From positions 11,532,001-11,596,000 of the forward strand of contig CM068755.1 in the NCBI GenBank assembly GCA_035084275.1: DNA of 64,000 nucleotides. The letters are read 5' to 3'. Below the pieces are notes generated by a model. It was not told where the DNA came from and ran no database searches. It saw nothing but the letters and a program-made list of their open reading frames with translations. This document shows positions 1 through 64,000 of this stretch, piece by piece (the first letter of the stretch is position 1; the number at the start of each line of letters is the position of its first letter). This DNA is from Hydrolagus colliei (taxonomy: Eukaryota). Made by a program: the position numbers and the translations under genes.

Positions 1-3000
1 GAACAAATCCACAGAGGAATGAGATTTTTTGAAAGATTGTACTGCTGCTAATGATAATAATCCTTGCATTTGATAGAGCACCTTACCACATCATTGAAAT
101 GTCCCACAGCACTGCACAGAATTCACCCATTGTCTCCGTTTACAGTAACAAATTTAATAGATTTAACATTCTATTAATATTTGAATTCATTTGCAGTACA
201 CACCTCATTATCTCTTAATGTGTTGGCCAAATATAATATTATTTGAATTACCTACAAGTAGAAAAAAATCTTACACACAAGCCAACTGAAACATAAAATG
301 GCACGGTTATAGATTGTAGCAAGATTAACAGTTTTGCTTGGATACCGTGGAGGGGAAGAGAGGAGAGTGAAAAAAACCGGAGGCTATTAAATTGTGATTA
401 AACATCAATTGTGAAGCCAATGACCTTAATGGGATGTCACAAAGTGAAAGATTAAGTGACCATTGTTGTTCTTCGGAACCCAAGCTAGATGATCTGTTTG
501 TGCAGAAGCAAACCTCAAAGCCACTGGAATGTGTTTTCACATTGGCAAAAAAAAACTAGTAAGGAGCATCAAGGGAAATGTGCCTGCCTAACCTGCCAGT
601 GAGCATTTCCATTAAACACCACCCGAAGCCATTCTTGCTTGGTTGAAAGTAAATTTTCAATGTATAAATGACTTGATTCGAACAAAGTTCAGTAGGTTTA
701 CACCCTTCAACCGGCTCCTGAGCATTGGTCACCTTTGCTGGGTTAAGATGAGGTGAGGTAAAATTAGCATTACAGTATACTTCCAAGGATCCTAAACTTT
801 GACTTGCTGAAATCTTCCATTTGAGACTCTTTGATTGCCCTGGTTGGTCATTCTGACCATATTAATCCAGGTGTTATTATTTGTGTTACATTTATAAAAG
901 GGGAGGAAAATGAACCTTTTGTGCGGGAGGGGTTTGGGCTAAATGGGTTTTGAGAGATGTTCTCACATTACAACAGGTCCACGTAAAGTAGGAACTTAAT
1001 TAGTTCCCATGGTTGCATTTTTGATTCACGATAACAAAGGCCCAAAGCTTTACAGTCCACCTGCGGATTGCTTTCAAGCAGCATGTGTATTTTACCAAAA
1101 AATGTCCACTTTCCACCTCGCTCTTCCAACATGAGCTACTTCTGTAAATCCTTTGGTTTAAATATATGTTCAGTTCCATATTTTACACGCTCAATGTATT
1201 TTAAAAGGCTCTTTAATGGAATTTTCCACCATAGGCTATAAATTGGACGGGTGGATTTTTAGCCCCAGTGATTAATCTGTACTATCTAATAAATGTATGG
1301 GAAATTCTGATTGAGTTATTTGCAGGCGGGGGATTGTTTTCAGTGAAAAGCTGTTGGTGCGAAAGAGTTGGCAGCTATTAGTAGCTCCAACCACGCTACT
1401 TTATTATCCTCTTACATCTCAAGAGTTTCAGCAATTTGTTGCCTTGCTGGTGGTGAATGCAAAAAAATCCATCCAAGACCAAAACATTTAGAAGTCAAGG
1501 TCACTGGTGTTTGGATTCAACTGCAACTCCAGCACTGACTGCCTCACAGAGCAGCTTTGGCTCTCAAACAGTGGAGGAGCTCAGTGTTACACTCAAACAG
1601 TTGAATTGAAAACAATAAGAACCAAAAGTTAGCAGTTGAGGTGAAGAAATTGAATACAACTCAAAAACAAAAGTAAATATGCATAATGTAATGAGAAATA
1701 ACTAATTAATTTAAAGCTGACTTCTGATTAATGCTAATCTTCACAATTTTTGGGGAAAAAAATACACTTTAAGCTTAATTGCAAACATTGATTTAAGAAA
1801 CGACAAATCGCCCTAATTTTTATTTCTTCAAGATACAGCGCAGGTCTTATAAGCTGGATGTCTTGTGGTTAGGTTCAGCAAACCTCTCAGCTGACTTCCA
1901 ACTTGACGAAAAAAAACCTTCTGGGTTGTTGTGTCGCCACAATGTTACTTCCTGATTGATTGAATCATTCATTGATTTTTCAAATCAATTACATTCAAAA
2001 GTTGGGTCTTATCTTCAGTTCACTCACTCAGGATTTTCAAATCTAAACAGTCTAGAGGTCGTGGCCGGGTCAGCGAGAGAGACTGACGACTCTCACAGTA
2101 AGAAATGGAAAGGAAGCGAGAGACCTGGATCAAAATCATGTCAAATATTTTTGTGGGTTATAAATAGTAAGTACCTTCTCTTAACGAATTCCACTTTAAC
2201 CACTGTGGATGACATGGGGTTGACAGTACTGAGACTCTGGCTCAGGTTGGAGATGGTAAAAGTACTCACTGTTGAGCCTCCTTATTCTCTTTCCAACCCG
2301 TGTCCTCTCCTCCAGGATAGCCGAGACTCTCTCGTGGAGGATCCTGCAGCTGTTTTTTCTTTACTGCTTTTGTAACTTTTTTTTTTGACACCAGGCATTT
2401 TTCACTCAGCACACATGCCTTGCACCGAAGTTGAGTTCTGAATCAAGCAACATTTATATGGAGGAAGAACTGAGTTGTCAGATCCAAACGAAGGAAACTT
2501 GGCAGATGCTATTTAGACAAATCACAAATTCAGTATTGAATTTTCAATGTATTATATTCCTATGGATTGTAGAGATTTAAGATGCATGGCAAAAGGGAAG
2601 GGCATTAGAATTAAAAAATCTGACAGATTCAAATAAATTGGTGGAATCAGTTTGTGTCAACTGATGCAGATGAGCAGGAGGGACTTCCTGCTTACTCTTG
2701 ATGTCAAGTTATCAACTCCACAATACCCTCAACTTGTCTCACAGGAATTGCTACACAATTCTCCTTGGGTGATCCTAACAGAATCCTAATTTTCTGCAAA
2801 TATTTCCTATCAGTCATTTTCAGGCCCCCTAAAGTGGGTATGATTGAAACAGACACTCCCTTTAAATAAACTTGCCACAATTGTCCGATTGCCTGATTCA
2901 ACAGTTGGCCCACATCAACACATCAGGAAACCAGAATACATCTGGCTAAATTTATTTCAAGCAGAGTCCTATACTGGCCTGACTTTCAATGCAGGTCCCT

Positions 3001-3134
3001 GATGTGAAAAATCAGTGGGCAAAACAACAGTTCAAAATAATCCCTTCCTTCATCACTTCCTACGAGGCATTTTCAGGTACAAATACACAGGGGCTTCTGG
3101 CAATCTAACGTTGCACTACATATAGTTGTTCAGC

Positions 3135-3178
3135 TTGCTTGCAAGTTGAATGCTCTAACCACTGAGCTACAGGACTCC
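3135..3178 (-). mobile_element. Isolated SINE tRNA-head fragment
   Basis: ttgcttgcaagttgaatgctctaaccactgagctacaggactcc is the reverse complement of the SINE 5' end. Confidence 0.75.
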
Positions 3179-5600
3179 AAATTCCCAAATTCCGTGACAA
3201 TATACCAGTGTGGTGATGAAAGCATATCAGCAGATCTAATTTTATCTACTATAATGACAATATTTTGAACGATTGCTTGCAAATTGTACTTGTCAGATTC
3301 AATGGTATGGCAGCAACAACTGGTATGGACATCTCCATTCCAGACCCACTGACAGGGAATTCCCTCCTTGATGACCTCTCAATGACTGAATCAGGCTCAA
3401 TTTCATTGTGGCTGAAGTTCATCGCTTCAATGACAGAACATCTACTTCACTGGAGTCTAAGATAAGTGTCAAACCTCAAGAACACATCTGGCAGCACTCC
3501 TTTCCAACATACAGCACTCAGCAATTAAATAAAAAGTTAATCGAAACAGAGCAAAAATGTCTTCCTCAGTAGCTAATTAATCAATATTCCTACCAACACT
3601 GCCATGAGATAGCATAAGTAAGAAGATTAGTTAACTATGGCATGAAAGCGGATTGACAATTGTCAATGGAAGGACTTCTGAAGTGGAAGGACTTCTGGCA
3701 ATTCATGAGGTTAAATCAATACAATTGATCCTGGTGATGAAGAGACCTGGTACTAATGGTACTATGTATACATTTTAACAGAGGAACTAGCATGGAGGCT
3801 CCATGCGTAGAAAAGAACATCAATGGTGCCAAACTACCTGGTAGCTTGATACAGATGTTGTCAGCTGCCGTAGCCAATACCTAATAGCCCCTAGTTTCTC
3901 TTCCATAAACTCGCATTCTGAACACAAAATGTCGTTTCTAGCTTCAAGAAGAAAACATTTGCAGACTGGCTAATCTAGTTATGTAAGCCTGGAGGCAGCT
4001 TGTTAAATACAGTGGGCTCATTTAACACTACACACCAAATTCTGTGGTTTTTCAAGATGAATACTCAGTTTAGAAGGAAGATGCAAGCCCTGTGCTGGTA
4101 TTGATTAAAGGGCGAGACGACACTGGACTGATTCAAAGGCAAAGCTTGTTCTCTCCCATAAGGGATGCTTGTTAATTTGAGTTGAGAATTTAATGAATCT
4201 GCTGAACTCGAAACCGAATGCCCCCCAAAGAGCTTTAAATTTATTAGAGCTTTACATGTTTTGAGTTTATCGGTTCCAGTTGTATTTTGAACTTTATCGG
4301 TCCCTTTCCCATGCTTTGAACATTAACAGCATCTATCCCCATTCCCTAATGGCTGTGCTTGAAATTAGCAGGGGCTGTTTTACAATAAACGTAATCTTAT
4401 GGGCTTGAAATTCTAATGGGTCTTGTGTGTTACATTAATGGATGTCCCATTATATGTACTTCTGCCAAAGGTCAGTCAATTAACTATTGGGATAATAACC
4501 CCCATTACATTAATTTTAATGAACTGTTTGAAATTGGAATTTATTGCCATTTCGTTATTCTGCTCTGTGTATGGCATTTGCAAGGATGTATCTGTGCAGC
4601 TATTTTAACGGGATGTTTGTGGATTGATGTTTCAATGTTCTATAATTCTCCAAGGCAACATAACCTGGGAGTACAGTAGTGTTGTTGTTACTTATGGGGG
4701 CTTCATTTACAGAATCGCTCATAATGTTTCATGGTCCCTGGGCTAGAGAAACCACTCTGGTCATATTTATTACTGGAGTTGAAGGCAATTTCACACATAA
4801 CACATTCTTTTAAGTCACACTTTGCACCCTAGTTTGTGGCTCCCTCCCACACCTTTTCCCAGTGCCTGTGAAAGGTGTGTGCAAAGCAACCAGCCCAAAT
4901 CTGCTTTGCTGGTCTCTTACCTCTCCAGTCACTAAAGTTGAAAGGCTCCATCAGCAAAATAATATTGCCATTGAAGCCGACACTCAATGTGCCTCCAAAA
5001 ATCATCTCTTTTGCTCTCTCTTGTTTGTTTGATTCCTTTGACCCATTTTACTAGCAGAACAAACAGTCATGGGTGTGTCATGGGAACCATTTCACGGGTA
5101 AAATGATTTTGTTTTTGCATTTTGTCAAAGCTGTTGGCAGGAGTGATAGTCCATAGCCAGTTGACCTAATTAAATTGTGTCCAGAATTGGTACACCCAGT
5201 TCTTCAATTGATACTGATGTGAAATGCGTGCAGCTTTCCCTATGAAGCAGTTTAATACAGTCTGTATTTTTATAACCTCAAAAAATGAAGACCAGGGAAA
5301 AAAAAAGAAGCTTTAATGGCATGTAACGCAGAATATGGCCTACTTTGCAGATACAACGCGAGAACCGTACCTGGTATCACTTACCCTGCTTCAAACAAAA
5401 GAACAAAAAAGTGTTCAGTGTCCAGTGCTAAAGAGCCTTATCTATTCTAAAGTGAACCTAATGATCACTCAGTAATAACACTTATTTAGCACCTTTCATG
5501 TCAGAACCATGTCTCAAAAAGATCTGAGCTCTTGAGTGGCAAGAGGGAAGGAGAAGTGGCCAAAAGCACAGTCGTAAAGATACATCTTAAGGGAGAGGGC

Positions 5601-6260
5601 AACAATATAATTACACTTGTATAGCGCCTTTCATGGGAGGACGTCCCAAGGCGCTGGACAGTCAATGTTTCAGATCCGAGCTGGGGTTGGGATTGGGGAT
5701 TTGGGGTGACTGATGGGACCGTCGAAGGTGAGATTCTTGAGGAGGGACTTGAAGGAGGCCAGGGAGGGGGTGAGGCGGAGGGACTGCTGGAGGGAATTCC
5801 AGAAATTGGGGGCAGAGTGGCTGAAGGCTCGCCCATCGATTATGGGGCTGGTGGAGCAGGCCAGAGCCTGCTGAGCGGAGGGGGCGGGCAGGTTGGCAGG
5901 GGATTAGGAGGTCACAAATGTAAGGTGAACGAGGCCATGGAGGGCTTTGAAGGTGAGGACCAGGATCTTGAATTGAATCCTCTAGGTGATAAGGAGCCAA
6001 TGGAGTCAGGCGAGAATGGGGGAGCTGGGGTCACGGAGCTTGGAGTGGTAGAGGACACAGGCTGCAGAGTTCTGGATGATCTGCAGTCTATGGAGAGAGG
6101 AATTGGGAAGGCTGACAAGCAGGGTGTTGGTGTAATCGAGCCTGGATGTGATGAAGGCATGAATGAGGGTTTTAGTGGCCTGAGGGGTGCAGTGATGGCA
6201 GAGTCGGGCAATGTTGCGGAGGTGAGGGAAACTAACGCGGGTAATGGCTTGGATGCTTGT
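5601..6260 (-). mobile_element. 5'-truncated L2 element (same family as 47382-48400) with internal deletions
   Basis: Minus-strand HLRNIARL...LIHAFITSRLDYTNTLLVSLPNSSLHRLQIIQNSAA. L2 tail at 5601-5660. An older L2-type tail lies adjacent at about 5473-5600. Confidence 0.9.
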
Positions 6261-9200
6261 CAAGGCAGAAAGACTCTATGATAAAGCTCTAGAAAGCTAT
6301 CAGCAAGAAGGACAGCGTTTACTGAGCAACTGGGGGGGGGGGGAAGAAGGGGCCACAGTGATCAGAAACGTGAACCAAAACAATTGGGATTTCAACTAGT
6401 GTGTCACCATTTATCTTTCCCCCAATCAGAATAGTGCCCAAAATATTAGCAGGTAAGCGTCTTCTCATCTGCCAACCATCTTCGCAGGGCAGTTTACTGA
6501 ATTACCGCAATAAATACAATAAGTATTTGCAAGTCTCTCCGAGAAATGCTACAGATTTGGGAAAATGGGCAGCCTGTATTCAAACTTTGTACTGCTACAC
6601 CAGATGTTTGTTTCGTGCAGCTGGGCTCCCGATCCCTTTGTGCTTGTTTTGAAGAATGGACACTCCAGAGAGATGTCCAATCAAACACACGTGCAGCTTT
6701 CAAAATGCTCAGCGCTCTCTGCCAGCAATCAGCCACAAGGACTGTCGCCCACCACCTTGATTCCCACCCCCATCTTCAAAAGATAAGATCCACAAGTCAA
6801 TGCTTTACATCATGTTCAGATTATATGCCATGATGTAATGCATGCACAATTTGATCAAAGATTTGAAAGTGGCCACATCATGTGAATGAAGTAAAGATCT
6901 CTGAAGCACACTCCTGACTTCTAAGGATGAACTTCATATGATAAAGCTTCCCCTTCCCAACAATGCAAGCTCTTACAATTCTATGCTAATGTTCAGAGAT
7001 TTCATTGCATTTTAAAAAATCTAACCGAAATATAATATGCTAACATGCTCAACGAATAAATGTCACCAGTCATAAATTTGTATGCATGAATATAGAAGCT
7101 TTCAATAACTTAAATCATATGAGTGGATTATAGAGGATAATTCAGAATAGGGCAAAACAAGGCAACCCAAAATATCTTTACTGAGGGATGCTGAAGTGGA
7201 CACAATGAATACAACTGTCAAAAATTCAGTCAGATCAGTTGTAAACGTGAAAAGTGCTTTATACATGTTGTTGTTTAATTATAATAACAAAATGACATAT
7301 CTAGCTAACACTTGCCTAATGACAAGACGGCCAAACAAAACAGACACTTTTTAAAAAAAAAATAACCCAGGGAAATGAAACTGATTAGCAGGCACTTTAG
7401 AGTGCCATGCATTGCATTACTCTGTGATAGAAACATGATACTTCTATTTTGACTGTTTACTTACAGCTGTTTAACAATTCAAAGTAATTTTTTTTTAAAT
7501 CGACATTTGATATTCAGTGTCACTTCATGGCAAACTAGAATTAAAATTGTTAAAAGCGTTCTTCAAAGTCACAGATTAACTACAATATACACTTCAAACT
7601 AAAGTGTGACCTATTTTATTAAAAAGTACCTACACAAATCAATGTGTGTCTTCCAATGATGCTTTAACATTGCAGTAATGTTTTTATCCCACTCCCTGCC
7701 CCATCACTCTTTAAAAATATAGCAAAGATTTAAAATTGGGAATTCCTTATCCCTCTAGCAAATATGATAACAAATTGTTATTGTTATAATGGCCCCGTTT
7801 ATGTAGTGATCATATGAACAACATTTACTGTGGTTTTAATATTGGAGCTTAAACTATTGTTGAAAGTGAAACTAAACTGAAAAAGGACAATTTTATAATG
7901 TATGTAACAAATGACAAATTAAAGACAATTATCTAACATTCCAATGCAATACTGGCTTCCAGGATATTTGAATTGGATGTGTTCTGTTCTTCCCCTAACT
8001 CAAATCTTAAAATTGAGATATACAGCAAGCTTTTATCACTGCATCAACCGACAGACTGTTCTCATTCCTTAGTACATAAAGCTACCTGCACCATGCCACT
8101 TTAAATTATGCTCTCTCACATAATTCGAGGAAGAAAAAAAGCATTAAGATTGGAGGTTCTCTCTGGTGCTGCAATAAAAAATGAAAGATTCAATCATAGC
8201 TTTGAGATAATCCTACAATGTTGTTCATTGGTATGTCTGAATAAAACACTTAAATAATTGGGTCTGGGAGCCATTGACTGGCGCGTTTAGCAAGGAAACC
8301 ATAAATGAAAGGAAAAAAACTGAACGCTGGGGAAGCTTGGAAGAAAGGGAAGATGGATATATTTATTTATTAGCTTTTACTTTTGAAACATATGAACTTC
8401 TGTACCATGTTTCCTCAATAAAATTTTGTTACAATTATCTGCCACAGTGAAATAAAACAAAAAAATTATATAAACAGGTTCTGCATGCTAAGAAATTTAG
8501 TCCATTAACAACTAGACATGTCCTTTAATGTAAAACCCAAGTGTTATACTGACACCAACAGATTTTCCACATATATCCAGATGCTTTGAAGTTGCATTCC
8601 AAGTTCAGACCTTTAAATCAAACCCTTTGTTCCACAAAAATAATGTTTAATCATTATCATGTGCAGGGCATATAAGAAGCCAACATTCATGCTTGTCATG
8701 CAAGGTACCCATCCAAATTAAGCTTTCTAAAAATTAACAGAAGAAAAAAAGCTCACTGATATTCTGCTATTATACAGTATGCGGAGAAAACATTCATGAT
8801 ATTTAAAAATACTTAATTGGATCTGTAGGTATCTTGCATTCAGGGCATTGGGACATCCTCCCGACGTGAAAGGAGCTATAAAAATTTAATTTTGTATTGT
8901 GTTATATCATCTCTGTAAGACTCTTCAAGATATTATTGGTGTGAAGAGCGCTCTTTCAATGCAGGCTGTTGGTGGTATTTTTAACCTAATATATCCATCT
9001 GCTCATCTATGATATGAACGCTGGCGGAAGGTTAAAGACGCCACTAAAGTGAGATTTATCAGTTGCACGAAGGCAAAAATGAAAACAGAAATTCTGACAT
9101 CTGGGGGCTATTTCCCTGTGTTTGCTGCCACTGGCACTCAATGCAATTTGATCTTCCTATTTCAAACACTTGTAGCTTGATATATCATCTGTAATTGGCA

Positions 9201-12200
9201 TAGGATAATCTCATTTACTGTCTCAGGCATATTACTACAAAGCAAATTAAATACATTAATTCAGATGCTTACCCACTGCAAAATGTTATCATGATCAAAG
9301 AGAACATTTTAATATGGCCAAACTGTTGGAAATTATATTTAGATTTAGGAATCCTAACAATATAGTTACATTATTTTCTGGTAAGAAAGAAGTTAACTAC
9401 ATCTGTTGTGCAGCTGCCTGAAGCATAACCTATAGGTACAAATATCAACCATCTTGCTTTCATTTTGAAAATATGTATCCAATCAGTTTTTTTTACAAAC
9501 TGATCAGGATCCAAATGTACATTTTGAGAAATTTTAATGTTATCTGTGTAAGTTCAAGGTATATTTCATTGTATTGAACATAATCAAATACTATACTCAA
9601 ATCACAGCAACTCTTTACTCATCTATTCTCCAACACACAAATTTGTTGTGCATAATTTAATCCTGTTTTTGAAAAGTGTGTAATGTATAATGAAGCATTG
9701 TTTACAAACAAAATACTATTATCCCTATGGTTATATGAAAAGCTGATTTGCTGCTCTCCAAAGAAATGCCATACCTAGAAGGGTCACTGCAATGTGTCCA
9801 GAATTGTTGCCTGTCCCATTGAAAATTTAACAACCATTGTTCTTTATTCTTCTCAGTTATCATGATATGAGGAAGTAATCCTGAGGAAGTAAGGGAACAT
9901 AGTCATTATCCTTTCAGTTTCAGCCAGTTGTTATGGTTTTTTTAATTCATTTTAGGTCCACAGATCCTCATGTAAAATATAACTGTGTCAACTCATCTGA
10001 GTACAGGAGTGGCAGCAGTTCATATTGGAGGAAATGGAACCACAATATTGCAGAATTATGGTATCTCAGAACCATCTGAGAATAAATGTCATTTTAAAGA
10101 CCTCAAGAGAGGATGGGTCGGCCAGATCTCAAAGAAATGTAAAAATAACTTTACGAAGATGGATGCTAACCGTAGACTTAGTATCCAGTGCCGACCTTCT
10201 GAAAGCAAGCAAGTTTAGTTCTGCATTGGCAGTATTACTATTCTCAGAAATCAAGAAACAAATGCTGACAAAAACTTCAAATCTTGTGGAGCCTGCACCT
10301 GAAATGGGTTGCAGTTTAAGCTATTGAAAAAGTTCACTGTGATGGAATATTCCCAAAATCTGTTGGTCTACAGAGATATGAAGTTAGGTTTTCCAGCAGA
10401 ATGGGCAGCAAAACCTAGCACCACCAAATGCGTCCAATTCCTTTAACCGGTGGTTATGAGAGAATTTGTACTTGGACCTTCTGTGTCAGCATCAAGCTTT
10501 CCTGGGTCAGGGAACATATGTGGAATCAATCACCATCCAACCCTCAGAAGAATACCCTCAACAAAACCAGTGTAAGCTTCACTCTTGTGGCCTGAGTGAA
10601 ATTGCCAGAAAATAATGTTGACTTCAGTCCCTGAAGCAAGGCTGGATCCAGTACAAATGCTCACAGGCAGAAGACCAACATCATACGATGCATTGTTCCA
10701 AGTTTTGCTATCATCCAGCCAAATATAGGCATTACATTCATTTATAAGATATTCTATTTGATCCAATCCACAAAAAAGTTACTACTTTTTCATTCTCTGT
10801 CAAAATAATGTCCTTTGCTTTTACATCTTTCTTTTGAAGCCCTTTGTTTGAGGTAGAGTTTTGCTAGAATAGACCTTTTGACACATTTCATCTCTGTTCT
10901 GCTCAGTCCAGCCGCACCCCCAAGAAATATGTTCACCCATCCCCTATGGCTAGGAGTGTTATTTATTTGAAGATGCTCATATTTTTGACTGATGCACCTC
11001 TGGGATGTCCTGCCGACATGAAAGGTACAGTACAAATGTTATTTTGTTATTGATTGTGCATTTTTACAGAGAGAAGCATTAATGCTTCTATTGAATTCAA
11101 CAGTGGCAGAAGCTTTGAATATGATCAACTGCCGATACACAGCTGCTTGGACCCCATGAACCAGCAGTAATGGTGATTATACCACAAAATCCAGATGGTC
11201 CTGAGTCCTCCCTACATTAGGTGACTCCAGATCAGTCCCTAGACTGTACAAAGCAGGTATGTCCCTCATCTCCATGCTAATGTTCCCAATGTTTCCTGGT
11301 AATGTATATGACCACAGAGTCTAGGTCAAGAGCAGGAGGTGACAAATAGTCTTCAAGCAAGAAATTCCTCACTTCTAGTGAAGAATTTTTTTTTAATATA
11401 TTATTTCCAAAGGGAATACAGTACTTGGAACAAAATGTACTCTTAGTCTAAGATCTCAATTAAATTTCATTCATTTGTTTAATTTCCACAAAAATGCCAC
11501 TCAGCATTCTTTTCTTTAAAACAAAAATGCAAAAAAAAACTACTTGATCCCAACACATACAGCAAATGGCAATATAAGGTAAAAAAAAAAATTCAACCTA
11601 CTTGATAAGACCCATTTGGGATTTAGATGATTGCTGGATATTGATATGGATTTACAAAGTAGTTTCCCTTTAAGGCATGTTCCACTTTTCATTTTTCCGA
11701 CAGAAACTGCACTCGCTGCTTCGCATGCCAACAACATCTACACAGTGCAATGCCAAGAAAATCAAGACTAGGCTTCATTCCTTTTTCCACTTAAATTATG
11801 AGAATTATCCCAGAGGTAGAAATTAAAACCATCGCTATTTGTGCAGAAATCAAGGCAAAAACCTGCAATGACCACCTTATTGAAACTTGACAAAATTCAC
11901 TGAACTTATTTGGCTGAAGAGTTTCTCAGGATTACAAGGATGGAACTGAAGATATCCCAACCAGATGCTTCTGATATTCTTTATGCAAATATCCTCATCA
12001 GAAAGAGCACGAGAATGGTTCCAAGCATTCAGTCAACTGAATACCAATGTCTCAATGGAAATTAATATCTTCCAATTATTCCATGATGTTTTTTTTTTTG
12101 TCCCATCCAGAGTAGTTTCTGACAGTTGAAGTTAAGTTCTTAAAACTAAAGTACTGCTGAGTAGTTGATTGATGCGGCAGATCAGAAAAGCGAGCTTACA

Positions 12201-12676
12201 CAGACTGATCAGCTTTACCATTTTAATTGAGGGCCGGTGTCAAGAAGAGCCAAAGGGCTTGCCTTAAAGGAAAGAAAGTCAACGTACAATGAGGTTAAGC
12301 GCAGAACAGATTGCCCGCCTTTCCTCTGAACCAAGGCAAGATGTGACTGAGGAGGCGTAAGGAAATGTACATTTTAAAAACAGGATGGCAAATACATTTT
12401 TAAAATTCTTTTTCAAGAAATACTGTGTTCATTAAACAATTAATTGTTTTTTTGGGGAACATCTGGATGTAAAAAAAACAAGTGCTTAAAAAAACAGTTG
12501 GCAACTTATTCTGGACACTCTTGTGAAACAGCCTGTGGCTGTCTCAAAGATCTTACAAGAATTGTTGCGAAGGGGTTGGAAACTAGACTGCCAAGGAAGA
12601 GGTCAAGTGCCAGGACCAGAGTTTTTAAATGACATGTGCTCATATCAAACCAATCTTCGATATGAGTGTGGCATTT

Positions 12677-12820
12677 ACAACAACAACAACTTTGATTTAT
12701 GTAGTGCTCTCCACGCTGGATAGTGTCTTAGAGTGCTTCACAATGACGGATCCCAGGCCCGAGCCAGGGAGAGGGGGGAAAAAGGTGATCGAAGGCGCGG
12801 TCGAACAGAAAGGTCTTTAC
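12677..12820 (-). mobile_element. L2 3' end fragment
   Basis: (ACA)n tail then tttatgtagtgctctccacgc...gtgcttcacaatg...gaaggcgcggtcgaacagaaaggtcttta (LKTFLFDRAF on the minus strand). Further short L2 tails at about 8835-8900, 10985-11050, 49583-49650, 61970-62035 and 62448-62505 (+), and 61495-61555 (-). Confidence 0.7.
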
Positions 12821-14327
12821 ACATTCATTGTGCATCAGAAAAACTGGTCCTGTGCAACAACATCATCATTTAAAAAATGGCCTCTGAGGATCAATCACAA
12901 GAGAACTGGAAGTCTAAAATACCAGCCTACAGGCCCCTGTCCTGATTGATTTGAAAGTCAAAATTGTTTACGTCTGTTTCTGATGCAACACGACAACGAA
13001 AGTCAATTACTGCCATTAGTGTGGATTTTCAGTTGTATAAGCACTTTAGTGACTATAATTACTTGTTTTAGTTATTACCATCTTAGTTAATGATCACTAA
13101 TGACTGACAATGGACCAAGTTCTTGAGACATGCTCTCACAACCCACTTAATTCATTCTTTGTGTGCTAAATATGAATAGTCTGCCAGTCACACTGACTCC
13201 AGTTGCTCCTGTTTCAGAGACAATAACCAAGCAACATCCAAACAGCTGCTCAACAAAAATATGTGAAGTGTGGTTTACCAGTCTTTCACTGTATGACTAC
13301 CAGAATCAGATCACTGCGTTGTGCAGACAGGCTATGAGAAACTAAGGGAATTCTCAAAGGATCACAGTGCAGCAATTCCTGTGAAACAAAATACACTGTG
13401 GTCTTTGAAATAATCAGTGATTCTTTTTAAATCCAACTCACCAATCACTGGCTATCCATGTGCAATGTATTTGTAACCCACATGTAAGTGTAAGTATGCA
13501 ATGTTTGCATGGCAACTGCACCAAAGACAATTGTTTTCACACACAGTTGATCAAAGATGGAAGTATAAAAAATCCTGACCAATTATTCATTAAAATATTT
13601 CGAGTTATACCAGTAGCAACCTTGAGGAAGTAAGTGTCTTTTACATAGATTTACTAAGAAAACAATGAGTACATTAGATTTCCGACAAGTTTAAAGTAGG
13701 TTTTTGACAGCACAAACTCATTGCTCCAAGACTGCCCAATAAAGTAACACTTGGTTTCTTTAGAAAAATGAAGATTAAGAGCAGTATGAGCCAGCACTTT
13801 AAAACAAATATAGCAAAAGCCAGTACATTAGTCTAAAACACGTTCTAGATATACAGGGTGAATTGTGCAATGCAAATATCTTGCAATGAATGTTTTGTTC
13901 TCTCCAACTCCGAACTTCCTTTAGGTATCTCTGGTTTCCCAGAAATCAGAGCTCAATGGAATTCTGCTTCAGGATGAAATCAAGGTTTACTTATTTAAAA
14001 TCTTGATTAAGATGGTAATACTGTACAATGAAGTTTACATTGCCTTCCCAGACTTCACAACACATTTGAATTTAATCTTAGTTTGCAAGATGATTTTGCC
14101 TCAAAATGCAAGGCCAGGTACAATGGTGAAAAATTCACAAATTCAGACTTAATTTGTAAATGGGTCTATTTTGAGAATAGTAGCAATTAAGATTCCACTT
14201 GAGAACTTTCTACAGTTCTTAAATTTTAAGGGAAAGTTGGTTTTAGAGGTTATATCCAGGTGGAAGTTCAGACCTACAGAGCTACAAGATCTTGAGTTCA
14301 CAATATACCTTGTAGTTACCGATTATA

Positions 14328-14522
14328 CAGTAAAACATGGATAATCCAGCACTGTAGGGCCAACACACCTCTTGGATTTCAGAGTTTGCTGGTATAGTAC
14401 TGTTCCAAATTTCAGTAGTTTGCCGGACATCGGAAAAACATCTAATACTGTTGTATTTTTAAATCTTGCTGGTTTTAGGGAATTGTTGGCTTTTGGAATG
14501 TTGATTTACCGAACCTTTATTG
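14328..14522. mobile_element. Old Tigger/pogo-like MITE
   Basis: TA|CAGTAAAACATGGATAATCC ... GATTTACCGAACCTTTATTG|TA: degenerate terminal inverted repeats starting CAG, with TA target-site duplications. Confidence 0.55.
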
Positions 14523-17500
14523 TATAACCAAAGCAACATTATTCAATGTCTGTCATTCATTTTATGACGAAATGTCAATAGCTCCATTTTACCAGATAAG
14601 ATAATTTGATAGTGCCATCCCCCTGACATGAAAGCACTGTATAGATGTAAATATGTTGTTGGTGCATCAATGATGTTTTACTAGCCCCCCAAATTAAATA
14701 TCTATTGAAACCAAAGATATAGTGACGCAGGGAAGGCAGTCAAAATCAGATGCATTAAAGATGCCAGAATTCAAACCAGCTTTGATATATATATCTATAT
14801 ACATATAGAGGTGATCTTATTACTTTAATAGAGTGTTTATCCATAAATTTGTAGTTGTAGAAATCATAATCACTTCCATAATCGTTTAAAATTAAACCAG
14901 GAATCCAGGTTACCCATTATTAATGTGTCTGACATAAATATCCAATTTTATTGGAAATTCCAGAAATTATTCAGTGGCATTCCCCCGGAAGCCACATGTA
15001 AGTGGCAAAATCTCCTCCCATGTCTGAAACCCACATGCAGATGCATGAGCATGTACAACTCACAGTCAGGTGCAGCACAGCCTCATGTATGTTACCCATT
15101 AGAAACCACATCCTGGGCCTTACATGCACAGTCAACTACTTAAACAGTTACAGACACAGGTACTACGGCACCAGCAGGGGTAGAAAGTAAGCAACTGAGC
15201 CGCACATAGATGGAACACAAACATACCTCGATTTGCATCATTACGGTTCCCTTTCTGCTTCAGTGCAAACAATACTGTATCTACAAAAAGAGCAAGAGCA
15301 TTTGCAAACCCGTGTTTGGATGAGATACTAAGCAGGACTTTGTGACTGCCTGAAAAATTAACATTGCATCGTTGCTCCTTTGTTTTTTTTAAAAAAGGTT
15401 TGATTCCCACCCCCCCACCACCTTCTTCCACCCCCACCCGACATGAGTAGGCAAGCCAAGAACAAAATTCTCCCTTCTGAACGGAATCTGCTCACAAAGC
15501 AAACTGTCATTTCAACTCACACCATTGTTGTGCTTCGGGCTCAAAATTGAATTATTATTGCTGTGTAGTTCAGAACACATTCAACTGCATTTTAGATACC
15601 AGATGTTGCAGTAACTGACGATTTCGCTGGCCCAGAGGCTGATCTCCCAGTCACTTTATAGTGATGGGAAGGCACGCGTCCAAAATTGATGAAAGCATTT
15701 AAAAACAGATGTCAGAGGACATTAAAACCATACATTAACAATCAATTTCACAAACAAGCTGCAAAGAGAGCAAACACAATTTTATTTTAAACAATGCTAT
15801 TTTAATCCAAGATATTTTTCAAGTAAATAGTGGACTCTTAACTGCGAGGTCAATTTTTATTGCTGCTCACACATCAAACTTAAAACAGTGCAATTAGAAT
15901 TTACCTTGCAGTTGAACTGTCCTTGATTCACTTGGACTTAAAATTTCACATCATAAATGAATCACATAGCAGTACAGTACAAATTTAACTGCTTTGTGCA
16001 TTTGGATCACAAACCTATCATTCTATGAGTTATCCGATTTTAAAAAAATCAATGGCATCTGCATACATTATATTTATTGCTCTCTTTAGGTGCACTGTAA
16101 GGCTTGCCATAACCCTTAGGAATTTGCTGTTAAGCAGTGGAGCCGCCAATACAAATATATAAACAGAGTGTTATAAAGTAAGGGATTGAAGCAAAGCTAC
16201 ATTGGCATGAAAGCAGAACTCAAACACATGGCCCAAAGTGTATTCGTTTGCAAGAGGTTTTAAAAAGCTGTGTGCATTAATTAAAATAAAACAATCAACC
16301 TCTTTGATAGCAAGCCTTGTCTCACCAAACCATGTTAAATCACTCGTTTGCGGCAATTACTTTACAAAATCAATTTGCAAAAGCCACTTTGAAATGTGGA
16401 GAGTGAAGTTCCGTTGGTCAGTGAAAGGAGCATCAAGTCTGTGCAGCAACTTTCTTGCTTAGTTATAACGTTGATGTTGCAACAGAAATTCCACAATGCC
16501 TAGTGTGGAAATGCTAATATCAGCATCTTTACCATCATCCAAGTACCCCGCCACAACAATGTGCATTTATACACCATCCCTCACACAGGGTAGCATCCCA
16601 GTGTGCTTGAGAATGGTGGAGCAAGACTCTGAGCTGGCGGATTCCTGAGACAAAATTGCAGGTATATTCATTAATATACTTTTCAGTCCGTTGAATTGCA
16701 TAAACAACAATAATAATAATCTTTGCATTTGATACAATGCCTTTCACATAGGGAGGACGTCTCAAAATGTTTCATATGATATACTGTAAAGTGTACTAAG
16801 TGTGTATCATGTAGGTGAATAAAATTAGTCGGGTGACTTACTGGTCAGCATAAAGACTGCAAATCAATCTGTGAAGTGGAGGCAATGGAGCAAAAACCAA
16901 ATACTAATCTGAAAATGTGGGAACAAACAATAGGTGTTGTGACTTCTGGATCTCTTTGAAATAATATTATTGTAGGAAACATTTTTAAAGGAGATTATTT
17001 TATAGTATTTTCCTCAGTATTTTAGATACTATTTGCACAGGTTAAGCTTATGCAACATTAAAGAATCTTAGAAAAAATAATAATCCTTGCATTTGTCATC
17101 ATGACTTCAAGATACTGTATCTCAAAGCATGTCACATGATACATTGGACTGTAAAGTGAACTGTTTATATATTTTGTGAGAAAAAAGTGCTATCCTCGGC
17201 AAAGATATGGATGGAAAGCAGCAAAAATCAATGTGCGCATCACTCAAAAATTCTAACGGACATTCTAAATTGCCGTGTATTCATTGAAAACATCACTATT
17301 TGGATTAAACATGTACAATTAATAAAAATGGGCCAATGAGATTGATGCTTTCAAGTTTGTGACAGTGGATTAGGTTTGAAGATCTACTGAAAAATGGAAA
17401 AAGTGTGCATTATAAGGTGGGGATGGGCAGATTTGGATTGCTTCTCTATATGGTTTTATTTTTTGCACATTTCCTCCCAGCTAAATTGGTATTGAAGCCA

Positions 17501-18344
17501 CCTCCGTACTTAGCTCAGTGTTATCCAGATGACGATATACTCCGTCACACTGTGACAGACTTTGCATGAAAATACTATGGACAATGGGCCTTCTCAGCTG
17601 TGGAATTCTGATCGATTGCTTCTTTCGGGGTCTTTTAACAGGACCTGAGATCAGAAACATGGAGGGACTACCACACAAATCCTGATATTCCACATCCAAA
17701 CATTAACGATCGGAGAAATATTTTGTCTCCGGTCTTCAAACGGAATGCTGGTTGCATTGTCAACAAATGTATCTTTACACACTAATCTCTTTAAAAACCA
17801 AAATGTAAGTGATTCATAATCCAGTTCTCATCGCTAGAAAATATGGTTACAGAGTATTTCGGTGTCACCCATCATTGCAAAAGGCTTAACTCTGGGCCCC
17901 CAAACAGAAGTGTACTTCTCCTTTAATTTTGTGAGTTTATTTTCCTCCACCATTTGATAGATGACTTGCTGAACAGCTGCTTGTCTGCACATGGATTAAG
18001 TGCAAAGCTAGTCTGTCATCTGTCTGACCTATTTCATCTTTAAACGGTGGCCATATAAGCATTTATGTGTCACACTGCTTTGTTCATTCCTTTCTGGGTC
18101 CGCTGTAACCTTTAAGCGAGTCATTTTCTTTGCTTCCTTCATTTGACTCAGTTTTACTGCCAATATTGCATAGGAATCAAGTGGCCTTAGGCGTCTCATC
18201 CAAATGGCCCATTACTCATGTGTGAGGCTTGACGGACACCGTTGGCAGACAATTCAACTGCACAGGTTGGCAGTAGGGAAGGAGGTATAAAAGAAACAAT
18301 GCAAGCTGAATCCTGCTATCATCCAGATCCACAGCATATACACA

Positions 18345-18540
18345 ATGGTGGATGCTCAGTCCTTGAACATATTCAAGACTGAGATTGATAGATTTCTACA
18401 GGTTAGAGGGATTAAGGGATATGTGGATAGGACGGATAAATGAAATTAGGTTAGAAGATCACCTATGATCTTATTAAATGGAGGGGCAGGCTCGAGGGGC
18501 CGAACGGCCTACTCCTGCTCCTACTTCTTATGTTTTTATG
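18345..18540 (+). mobile_element. CR1-type LINE 3' end
   Basis: atattcaagactgagattgatagatttct...ggattaagggatatg...atggaggggcaggctcgaggggccgaacggcctactcctgctcctacttcttatgtt is a typical chondrichthyan CR1 3' terminus. Flanked by older SINE-like sequence (18170-18340, 18545-18690). Confidence 0.8.
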
Positions 18541-20534
18541 GTGGGAGGCGAATGATCAGGGGAAAGAAGCCAGGTCAATCCAATGACCATTGCCGATCAG
18601 TTGGTCAGCTCAAACACAGTGAATTGTGGCACCAATTTGGGTTTGCGTGGCTGAGCTGTGCACTGGATAACCTCAGTGAACCATTAGTGGAGGCTCGAAC
18701 AATAGGTTGAAAAGATTTATTTTTAAAATGAATTTGCAGGATAATCCAGCATTTCCTGACTCATGGGACTGTCAGACAAATTAATCCCAGTCTTTGCTAC
18801 TGCCAATTGCAACTGGTTTTGAGGATACACAAGAGTATGTTCCCTGTGGTAAAAGGCCAAGCGTTTTTAATACTTGATCTGATATGGTACCTGAGATCTG
18901 GCAACCATGGATGTAAACTTAACTTTTGTCTTAATGTTTGGCAATAAAAAAAAACTGCATTCTGTGGAGCTTCAAACACTTTGATCATTTTGATATAAAT
19001 TAGTTCCAAACAATGCGAGGCAGCAGAAAACAAGGCAAGCAGAATTCAAGGTTACAATGCCAAATCAGTTGACATGTGATTCCGCTAAGTTTTCTTGAAG
19101 CTGTATCATTCTCTGGTTAGGCTACCCTGGAGTACTGCACACAATATTAGTCTCTGTGACTTAAGAGCTGGGTTTGCCTAAGGTTTTGGAGCAGAGAAGA
19201 GTAATTTCCAAGTGCTAGGTGGACCAACTGGGAGAAATCATCAGGGTCTTCAGACGCATTTCTTCATACATACAGTAAAGCCAACAACTGGAACACATTA
19301 ACCAAGCTGATGAAGACCAGGGCAGTGAACTCATTTAACTCATCCGTGCAGTAAATGAGAAGAATAATCCGTCTTCTAAATGGCAAGGTTTGAAGAACAG
19401 TATCGACTGAAAGCTTTACATTCAAGACTACCTGGCAGTGCCTTACGAGATCTCTCGATATGATAGCAGATGAACCAAATATACCCTCCACATGTCAGCA
19501 CCAAATGTGAGTTAGCAGTTTTAGAACAAAGGTGAATTTTGATGCCACAAAGGAAAAAGACGGTGGTTGACTTAAGAGTTAGCACAGAAACTATCAATAC
19601 TATTACCAGGAAGCAAGGAAAAAGCAGTGTTGAATAAATGAGGTGAAGCAGTCATCCATAGCTGAGCATCTATAATTATAGTGGATCTACAGCCAAACCC
19701 TGGATTTGGCATTTCATTTTACACAGTTTTAAATGACTACAAGCAAGGGGAGAAAATGCATTTTTATAGTCTTATGTCAAAATATCTTGAACACTTCGCA
19801 GGTAATTGCTGTTAAGAGTAATGACTGCTAACAGAAGCAAACAAGCACTACATTTGCACCAGAAGGGTCCCCCAAGCAACCAAGTGAAAGTTGAATTAAT
19901 CCGAGGACTGTTGGCAGCCAGAAGAACTTTGCTCACCTTTTCGAGTAAGGTCATGGGATCTCTAACATTTGCTTGAACAACAAGCAGTAGGGGCCTCCAG
20001 AAACTGGACGGGAAAATTTGAACGTAATTCTATTGAAATAGGAAATTACACCAATCCTTTATGTATAATATTGTGATTAGGAGCAGGCATGATATGTGCT
20101 TTGCAAACCATTAATATTACTGAGGCCAGCAATATGTACCAACTATAACAATTTGGGCAACATGTTTCTATCATCACTACGAGAATTGGCAATTGCATCC
20201 GCTGCAGTAAACATTCCAACATGCCATAGCTACAGCTTTATTTGGTGATACAAATGAAATTTAGTGGACTATAAACATTACAATTCTGATTTGAAAAGTT
20301 TCTTTTGGCACAGTATAAATACTGTTACTGCAACTGCGGGAAACCCAAAATGCTTACAAGAATGTCTATACATTATCCTGCACTCTAATTGTTGGAATAC
20401 ATTTATTTATATATTTAAAAATCTATCTCTTCATATATTCTGGTTGCAGCCCCATCACTAAATCATCACCATGCAGGATCATATCTACCGGGTATTTAGA
20501 TCTCCAGTGTGTATAAGGGATCTTGTAAGCCGTA

Positions 20535-20915
20535 CAGGCAGTGCGGAAATAGCACTCTCACCTACGAGTCAGAAGGCTTTGTGTCCTAATTACAATCAAT
20601 GCAGGTTGAAGGAGGGCTCCACTCTCAGCTGAGCTGTCCTTTGGATAAGACTTCAAACTGGGGTGTGGGCTGTCTCTGAAGGCAATGCTAAAGAACCCAC
20701 TGAACTACTTGTAAAGAGAAGGAAGTTATTCCAATATCTTGGTCAACAATTCTCCTGTTGAATTTGTCTTTCACTTTTATGGCTACTGTATTTGTAAGAT
20801 ATTGCTGTCTGCTGATTGCGGTTGTGACACCCACCAGTAAAAGGTACAGTTGCTACACTTGACAGCAATTACCTATCAAGTGCTTTGAGCCGTTTGATGT
20901 TATGGGCACATTTTC
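20535..20915 (+). mobile_element. Highly diverged Deu-domain SINE
   Basis: tRNA-like head tagcactctcacctacgagtcagaagg and Deu core gctgtcctttggataagacttcaaactgggg...aaagaacccactgaactacttgtaaagagaaggaagttattccaatatcttggtcaaca. Other Deu remnants at about 19880-20000 and 28520-28700 (-). Confidence 0.6.
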
Positions 20916-22789
20916 AAATACGAGTACTTAAGGAGTGTGAGGCTGAAATATTACAGCACTAATGTACATATTAAATACATTCTATGTATTGAAGGAATAC
21001 CTGCAGCAGTAATCGTCTGAAAATGAGGTCAGATTTTGATTATGGAGCCAAGCAGCAATTAAATAACACATCTCAGTTAATTTCCCAATGAAGAGAAACA
21101 TAGTAATCTACCATAAGCCTTACATTTGAATTAGTGCCTTATCACATCTCAAAGTGCTTAACTGGATACAGGGTAAAGTGTAGTAACTGTATCTTGCAGG
21201 TCAAAGTGCCATCTAATTTGCATATAACCATATCCCACAACTAGCGGGCACATAAAGATGTTTATATCCAATAACAGTGGAGTAAATCAGTCAATCTATG
21301 TACAGCATATGAATTGCAGTGCCCCACCCATTGGCTTTAATAGAACTGTCTTCAGCAAGTCTGATCAAACAATTGCATTTTACCTTTTATGTACAAAGCA
21401 TGCTTTGTTAATATAACTCAACACATATTCATGTATTACCTGAAAGGGCCTCAAGTCACTACTTTGGCTTTCTGGGTTTTAAATCTATTTTGCCTGGTAA
21501 TCAATGATATAATACTTTAATTGATAGCAGTTTCTGACATAGGTAAAAGTACCAGGAAAACATTGTTGCTAATGGAAAAAAAAGATACTCGGTTGAACTA
21601 CAGTGCTAGAATATTCACTTCCAAATATCCACACCGAGTTAAAACATCAGTATCAATTTTACGTTCTGACTTTCTCTGGAGGCAAACGAAATAGATCATT
21701 TGTGCAGATTAAACTGGACATAGAGAATCCTTTCCCATATAATATAAACACGGCTACTGGTCCATTAACCAAGAACAGCAGGAGTCTGTGTTAACATCAG
21801 GGGCAAGACCATCTGTCCCTTCTTCCTCACTATGTACCACAGCAAAGATAGAGTGATCAGGAATCAAAGAAGAGATTAAAGTCCTTGCTTCAGTTATAAC
21901 AAGATCATAACAAAACACCTATGTTAAATCACAAATAATACCAATCCCCATGTAAATGTCAGTCCCACTCATTGGAAAGTACTGCAAAACAGACTGGGAT
22001 AGGAATTGTAATGGAAAATCAGCCAGATAATTGATGTAGAATACCAAAAGTTGTACGTTTTTCCAGATGACTTTATGCGCAGGATCAGAAACTAATATTA
22101 TCATTCCACTTTAATTAGCTATGCTGTCTCACTAAATTAGTCTCACGTACATCAAGCACAGCACCACATGCCAGAGATGTTGCGCAATCAATTCTGAAGA
22201 GCTTCCATTGTGCAGATTCAAATCCCCAAATAACTAAGGTAAACAAATCCAAACACACCCTTAAACCGAGATTCAGACAAGGAATGAATGCTACTATCAG
22301 ATTACTGAACTACAGGGAGAGTACAGTTTTGCCCCAAGTTTCAAAATCATATTTGAGGTTCAAGTGAAACAATTGATAATGAAAAAGGAGTTAAAAACCT
22401 TGTACACAAGAACTGACATGTATAAAGGATGCTGCTGATCTTTGCTCTATAATATGAACATGCCTTTCAAAATATATTATGCAGAGTACCTTGGCCCTGT
22501 CAGTGCTTAATTTAATGATGATAGAAATAGACAGTCTTTTGCTTTGAAGGGAGCGAGGTTGTCAAAGCACTGTTCACTTTGCTTTGTGCAGCTGCCAAAA
22601 CTTTTTGTGGTCGATTAGAGAAAAGACTTTCTGCATCATTAATCCACGTATTCCTCCTGTAGTCCATTTGTCCAAACTCAATGGCATTTACCAACAACCA
22701 GCTTGTGGTAGCGCTTGAAACCTTTTTAATAGTTTAGAGAATTGAGTTCAATTAAAGCCCCACAAACCTTGTACTGTATTAGCTTTGGA

Positions 22790-22940
22790 GGGTGTGTCAA
22801 TTCATCGAAGTCGTACCTGGAAGGAAAGGGTTTATCAATGACAGGTTGGGTACCTTTGGGCTTGTGCTACTTGGAGTTGAGCTGGTTAAAGAGTGATCTG
22901 CTTTTGGTGTTCAAAATAATGAAAGCAATTGATCTACTGG
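22790..22940 (+). mobile_element. Decayed CR1 RT-region fragment
   Basis: Encodes LGLCYLELSWLKSDLLLVFKIMKAID, resembling the CR1 motif LGLFSLExRRLRGDLIEVFKIMKGxD. Confidence 0.55.
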
Positions 22941-25290
22941 AAATGGGAATGACATGTGTCTTTGACAGCTGGATCCAACTCCTGGCAACATAGATGATGA
23001 AATGATCATGAGTATTTATTGAATCAATGAAGCAAAAGAAGCGACTACAGTACAGTATTTACAAAACAAAAACATGTACACAATGAAAAGAACACCATTT
23101 GTGAAAGACACCATTTTTCTTGCCCTCCTCAGGGTTGAATATGAAACGATGGCATTGCTTGATCTAACCTCAGCTACCTCAGTAGCATTTTTCCCCACCA
23201 CAAACATTACACAAACATCATATTTTAACATGAATCTTCAAATATTGTGGCATCATCTTTAAGAGGACTTGATTGTCTATAAATATTCAATAAAGCCGTT
23301 ACAGCAGCATGCCAAGTTAGAAGAATGTCTCGCTTGACACCAATTTGGTGGTGCTGCTTTTCGAGAACAAACAACACCAGCACAGTATCACAATGCGGTG
23401 GTCCACATGTTCGATCCTGGGAGACTGTGGAGTCTTTCCAATCTCAGCAGCAAGGCACCAAGCATATGCCAGTTATTTCTACACAGAGTTGCAGTCAACT
23501 AAGCAACAGACTGCACTGCTCTCACACCCCTCCTGCTGGACACTGAGACCTGAAACTGTGTTTGATGAGGGTGCCAGAAGCTCAAGTGAAATCTTGGGTT
23601 ATTTTGTACTTTTCTCCAAAGTACAAAAGTTAAGTTTGAGGTGCCAGTGATCCCTTCAATTTAATAGGGCCGACTTAGGCCAAGCCGAACATTTTGCAAC
23701 CCTTGGTCATGAAACTGAACTGCGGTTTGAGCTTCACAACTTCATTTTTACGCCAAAAGAAATGTGAAATTCATTTAAAATGTAGCTTCCGCACCAAGGG
23801 ATCCACAAATACTCCTTGCTAGTCAGGAAACTTGTAGCTCTAGTATTTGCGATTTACCTATAAATGACTACACTTGAAAACAATTACCCATTAAGGGTTT
23901 GGTATGGTTGGATGTGACTCGCTCGATATCAAATGCAATAATTATTATTTCAGTCCATGTTGTTGCTAAACACTACCCAAGTGTTTTTTTTAAAAAAACT
24001 AACAAGTCATAAAACTGATTTGTCAAGTCTTGCCACATCAGTCAAATGGCTTGAGTATAATTTAAACATTATACTTTCAGTTTACTTGTGAAGCAGTGCA
24101 TTTGGCATTATGAGGCTCCTTGAAAATCTCTTTCACTCCTGTCTACATATACGCATGGAATCATTTACTGCTACATTGGACAAGAGCTCAGTTCCTTCCA
24201 ACCAGATCTTTGACTGTAGGTTCAACATTGCTCTTTCGATTTCCATTCAGCCGAATTGCAGAATTGCTGTACATCTGATAAATGCAGCAAAACTCACATT
24301 AACTTTGTTCAAACAAAGACATTTAAAAAAATTTTTTTTTTATAAACATCCTTGTGAAACATTTTAACCTTGGCGCATATTTTTCCCAAAGATAACAAAC
24401 ATGCTAAATGCATTACTGTCAAGCTACTTAGAAAGAGAATTGCGTTCGGCGCAGTGTACAATCAAGACCAACGAGAGATGAAAACTTTGAATCCTTAGAT
24501 TTCTGACTTACAAATAGGAATCGATGGAAAATATCCCAAGAATCTGCATCAATGGGGCACAAAGATTTATGGGTGAAGTTTCAATCTGACAATCCTGAAA
24601 GCTCAGTCAGGAAATGTAAAATCACCCATGGACTTGACATCATGTCCAGAGGGTTTGTACAGTAAATACCTCAACTCTTTCACCACTTGTCAGTTTCTAT
24701 TTTTTAACAGAAACTTATCAATCTCACTACTGTAGAACCACACAATGGCGTATTGTCTGCTTTGCTACGTGAGCAGAACAAACTGCATGCAACATCCAAG
24801 ATTTGAATTCATGCCACTTTCCATAAAATGTTAGTTGTCTGCTTTGGTTTGCATTTTCTGACGAAGCGTTTGTGGGTGCCAATACGTATTCACACAACCA
24901 TGAAATCACTTTTTACATTAATGTGCCATCACTATTTGAACTATGGTTCAGAATTCCAATGTTTTTTTTACTGCTTCATTGATTTTGAAATGGAGCTGCA
25001 TGAATTTCTATGTAATATAAATCACGTTTCCTTCCGACAATATTTATTGCACTTACTGAATGAATTTCATTTGGTCTTCTCAGTGGATTGATTTTCATCA
25101 TGTTGTCAATAAATAGAAGATAGATGAGCAGCTTGGTGAAATAGTGCTTATTTTTGTTCAAAAATAATTTTAAAAAACAGAATGCACAAACAGAATACAC
25201 AGAGGGAAGCAGTCAGTGATATGGATAATTTATTCCACTTATGACAATGATTCATGAATTTATAAAATAACTATAAATTCCCAAAGTGTA

Positions 25291-25710
25291 TTAGTTAGAG
25301 CTCTTGTCTTGCAAGAGAAAGGACCCAGGTTCAATTCCTAGGCGGAGTGAACATTTAGGCAAGTTTCCTTACTCCACCATTGGTTCAACATCGCTCTTTG
25401 CTTATTCATTCATCGCAACTGCAGAATTGCTGTACATTTGATAAATGCTGCAAGACTAGCATTACCTGGGACTCTGCTTATCTTGTATTAAGTAGGAACT
25501 CATTTGTTAGTTGATTGGTACTAACCCTTCAAACAATAATAATAATTTGGTCACTCAATCCACCGCTGTACACAAGTGGCTGCCGAGTTTTACCCACAAA
25601 ATCTACAGCCAATCTAGTTTATAATATATTCTGAAGTGCTTTGAAACATTTCAATGACACAACACAATAAAGCACTATATCAAATACAGGGATGATTATT
25701 ATTATAATAA
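25291..25710 (+). mobile_element. tRNA-derived SINE copy with a ~140-bp internal insertion
   Basis: Head and B box (ggttcaattcc) plus ggcaagtttccttactccac, then non-SINE sequence, then the SINE body and tail resume at about 25522. Confidence 0.8.
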
Positions 25711-28123
25711 AATTCCAACTGCTTCTCCCCTATTTATATTAAAAATGAATCAATAAGAATATCCAAACTAAAAAAAATGAAAAGTGAACATTTGAGTAGC
25801 CTTAAAATGGTTCTCAGTTTTAAAATGTATTTCTAAAAGAAAAATCATATACTGCATAAATGCAAATCTAAGGCTATAAATCTGAGTGAAAGTTTTCCTC
25901 CTAGAATTAAAGAGGCAAATTTACTTTCACAGATCTTTTACAGACACCGAAATAACAACAAATTCAAGTTTGGGAAATGTGTTCAATGCAATTCCAAGGA
26001 TTCTGAACCAAACTACTACAAATTCCCTAGTTTGGGACTTGTATTAATATCTTGCAGTGGAAAGGAAGGAATCATAAATGTGGCTCATACATCCTGTAGC
26101 AGAAAGGCAGTTGCAAAGTAATTGTCATATATGTTAGTTTAACCTTTGAACGTTCTCAGTTCTGATGCCCACTTCCCTTAAACCGATGCGGTGTCAACCA
26201 AGTAACAAGTAACAGAATATCAACCCCAGCCCCAATGTGCAGAACGATTAGGTAAACAATGCTTTTCTCTTACAAAAGTGATAAAAATAAAGCAAAATAT
26301 TACAAAAATGTTGTGGAAAAATCCTTAAACCTATTCTCTCCTCACACCTCCCCCAGTTTAAGATATGCAATTTTCTTTTTTTTTTAAATAGTCAATTTAT
26401 AAAATGTCTTATTAATGTGTCCAAGTTAGCATAATCATGTTTGCACACCATGCTCCAACACAAGTATGATTTGAAAGGCACTATATAAATGTGTATTATA
26501 TTGAATTGATCTTACATTGGCTTCCTAGAAGGTGAGGAACTGTTTTAAACAGTACAGCAATCCAATGGCAAAATAGCAAGCATGTTAAGTCCAGTTGCAT
26601 TCACGAGCTGTATAAAACGTTATATTATAACATTTACTGGGCATTCTCCTTTCAGGTCCCTGGTGTGCATACTAAAATAATTTTCACAATGTACACCAAA
26701 CTGTGCAGCGTTTAACTGACGAAGGTCAAACTACCTCAGTGAGTTTTACTCCATGATAAACAAGCACTACACTGTTCCAAAGACCATAATCATAACCAGC
26801 AGTACACATTTAGGATGACGAAAGACAAATACAGATTTTTAAGTACAAGGGATTCTGATTTTTGTTTTGCAAACAACATATGAGAGATCGCATTTTGGAT
26901 AATTTAACAGTTCCTAGTCATTGTACATGTACTTGGTATACCATTTGCTTGGCATTTGATCACTGCCAGGCTTGCATAGCATGGCCCAGGATCAGGTAAA
27001 AATATCCATTTTTGGCTGAATGGTAGTTACATCATAGCTTGGCCAAATGTGTAGGCCAAAATCAGCCTAGTAAAATAGTATGTGCACTTTCTCAACTTAA
27101 TTTCTATTGTCTGAAACCCAGAATTAATATCTCTCAACTTTAAACTGTAAAGCTTACGGAATTTCTCCTATCTATTCCGTATTGCCAAACGGTGAAATAT
27201 CCTTGAAACAGCTGAGCTATATCTAGATAAGCGTCGCTTTTCAAAAATCTTGCTTCTAATCCTATACAGGATACACCACAGTGAGCCACTCTTGGAGCAG
27301 CTGGTTTTGAGGCTAAAGGTGCCAGAGTTGACCTTGTTGCTCTTCATAGCACATTCATTTTTTATACTGGGCGATCAACTTCACGCTCCTTGATCAGACA
27401 TGGGTCCAATGCTCCAGGTACACTCTAACTGGAGGAATGAGCCAGTTTGGGTACGATGACTGGGTCTCTGAACTCAAACCGCCCCAACAGTATAACCAAG
27501 CATATCTCGTATAATGATGGCCTCATACTGTTTGTAGATGACAAGTGACAAATCAACTAAACATCCCTGATCACTTTCACATCCCATGTGAGGTACTGTG
27601 CTACTTTTGTATTCATTGATCTTTATTTGCCTGTGATCCATCAAGGTGCCATGACCCAAAATATATGGTAGCTCTCCGCAATCAATAAGTGTGTTCAATA
27701 TTACTAATTTTGTTTTGCTTTTTGCTGACTTCAATTACTCCCCCACCAATAAGTGATCAGTTCCTTTATTTACTCTTGAGATTTTTTTTTAAATTACGCT
27801 TTATTTATCGATATGCTCACCAAATGGTCATTTTGCTCATCAATTCTAGTCAAAAACATTTATTATTTGGACTTTTCCTAGCCAGTCTTCATTGTTTATT
27901 TTGGCATGATTTGTTTTTTAAGCTCACTCAAATACCACTACTGCCAGTATGTTCTGCATCATAAATCCCACAGCATGCAGTTAATTTTATTTATTCACAT
28001 GGGTTTTACATTTCAGATGTGATTGACTTGAAGGAATGCACTAAAAGTATTGGAGCATAATGTTGAAATATTTTGTGCAACCATAAGGTATCTCTACAAC
28101 CTACGATGAATCATAATATTCCA

Positions 28124-28337
28124 TACTCCATACGCCTGATAATAATTACTCCAAAAAAAATTGGTCATTTCAATTAATGATTGTTTTGTGGGACACTGCT
28201 GTGCGCAATTGCTGCCGCGTTTCACCCACATATATACAGTCAATTTATTTTACAGTATATTCTGTGAAGCGCTTTGAGAAATCTAGATCTAGAAGACGTG
28301 AAAAGCGCTATATCAAATGCAAGGATTATTATTATTA
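28124..28337 (+). mobile_element. 5'-truncated SINE copy
   Basis: actccatacgcctgataataat...gtgggacactgctgtgcgcaatt...aaaagcgctatatcaaatgcaaggattattattatt. Confidence 0.85.
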
Positions 28338-30483
28338 GTATAAATAATTTTACCCCCTTTACCTGCCAATTTCCAGGAAGGATATGCTATAAAACTGTCA
28401 GAATTATACTAAGTGAGGCTAATACTAATAAGAAAAGCCTTGTAAGTATAATACCTTATAACATTGAACTGTCTCAAAACCATTCCTACCATAAGGTACT
28501 TTATGGGAATGTAGTGACTATCATATAAGCAACCAATGAAAAATAATCTGAACCAACAACGTCTCACAAACTATACTTGGATGAATGACCAGTTGATCAG
28601 TTGTTCTTTTTAAAAGTTGGATGGGGCGAATATTGTCCGCACACTAAAGCTTCTGCTCTTCTACAAAATAAATACTTAAATATCTAACCTTATTAACTAA
28701 GCTGCACAGGCTGATGCTTGCTCATGGTTGAACTGAACATTTAGTTCAGGACCTCTATGGAGCATCACTATTTTAATACAATAAACAGCAAGGAGAACAT
28801 TTGAAACAGTTTTCAAAAAGCTTTTCCTCCATTCTTATTGAAATAGATATTTTTCCTTAAAGCAGGGAGAGGGGGCATTCAGGTTAACATCAACCCCTCC
28901 CAACCTGACATGCCTTGCCTCATAAATTGTCCAATGACTTAAAACAAGATAACCCAGGTCTCTCCCTCCCACTAAGCTTGAATGCTCTGTCATGTTGAGG
29001 TACACCATGTAGCAGTAATGAAATTCTAAGCTGCATACAACTTTAATTTGTCTTTGTGTAGGTTTTAGCTGAAGAAAGAGCTCGGAAGATGCTTGATATT
29101 TTGCTACGCAGATTGGTTCAAACAATGCTGTTGATGCATGCCAACATCCTTAGTTTGGTTCTGCGGAATCCATAGTCAAATAGCTAAGTCTGTTGGTGGT
29201 AGCTGATGTGCATAATGTGCATCCTCACTCTTGAAAGGCTAAATATCTTTCAAACGCACCAATGTTGCAGGGAATGTATTGCAAAAGAATGCTTTAAAAA
29301 CTATTATAAGAGCGAAAATATAAACAGATAAATTGTATGGAACACTGTCCCTATAAATCCCTTTTCCCCGCTTTGGAAAATACAAACGCATCGTGAGAAA
29401 TGTTTTGTTTCATTGCTAATCATGATTTTTTTTTTAAAAAACTAAATGTGGTAAACATGTTAAACAGTGAATTTACCTACAATTCAGTATTGCTTCATTC
29501 ATTGCCCCAGGTAGAAAGTCAACACAGCCAAAATTGATTAGAAATTTAAAAACAACTAAGGTTTCTGTTCAGGAAGAGCCTACATAATTGGTAGAGTGGA
29601 TGTTGATCATTTTATTGTCTTTAAGATCTTAAAAGGAACAGTCCCACGAGGGAATTTCCTACCAGTGCTGTATCCATTTGCACATGGAGGCTGAACGAAT
29701 GAGGAAAATACATTTTATTTCTCGTTTTGGTTTTTAAATGCAAGTTTTTGTCAGGACACGGTTTCACACAGATCATCTCACATGCTGGCACCTATCATTT
29801 TTCAAGGTTAGCTTCAGTAAACTTCCATGAAATTGCTTGTTACTTTCAAATCATGACAAACATAGTTTAGATAGAATATGTTTTAAGTTAAAATGTTTAA
29901 GCTCCCCTGACACAACATCTGTGTCTTATTCATTGTCTGCTATATGTGCGCTACTCAGAACAGGAAACAACTGTTCCTTATCCTGATTCCCAGTCCATAA
30001 TAAAGACTAACTGATCAAAACATAAATGTTAAATTTTCTTTTTCTGCTTAATTACATTTACAGAAAACTCGTATATTTCAGCCCACTACAATTATTTGGA
30101 TTACTGTGGTGTACAGGATACAAAAATGCCAGTAGTAAAACGTTAAGTGCATCTTTTGGGTGTTTTTATTGTTCAGACACAAGTACTGCACACAGTATCT
30201 TTTTTGCAATTAATTTCCAACCTTTGTAATTTAAGCATGATTTGAGCTGAAAACTAAAACCGAAGAATGGCATTCCTTCATAGACTATTATATCCAAATG
30301 CCAAGCAAATTAGTGGGAAGTACTGTTATTTAACCAACTAAGTTACTGAAAGATAAAATTTCCTCAAAGAAATAGGTATGTTTTTGATGGTATTGCAGAC
30401 GAAATACCACAATGTGTCCCATGCTATAGGGATCTAGTTTTTGATTTTAACATACTGTATTCATTGTGTTAACCGTAACTTAA

Positions 30484-30716
30484 GGGCAAGTTTCCTTACT
30501 CCACATGCCTGATAATAATCCTTCCCAAAAAAAACAATAATAAATGGGTCTTTTCAATCCCCGACGGTTTGTGAGACGCTGCTGTGCGCAAAATGGCTGC
30601 CGGGTTTCGCCCACAAATATACAGTCAATTCACTTTACAGTGCATCTATGAAGCACTTTGAGATGTCTAGAAGAAGTGAAAAGCGCTATATTAAATGCAA
30701 GCATTATTATTATTAT
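30484..30716 (+). mobile_element. 5'-truncated SINE copy
   Basis: gggcaagtttccttactccacatgcctgataataatcc...aaaagcgctatattaaatgcaagcattattattatt. Confidence 0.85.
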
Positions 30717-32194
30717 GGTTTTCAAAGTACGTAAATTGTGAATTGCAATTAACAAAGCAGCAGGACACCACTGGTCAATATTTAATTTTGTTTAAACATA
30801 AACGTTTGCAAACCAAAAATGACAATTAACGCAAAAACAATACACTATGTGAACATTGCATATTATTTCGGGGCAATGATGCTTCAAACCTGAATGAAAA
30901 AGGTTTCATATAAGAAAATCCTGAAAAGAGGCAGGTGAGCAAGATACTGGCAAAAAACTGCCTTTGTTCATGTTTGGGATTCACTATTTGCAGACTGTGA
31001 AATTTGCAAACTGGAAGCAGCAATTACAACAAAAAACCAAGCAATGGAAATTGCAAATTAGTCGGCCATATCGTAACTTAAGATTCCTGATCGCAAAAAA
31101 AAAAACATTTTGCGGAAGAAATGCCTTCCTCTCATGTTTAACCTTTGTCCGGAAACAGAATTTCAACTGCCAAGTAACGTCAATATTGTAGCCCTCATGC
31201 TTAAATTAAACCAATTACATTGGTATTTACATTGCAACTATCAAAAATGTAACGTAAATATGATATAAGATCCTCAATCACAGAGTGTTCCAACATCAAC
31301 ATGGCTAAAATGCAGAAAGATTTACTCTATATTGAAAAATTGTTTAAATTACTGTATTCTTTTAAAACATTTTGCTAGGAAAATTGAGCAATTCCTAGCT
31401 ACATTACTTTTTATTGTATTATATTACAGTTAGAACTTTTATGCATCCAAGAATCACACACAATGACCAGAAGACTTAATGCAATATAGGAAGTATTTCA
31501 GTGAGCGTTTCTTGCAACTTATATTCAGATAACGTGACTTACTCTTGTTGCTACGTTTGTGTTGGCAAAATCATTCAGTAAATTAATTGAAGTACACATT
31601 GCAGTAAAAATAATTTTCAGCAAGGTCTGACTACTGTATGAAAATATGATCATTAATATCTCACACAATGTTACATTAATATCCATCTCTATATTAATTA
31701 TATTTTGTTTATCTTTTAATGCATCCTGGTAAATAAACTGCCTTTTGGTGAATTAGAAGGATTGTTTTTCTAGAACTTTATTAAATTTAAATCATATAGT
31801 TTCAATACCAAGACTCTATGATAATTGTCTTCCATTAAAATATAATGCTAATTCAATGTACTGTTCGTGTAAAAGTCTGCTAAATTCTCAACAGTGTTAA
31901 AATCAGTGGCACTATATTTAGTACATGTGGTTATTAATAGTGAATGTTCATGCGCTAAAATTTTTTAGTTCTGAATAAGTATTATCTGTGGAGAGTGAGA
32001 GAGGAAAAGAAAACCTGGAAGAAACTAAATTATTTACACATGGAAAGAAGTAAAATTCCATTCATACTGATTATCCGGAACATTCTGTGAAAAATGTATA
32101 ATTACACATTTGCTTTCAGATCTGGCATCTGTCAAAAATTGTTCTTGAAAAGCAATGGTGTTTCTTTAAAAAGAAAAAAAAACCTTGCACTGAC

Positions 32195-32314
32195 CTGATC
32201 ATCATAGCGATACGTCAAGACCTTCTCTCCTGTTGTGTCTTCCAGAAAACTCCCTTGCGGAGAAAGTGCAAATTCGGGAAGGAAGTAGGCAGTCTGTGAC
32301 TGTTCTCCATGCCC
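32195..32314 (-). CDS. ADAMTSL3: ADAMTSL3 second coding exon, 120 nt, phase 0-0: GHGEQSQTAYFLPEFALSPQGSFLEDTTGEKVLTYRYDDQ
   Basis: Acceptor tattgtttctctccag|GGG and donor CAG|GTCAGT. The translation matches the recalled human ADAMTSL3 N-terminal segment AYFLPEFALSPQGSFLEDTTGEQFLTYRYDDQ almost residue for residue. An ADAMTSL1-like paralog cannot be fully excluded without a search. Confidence 0.9.
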
Positions 32315-34993
32315 CTGGAGAGAAACAATAAAAAAGCAGGTAACTTCTTACTGTTTCTCCTCCTCCATTGTGAAAAACAAATATCAGCAGACAATTGTAC
32401 TGGTCTTTCTCTAATAACTTGTCATTTTCACAAGCTCCAAACCTAAATTTGCTGAATACTATCTTGTGATTCAATCTTTTCCTGGGTAGTGTGAACATTC
32501 CATCAGAAATATATTAAGTTAATGTAAACCAGCAAACATGGACACAATTTCTTCAAAAATTGAACATGAGCTTACCACACAGCATAATTTGTTTCATCTG
32601 CTGTCTTAGCTTTACAACATGGTTATCACTATGATTACTACAATAATTCTTTAGATGTAAAAGGTGCAGTTTAAGTATTATATTCTAGAATTATAGTGGG
32701 GTATTGGTGAGTACAGAAATGAGCTACCACATTCATCTAAAAAAAGTCTTTAAACTTTACAATTAATAATAATGCTTGTATTTGATATAGTGTCTTATTA
32801 TACCATAGCGATGTCTCAAAGCACTGAACAGGATTAACATCATGGATCTAATTAGAATGTAAAGAAAAGCTTGACATAACCCTGACTATAAATCCAAAAC
32901 TTTCTGATGAAGGTGTGGAGCTATACTATTGTTACTTAAAAATCTATCAAATGTAACATCTGTAAATACATACATGTCTTTTTTTTTAATTAAACTTTGC
33001 ATCCTAAGCACACATTTGAGTTGGGGATTGTGTCCATACAGTACATTTTTCAGACATTAAAAGAATTTCAACCTGAGGTAGCTTTGCAAACTATTACCCA
33101 ACTAATTTGCTTTCAGGCTCCAGTTAATTTATATAAATAAACTTGAATAATTTTCCAGAAGCACTATTTGGTATGTGGTATCTTTCCTAACATTAAAAGT
33201 GATATATTAGCAGAGCTGTAAGAAAGTTTCAGTGCCTTTTAAAAAAAACATTATCGACAATAATTCAATGTTAATATTGGATGTGAATGTTATTATCCCA
33301 ACCTCCCCGCCCCTCAATTCCTGTCCCTCTGGTACTAATCTTGGTTCTGTCAGCCAATTCTCACTTCCTCTACTACGAAACTCGCATCAAACTTGAACAT
33401 CAAAATCCACAAAAAACAGATGTTACCAACTAATTACTGGCTTGGAAAGATATACAACATTACAACTAAACAAATGATTATGTTGCGGTTTGGATAGTTG
33501 AAAATAAATGGCTATTATGATTCAATCGCTCAAGTGTAGGATAGCTGTTTATTCATTTTCATGCTATTACCAATGTAAGAGATTGTCCATGCTCACTTTT
33601 CAATATATCACTGTTCATTTTGGAGACACACAATTTCAACAGGTTGTACAACAGCAGCATTCACCACATAGTACAGTGCTTATCCGCCTGCACAAGGAAA
33701 ACAAATTTTATCTGGAAATATTATCACTGGCAAGCCCCCTACACATTAATAGCCAAGACGACCACAATAACATAGATACAAATAACCTCCATTCAAATAC
33801 TACTTAAGAGTCCCGAGCTCTATCCTCCCCCAATTCTAATGGGAGAGAATTCCACCCCTAGCCTACAATAAAAAACAATGGTATTTTAATGCCCTGAAGT
33901 GCACTAAATCTCACTTTATTCCAACATGATATTATATAACTTTTGTGATTAAGGCAAACATTGTTTAAGTCGGATTTAGAAAGTTTATTTTATTTATGTC
34001 CATTTATTTATTTATTTAGCCCACAAAACAGTCACTTCACTTTACAGTATTTCCTATGACACAATTTGAGATGCCTCGAAGACGCTGTATCAAGTGCAAG
34101 GATGATAGATATACAGGTAGTCTTAGAACCAGAATCAGATGCCCACAGGTGTAGCCAGGGGACTCTGATTTCTACCCTGAAACTACAATGATGTTATCAA
34201 AGGCCACATCATACAGGGTTGAAAGACTTTGAGGCTAACATTGATCTGTTCCCTACAAATTATAGTTCCCGAGACACCAAGAGTGAGAGAGGACATCGAA
34301 GAGCATACAAATTGATCTGGCCCATAGGAAGTTATTATAGAGATCCACAGGGACTCAGAGGCAGAACAGACTTTTCCCTATCCCATTCCAACCTTTTTAT
34401 TCACAGCATCAAGGAATGTCTGAGAGGATACAAGTCTTGTGTGAGGTTACTGCTCCGTCTCTCTTCTGAGTTGCAATATTCTTTTAACATTGCTTCCGCA
34501 AAATGTTATATATCCTGCTAAGAACCAGTGGGACTCGTGCCTTCTTTTTTGGCTGGTTCCAGTTTTGCTTTAGAAACCATCTCGAGTTTACCAGATTGTA
34601 AAGTAATTTCCAGGCCTTTTCCTCTGCCTGAGAGTTCAATGTCAAAGAAATCAATTTTCTTGTTAATGAAGACCTCCTAGCTGGTAACTGTTTAAAGCGC
34701 TTCACTAATGCACTTGTTCCCTGAAATAGACTGGGTTAAAACGCTCAAAACAAAGCAAGCTCCTTTAATGTACTTGCTTTCTTGTAGGGCTAATCCTTAG
34801 CCTTCGGGACTAGAAAACAACTGCCCAGAGTTATTTTCTGAACTGGGAAGACAGAAAATAGCCTCTTGTTGTTGCTATGGGGGTTATATGGGGGTCATGG
34901 TCCCTTGTGATCTGGGAGAAGGGAAAAATAGGACAGAGGAATGTAATCAAATCATGCGAATGGGAGAGGGGGAACACAGGAAAATGTTTAAGT

Positions 34994-35590
34994 ATAATAA
35001 TCCTTGTATGTGATATGGCTCCTTTTCACATCAGGAGGTTGTCTCAAAACCCTACACAAGATTTACTATAAAGCAATGGCCGTGCATTTCATCAGGAATG
35101 TCCCACAAACAGCCAATCAAGTGAATGACCAATTTTTATCTGGGTGATTGTTGACCAGAACACAAGGAGAATCTCTTTTCGAGCAGTGCTGTGGGATCTT
35201 TAACATTCACTGAAACAGGTGAACGGGAACTCTGTTTCAAATGATACAACATAAGTAGTTAGAGCACTCACCTTGCATTGCAAGACCTGGGTTCGATTCC
35301 AGGCTTGGCAAAGCCTCGGGCAAGTTTCCTTACTCCACATGCCTAATAATAATCCTTACCCTCAAAAAATAATAATTAAATCAATGATTGTTTGTGGGAT
35401 ACTGCTGTGCACAATTGGCTGCCGCCTTTCGCCCACAAATACAGTCAATTCACTTTACAGTATATACAGTACTGTGAAGCACTTTGAGATGTCTAGAAGA
35501 TGTAAAAAGCACTATACGAAATGCAAGGATTATTCTGATTATTATAAACCCCGCACTGCATTGGAGTGTAATACTAGTAATATGCTTTCC
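34994..35590 (-). mobile_element. Older Deu-domain SINE split by a younger SINE insertion (35255-35545)
   Basis: Tail at 34994 and Deu core ttgaccagaacacaaggagaatctcttttcgagcagtgctgtgggatctttaacattcac. The element resumes after the insert as gcactgcattggagtgtaatactagtaatatgct. Confidence 0.65.
35255..35545 (+). mobile_element. Near-full-length tRNA-derived SINE inserted into an older Deu-SINE
   Basis: gtagttagagcactcaccttgc...gggttcgattccaggc...gggcaagtttccttactccacatgcc...aaatgcaaggattatt. Confidence 0.85.
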
Positions 35591-38500
35591 CTAGATGAAA
35601 AGAAAACATCTAAATAGGTCTAATGTTAACTGTTTTTAAAAAACAAAGTTGATCCTTACTTCATAACCTGTGTATGTTCCCACTCAGGTCATTCAATGAA
35701 TCCACAATCTACTTTTCCATTGAAATATAAATGCAGTCTTAAAGTTTATTCATTCTTCTAAATGAATACCAGTTTGAAAATATTGGTTTAAGTCTTGGCA
35801 GAGAAGCTGGAAAAAGTACATCCTAATTAAGCACTTCATAATTCTGTACTGATTCCATTCCCTCCACGGTACCAATAACTAAGCAGTTAAATGTATGACT
35901 GACAAGTGAATTACACAATCCTTATGTGCTGAAAATCTGAGTGTGACCTCTGTCCATGTTATACCAAAAAAAAACATTTTGAAGAATGTTTCAAGGCCAA
36001 CAAATGCAACACCCCTCATGCAGTTTTTTCTTCCTGATTTTCGTTGCAGTAAAAGCCTCAGATAATTTACTTCTAGGTGGTAACACTGCTACTAGGAATT
36101 TTGGACAGGATACTCAAAGGGTATAGGAGTCCTGTGTGAAGCAGACCCTTCACCATTTTGCCCATTAGGGCTTTGGTTTGCAGACTTAAGCGGAGTAATA
36201 TTAGCTAAGGCAATTGACTTCAATATTGCCAAGCTATAGAATGAGATTTCTCCGATTGGTTCTTGAGAACTAATTTTAGTTCTATTCTCCCCACCTCCAA
36301 AAAGGCTTCGAAGACTACAGTTGAACTCTTTTTGGTCAGCCAGATGTCTTACACATGCGGAAACCCATCACCATGAATCAGCTTGCTTGAGAGACCCCAA
36401 AACCAAACTGTTGAGAGTTCCACATAATTATGGTTTCCATTCATCTTGTGTAGAGTGCTCACTGCCTCCCCGGCAGGATGCAGTCTGCTTACCTAATCCC
36501 AGAGAGTTTAAGCGCAGGTTGGCAAGCGCTAAGGCCTGGGGAACCCAGAGTTTGTACTGGGGGAATTGATAAGATTTTAGCCAGCCGAAGCCAAGTAGCT
36601 TACGATTGCAAACACTGGCAAGCTTCCAGTTAGCACCATCTTACCCATTAGGCCATTGGATGCAGATTTAACAGGGGCCAAGTGGGAAGAATCCCAGTAG
36701 CAAGTCTAAGCCTCCATGTTCTGCTAACCATCCTAGTTTACTGGTCATTCATCAGTAGTATCTTGTAATACTGTGGACCTGCTGGCTCTGGAAATGGACC
36801 ATCAAGACTGCCACAGTTTCCAATAATCCATTGCGAACTGTATCACTTCCCAACCAAATCTGCCTCATAGACACCCCCACTTCTTCCCTCCTCACAGAAA
36901 ATAGTCACTTGAGCTCAGCAGTCCGTGGTTCGTACTGCAATGCTTTTTTTTTTGCTTCACTGATTGGTGAAGAACTTCTCCAAACAAACAGCCAGAACTT
37001 AAAAGTTATAAATCGCACCTTTCAAAGAGCCGCACATTCAATTTGAGGACTGTGGAATGCGACCTGCAGAGAACACACGGTACGTGCTTCGCCTCCAATC
37101 ACGGACGCATTGATTCCCACACAGAGCGGCACCATTTACCAAAAAATGTTCAAACAACAATCACAAATGCACCCTTGCAGGAATTCAGAATGAGTTATAG
37201 GGCCATATAGCAATAACTTATTGAGCCAACTGTAATACATTGATCCATCGTGGATCAAGACTGCATCCACCTATTGACCTTGTGAGAATAAGGTCAGAAT
37301 GAGTCTGCTAAGATGTGCTATTTCTGATTAATTAACTTGGTGCAGAGACGCAGGCTATGCTCTTTCACTACAAATACTGGTCTTGATTTACTTTGTGAAT
37401 GGGGGCTCAAGGTTTTTTTTTAATACCGTAGTGCAAATGACGAAAAGGCAAAATTCCTATTTAAAAAAATGTATATTACATTTACCTACATTAATAAATG
37501 GTGATACAAATCCATTTCTACCATAAGGGATGAGGAATAGGTACAACACCAGCTACCTATTGCTAATCGTTACCAGTTTTGTGAAAGTGACAGATAAACC
37601 TGAAAACTGAAATATATGAAGGTAAGATAATGACCACATTGTCCTTAATGCCATGCAGCAGGCCATTGAAGACTCACATAAAGGATTTTTCAATGTTGCG
37701 CATACCAGTGTACGTTTGTTTAACTACCCTCTGTGGAGCAAACAGCTTTCCTGTGAGAATTAGTAGGGAAGACTTGGCAGTTTTGTTCTGATTTTTTTCC
37801 CTAAAAAAATTTGGCAGCAAAATCACATCTCAGTGGCCAAGATCTTTCAAGCCTTTTAAACAACTGGACAAAAAAAATTGAAATATTGCAAACATTTTGC
37901 AATAGTTCGAATGCTATCCAAATTTCCAGTGTTTTTTTTATAAACCACTAAGTGCTGCTTCTTCTTGAATAGGCAAACAACGAATGTTGCACCTGTAGCT
38001 ACAACAATTCGACATTTCAGATCCAAGGTCTGGAGTAGAAATCTGTGATAAAATACACAGATGACAACTCCCTTGATATTTACCATACTCATCTGAATAA
38101 TAAATCCTCAAGCATTCCTCAGCTGTAATGACCGCAACAACCTTTCAAAAAGCACAAGGCACTTCCTCCTACTCTAGCTATAGCACACGCAGTTAGGGTT
38201 TATTCATCGACTGCCAGGTTTTCAAACTTGAGTCAAGCATGTTTGATCATTAACTGACTGCCATCACTCTATGGCTTCATGAAGCTCATTAATGCTCTGT
38301 AGTTTGAGGGCATAATTCCCTGAAATACAAAACAATGTCAAGCCCTCAGTTTTATTTACACAGCATTACACCAGTACATATTTATACAGCATTAAATCAC
38401 AATTGCTAATGCCATAATTCATGATACAATTTTATTTTAATTCCAAGTTGAATCTTCACTCTAACAGGATTACTTAATAGTGTCCTTTCAAATCTTATAA

Positions 38501-40098
38501 AATAAATTGCATACTAAGTGATGCTTTGGCTGTGAAAGCTTTGTCTGACATCAATGCTTATGTGAATCACTTGTCATACAAACCAAACGTAAAGGTATTA
38601 CTTTGCACCCATTTCTGCATGTTTTTTTGGGGAGAATTATTGATTACAATTGTGAATGGAACAAGTAAAAGCAACAATTAACAGTTTGTTGTCAGAAATG
38701 CAAAATAGCCCTTTTGGTGTTTTCACATATCTGAAACATTCAACATTAGTAAATACAATCATTAACAAAAGACACATTTCTCCTTTGCATGACATTTGTA
38801 GTGTTTCCTTTGATAATATAGATTTTTTTGATTAAAGAGAATTTAATCATATGTGGATCTGCGGCATTTGATTATTCTTTTATCATGTAAAACGTTACAA
38901 TAAAAGGTATCTGAGCTTCAACTAAGATTCATCTCAAATGTTGGACTAAATGGTCGCACAAAAATGTTTAGAAAGGTGCAGTATTTCATACAGACATGTA
39001 TATAAAACAGGAGAAGCAGCATAGATCACAATCAAAGATCTTACCTTTGTTTGAATTAGACACATTTTGTAAAAATTGTATATTGCCAAATTTTGGCTGT
39101 TAAAAAACACTTTAAAAACGCAGCTTCTTTTTGTGAAAAACATATAATACCTCAGGACATCCACTAAGATTATGTCAGCATCACAGTGTTGATATAATCC
39201 GAAGAGAATACAATAGCTGGCATGGAGACAAGATGTAACTAAAAGTTGAAGTATTAAACAAAAAGGGCATTCAGCAACTTCATGAGCATACTTGCAAAAT
39301 GTGCCATAGATCATGGACTCAACCCAACTTTATCTCCTTGGGGAATGTTCTGCATAGACACTGCTGTATTCTCCAAAAGACAATCAAGTACAAATTCCAG
39401 GGTATTCATCAACTTCTATATCTCCAACACTCGAGATCAGACCTCCTAGACTCCAGACATTCTTCATGCTTCAAGATGCAGCAAAACAAAACGCCGTGAT
39501 AATCTTATCTTGGATTTAGAAACATAGAAACTGGAGTATGCCATTTGGCCCATCAAACCTGCTACAACATTTTCTTAGATCATAGCTGACCTGTAACTCA
39601 ATACCATTTGGCTTTGGCCTGGCTATTCCTGTAGTCTCTAATAATGATAACCATAAAAAATACCTGTCCGATATCATTTTGAAGGAATTACGCTGTGCAG
39701 AATGTGCATTTGTTCAGTCATATATCCATTGTTATGTAAAGAGAAAAATATTCGAATTACTTGCTGAGGTTCATGCTTATTTTTACACCTCTGTACTCCA
39801 AATTCATGATCTTGTTGTTGAAGTGAAATTGCTTGCTTACGTTTATATCGTCTATGCCTTTCATAATAAAACGTCCCACAGTTAGCCAATTCATAAAAGG
39901 ATGAGAAAAACTATGTTGCCTTACTTGGAGAATCTGATAGAAAAAGTTCACATGAGAAGTTGCAAGCTAATGAAATTTATAAAGTGCATTAAAATGAATT
40001 ACCCCAAATTCTGCGAGAGACCTGTAAATTGGAAAAATGGCATTCAGCAACAGTTAAGTAAAGCCTCACGCTTTCACAAAATGCATAAAAACTATAAA

Positions 40099-40403
40099 AA
40101 TAATAATCCTTGCATTTGATATGGCGCTTTTCACGTCTTCTAGACATCTCAAAGCGCTTCACAGAATATATTGTAAAGTGAATTGACTGAACATTTGTGG
40201 GCAAAACGCAGTAGCCAATTGTACACAGCAGTGTCCCATAAACAGTCGTGTATTGAATTGACCAATTTATTATTGTTGTTTCTCTAGGGATTATTAGGCA
40301 TGTGGAGTAAGGAAATTTGCCCAAGCGTTTTGCCCTGCCTGGAATTGAACCCAAGTCTCTTGCTTGTAAGGCAAGTGCTCTAACCACTGAGCTGCAGGAC
40401 TCC
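40099..40403 (-). mobile_element. Full-length copy of the same tRNA-derived SINE
   Basis: Reverse complement of the 45724-46037 element end to end (taataatccttgcatttgat ... ctctaaccactgagctgcaggactcc). Confidence 0.88.
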
Positions 40404-40916
40404 ACAATAGTACTTTTGTACGACTGAATCAAGCCAGGACTCATTTGAAAACCTATTTAAAAGACATCGGATAGGATGCTTTGTTCCACACATTTCTGAA
40501 AAAAAGGTTTTGCAAGTGCTACAGAAGAAAACTTCTGAGGAGTTCACAGCGCCTCACAGGCCACAACGTGGCATTACATTGTTCTTCCTTCCATAAGAGC
40601 ATTAAAACAGAAGTGTACCGTGCCAACCCACAGGAGTCTGCTTCAACACGACCTACTTTCAGAGCAGAGTTCCAGCAGGTCAGTGGGACTTAATTTTGTT
40701 ACCAGAAGGATAAAATATATTGCAGAAATTCTATTGAGGAATCTTATTAAGAAATCAACAACAACAATAACTTAGCATCCTTCACGCCGGATAGCGCTGA
40801 AATATCAATCAATATTAGACCTCGTTGTTCACATTCTCGGGTCCTCATCGTATTGCTGCATTGGAGCGATCACTCTGATTCTGACTGAATAACCAGAGAA
40901 GCAATAAACCCATCCT

Positions 40917-41030
40917 ATGGGTTTCACCCACAAAAATATGCAGTCAATTCACTTTATAGTATATTCTGTGAGGCACTTTGAGACATCTCAAAGACATGAT
41001 CAGGCTCTATATCAAATGCATGGATTATTA
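40917..41030 (+). mobile_element. SINE 3' fragment
   Basis: tttcacccacaaaaatatgcagtcaattcacttt...atcaaatgcatggattatt. Similar tail-only copies at about 34018-34105, 45528-45640 and 54512-54617 (+), and about 52-125, 16708-16810, 17076-17180, 32760-32830, 44266-44350 and 56519-56595 (-). Confidence 0.75.
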
Positions 41031-42726
41031 TCCCAGCAAAACTTTATAATGGCTATTGTTTCACAATCAATATATTTTAAAGTGTAACATTTAACAGTTA
41101 AGATGCAGTCCTTTATTTTCATTTCTAATCCTTTAAACCTAACTGCAAAGCAAAAGTTCATGATTTTAATTATGTTCTCTTAGTTATTGAGCAATTGATC
41201 CCTTACGTGTTGATTATCAAAATCTGTCCCTGGGCAAAAAAAATCCCATGGAAACCTACATTTATTACAGCAACAAGTTTCTCTTTTTCTTCACCTTAAA
41301 ACTTAAAACGTGGCCTGTAGTTTTTGGCAAAACACCAGATGTTCCCATTACACTTACGACGACAGCATTCTAGGTAAAAAAAATACTCTCTATCTCAAAA
41401 CAAGTTTCCACATGGATAATTTTTAAAGTAATTATCATACTGACATGAAAACCTTTTTCAAGTTACTGAATGTTCTGTTCATGGTTGCATTATGAATTTC
41501 TGATACTATAAAATATCATATTCAAGGCTGGAAAGTTTTGTTGAAATAAAGGGTGGTAAGTAAATGTACCGTTTTGTTAGGGATGGAAGCATCTAATGCT
41601 GCCTTATATACAGTATGCACAATGTTTTATGTTGAAAGATTCGAGTTCTTCACAGTGTTAGCCTGCAGCACAAAAGTTCAGACCTCAAGTTCCTTTGGAT
41701 GATTTTTTTTAAAGCTAGCAGCTGTTCAAACATACCAGCACGCTTCCTCTTTCCCCATTTAAATAATACCACAGCATAAATGTACACAGACCCCAAACTA
41801 TTTAAGGAGCTACAGTATCTTGTCACTGTATTTAGAAGCTTCACAACACTTCCCCCACCTCGTATTTGTAAAGATGTCTTGCAGTGTATTCCAAGGACTT
41901 TTTTTAAATTATATAGATCACAAAAATATTTCCCAATTCTACAAAAACTGAAAGATGAATTGAAGATATCTTGCCACAATATACTGTACAAGGCAAACAC
42001 GGGGACAATTTTTCTTTCGTATCAAATTCTTCACTGTGGTTTGGCAATAAATACTATTTAAGTGTGTTTGGCAACAGGGCTTTGTTTTGCAGATTTGAAA
42101 ATCAGTAACAGGTTCTGCTCATCAATTTCACACTTCTGCCCTTGGACAGAAATGTTGCGACAAAAAGTCCAGACATATCACATAATAGAACCTCAAGAGT
42201 TTGACGAGGCCTCAGCTTGCACAGAAACTATATTCAAACAGGCGATGGCAAATACAGGTCATTGCTAAGGGAACCAAAAGAATTGCCAGCTATGAAAATT
42301 GACTTCAACTGCCATTTGTTTTCACAATGTTGTCCAAAAATGACAAACAGCTACAGTGTAAACGCTTCCACTGAAAAGACCATGAATTTGAAGTGACCAT
42401 TTTTCAATATTACCAAACAGGTTTCAAATTTCACAATTCTTATTAATAAAACAACTTGCTTTCTTCAAGTCCTCATGCAGTTGACAGGTTATATTTTCAC
42501 ATGTCCTGTATCACACTAAATATTTGTAACCAGAAACTCTTACCAAATACCAAAGATTCACATGAAAAATGGCCTTCGGATTATTTGAGTTAATTTTTCA
42601 GAATACCCACCCTATAATCTTTTTCAGCATTTTTTCGCTCAACTGAGTGTCTGTTACATATGGAAATCTACCATATGCTTAAGTATTTCCCAACCATGGA
42701 ATGTCATTTTATGAGTCTTCCCATGA

Positions 42727-42825
42727 TAGGAATAGGAATAAGGAGCAGGCCATTCGGCCCCTCGAGCCTGCTCCGCCATTGAAAAAGATCATGGCTGATC
42801 TAAATCTAACTTCATCTTCAATCTA
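42727..42825 (-). mobile_element. CR1 3' end fragment
   Basis: ggagcaggccattcggcccctcgagcctgctccgccattgaaaaagatcatggctgatc is the reverse complement of the 18345-18540 tail. Similar remnants at about 39518-39600 and 56660-56755 (-). Confidence 0.78.
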
Positions 42826-43854
42826 GCTCCAGGCTTTTGGGGTGGAGTTAGATTGAAATTCTGTTTTCACCCATCCTTGCGGTTACCATCCTGGTAACCC
42901 AGTGTGAGTCATGTGAGATAATCTCATAATTATAAAATAAAACCATGAGATTTGGAGAATTATATTTTTTGAACAAGTGAGCACTGAGTGAGTTCTTGTT
43001 GGATGAGTTGCCAAAGGCACATTATCTGCGTTCCAGCATCCAAATACCACAGTGACGAAGAAGGGTTTGTCTTAACGCACAAGCCTATCAGAGGATGTTG
43101 GAAATAGGCTTTATTTTTCTCATTTTCATGCAAAGTCTAGCACTGAGGTGTGGACTTCCGCTAGAGTATAGTCAGATAATTATAGTCTGACCCTCCAATA
43201 CTACACTTGAGTGCTAAATAAGTCCACTATTTAAATGAATGATTGGCATACTTTGCCCATCTTGGCATGTGATGACTCTGGTCATCATACGTTCTACAAC
43301 ACAGTTTTTTTTTACATATGGAAACAGAAGTTTTTCCCACTCCCTTTCCCCCCCTCAAGACATTGCATTGGAAGTAATGTTTTGGAACAAGGCAGAATTC
43401 TATGCCAATAGGCAAATAAGGCTGAGGCCATTCAATTCCAACTGAGACAAGGGCAAGCAATCACTTTTCAGTGCAAACAAGTGTCTGCCATATCGGTTAA
43501 ACGCAGGATGCAGTAGCAAGTCACAATAGGGTGCTATTTTACCAAAAGCTTGGGAAACAGCTCTCTTTAGAAAAGGGCAATTCGGAAAATAAAAAGAAAA
43601 TATTAAATATATTATAGCCAGAGCTCAACGGTGGCCATTTGATGTAGCATCTTTCACGTCAGGAGGATGTTGCTGAATGATTCACAGGATTCATTGTAAA
43701 GTGTAGTGACTGTGTGTTTTGTAGACCAATGTGGCAGTCAACTTGGACAACAATAATGTCCCACAAACAATCTCAAAATGAATGATAAATAGTATTTCGG
43801 GGATTGTTGGCCATAACAATGGAAGAAACTTCCGTTATCATTTCTGAAACCACC

Positions 43855-44105
43855 AGCGGGCAAGCTTCAGCCACACTGCCACCAAACTTTGAAATTCCAT
43901 CCCACAATCCCTCCACCTCACCCACTGCCTTGCATCCTTGAACTCCCACCTCAAAAATCCTCTTCTTCGACTGTGCCATCGGTCAGCCCCTTCCCTTCTC
44001 TCCACCCTCCTCAATCCTGAACCTGTCTCGGGTTCGAAACACTCGCTGTACAGCGCTTTGGAACATCCTCCTGACATGAATGGCGCTATACAAATTTTAT
44101 TTTAT
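43855..44105 (+). mobile_element. L2 3' end fragment
   Basis: gcgggcaagcttcagccacactgccaccaaactttgaaattccatccc (GRAFS...PxLWNSIP-like) and ctcaaaaatcctcttcttcgactgtgcc. Tail agcgctttggaacatcctcctgacatgaatggcgctatacaaat. Confidence 0.8.
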
Positions 44106-45723
44106 ATAATAATAATCCTTACATTTATATAGCGCTTTCCACGTCTTATCAATGTCTCAATTTTGATGTTGTTAATGAAATAACTCCTATCTAAACTAAC
44201 GTTTTAATATACGTTGCAGACTTTTATTATTGCTCCTTAATACATATCACAAGATTCAGCTTTTTAATAATCCTTGTAATTCATATAGAGCCTCATCTGT
44301 ATGAATATTGAAACACCTCAAAGCACTTCACAAGATTTTAACCGTAAAGCGAATAGTAGTGACTGCATTTTGCAGAAAACAATTTCCTTTTATTTATTCA
44401 TGACAGTCTTAATATTATGCATTAAAAGAAATCTCTGGAGCTTACAATAATGGTTTATATTAGAGCCACATTTCAATAAATGCATCAGTTTTTTTTTTAA
44501 AAAGCCACTATATACGTAGCATAATGCTCGACTATGGCAATTTTTTTTTACAAACTTAATCCAACCTCTTAACTGTTATTTCAGACTACTGTTTGGACTT
44601 CTAAGCTTTGCCTTATGACCGCTGAACATGTGACACTGACCCGACACTTACTGGACCTCTGGGACTTACAAAATAAATTAAGATTTAACTCAGGGCATAG
44701 ACTTGGCTCAGCTTTCCGTTTCAGCATAGATGAGATTCCTTTCTGCAGTAAACAGCTGAATTTTGAAGCACAAATGCATTTTGCTACAGAATGTTCCTTT
44801 TTGTATCACAAATAATTTTTACAACAGTATATTGCACATTCTTCCACATATTGAAGATAAATACTTTGTTGAAGGGTAGTTTATTTCGGCGTCGTTTGGA
44901 TACTATCTCCCAGACGTTGCACTTTTCTCCGTAGCACTGAGGATGATGAACTTCTCAACTTGTCCAAAGCAAACAGTGTCTACAATTTTTTAACAAATTC
45001 AACGTCAAATGTACAAACTTTGTTCTACACAAAGCTAGCTCTATCGTGTCATTCTGGGAATACGTGCCATTCACAATGCACTGGTATTTTGTCTTTTGTA
45101 TCTAAAGAATGATCACTACTAGAGTTCAAATGACTTCACCAGTCTCAAGTTATTTTTATTCAGTATGCACACCCAGCATTCAGATTAACTTGTGTTTGGT
45201 TCAGTCCATCAGCATTACTTCTGACATTGCTCGGGCATTTGGCAAATATAAAAATGAGTCAGTTTCATTGCTTTCCACTGATCAGTGTTTATTTAAGGTA
45301 GGTTTGTGACCCATTCTATCAGGTCTTCTGCAGTCACTACAAACCAACCTATTTTAATGTGATAGGCTATCATTGTACATCCTATCACTAACTATTTTTG
45401 CTGGCTTTAGAAGGAGATAATAATCTTGAAATTTGCCAGGAGGACATCTCAAAGTGTTTCACATGATATACTGTAAAAGTTTGTCTTTCTCAAGAAACAG
45501 CAACTGATAAAATAATTTTGATAAAAATTTCGCCCACAAAATACACAATCGATTCACCTTACAGTAGATTCTGTGGAGCACTTTGAGATATCCAGAAGAC
45601 CTGAAAAGTGCCATATCAAATGCAAGGATTATTCTCATTACTATATTTCAAATATTTGTATACTTTAAAATGTCGGAAGCTTGAAGAGATATATGCCTGA
45701 ATTTCCACAAAAATACATAACAT

Positions 45724-46037
45724 GGAGTCCTGTGGCTCAGTGGTTAGAGCACTCACCTTACAAGCGAGAGGCCTGGGTTCAATTCCAGGCAGGGCAAAAC
45801 CATGGGCAAGTTTCCTTATTCCACATGCCTGATAATAATCCCTCGAAAATAGAAACAATAATAAATTGCTCACTTAAATCCGCAACTATTTGTGGGACAC
45901 TGCTGTGTACAATTGGCTGCTGCGTTTCACCCACAAAGAGTTAATTAACTTTACAATATACTTTATGAAACGCTTTGAGACATCTAGAAGATGTGAAAAA
46001 TGCCATATCAAATCCAAGGATTATTATTATTATTATT
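45724..46037 (+). mobile_element. Full-length tRNA(Ala-like)-derived SINE with L2-type 3' tail (resembles the elephant-shark SINE2 family)
   Basis: Head GGAGTCCTGTGGCTCAGTGGTTAGAGC (A box) and GGGTTCAATTCC (B box). Body gggcaagtttcctta...tttgtgggacactgctgtg, tail gctttgagacatctagaagatgtgaaaa...(TTA)n. Many copies in the window. Confidence 0.88.
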
Positions 46038-47381
46038 ACTGTATATACCAAATGCTTGCAGTCAAATATAATACAATTATTTAATTCAAAGACTATATGA
46101 TGAATTATACACAATAGCATTTGAATATTTTAAAGTAGCCAAGATGAACTACAGTATTAACAAAATGTCATGTTGATCAAAACGTGATTTTATTCTAACT
46201 TGATTCCAGCCCATCTCATTTCACATACTTTCCAGAAAATTAATATTTGGTAGTTCAGCACCTAATACAGTGAGTGTCTCTACTTTGTGGATGTTATGTC
46301 TGTGAAAACTGCACTTATGTTAGGATTATTTTCTAGCAATTTTACATCTCTAACTACTGTACTAAAATATTTTGTGAAATAGCACTTGTGATTTTAAACA
46401 CCTATTGTTCTCGCTTAACAATGGCCTTTCAGCTATTTACTCCGCCACTGATCATACATTTGACACATGGCCAGATAATTTCACAATAATAAGAAATAAA
46501 AAAAACTATCTGGTGTATATATAAAATATCTAATGTAAACAAGAGACAAATTACAGATATGTGAGGCATTGGAATTTGTACTGATCTTATTTATCTATTT
46601 CTTGGACAAAGGCAACTCAGAACCAAATACTGTACACATCAACATTTGCTATTGTTCTAAATTGATATATTATGGTTACTTTCTCCAGGGGGAAAAAATA
46701 ACTTTCCATGGCAAAATGCTTGTGAATTTATGTCTCTCTTTCGTCCATAACAATCATTGTGCAGTTTTTTGTTATCAAGGGTCAATCTGTCGGTTTCAAT
46801 TTTGTTGTTTTCACATTTACTCTCTCACCCTTCCTACCCGATGAGCCAATTCAGTTCCCCCCTATCAAGTTTTGTTTCCCCAAGCATTGGCCTGTGATTT
46901 TCTACCTCCCAGCTTCAATGTCTGCACAAGACCCCACCTTGTGTGTCTCTCCCAACACTACCTTTCCTCAGCTGCTCTTTTTGCTAGCTTGCACAAGACA
47001 AAAAGACAACATGTTATGTAACTACTTCATCAGCCAAAAAAATACTGGAATGAGAAAAGCCATGTCAAACTGATATGCTATAAATTTTCCATATACCATC
47101 TGTTTGTTTCAGTCTCATCCAGGCCCCTTTTTAAAATTAGATTTACAAGGCTTACTGCATGTATTCCTTAATAGAAAACATCTCCCCAACATCTATATAC
47201 ATTTGTATTGATTTTACACTGATATGACATTTTCAACAAAACAGTTGTCTGCTCCTATTCCAGGAAATTATAGGAACTTGGGAGCTACTGAATGACTTAA
47301 TCAATGGTATATGTGAGACTTAGAATTCATTATTAACTTAGCTCAGGCAACCTACACAGCAGTTCTTAATGGTGCACTTTA

Positions 47382-48400
47382 CATGGGGTAAATTTCCACA
47401 TGTATGAGGATGACACCCAACTCCACCGTTCCGCTTCCACCCTCGACTCCAGGTATACTGGTGTTCTGACAGTGTGTCTGTCCGACATTGAGTCCTGGAC
47501 GAGGGACAACTTTCTCCAACTAAACGTCAATAAGACGGAGGTCCTCCTGATTGGCTTGCATCAGCGCCTCAGCACCTCAGGCATTGGCAACATCAGCATT
47601 CAAGGCTGCACTCTCCACCTCTCGAAGCCAGTCAGGAATTTGGGCGTCTTGTTCGACCTCAAACTATCATTCCTCCCCAAATTCGCGCCATGACGGTACA
47701 GCCTTCCACCACCTCCGCAACATTGCTAGACTCCGTCACTACCTCACTCCCCCAAGCTGCTGAAACACTCATCCACGCTTTCATCACATTTAGGCTCGAC
47801 TGTAGCAACTCTCTCCTCGTCGACCTTCCCAGCTCCTCCCTTCACAAGCTGCAGAGTTCTGAATAATCTCTGCAGCTCGTGTACTCTTGCGCACTAGGCT
47901 CTGCGACCACATGACTCCAACTCTCGCCCGTCTGCACTGGCTCCACATCTCCCAGAGGGTCGAATTCAAGATCCATGTCCTCACTTTCAAGGCCATTCAT
48001 GGCCTTGCCCCTGCCTATCTCTCTGACCTACTGTCTCCTTGTCAGCCTACCTGTCCCCTCCGTTCAGCAGGCATTGGCCTGCTCCATGTCCCCTGCCCGA
48101 ACCATGCTACTATCAGTGGCCGGGCTTTCAGCCTCTCTGCCCCCACACTCTGGAACTCCATCCCGCAATCCCTTTGCCTCGCTTCCTCCCTTTCCTCCTT
48201 TATGACCGGTCTCAAAACCTTCCTCTTCGACTGTGCCTTCTGTTCCCCTCCTAACTCTACCCCCTCTCCTACTCTCCTTCCCTCTACCCCGACCTCCCCC
48301 CACCACACCCGATTGGGTCCTGACCTTACTGTTGAGCGCCTTGGGACGTCCTCCCGAGGTGAAAGGTGCTCTATAAATGTAATTTTATTGTTGTCGGTTG
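47382..48400 (+). mobile_element. 5'-truncated LINE-2 (L2) element: RT C-terminal half plus 3' UTR and tail, frameshifted
   Basis: HGVNFHMYEDDTQL (YADD motif decayed to YEDD), WTRDNFLQLNVNKTEVLLIG, VRNLGVLFD, HLRNIARLR, HAFITFRLD, TPTLARLHWL...RVEFKI, GRAFSLSAPTLWNSIP, LKTFLF. Tail gcgccttgggacgtcc...ctataaatgtaattttattgttg. Confidence 0.92.
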
Positions 48401-48967
48401 TTTTCAAAAGTAAACTAGTTGCAAGAATTTAAACACATTAGGGCAAAAAATGTACGTAATATTGAATGTAACTGAGTTTGAACTTGTAAATGTTGCATTT
48501 CAATTACAAAAACCAATACAGATTGTGGCTGAACAATTACCTCAGGCTCACAAAATTACGTTTCACTTTCTGTTATCCTTCTCCAATCACTCCTGAATTT
48601 TGCCAAGTAAAATCATTTGTCATATCAGAACGCTACTTCCCTACAAAGGCTGGAATTTTGAACCTGGCAGACAGCATTGAGAGCGTATAATCATATAGAG
48701 GCTGTTGTTTAGCTCTCTTGAAAGTTTCCCGCATCTGACTATAAAATCAACACATTTTAAACATCACAAACTTTTTGGAAATGAACCAAAATAACAATTA
48801 AATTCAAAGTTACATCTCCGAACTCTGCAATCAGCGAAAATCTAATTTGAATGTCAGCCAGAGGTTCGTCCTAAAGGATGTGCTTTGCAATAAAAAACAT
48901 GTTGGATCCCAAACCACAGCATTATATACATTTAAGTCTTCATTCATCGACACACCTAGTTGCTGAT

Positions 48968-49240
48968 CTGAGCTGTGCCATTGTGCGGAGGGTCCAATGA
49001 GACATTAAACCAAGGTTCCATAAGCCTGTTCAGGTGGACATTGAAGATCCCATGGCACTATTCAAAGAGAGAAGGGAGTTTCTCCCAGTGTCCTGGCCAG
49101 CAATCATGTTTGTGGCACATTGCTGTATGAAAATTAGTTGCATATTTGCCTACAAAATCGACGGTATAGCAAATCTTATGAAGCACTTCAAGACATCCTC
49201 CAAAAGTGAAAGGTGCTATATGAAGTGTAAGGATTATTAG
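48968..49240 (+). mobile_element. Deu-domain SINE (AmnSINE1/SacSINE1-like) with L2-type tail
   Basis: atgagacattaaaccaagg...caggtggacattgaagatcccatggcactattcaaagagagaagggagtttctcccagtgtcctggccagca matches the recalled Deu-domain consensus. Confidence 0.75.
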
Positions 49241-51141
49241 ATTCACAAGTGCCTAAAAAGAAACAGAAGAGTTAGGTCAAAAATTGAGAAGGTATTCGGT
49301 GGGGTACCTCAGAGGTTTGCACTGAGTACTTCTCTGCTGCTTGTTATAGACTAATGACCTAGATTTGCAGACAAATGTGGTAGTTAGATTTACAGATACC
49401 ACCAGATTTGGGAACTATGGAATCAGAAGAGACAGCAACGATCTCAAAACTGGAGACTGATAGGGTGTGGACATTTTCTAATGACCGACACTGAAGTTCC
49501 ATTACTGATAAAACATCAAAACTCACAAAAATCATCGAAACCGTTGGAAAACAGCAATCGGTAAATGCAAGATAGCAGATGCTCAGCGCCTTGGGACGTC
49601 CTTCTGATGTGAAAGGCGCTCTATAAATGTGATTTTGTTGTTGTCGTTGTTGCTTCCAAACAGCTGAGAGACTCCTTGGACCTGTTAGATCATCAGCAGG
49701 AAATTTACGTTTACTACAAAATTGTGCTTCACGATTCTGACCGTTTCTCGCTGGCCCTGCAAAACCAATAGCTTTTACAATTACCACACATTGGGGTTGA
49801 TATTGATACTTCACAGCATAGCAACCTGATGATACATGTCCGAGGAAAGACTGGTCATGTCTCCTCCCTCCGGATCCACACATCTATGAGAACTTCTTAA
49901 ATGTGAACAGAAAACTGCATACAAGTTTGCTCTCACCAGTTCCTTTTGTAGTAGGGGCTGCCATGAAGTTTATGACCACACTGCAGTAAATTAACACAGC
50001 TTTAGAGTTTCTGCCAAATCAATTATTCTGCCACTACAGAAACACACTGGCCATCAATCAATCAGATCATGTGCAACTGTGACCTGCACTTATTTCAATT
50101 GGAATCAAAACGCCATCAAGTGACCAACAGAAACTAATTTAGGTCAGTCAGCAACAGGAAAGATATTTCAAAGCAGCCCAACATGACTCATGTTTACCCT
50201 AAACAGGCAAAAGCTACCATGCTGTTTAGCGACACATCTTCCTTGTTAAACTCGATTAAAAAAAAATTAAATCGAATTAATTCGACAAATTTAGCATAAC
50301 AAACATATCCGAGTCTACTGTATGCTCAGCTGGTTGCAATTTTTCCCTATGTTGAGCAGCTTTAGATCTGCCTCAGACTGGTGCAAAGTACCAACTTGTA
50401 CAGAACCAATCCAGAATGCAAAACGTTTGCACTCTCCAACCTCCATCACCAGAGTAGCTTAGATGTGAAGCAGAGGCTCATAACAGTGCGACTGGCAAAC
50501 AAGGATTTTTTTTGAAAAAAAATAAGCTAGAGGCAGAAGCAGTTTGCACAAAAATGTACTTTACCAATTTTTTTTCAGTGACATGGTTTATTGAATAGTC
50601 ATTTAACAGCTTTTAGGATATTTAATAATTGACATATTAATGGGCAGATGTCAAGTTTGCAAGACAGTAATAGTAACAAACATACACTTTACAGAAAGAA
50701 ACTCATTAAAGCCCTTTGAGATGTTTGGCATTATAGGCGCTATATCAAATGCAAGATTATTAGCAGTATTAATAACCGAGTATATAAAAGACTGAACGAT
50801 TCATAACTATTATCTGAACCACAAGATGAGATAAACAGCTTGAAATCACTCCAAGTTTTTTTTTCATATCTACTGTGAACTGTACTGGATGATTTTATTC
50901 AGTTTCAAATGTTTTTGGGGGGCCAACAACCTCTCTCTGTGTTGATATCAATGGATTGTGAGTTGCAGTGAGATACTGCAGGTTTAACCAATAAATAATA
51001 TATACAGTACAACTAAATTTTTAAAAAAGTTCCAAATCTACATTTTATAGTATGGAAATACTCGACAAGTTAGCTTAATTTAACCCCCCCACCCCCCCCC
51101 CCCCCCCCCCCCATATAATAAACAAAAGATAAATCTCCTAC

Positions 51142-51201
51142 CTGCAAAACAACACAAAACCACACGACAAAGGCAGAGATGAAATTTTCCTTAATCAGCA
51201 T
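51142..51201 (-). CDS. ADAMTSL3: ADAMTS-like protein 3 (punctin-2), first coding exon (whole exon 51142-51237); signal peptide MLIKENFISAFVVWFCVVLQ
   Basis: Minus-strand exon with a polypyrimidine acceptor (cctttctttcccccccatctttcctttcgcag|GGTTC, exon start 51237) and donor CAG|GTAGGA (exon end 51142). ATG at 51201 gives 20 hydrophobic codons ending in phase 0, which splice in frame to the 32195-32314 exon. The joined N-terminus MLIKENFISAFVVWFCVVLQGHG-EQSQ looks like a signal peptide. Confidence 0.8.
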
Positions 51202-51895
51202 CACGTCCGGAATTCAGTTGTTAAACTGCTTTGAACCCTGCGAAAGGAAAGATGGGGGGGAAAGAAAGGTGATAAGGACTTAAATTTTTTAAAAAAGCAA
51301 ATAAGTACGCAAAACAAGAAATAACCGAGGCTTTTTAACTCTATCTATCTATCTATTTATCTATAAACATTTTAAAAATTCCAAACCCTGGATCAGGTGC
51401 AAGCAGAAACAGTTAAGATTTTCAGACTTCATAGAAGCATGTGGGTCATAAAAAGGTCCTATAAAGTTACCAACGGGGCGAATGAAGTTAACGTAGCAGG
51501 AATTCCCTTCCCTTTCGCTCTCGGAAAGTATCTGACAAGGTTTGACTCTCGCACAGGGCAGAAATCAGGTTGTGAAACTGTTTTCCAAGTGACACCGGTG
51601 AGTGAGCTCGCCAGGAATCCCTCCCTCTCTCTCTATCTCTCTATCTCTTCACGCCTCATAAACTGGTCGATTGGTTTCCCAGCCTGAATTCTGTCCATTG
51701 CACACACACAAATATGCAACCGATTCAATGGGACCGCACATGTGATGAGACCCTAGTGTCAACCAGCCAACGGTAGTGCGTCAATACATTCTGTAATAAA
51801 ACAATTCTCTCTCTCTCTCCCCCCCCCCCCCCCACTCCCCAGCAAAAAAACCACACAACTTGAAAGCCCTTTTAAAAGCGACTCACAGTCCTTTA

Positions 51896-51921
51896 GGGGG
51901 GGGGGGGGGGGGGGGGGGGGG
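51896..51921. repeat. Poly-G tract; related G/C tracts at 51085-51112, 51819-51840, 52026-52049 and 52117-52149
   Basis: Directly visible homopolymer runs. Confidence 0.9.
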
Positions 51922-52187
51922 TTATTCCACCGCCTGCAATGACAATGATACTTCCCAAAGATTCTCTCTCCTCCTGTCCCACTGTATCCTCCTGTCTGAT
52001 TCCACACTGTGGGCAACACATCTTTCCCCCCACCCCCCCCCCCCCCACCTCGCACTGTCAGTGGGATTGTCTTCTAATAATAACACGACTTTGTTATTAG
52101 CAGCTTTCCATGGTGAGGGGGTGGGGGGGGGGGGGGGAGGGGGGGAGGGTGAGCTTCTGGAGAAAATAAACTTGCAAAAGACTTGAC

Positions 52188-52350
52188 CTTTAAATTGCTT
52201 TGCTGCAAAATCCGCGATGGGTCCTCAACGCCAGTGGGCTTCAGTGTGTGTGTGTGTGTGTGTCGTTTGCAGAGTTGATCGTGGACTGTGGGTGGATGGT
52301 TTGGGTGTGGGTGTTGCTGGCTGCTGAGAGCGAGCCAGACCTCTCCTCCT
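52188..52350 (-). other. ADAMTSL3: Probable non-coding first exon (5' UTR) of ADAMTSL3; 5' boundary approximate
   Basis: GC/CpG-richer segment with no ATG on the minus strand. It ends in a donor-like AAAG|GTCAAG at 52188/52187, about 950 bp upstream of the ATG exon, whose strong acceptor requires an upstream exon. Confidence 0.5.
52244..52263. repeat. (GT)n microsatellite within the putative first exon
   Basis: gtgtgtgtgtgtgtgtgtgt. Confidence 0.9.
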
Positions 52351-52717
52351 TCCTTCCCACCCACCCCCTGCCTCCCTCTCCCTCCCTCCCTCCTTCCCTC
52401 CAGCTCCGATATAACTTGAGAAAGTATAAGGCGAGTCTCAGTGTTTTTTTCCCCCCCCCCAGGCAAAGAGCTGAAGGAGACTGTACTGTACATTACTGTG
52501 TTTCAATATTCTGATCAGCAACCACTACAAAGCAACTTTCGCGTCTCCTTTCTTTCACAGGGGCACAGTAAAAACACTCTCACATCACCAGGCATTCAAA
52601 TCAATGCTCTCTCTCTCCTCTCTCTCTCTCTCTCTTCCACCCCCTCTATCTCCAATTTTAAAAGTAGATAGATTTCTTATTTTGGACACTGCTTTGCAAC
52701 CGTGAACTTTTCTATAA

Positions 52718-52765
52718 TATATATATATATGTATATATATATGTATATATATATATATATATATA
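52718..52765. repeat. (AT)n microsatellite; (CT)n at about 52607-52635
   Basis: tatatatatatatgtatatatatatgtatatatatatatatat. Confidence 0.9.
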
Positions 52766-53859
52766 GTATCCACAGTGATTGTATTTGTTTGCTCTACACT
52801 ACAACAAAGTTTGATCCCAGGGGATTTAACTGACTCGCCTTCTCAGGTGGAAGTGGGTGAGAGAATTGAACAGATGGGGGCAGAATGATACTCGTATTTG
52901 CCCCCACTTTCCAATTAAGGTGGGAGGTGATGTATGAATTCAGGTTAACTCGTAAACAAAATGTTATTTTCCTTTTAACACCATATATCACTTTATAAGG
53001 TATAACAACACATATTTCCTCTTAGAAATATTTCCAAGAGTACTTTTTTTAATGCAATTAGTTACTGTATTCTACAAAAGTAATTAAAAATCGCCAGTTC
53101 GGTCTCATTAGTGTGCTTGGGCGCAGTAAGTTTTAAAATGATGATTAATTCTAAAACAAAATCAACCGGAATTATGTACCCTGGGTTTTTATTGTTTGAA
53201 AAACACACATTTATATGCCAACATTGTTTACATAACGTTTAAGTAATTCTTAAAAATAAGCAAAACATCTTTCATTGCCTCTGGAATTGAATTAATGGAC
53301 CTCCCACATTGGGAAATTTGGATTTGGGAATATTTTATTCCCACCTTTTATTTAAAAAAATCTGTATTATATTGCAATAAAGCTTCACGCATAAAAATAT
53401 ATATTTTTAAAAACTGGAACTGGAGTTAATTGAGAGAGCAAAAAACTTTGATACAATTCAACACTGTACAGTATCTCAACAGTAAATGCTTCCTACAGAC
53501 TGATGAACAATGTAAATATTTTTGCAAAACATACACATTACGCACCATTGGTTTACAGAAAGCATCCATTATGCACTGGTTAGAACTGACCAGTAGTTCA
53601 GTTTCAGTCAGTCCAACATGATTTATTTTGTGTAAACTTGTCACAATCTGTAGCTCCAAATCCTGATTTTATTGATAAACAGAGACTTTCTACATCGTAA
53701 AGTACAGAATCAGAAATTAGAAGATGTGTATTTTGTTTGTTTAATTGATTATGTTCATATGTATTCTACTTTTATTAATTTCATTCCTTTAACTCTCTCT
53801 GCGGTAAGAAAAAATATTGTTTGATGAGCAACTAAAGAATGGCAATGTTCCATAACAAA

Positions 53860-54055
53860 TAATAGTAATCCTATAAATTGATATCCTATCAATAAATTAG
53901 TCAGTTCATTCCACAACTGTTGTGGACACTGCTGTGCACAATTGGCTATGGCGTTTTGCCCACAAATATACAGTCAATTCACTTTACAGTATATTCTATG
54001 AAGCATTTGGAGACATGAAAAGCGCTATATCAAATGCAAGGATTATTATTATTAT
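53860..54055 (+). mobile_element. 5'-truncated SINE copy
   Basis: gtggacactgctgtgcacaattggct...cccacaaatatacagtcaattcactttacag...caaatgcaaggattattattatt. Confidence 0.8.
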
Positions 54056-54999
54056 CCTCACATTTGACAGAGTGCCTTTTATTGGCAAAATATATATAAA
54101 TCTTGCATAGCATATCAATCCTATCTACGCCCTCCTACTCTCGTTAAATCCTAAAATAGATTATATTTGGCACTTAACAATAACTTGTATTTACTATATA
54201 TACATTGAGACGTCCTGTAAACTCTTTCCAATCGTGTATTTGTCAAACATTATTGTAAATATTAAAGTGAAATCAGTTTAAGATCATTAAACCTTCGAGT
54301 ACTGAGTGAAGGAATTTGATTGCGTCCCTTCAACTACTCAACAATATCATGGTGGTGGGAGATCTCAGTGCTTTTCAGATTGAGTAACTAAGATGAAAAA
54401 CCAATAGTACTGGAGCCCCTTCAGGGCAAGAGATTGTTAATATTTAATTTCCTGGGAGTGTACAACTTAAAATCTTTGCACATTTTCTTCAAATACTTTA
54501 ACAGGACTGTTTCACCCACAAAATATACAGTCAATTATCATTACAGTATGTTCTGTGAAACGCTTTGAGAGTCTCGAAGATGTGATAAGACTCTGAATCA
54601 AATCAAGGATTATTATTAACAGGAACATTGGTGATGAAGCATAACTTGTCTTATTTTCACTTGGCCTCCTATTCACCTTTGCTTCAGTTTGCTTTAGTCC
54701 TAGTGGGGCAAGCAGCAATAAGCTTGACAGAAAGTGCTCTCAATTCTAAAGCGATGTGATTTTAAGCTTGTTAAAACTTCAAGCAGGCTGGGGTCCCTCA
54801 AGCCTATACCTTTGCATACAGTGTCTCATAGGCTTCAGAATCAAGCAAGCAGGGTGTGGGGAAGTGTGCCTTCCAATCCAGACACAGGAAATGTCCACCT
54901 ATAGAATGTGTGCGGGTATGTGATATTCTCTTAAACCGTGGGATGTGTCTCATTCCGTATCAGACTGAAACAAAAAAGCCTTTTAAAAATGGTTGGAAT

Positions 55000-55130
55000 T
55001 CATTTGCACACACACAAACACACACACACACAAGAAAAGGTCTGAAGATTAATCTTGCTAGAACGAAACTCTTTATTTTGTTCTTGCCCCCCCACACACA
55101 CACACATAAACACAAACACACACACAGAAA
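55000..55130. repeat. Imperfect (CA)n microsatellites
   Basis: cacacacacaaacacacacacacac; cacacacacacacataaacacaaacacacacac. Confidence 0.8.
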
Positions 55131-55599
55131 ATGAATAGAATTAGTCCAAAGTCAACACTGAATACATCAGACTAGGAATCCCACCAACTCGAATCAAACC
55201 TCCACCAGTATCCCCTGAGCGCCCTCTGTCGAATCACTTGGAGCTGAACTGCTCACGATTTATTTTGGGGAAGGGAATTTAACTTGTCGCAATTGATTAA
55301 CCTCTCGTCCCATTTTAAATCAATGGGGCAATATATATATACATAATAATGTGTGTATATACACACACACAAACGCGATGATAGCGAGGTCTGTTGTTGT
55401 GAGTCACTGTGAGAGTGATGAATATTCTCTTTTATTCACTGGCAAAAATAAAAATACAATCCGATCTTTGTTTGTTTTTTGGGGTGGGGGAGGAGGAGGC
55501 GGGGTTGAAATCGGCACCTGTTCCAAGAGTGGGTTCCACCAAATTCATTCGGTTTCTGTGGTTTCAAACTGAACGTTGTTTCATGACTTGAGCAGAGAA

Positions 55600-56200
55600 T
55601 TTGTTGGTTTGTTCAGATCAGATCAGCCCCAAGAGCTGGTCCCAAATCAAACCCAGAGCCACACACAAGTGAAGAAGGCTCAGAGGGCAACCCACCTAGT
55701 GTGAGGCTCCTGGGAGAGGGAGAAGAGGTCGGAGCCGGGGGTTGCTCTGCGCTGAGCTCTCCACGCAGACTTTCCTTAGCGGCCACGCCGACCGTGGCAA
55801 TCCGCGAGGCAATTTCAATGAAAAGAAAGAAAAAAGAACCCAATTTACAACGAAACACTCAGTCGGTCAAATGCGGGTGTCCAAACGTCACCCCAGGGTT
55901 TACTCCATTGGCGCTCGACGCTCGTAGGGTGGCAGCACTTTGGTGCTGAAACACACCAGAAATGGACATGACAAGGCCATGATTGTCTGGTCACAGCAAC
56001 AACAACTCCGAGAACCGCTTGACAGTGGCATAGTGCCGCACCGAGCCAGGGAGGGGTGTGGAGGAGGGCGGCACGGTTTAAGCACGGGCGAAAAGCAAGG
56101 TCTTTATGCACGATCTGAAGCTGGGAAAGCAGGGGTGGTGGGGGTGTGGGGGGGGGTGGGTTGTGGGGAAGGTTGGGGTGGAAATCATTAAACTAAGTTT
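55600..56200. promoter_or_regulatory. Isolated CpG-rich island between the two genes (candidate promoter or enhancer)
   Basis: Dense CpGs (gcggccacgccgaccgtgg, tccgcgagg, ggcgctcgacgctcg, gccgcaccgagcc) in an otherwise CpG-depleted window. No repeat or coding signature recognised. Confidence 0.5.
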
Positions 56201-58599
56201 GCACTCCGACTTTTAAGTTCTTGGTACTTGTTCTGACATTGGCAGTGCTCTCGCTCCAGTATGCACACAGGCAGACCTTTCATATCAGTCTCAGATGAGA
56301 TTTTTCGCCAATAATCGTGAGTGGATTACACCACTGAGAACAAACCATGTGAAACACGACCAGATGATCACTGCCACAGTTTTGTTTTCCAAACCAGTTT
56401 AATACGCTTTACAAAACATAGTCGATGCGTTAACAAGAAATTTGAGTAGATTCTGGAGAAGACTAGACGAGGATGAAATATCCTTTTTTGTTTAAAGACA
56501 CATTCACTCAAAAACAGGCATAATGATAATAATAATCCTTGCAATTGATATAATGCTGATCACACCATTAAGACATCTCAAAGCGCTTCACTGAATGCCA
56601 AACCATAGCATATTGTGAAGGCAGGTAACCAAGTCAATACTTTTATATTGGTAGCCTTGTGATCATAGAATATTAAAGAGCAGAAGGAGCCCATTCGGTC
56701 CATCGGCTTGTGTGGGCTCTTTGATAGAGCCAATGATTCCCACTCCCCTGCTCTGTATGTGAAAGAAACTATAGCTACCACAGTTTACTGAATTATGTAT
56801 GTATTTGTTTGGCAGCTTAAAAAATACAAAGATGTCATAAATACAAGCACTGATGACGTAAGGTTATCTGAAAACAATAACATTTTCATACATTATTCGA
56901 TACTTGATCAATATTTTTTGTTTTCATCTTCACACTCTTAGTAGTACCCACCGAAGGTTGCTCCCCGATGGATAAAGTGAAAATAAGGGAATCGATTGAG
57001 CATGTCCCAGGTTCAATCCCAAGTCTGTGCCAAGAACCAGGAGCTCCACAAATGGCCTCAGCATTTCTGAGTCAGTGGAAAATGAACTCTTTACTTTTAT
57101 TAGGGATGTTATTTGATCCAAAGTCAAATTACCTTTTCGTGCATATTTCAAATAAATAAACTCTTGGAGGATAGAGATCTCTTACCACACGTCAGAAACA
57201 CAAACTGAAGGATGAAAAGGGAATCTCACCGTGCTGACTCTCATGTTTTTATAAACTTGAAATGTTGCCTGTTATTACAGCATTTATGGAAAAAGAACTG
57301 AATCCAGAGGAGGTGAAAAGGAGCAGTTTTTGATTAAGCTGAGCCTTCAATAAAAAAAAGTTATTCAATTGCATTTTTCCACATTATAAAATAATTACTA
57401 GTTAAAATAGGAACATGCTTGGGGAGTCCTCTGGGTGTAAAGTATACATTTTATATTAGTTAAACTACCCATTGAAATATACCTTGACTTAAGTGAACTC
57501 ATGGGGCCCTGCTGTTTTGGATCTGTGTATCATCACCCACTGGTCTACCGATTTTAATGTGAGCCAGGGCTGTTTGTTTCACTATTGTTATATACTCACC
57601 TTGCGCTTGTTTTTTTTTGTGCTGGGGTAAAATGTGTGCGGAATAGCCCCAAGGTCAGGCTGAACCACCAGCTGCAATTAAAATTGATCAAGTTGTTTTG
57701 AGACACCCCTCCCTGTAACCTTTGCCACTGAAGCAGCTGAGGATACAAGCAGAGACCCGAAATGGGAGGTGTCCATGTAAAAGCAAAAAATTGCATTTTT
57801 TCCCATAAAGTAAGTGCATTTTAGAGTAAAATTTCACACAGAAAATATAATATCTCCAAGCATGGTCTTTCTTTGTTCCATATATTGGTATCATCACATA
57901 AACCCAAATAACTACTTAAACTGAAAATGTGCAAGTGCAGTATTTGCCAATATGATTCTGCCACCGAGTGAAAAGGTACATTGATCAGAGTGACACTCGA
58001 GGATGGACTAATAATCGTGCTGGACTGGCTGTGATACAATTTCAATACCTTTGACTAACCACATGCATGAACTGTGGGAGAACATGCATGATGGGGTTTA
58101 CAAATCACATTCGATAATTAATTCGTCAGGTAAGATTATTGTAACTGCAACACGGATGGGAACATGGAAGGAATCCTTGCAAGTATGGTACTAAATGATG
58201 GGATTGATCAACATGGAACTGAAATCAGTAACGCCTGGACTGTGAGCTCAAACTCCCAATGTTCAACTTCAACCTATAACCTTCTAACTCAGAGGCAAGA
58301 TCGCTACCACCTGAGCCAGGATGATGCCCAAAATAGAAGATCATTAGATGATTAGTTGACATAAACTTTAGGTGGCTGAAAAAATAAAATCTATTCTGAT
58401 ATGTTCAAAAACATAGGTAAGGATTTGTAGAGAATATGATTTCAATTAGGAATTGGGTAGAATTTGCAAATATGTAGTAGGTTCTATATTTTAAGATTGA
58501 GATACTGTTTATTTAAGAGCAAGAGAAAGTGTGATGAATCTTGGTTTCCACACAGTAAAAGTGTGAAAGGTATATATTTGAATTTAGGTAAATGGAAGA

Positions 58600-59035
58600 A
58601 TAAGAATGAAAAGTGCAAAGAAACAATGACCACAATAACAGCAAAATATAGTTCTGAAAGGCTGTGATGGAGGGAGACAAGTTAGAATCCAGGCAAACAT
58701 CTGTCCAGGAGTGCAAGAGAGCTATCAGAAGAGCCTCAAAAGGTACGGGAGTGATATTCAAGTCTTGCACAAACTTGCGATTTGTAGAGAGTTCAGTTGT
58801 TGAGGAGAAAATAAGTGTTTGGCACGAAAGAAGAAGCCAAACCTCTTGGAGGCAGCTGGGAGCATTCCATTTGAGATTAGAGGAGATACTGAGGCCAAGA
58901 ATGTCAATAGACGAAGAACTATTAAGAGTGGAGCCACGAGAGGTAAGAAGTGGCATCTCTTGCTTAGACTTACCAGAGACATGAAGAAACTTTGTCTTTA
59001 AAGGATTCAAAGAAAGATATTCATTGTTGCTTTGA
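58600..59035 (-). mobile_element. Decayed non-LTR RT fragment resembling CR1-Zenon/Crack-type elements
   Basis: Across frameshifts: LSLNPLKTKFL...IDILGLSISSNLKW / AASKRFGFFFRAKHLFSPQQL / TLYKSQVCARLEYHS..*GSSDSSLALLDR. Confidence 0.7.
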
Positions 59036-59983
59036 AGCACACAGATTAGATCAAGTTTTAGTGATTAACTTGCAGTTAATGAAGGTCAAGTACACAAATA
59101 ATGTACACTGAAACAAAGTTGGTGAATGTTTAGTGGATTCATTGGTGGGGGGTGGGGAGGGATGTGGGGTGTGGGAAGTAGATAGAGTAGATGGGTGCAG
59201 GAGATAACTGGTGTTGATAAAGTGGAAGAACAACTAGTGACCTGGAAACGCCATAAGTCGATGGAAAAAAGAATTGTCATTGGAAGTAAATAATGTTGAA
59301 TCCTGTCAAATATTTGAGTTATGTCTCAGCCAATGGCACATTGATCACGAAAGCGTTCGTAAAACACGGGACCAGGTAACCTTGAAGATGCAAGTATCAC
59401 AAAAGGTCCAGAGACCAAGTGTGGAAGATCCAACAGATATGCTGAGGATAAAACGTGAGGCAATGAAGCAATGGAGGGAGATTCTTTGCCAAGATTATTA
59501 AGATAAAACAGTGTCATATTGCCTGACGCATATTGCCAAATTCCTTCAACTCCTAGATTCGCAGTCAGTTAGTTTTATCCTTCTTTTATCTACACTGTGC
59601 TACTGTTACAATGTAACCCACACTGTAATAGTATTCTTTTTATTGGGCCTATATTCATAATTTGACATGCCACAGTAGGAACACAGCAAAGCATTGGATA
59701 ATGTACACACAGAGTTGTCTTAGAGTCACTGATTGCCCCATGGCTGTTATGCAGAGTGACTGGAACAAACCCTTGTTGTTAACCGTTGTAGAGAGATGGG
59801 TGGGTGCATGGCAGTCTGATTTGGTGTTACATACTATTCTATGTTTGACACCAGCACAATTATTAGATCTATCATTATGTCATGTGTGGCAAAGGTTCAA
59901 CAATTATATTATAATATTGTATATTACATATTAAAATGGAATGGGCAGGTTCAGAACCATTTGAGCTGTTCTCTCAAAAAATG

Positions 59984-60109
59984 CAAAATACCGCAGATGC
60001 TGGAAATCTGAAACAAAAACAGAAATGGCTGGGAGCAGGTCAGGCAGCATCTTTGGAGAAAGGAAAAGTGAGTCAACATTTTGGGCCCACGACCCTTCCT
60101 TCAGAACTG
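59984..60109 (-). mobile_element. Penelope-like element terminal-repeat remnant with a degenerate minimal hammerhead ribozyme
   Basis: caaaataccgcagatgctggaaatctgaaacaaaaacagaaa...gcaggtcaggcagcatct...tcagaactg matches the recalled shark PLE terminal repeat. The minus strand reads CTGAAGGA-A-GGGTC-GTG-GGCCC-AAAAT-GTTGAC. Confidence 0.65.
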
Positions 60110-60645
60110 CTTTTCTCTCCCCTCGCAAACTCAGCGCCTCGTTGCACATAAACCACGTGCCCCTGGGCTCTCTTTAAAACATGAACTTCGAAGGCGATGC
60201 ACCATCTGACTGCCATTGGGAAAGGGGTTGCTCTAATCCTGAGTCAATCAGTCTTAATCTGGAGGCAAATGTGAGGCTCTCCAATTAGCACAGGAAAATC
60301 CACTAAAATGTCCATCAGGTGACCTATATAAAAGCATCCAATAGCTTTCTATGTCTCACAGAGATGTGAGGGGGGTGCGGTTTTTAAGGCTTGCCCTGGT
60401 GATAGCTTGTGGCACAGTTGATGCTAATGTTCTCTAGCTAATGGTGTTAGTTGTTTTTGTTGTTTAGAGCCATTCGTCAAAGGGAGGGGAATGGAAGGGT
60501 AAGAGGAAATATAATTTCAGGCAAAGGCAGTATAGATGGTGCGACATTCAATGGTTTAGGGGGAGAAAAAATTCATTGGAAGGACGGAGAAACAAACTCA
60601 AAATATCAAATACTTTTGTATTGTGGGAGGGAAAATAAAAAAGAC

Positions 60646-61019
60646 ATGGAGAGCAGCAAGGGTGGGAAAATGTCCTTGACCTCTCACCACGAGGTCAGTG
60701 GCTGCTTCACTCCAGTGCAGAGGCACAGCCCGGGCACTTTGAGTCGCTTAGATGAGAAAGTGGAGCTCCAGCGTCTGAATGACCGCCTGGCTGGTTACAT
60801 CGAACGGGTGCGTTTGCTGGAGAGCGAGAAGGTCCACCTGCTGCAAAGAGCCACCGAGACACGGCAGGAGTCAGTCTCCCAAGGGCAGAGGGACCGCTCC
60901 CTGTACGAGAGCCAGCTGGCCAGCACCAGGAAGCAACTGGACACCACACTGAACGAGAGGTCACACCTTCAGCTACAGCTGGACTGCACTCTGGAAGAAC
61001 ATCGCCAGTTGCAGGCAAG
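60646..61019 (+). CDS. Nuclear lamin (type V intermediate filament; lamin L3/B3-like, divergent), exon 1: head, coil 1A, L1 linker and start of coil 1B
   Basis: ATG in good Kozak context (GACATGG; alternative ATG at 60670). Contains SPGTLSRLDEKVELQRLNDRLAGYIERVRLLESE (IF coil-1A LNDRLAxYI motif) and YESQLASTRKQLD...EEHRQLQAR. Donor AG|GTAATG is phase 2, the same position as lamin intron 1. Confidence 0.92.
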
Positions 61020-61101
61020 GTAATGAGTTCCAAAAGTCACAACTCTCCTCATCTTTGTCTCTCTCTCTCTCTTTCACCCCTCCACCCACTCACTAATTTT
61101 T

Positions 61102-61193
61102 CTCCCCACCACCTAAATGCAAGTATTATTATTTATTGTCGTGATGTCTTCACTCCCCACCCAAATGCAAGTATTATTATTTATGGTTGTGAT
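61102..61193 (+). repeat. ~45-bp direct tandem duplication in lamin intron 1
   Basis: ctccccacc(acc)taaatgcaagtattattatttattgtcgtgat versus ctccccacccaaatgcaagtattattatttatggttgtgat. Confidence 0.85.
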
Positions 61194-63181
61194 TGTTAAG
61201 ACTCCTGAATCTGTTTCCACCCGAACTGTGCAGGGGGAAGCAACACAACTTTACAATGAGGTGCTCTTGAGCTTGATCAACCAATTATTTGCGAACTCGT
61301 GCGGCCCGATCCATAGAAATTGTTTACCGTTTGCTGTTTTTATTTATTTTTTTTACAGAAAAGATATTCGCATTTTAACTTTGCTAGAGAATTGTTTGGA
61401 ATTGGTGAGAGCGAATTAAGCATTTATGGCATCCTTCCTCCCCCCGCCCCACCATCGGCCTTTCCCTCTGAAGCACTGGCTCGATAGGAGGAAACAACAA
61501 CAACAAATATACATTTGTAATTATGCCTTTCTCGTCAGGAGGATGTTCCAAGGTCCAAGAAAGATGCCCACATCAGTCTAAAACTGCACTAATCCTATTC
61601 TTGAGCAGATAATTATTTTTTTGAAACTAATCTAAAGAAGCACCAACGATAGCTTCTGTTCTTTGATCTGTGAATAAATATCTGTATGATTGCAGGACAA
61701 AAATGTATGACTTTGCAGTTGCAAACTTTAAATATGTGTGTATATATATATATAATATATATGAATCACCCATTCCAGGCCAATGAATTAAAGTAAAGAG
61801 TCACCTGGACTGTGGACTTTTGGCCAGGAAGGCATTGTGTTCTCATAGTATATATGTTTCACATTCTCTGGGTTGATTTTTTACTAACCTGCCTCCATCC
61901 TAGTGTGAAATTATTTGCTCTAATTTTGATGGTTCCATTTTGAGTGTGGCGCTCCAGAGGAACTGAACGTCTAGCACCTTGAGACATCCTCCTGAGGCGG
62001 AAGGCACTCTACAAATGTAGTATTATTGTTGTTGTGTATTTTCACTGGCAGAGAGAGAGAGAGAGCTGGTTTTGTACTGCATCACATTTTAATGCAGAAA
62101 AATGTATGGTTTAAAAATGCAACAATTTTACTTTTTCAGTTTTATATGAATGCCAGATGTCTTCATTACTAGAGTTTTGTGCTTTTCAAAGAAAAGCCTG
62201 TGTGTTTGCTATCAACATTTGCTGGAAATGTGAAGAGGCTAAGGCATAATATTGGTTTGTTGTGTCCAACTGTTCTCCCCAGACTGGAGCAATTCAATAT
62301 GATCCATGTCTGTGCAGTCTAGTGATGCAATGTTGAAGTCTCTACAACTAAGGGCACTCCATATGTTGGGCATTGGTTTTGCTTGTTGCGGAATTAGCAT
62401 CGGTTTCAGAGTCAGGCTGGTCAATCATCAGCCTTGCAGTACTGTGTGCCTCTGAGACGCCGTCCGGTATGGAGGACGCTATATAAATCAAAGTTGTTTT
62501 TGTTGCCTGTGTGTCCAAGGTGATGGTTGCTGAGTCCAACACAATGAGTAGAACAACTTAATCTTTAGAGATGCTCATCTTATTTCACTCCTTTCACTTC
62601 CTCTTGCTCTGCACCCCCACAACACATTGTATTTTTTTATATAACGCTTTTCATGCCGGGAAGAGTCCCACCAAGTTACAAGTTGGGATTCAGGTTAGTG
62701 TCCAGTGCATTTGTGAACTCTCACAGGATAGATATTTTGTGCCAGGAATTCCTCCTGAGTGGATTAGTGAGCAATATTGCTGCACATAAAATATTATAAA
62801 GCATGCATTTTCAAGCCCCATAGTGGGAACTTATTGTATCCTCTCAAATGTCATCCCACCGGTTGGAGATGTGAAGCTTCAGCAATAGCAGCGTAGACCT
62901 CTGCATACCAATATTAGTCACTAAATCCCAAATGCAGAGATCACTTGCACACGCGCACACATAATCTCAAGGTGATTTCTTCCAGAAGGTGTTGTCACAC
63001 ACCTCAAAGATTTTCCAATTGTCCATTGAGAGTATTACCTTCAGCTTACCGAGGGTCTCTTGCAGGCAGCTTTTGCAGTTTTGATTGATTTAATTGGTGG
63101 GCGTTTTGAGTAGAATAATAAAATCAACCCAGGTAGAAACGGTTCAAAATAAATCAACTTGACTAACTTATTCTCTTTCAG

Positions 63182-63338
63182 AAATGCAAAAATTGAAGAG
63201 AATCTAAAATCTGCTTTAGAACGATTAAAGGATTTGGAGGCATGTTTACTTTCCAGAGAGGCCCAATTGGCAACGTCACTAAGTGAGAAGAGGAACTTGG
63301 AGTATGAACTGGCTGATGGTAAAGCTGAGTTTGAAAAA
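63182..63338 (+). CDS. Lamin exon 2 (157 nt; coil 1B including the lamin-specific extension): NAKIEENLKSALERLKDLEACLLSREAQLATSLSEKRNLEYELADGKAEFEK
   Basis: Branch point GACTAAC (63161-63167), acceptor ttctctttcag| and donor AAA|GTAAGC. The 157-nt length equals vertebrate lamin exon 2. The motif LKDLEAxLxSxEAxLATxLSEKRxLE is typical of lamins. Confidence 0.93.
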
Positions 63339-63450
63339 GTAAGCCTTACACACCAAAAATGTAGACTCTCTTTTTCTTTCTCGGAAATATGAAAGACCAA
63401 TTGTGTTCAACTACATGGTTCGAGTGGCTTCTCTCTCAATTATATTTCAG

Positions 63451-63576
63451 ATTCTATCAGTTGCTGATTGTGTAAAAACACAACTGCATGATGAATTGTT
63501 GCAAAGGTGTGATTTGGAAAACCGTATGCAAACCTTGTTGGAAAGACTAGAATTTCAGGAAAATCTGCATCAACGG
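63451..63576 (+). CDS. Lamin exon 3 (126 nt): ILSVADCVKTQLHDELLQRCDLENRMQTLLERLEFQENLHQR
   Basis: Acceptor tatatttcag| and donor CGG|GTATGT. The 126-nt length equals lamin exon 3 and matches the lamin motif KQLxDExLxRVDLENRxQTLxExLxF. The gene continues beyond the window. Confidence 0.93.
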
Positions 63577-63779
63577 GTATGTAGCTGATGTTTGCCGTTT
63601 GGTTTTTGGCATTCATTAGAATCAATTGGTGCTGATATCACTGAATTGATGGGGTTAATGCAGGCATGGATTGTAATCTGTACCAACTAATTCACGTTAA
63701 AGATATTGAAAGTGTGCAGATTTTGCGAGAACACTTAGAGAATTTAGAGAAAGTGTCTGTTATTATTCTATTCTAACAT

Positions 63780-63930
63780 CCAGGCTGAGAAACTTTCTGT
63801 TCTGTGCTAAGTTAGCTGTTCTTGCGTGCCCCAGCAACCGGGATAAAACATTATTGTATCCGTGCCCTGAATTAGGGAGTGAAAGTCAACCTAGACTCCT
63901 GATCCCCTTTCAGTCAACTATCTTGCTAAC
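63780..63930 (+). mobile_element. Diverged tRNA-SINE remnant (LF-SINE-like) in lamin intron 3
   Basis: tctgtgctaagttagctgttctt...gtgccctgaattagggagtgaaagtcaacc...ctcctgatc. A related remnant with a B box (ggttcaatccc) lies at about 56990-57090. Confidence 0.45.
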
Positions 63931-64000
63931 CCACCCCCACACCTCCATCCATTATGTACGACTGTGACAAATTTCTCTGATGCTGCAGATTCAAATATAA

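Follow-up and report, generated by a model that had tools for sequence, protein, structure and literature searches.

The lamin gene and its surroundings

The window analysed here, i.e., the whole stretch of 64,000 nucleotides from Hydrolagus colliei contig CM068755.1 (positions 11,532,001 to 11,596,000, forward strand), ends inside a lamin gene, of which it contains exons 1-3 (Table 1). These exons possess AG/GT ends and, once joined, stay open over 657 nt or 219 codons, a frame in which the three peptides quoted in the original prediction can be found. Exon sizes, the phase-2 intron 1, splice ends and open frame all proved to be as described there, and the three lamin exons are real. Exon 1 matches the Pfam family Filament (E 6.5e-19), and its best PDB match is human lamin A/C (E 2.5e-16); its lamin identity is therefore far beyond chance. 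An alternative start ATG at 60670 coincides with the annotated start of the Callorhinchus milii protein, so that the first 8 codons are uncertain. Exon 1 has GC 0.59 and GC3 0.74 (exons 2-3, GC 0.37-0.38), and its CpG ratio of 0.47 is below the 0.82 of exon 1 in lamins B1 and B2.

We examined 160 kb downstream of the window, using as a guide the Callorhinchus milii protein that a search with exon 1 had retrieved (74% identity). Eight further exons were recovered, as the original prediction had recommended, and the gene ends at L011:9703 (73703 in continued window numbering). The complete model has 11 exons and a frame of 1755 nt for 584 amino acids, with a single, terminal stop and no frameshift; all ten introns are GT-AG, and exon plan and intron phases are the same as in the B1 and B2 genes of the same genome. 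Exons 10 and 11 as well as the start codon are putative and were placed by homology. The rod has both end motifs in consensus form, with a span of 341 residues from one to the other (50 of the 56 lamins compared have the same span), and Filament is matched by exons 1, 3 and 6. An NLS-like motif in exon 7, an Ig fold across exons 7-9 and a CaaX end complete the protein, which closes with CVMM before the stop (CIMM in the Callorhinchus ortholog). Single exons tested alone did not reach the Pfam LTD family; the record of the Callorhinchus protein carries PF00932, and exons 7-9 share 83-88% identity with this protein.

Identity to the Callorhinchus protein is 72-93% in the exons, in contrast to 40% (55/139 positions) for translated intron read-through, which was measured on six segments of mis-predicted Callorhinchus records (four of them from the L3 gene). 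The coding sequence therefore appears to be under constraint. The introns can also be aligned with those of Callorhinchus. Over L011, run X1 (possibly the assembly's own sample, and thus not independent support) contains no coding indel or stop. Its coding differences, at L011:4877 (exon 5) and L011:5814 (exon 6), both change the amino acid, the second to the Callorhinchus residue.

Table 1. Features of the lamin gene and neighbouring genes. Positions without prefix are those of the window; L011 positions plus 64000 continue the window numbering.
Feature	Position	Strand	Remarks
TATA-like box	60327-60334	+	candidate promoter element, ~320 nt 5' of first ATG
Exon 1, coding part	60646-61019	+	374 nt, phase-2 intron; head, coil 1A, L1, start of coil 1B
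Exon 2	63182-63338	+	157 nt, coil 1B
Exon 3	63451-63576	+	126 nt, coil 1B
Start of intron 3	63577-64000	+	gene runs past window end
Exon 4	L011:133-303	+	
Exon 5	L011:4852-4977	+	
Exon 6	L011:5735-5955	+	end of rod
Exon 7	L011:6582-6792	+	T-P-S-P, KKRK, start of Ig fold
Exon 8	L011:7249-7356	+	
Exon 9	L011:7829-7948	+	
Exon 10	L011:8743-8841	+	reduced acidic patch
Possible decayed LIIIb exon	L011:9227-9256	+	in intron 10
Exon 11	L011:9662-9703	+	CaaX and stop
AATAAA	L011:9847	+	144 nt past exon 11
MARCH2/3-like RINGv gene	L012:3546-6804	-	tail to tail with lamin gene; RING exon 6 kb past its stop
Endophilin A3 (SH3GL3)-like gene	L013:5340 to L014:4546 (approximate)	-	BAR and SH3 exons; best PDB match SH3GL3
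Exon assigned to ADAMTS-like neighbour	32195-32314	-	TSP1 and cysteine-rich exons left of window (L073-L080)

Most of the window consists of introns of the large ADAMTS-like gene, which we take to be ADAMTSL3 and which extends beyond the left edge of the window upstream of the lamin gene, and of the spacer between the two genes. The ADAMTS-like gene may have its promoter in a weak CpG-rich patch near 55501-56000, and fragments of an abundant repeat, probably a LINE, lie at 5500-6280 and 47340-48430, with many copies at the B1 and B2 loci. Pfam searches gave three BAR matches and one weak match, which was disregarded, among 141 predicted exon candidates, and no match among 65 upstream exon candidates. 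RINGv genes (three of the ten RINGv matches) lie 6, 25 and 44 kb from the L3, B1 and B2 genes, respectively, and the MARCH2/3-like gene beside the window lamin looks like a third paralog of the MARCH genes at B1 and B2. An all-against-all comparison of open reading frames of these three loci was swamped by repeats. The lamin-MARCH linkage at all three loci fits an old copy from genome duplication. To our knowledge, the human SH3GL3-ADAMTSL3 interval contains no MARCH-type gene. SH3GL3 and ADAMTSL3 are described together in the human 15q25 region (PMC9836357), and L3 is reported as lost in placental mammals (PMC12873871).

Affiliation with lamin L3

The closest relative of the window lamin is a Callorhinchus milii protein named lamin-A-like (XP_007905272.1; UniRef A0A4W3GTG0), with 82% identity over 576 columns. 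The best matches of this ortholog outside Callorhinchus are shark lamin-B3/L(III)-like proteins (51-58%). The window lamin itself is 51% identical to shark L3, 43% to shark lamin A, 39-40% to B1/B2 and 44-45% to coelacanth and Xenopus L3. Furthermore, it possesses an LIIIa-type terminal exon, and its end aligns with the LIIIa ends of sharks, Xenopus and birds.

For a quick tree, 56 rows were picked from 249 fetched proteins plus three gene models of the H. colliei genome, and 28 of these rows were used for a careful tree and for AU tests; the group labels are database names. In the careful tree the window lamin and the Callorhinchus protein form a pair (100/100), which is sister to six shark/ray L3 proteins (100/100) and nested in L3 (100/100). 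The topology of the quick tree agrees. The AU test rejected both trees in which the chimaera pair groups with lamin A (p 6.2e-7) and trees in which all other L3 proteins form a clade that excludes this pair (p 3.0e-5). The long branch of chimaera L3 can be misplaced in trees, but both trees and both AU tests concur.

Four lamin queries (exon 1, exon 6, shark lamin A and platypus lamin A) revealed three multi-exon lamin genes in the 1.0-Gb assembly and no second L3. The other two genes, modelled on C1 and C33, are B1 and B2 (89% and 90% identical to Callorhinchus records), and the weaker matches are presumably cytoplasmic filament genes. Intron 7 of lamin B2 has a GC donor (G000:C33:8274056-8274281), and a match at G000:C13:9451064-9451267 (minus strand) covers the lamin tail domain only; it probably belongs to a lamin-tail-domain-containing gene rather than to a lamin.

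These sequence comparisons identify the window gene as a one-to-one ortholog of lamin L3 (LIII/B3) rather than an extra lamin gene. An uncharacterised additional paralog had been among the original suggestions. As a fifth lamin peculiar to cartilaginous fishes, the gene could account for its low identity to all bony-vertebrate lamins (44-45% even to coelacanth and Xenopus L3) and for the long stem branches of L3 (0.25 in chondrichthyans and 0.44 in chimaeras). However, no L3 other than this one was found in the assembly, the tree mirrors the species tree, exclusion from L3 is rejected (p 3e-5), and the lamin-MARCH linkage seen at B1 and B2 too fits an old genome-duplication copy. We consider this reading very improbable.

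The name of the Callorhinchus ortholog would suit the idea that the gene is a diverged lamin A, the one that chimaeras seem to lack, as would the fact that no lamin A gene was found in the assembly with shark or platypus lamin A queries. Against it stand the AU test (p 6e-7), the identity of 43% to shark lamin A vs 51% to shark L3, and the tail, where exon 10 is followed by the CaaX exon with no A-type extension in between and the end is LIIIa-type as in shark L3. Barring an artefact in both tree and tail structure, this candidate is ruled out, and we give it almost no credence. Thus, "lamin-A-like" is a database misnomer for chimaera L3.

A Pfam LTD search of the genome gave no match, though three genes with this domain are present, so that family searches evidently miss intron-split domains. 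The presumed neighbours of lamin A are genes for TRAP-beta, Nnf1 and Robl_LC7 proteins. Family searches of the genome, which are insensitive to intron-split domains, were blank for TRAP-beta and Nnf1 and gave two unassigned matches for Robl_LC7. The missing lamin A may therefore reflect either gene loss or an assembly gap. That no lamin A turned up is in agreement with Kollmar 2015 (PMC4448529), where Callorhinchus is stated to have lost lamin A/C. The same study uses the name lamin D for LIII, and its supplement labels the Callorhinchus ortholog ClmLamin_D, i.e., as LIII already. The expectation that the locus would be the strongest candidate for new biology in the window was therefore too high: the gene is a known one. 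Our search found no publication on chimaera L3 itself, but the smaller points made below may already have been published, e.g., in the work of the Stick laboratory on lamin evolution.

Rate of change

Many normally conserved residues had been noted as altered, and this was borne out. Of the alignment columns, 121 are near-invariant across 31 bony-vertebrate lamins (invariance of at least 95%). At these columns the window lamin has 26 changes, Callorhinchus L3 has 22 and seven shark/ray L3 proteins have 12-24, compared with 0-8 in 14 chondrichthyan A/B1/B2 rows. The 0-7 changes in 13 bony-vertebrate L3 rows must be read with the fact that the same rows helped to define the columns. In the careful tree, the chimaera stem branch is 0.44 in L3 vs 0.084 and 0.085 in B1 and B2, and the chondrichthyan L3 stem measures 0.25. 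Identities show the same: 51% for L3 and 80% for B1 with Heptranchias, and 47% for L3 and 80% for B2 with Pristis. The window L3 is thus evolving several-fold faster than B1 and B2 of the same genome. Relative-rate tests against shark/ray L3 comprised 18 non-independent comparisons for each chimaera protein; the window lamin came out as faster in 11 of them and the Callorhinchus protein in 6. Since shark/ray L3 proteins are also derived at the near-invariant columns, the divergence seen at first is mostly a property of cartilaginous-fish L3 in general, with an extra step in chimaeras. An ordinary one-to-one L3 ortholog with normal branch length had been named as the opposite of the original prediction; a one-to-one ortholog it is, but its branch is long.

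Within the chimaeras, the window lamin carries 36 unique changes vs 13 in Callorhinchus L3 (p 0.001), whereas four B1/B2 controls were non-significant; the terminal branches are 0.15 and 0.053, respectively. This threefold difference without B1/B2 asymmetry is what an L3 in early decay might show, i.e., a gene that keeps its open frame although selection on it has largely been lifted in the window lineage, and both X1 coding differences are amino-acid changing. Nevertheless, 1755 nt without stop or frameshift, the retention of all splice sites, of the NLS-like motif and of the CaaX box, and the exon identity of 72-93% to Callorhinchus vs 40% for introns make early decay unlikely; two X1 variants do not allow a judgement, and one of them is the Callorhinchus residue. 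An intact but derived L3-type lamin, as originally proposed, is backed by gene model, trees and rate tests alike.

Our preferred reading, to which we assign a probability of about 0.88, is an intact single L3 gene that evolves several-fold faster than B1/B2 and likely builds the lamina of oocyte and early embryo. To these stages LIII is described as being almost confined in teleosts, amphibians and birds (PMC4680568), and by orthology with the frog, fish and bird genes the window L3 would have the same role. By analogy with the lamin family, the protein would form dimers through its coiled-coil rod, KKRK would drive its nuclear import, farnesylation of CVMM would anchor it at the inner nuclear membrane, and phosphorylation beside the rod would dismantle the meshwork at cell division. 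The fast rate may be due to relaxed constraint on a tissue-restricted lamin, starting on the chondrichthyan stem and becoming stronger in chimaeras.

Head site, tail and lineage-specific features

The window lamin and Callorhinchus L3 share the CaaX tail type, the reduced acidic patch and a change in the head, where the S-P acceptor is kept and the basic residue at +3 is lost; the two differ in that the window copy has ~3 times more lineage-specific changes. Shark/ray L3 proteins (Heptranchias, Carcharodon, Stegostoma, Scyliorhinus, Pristis) form the sister clade, have the same LIIIa-type end and are likewise derived. However, they are only 47-51% identical to the window lamin in the two pairs measured, and the seven shark/ray L3 rows of the tree retain S-P-x-R in the head, which the window lamin does not. 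A full S/T-P-x-K/R site is found nowhere in the window and Callorhinchus proteins, and at least one is present in the other 54 of 56 rows. Among 247 fetched lamins with a readable head, the head site deviates from the full consensus in five; four of these are records of the Callorhinchus gene, and the fifth comes from Scyliorhinus torazame. This CDK1 site is described as common to all lamins except that of C. elegans (PMC4680568, section 2.1). In the tail, the last 50 residues of the window lamin include 7 D/E vs 10-12 in shark/ray L3.

With LIII of Xenopus, teleosts and birds, the window lamin shares the clade, rod length, NLS-like motif, Ig fold and LIIIa-type CaaX end. These genes also make LIIIb (a basic run plus two cysteines), whereas no intact exon of this type was found in the window-gene model. 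LIIIa and LIIIb are splice forms in amphibians (PMC4680568), and in the chicken-labelled row of the Kollmar alignment (PMC4448529) the LIIIb end is written ahead of LIIIa. LIIIb-type tails occur in 34 of 249 fetched proteins, all from bony vertebrates, and in none of 19 chondrichthyan L3 records; their absence is therefore not specific to the window gene. In the window gene the corresponding place is intron 10, and judged by its sequence a decayed LIIIb exon may lie there: behind an AG acceptor at L011:9227 come a short stretch of basic residues, a stop and then Y-F-V-S-stop. By the combined acceptor-plus-profile score this match takes 2nd to 4th place in 224 kb, with an expectation of 0.007-0.014 for the intron, and the profile alone favoured an overlapping frame, at 0.035-0.05. 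As the site had been spotted by eye before the score was built, we treat it as a lead only. The counterpart of the second C-terminal peptide listed by Kollmar 2015 for Callorhinchus lamin D lies at L012:130-165 (plus strand). Its frame is shifted by one base relative to the better acceptor and a poly(A) signal precedes it, so that it is probably not a working exon.

One could read more into these features, namely that chimaera L3 is a functionally remodelled lamin. In this view, the LIIIb membrane-anchor isoform disappeared and left a fossil exon in intron 10, the head CDK1 site was deprived of its basic determinant and the tail of most of its acidic residues, so that the lamina would be dismantled differently at meiosis or mitosis or would serve non-dividing cells, possibly replacing a truly lost lamin A. 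We regard such remodelling as doubtful. On the preferred reading of an intact, fast-evolving L3, the result is a known gene with modest lineage quirks: "lamin-A-like" is corrected to L3 and a second chimaera L3 is added, and otherwise the finding matters little. The small new points are the head CDK1 site, the acidic patch and the possible LIIIb relic. For the family, all sampled cartilaginous-fish L3 proteins are derived, and the LIIIb isoform may have been secondarily lost in cartilaginous fishes. The loss of the head CDK1 consensus in both chimaeras provides a natural test of the importance of that site.
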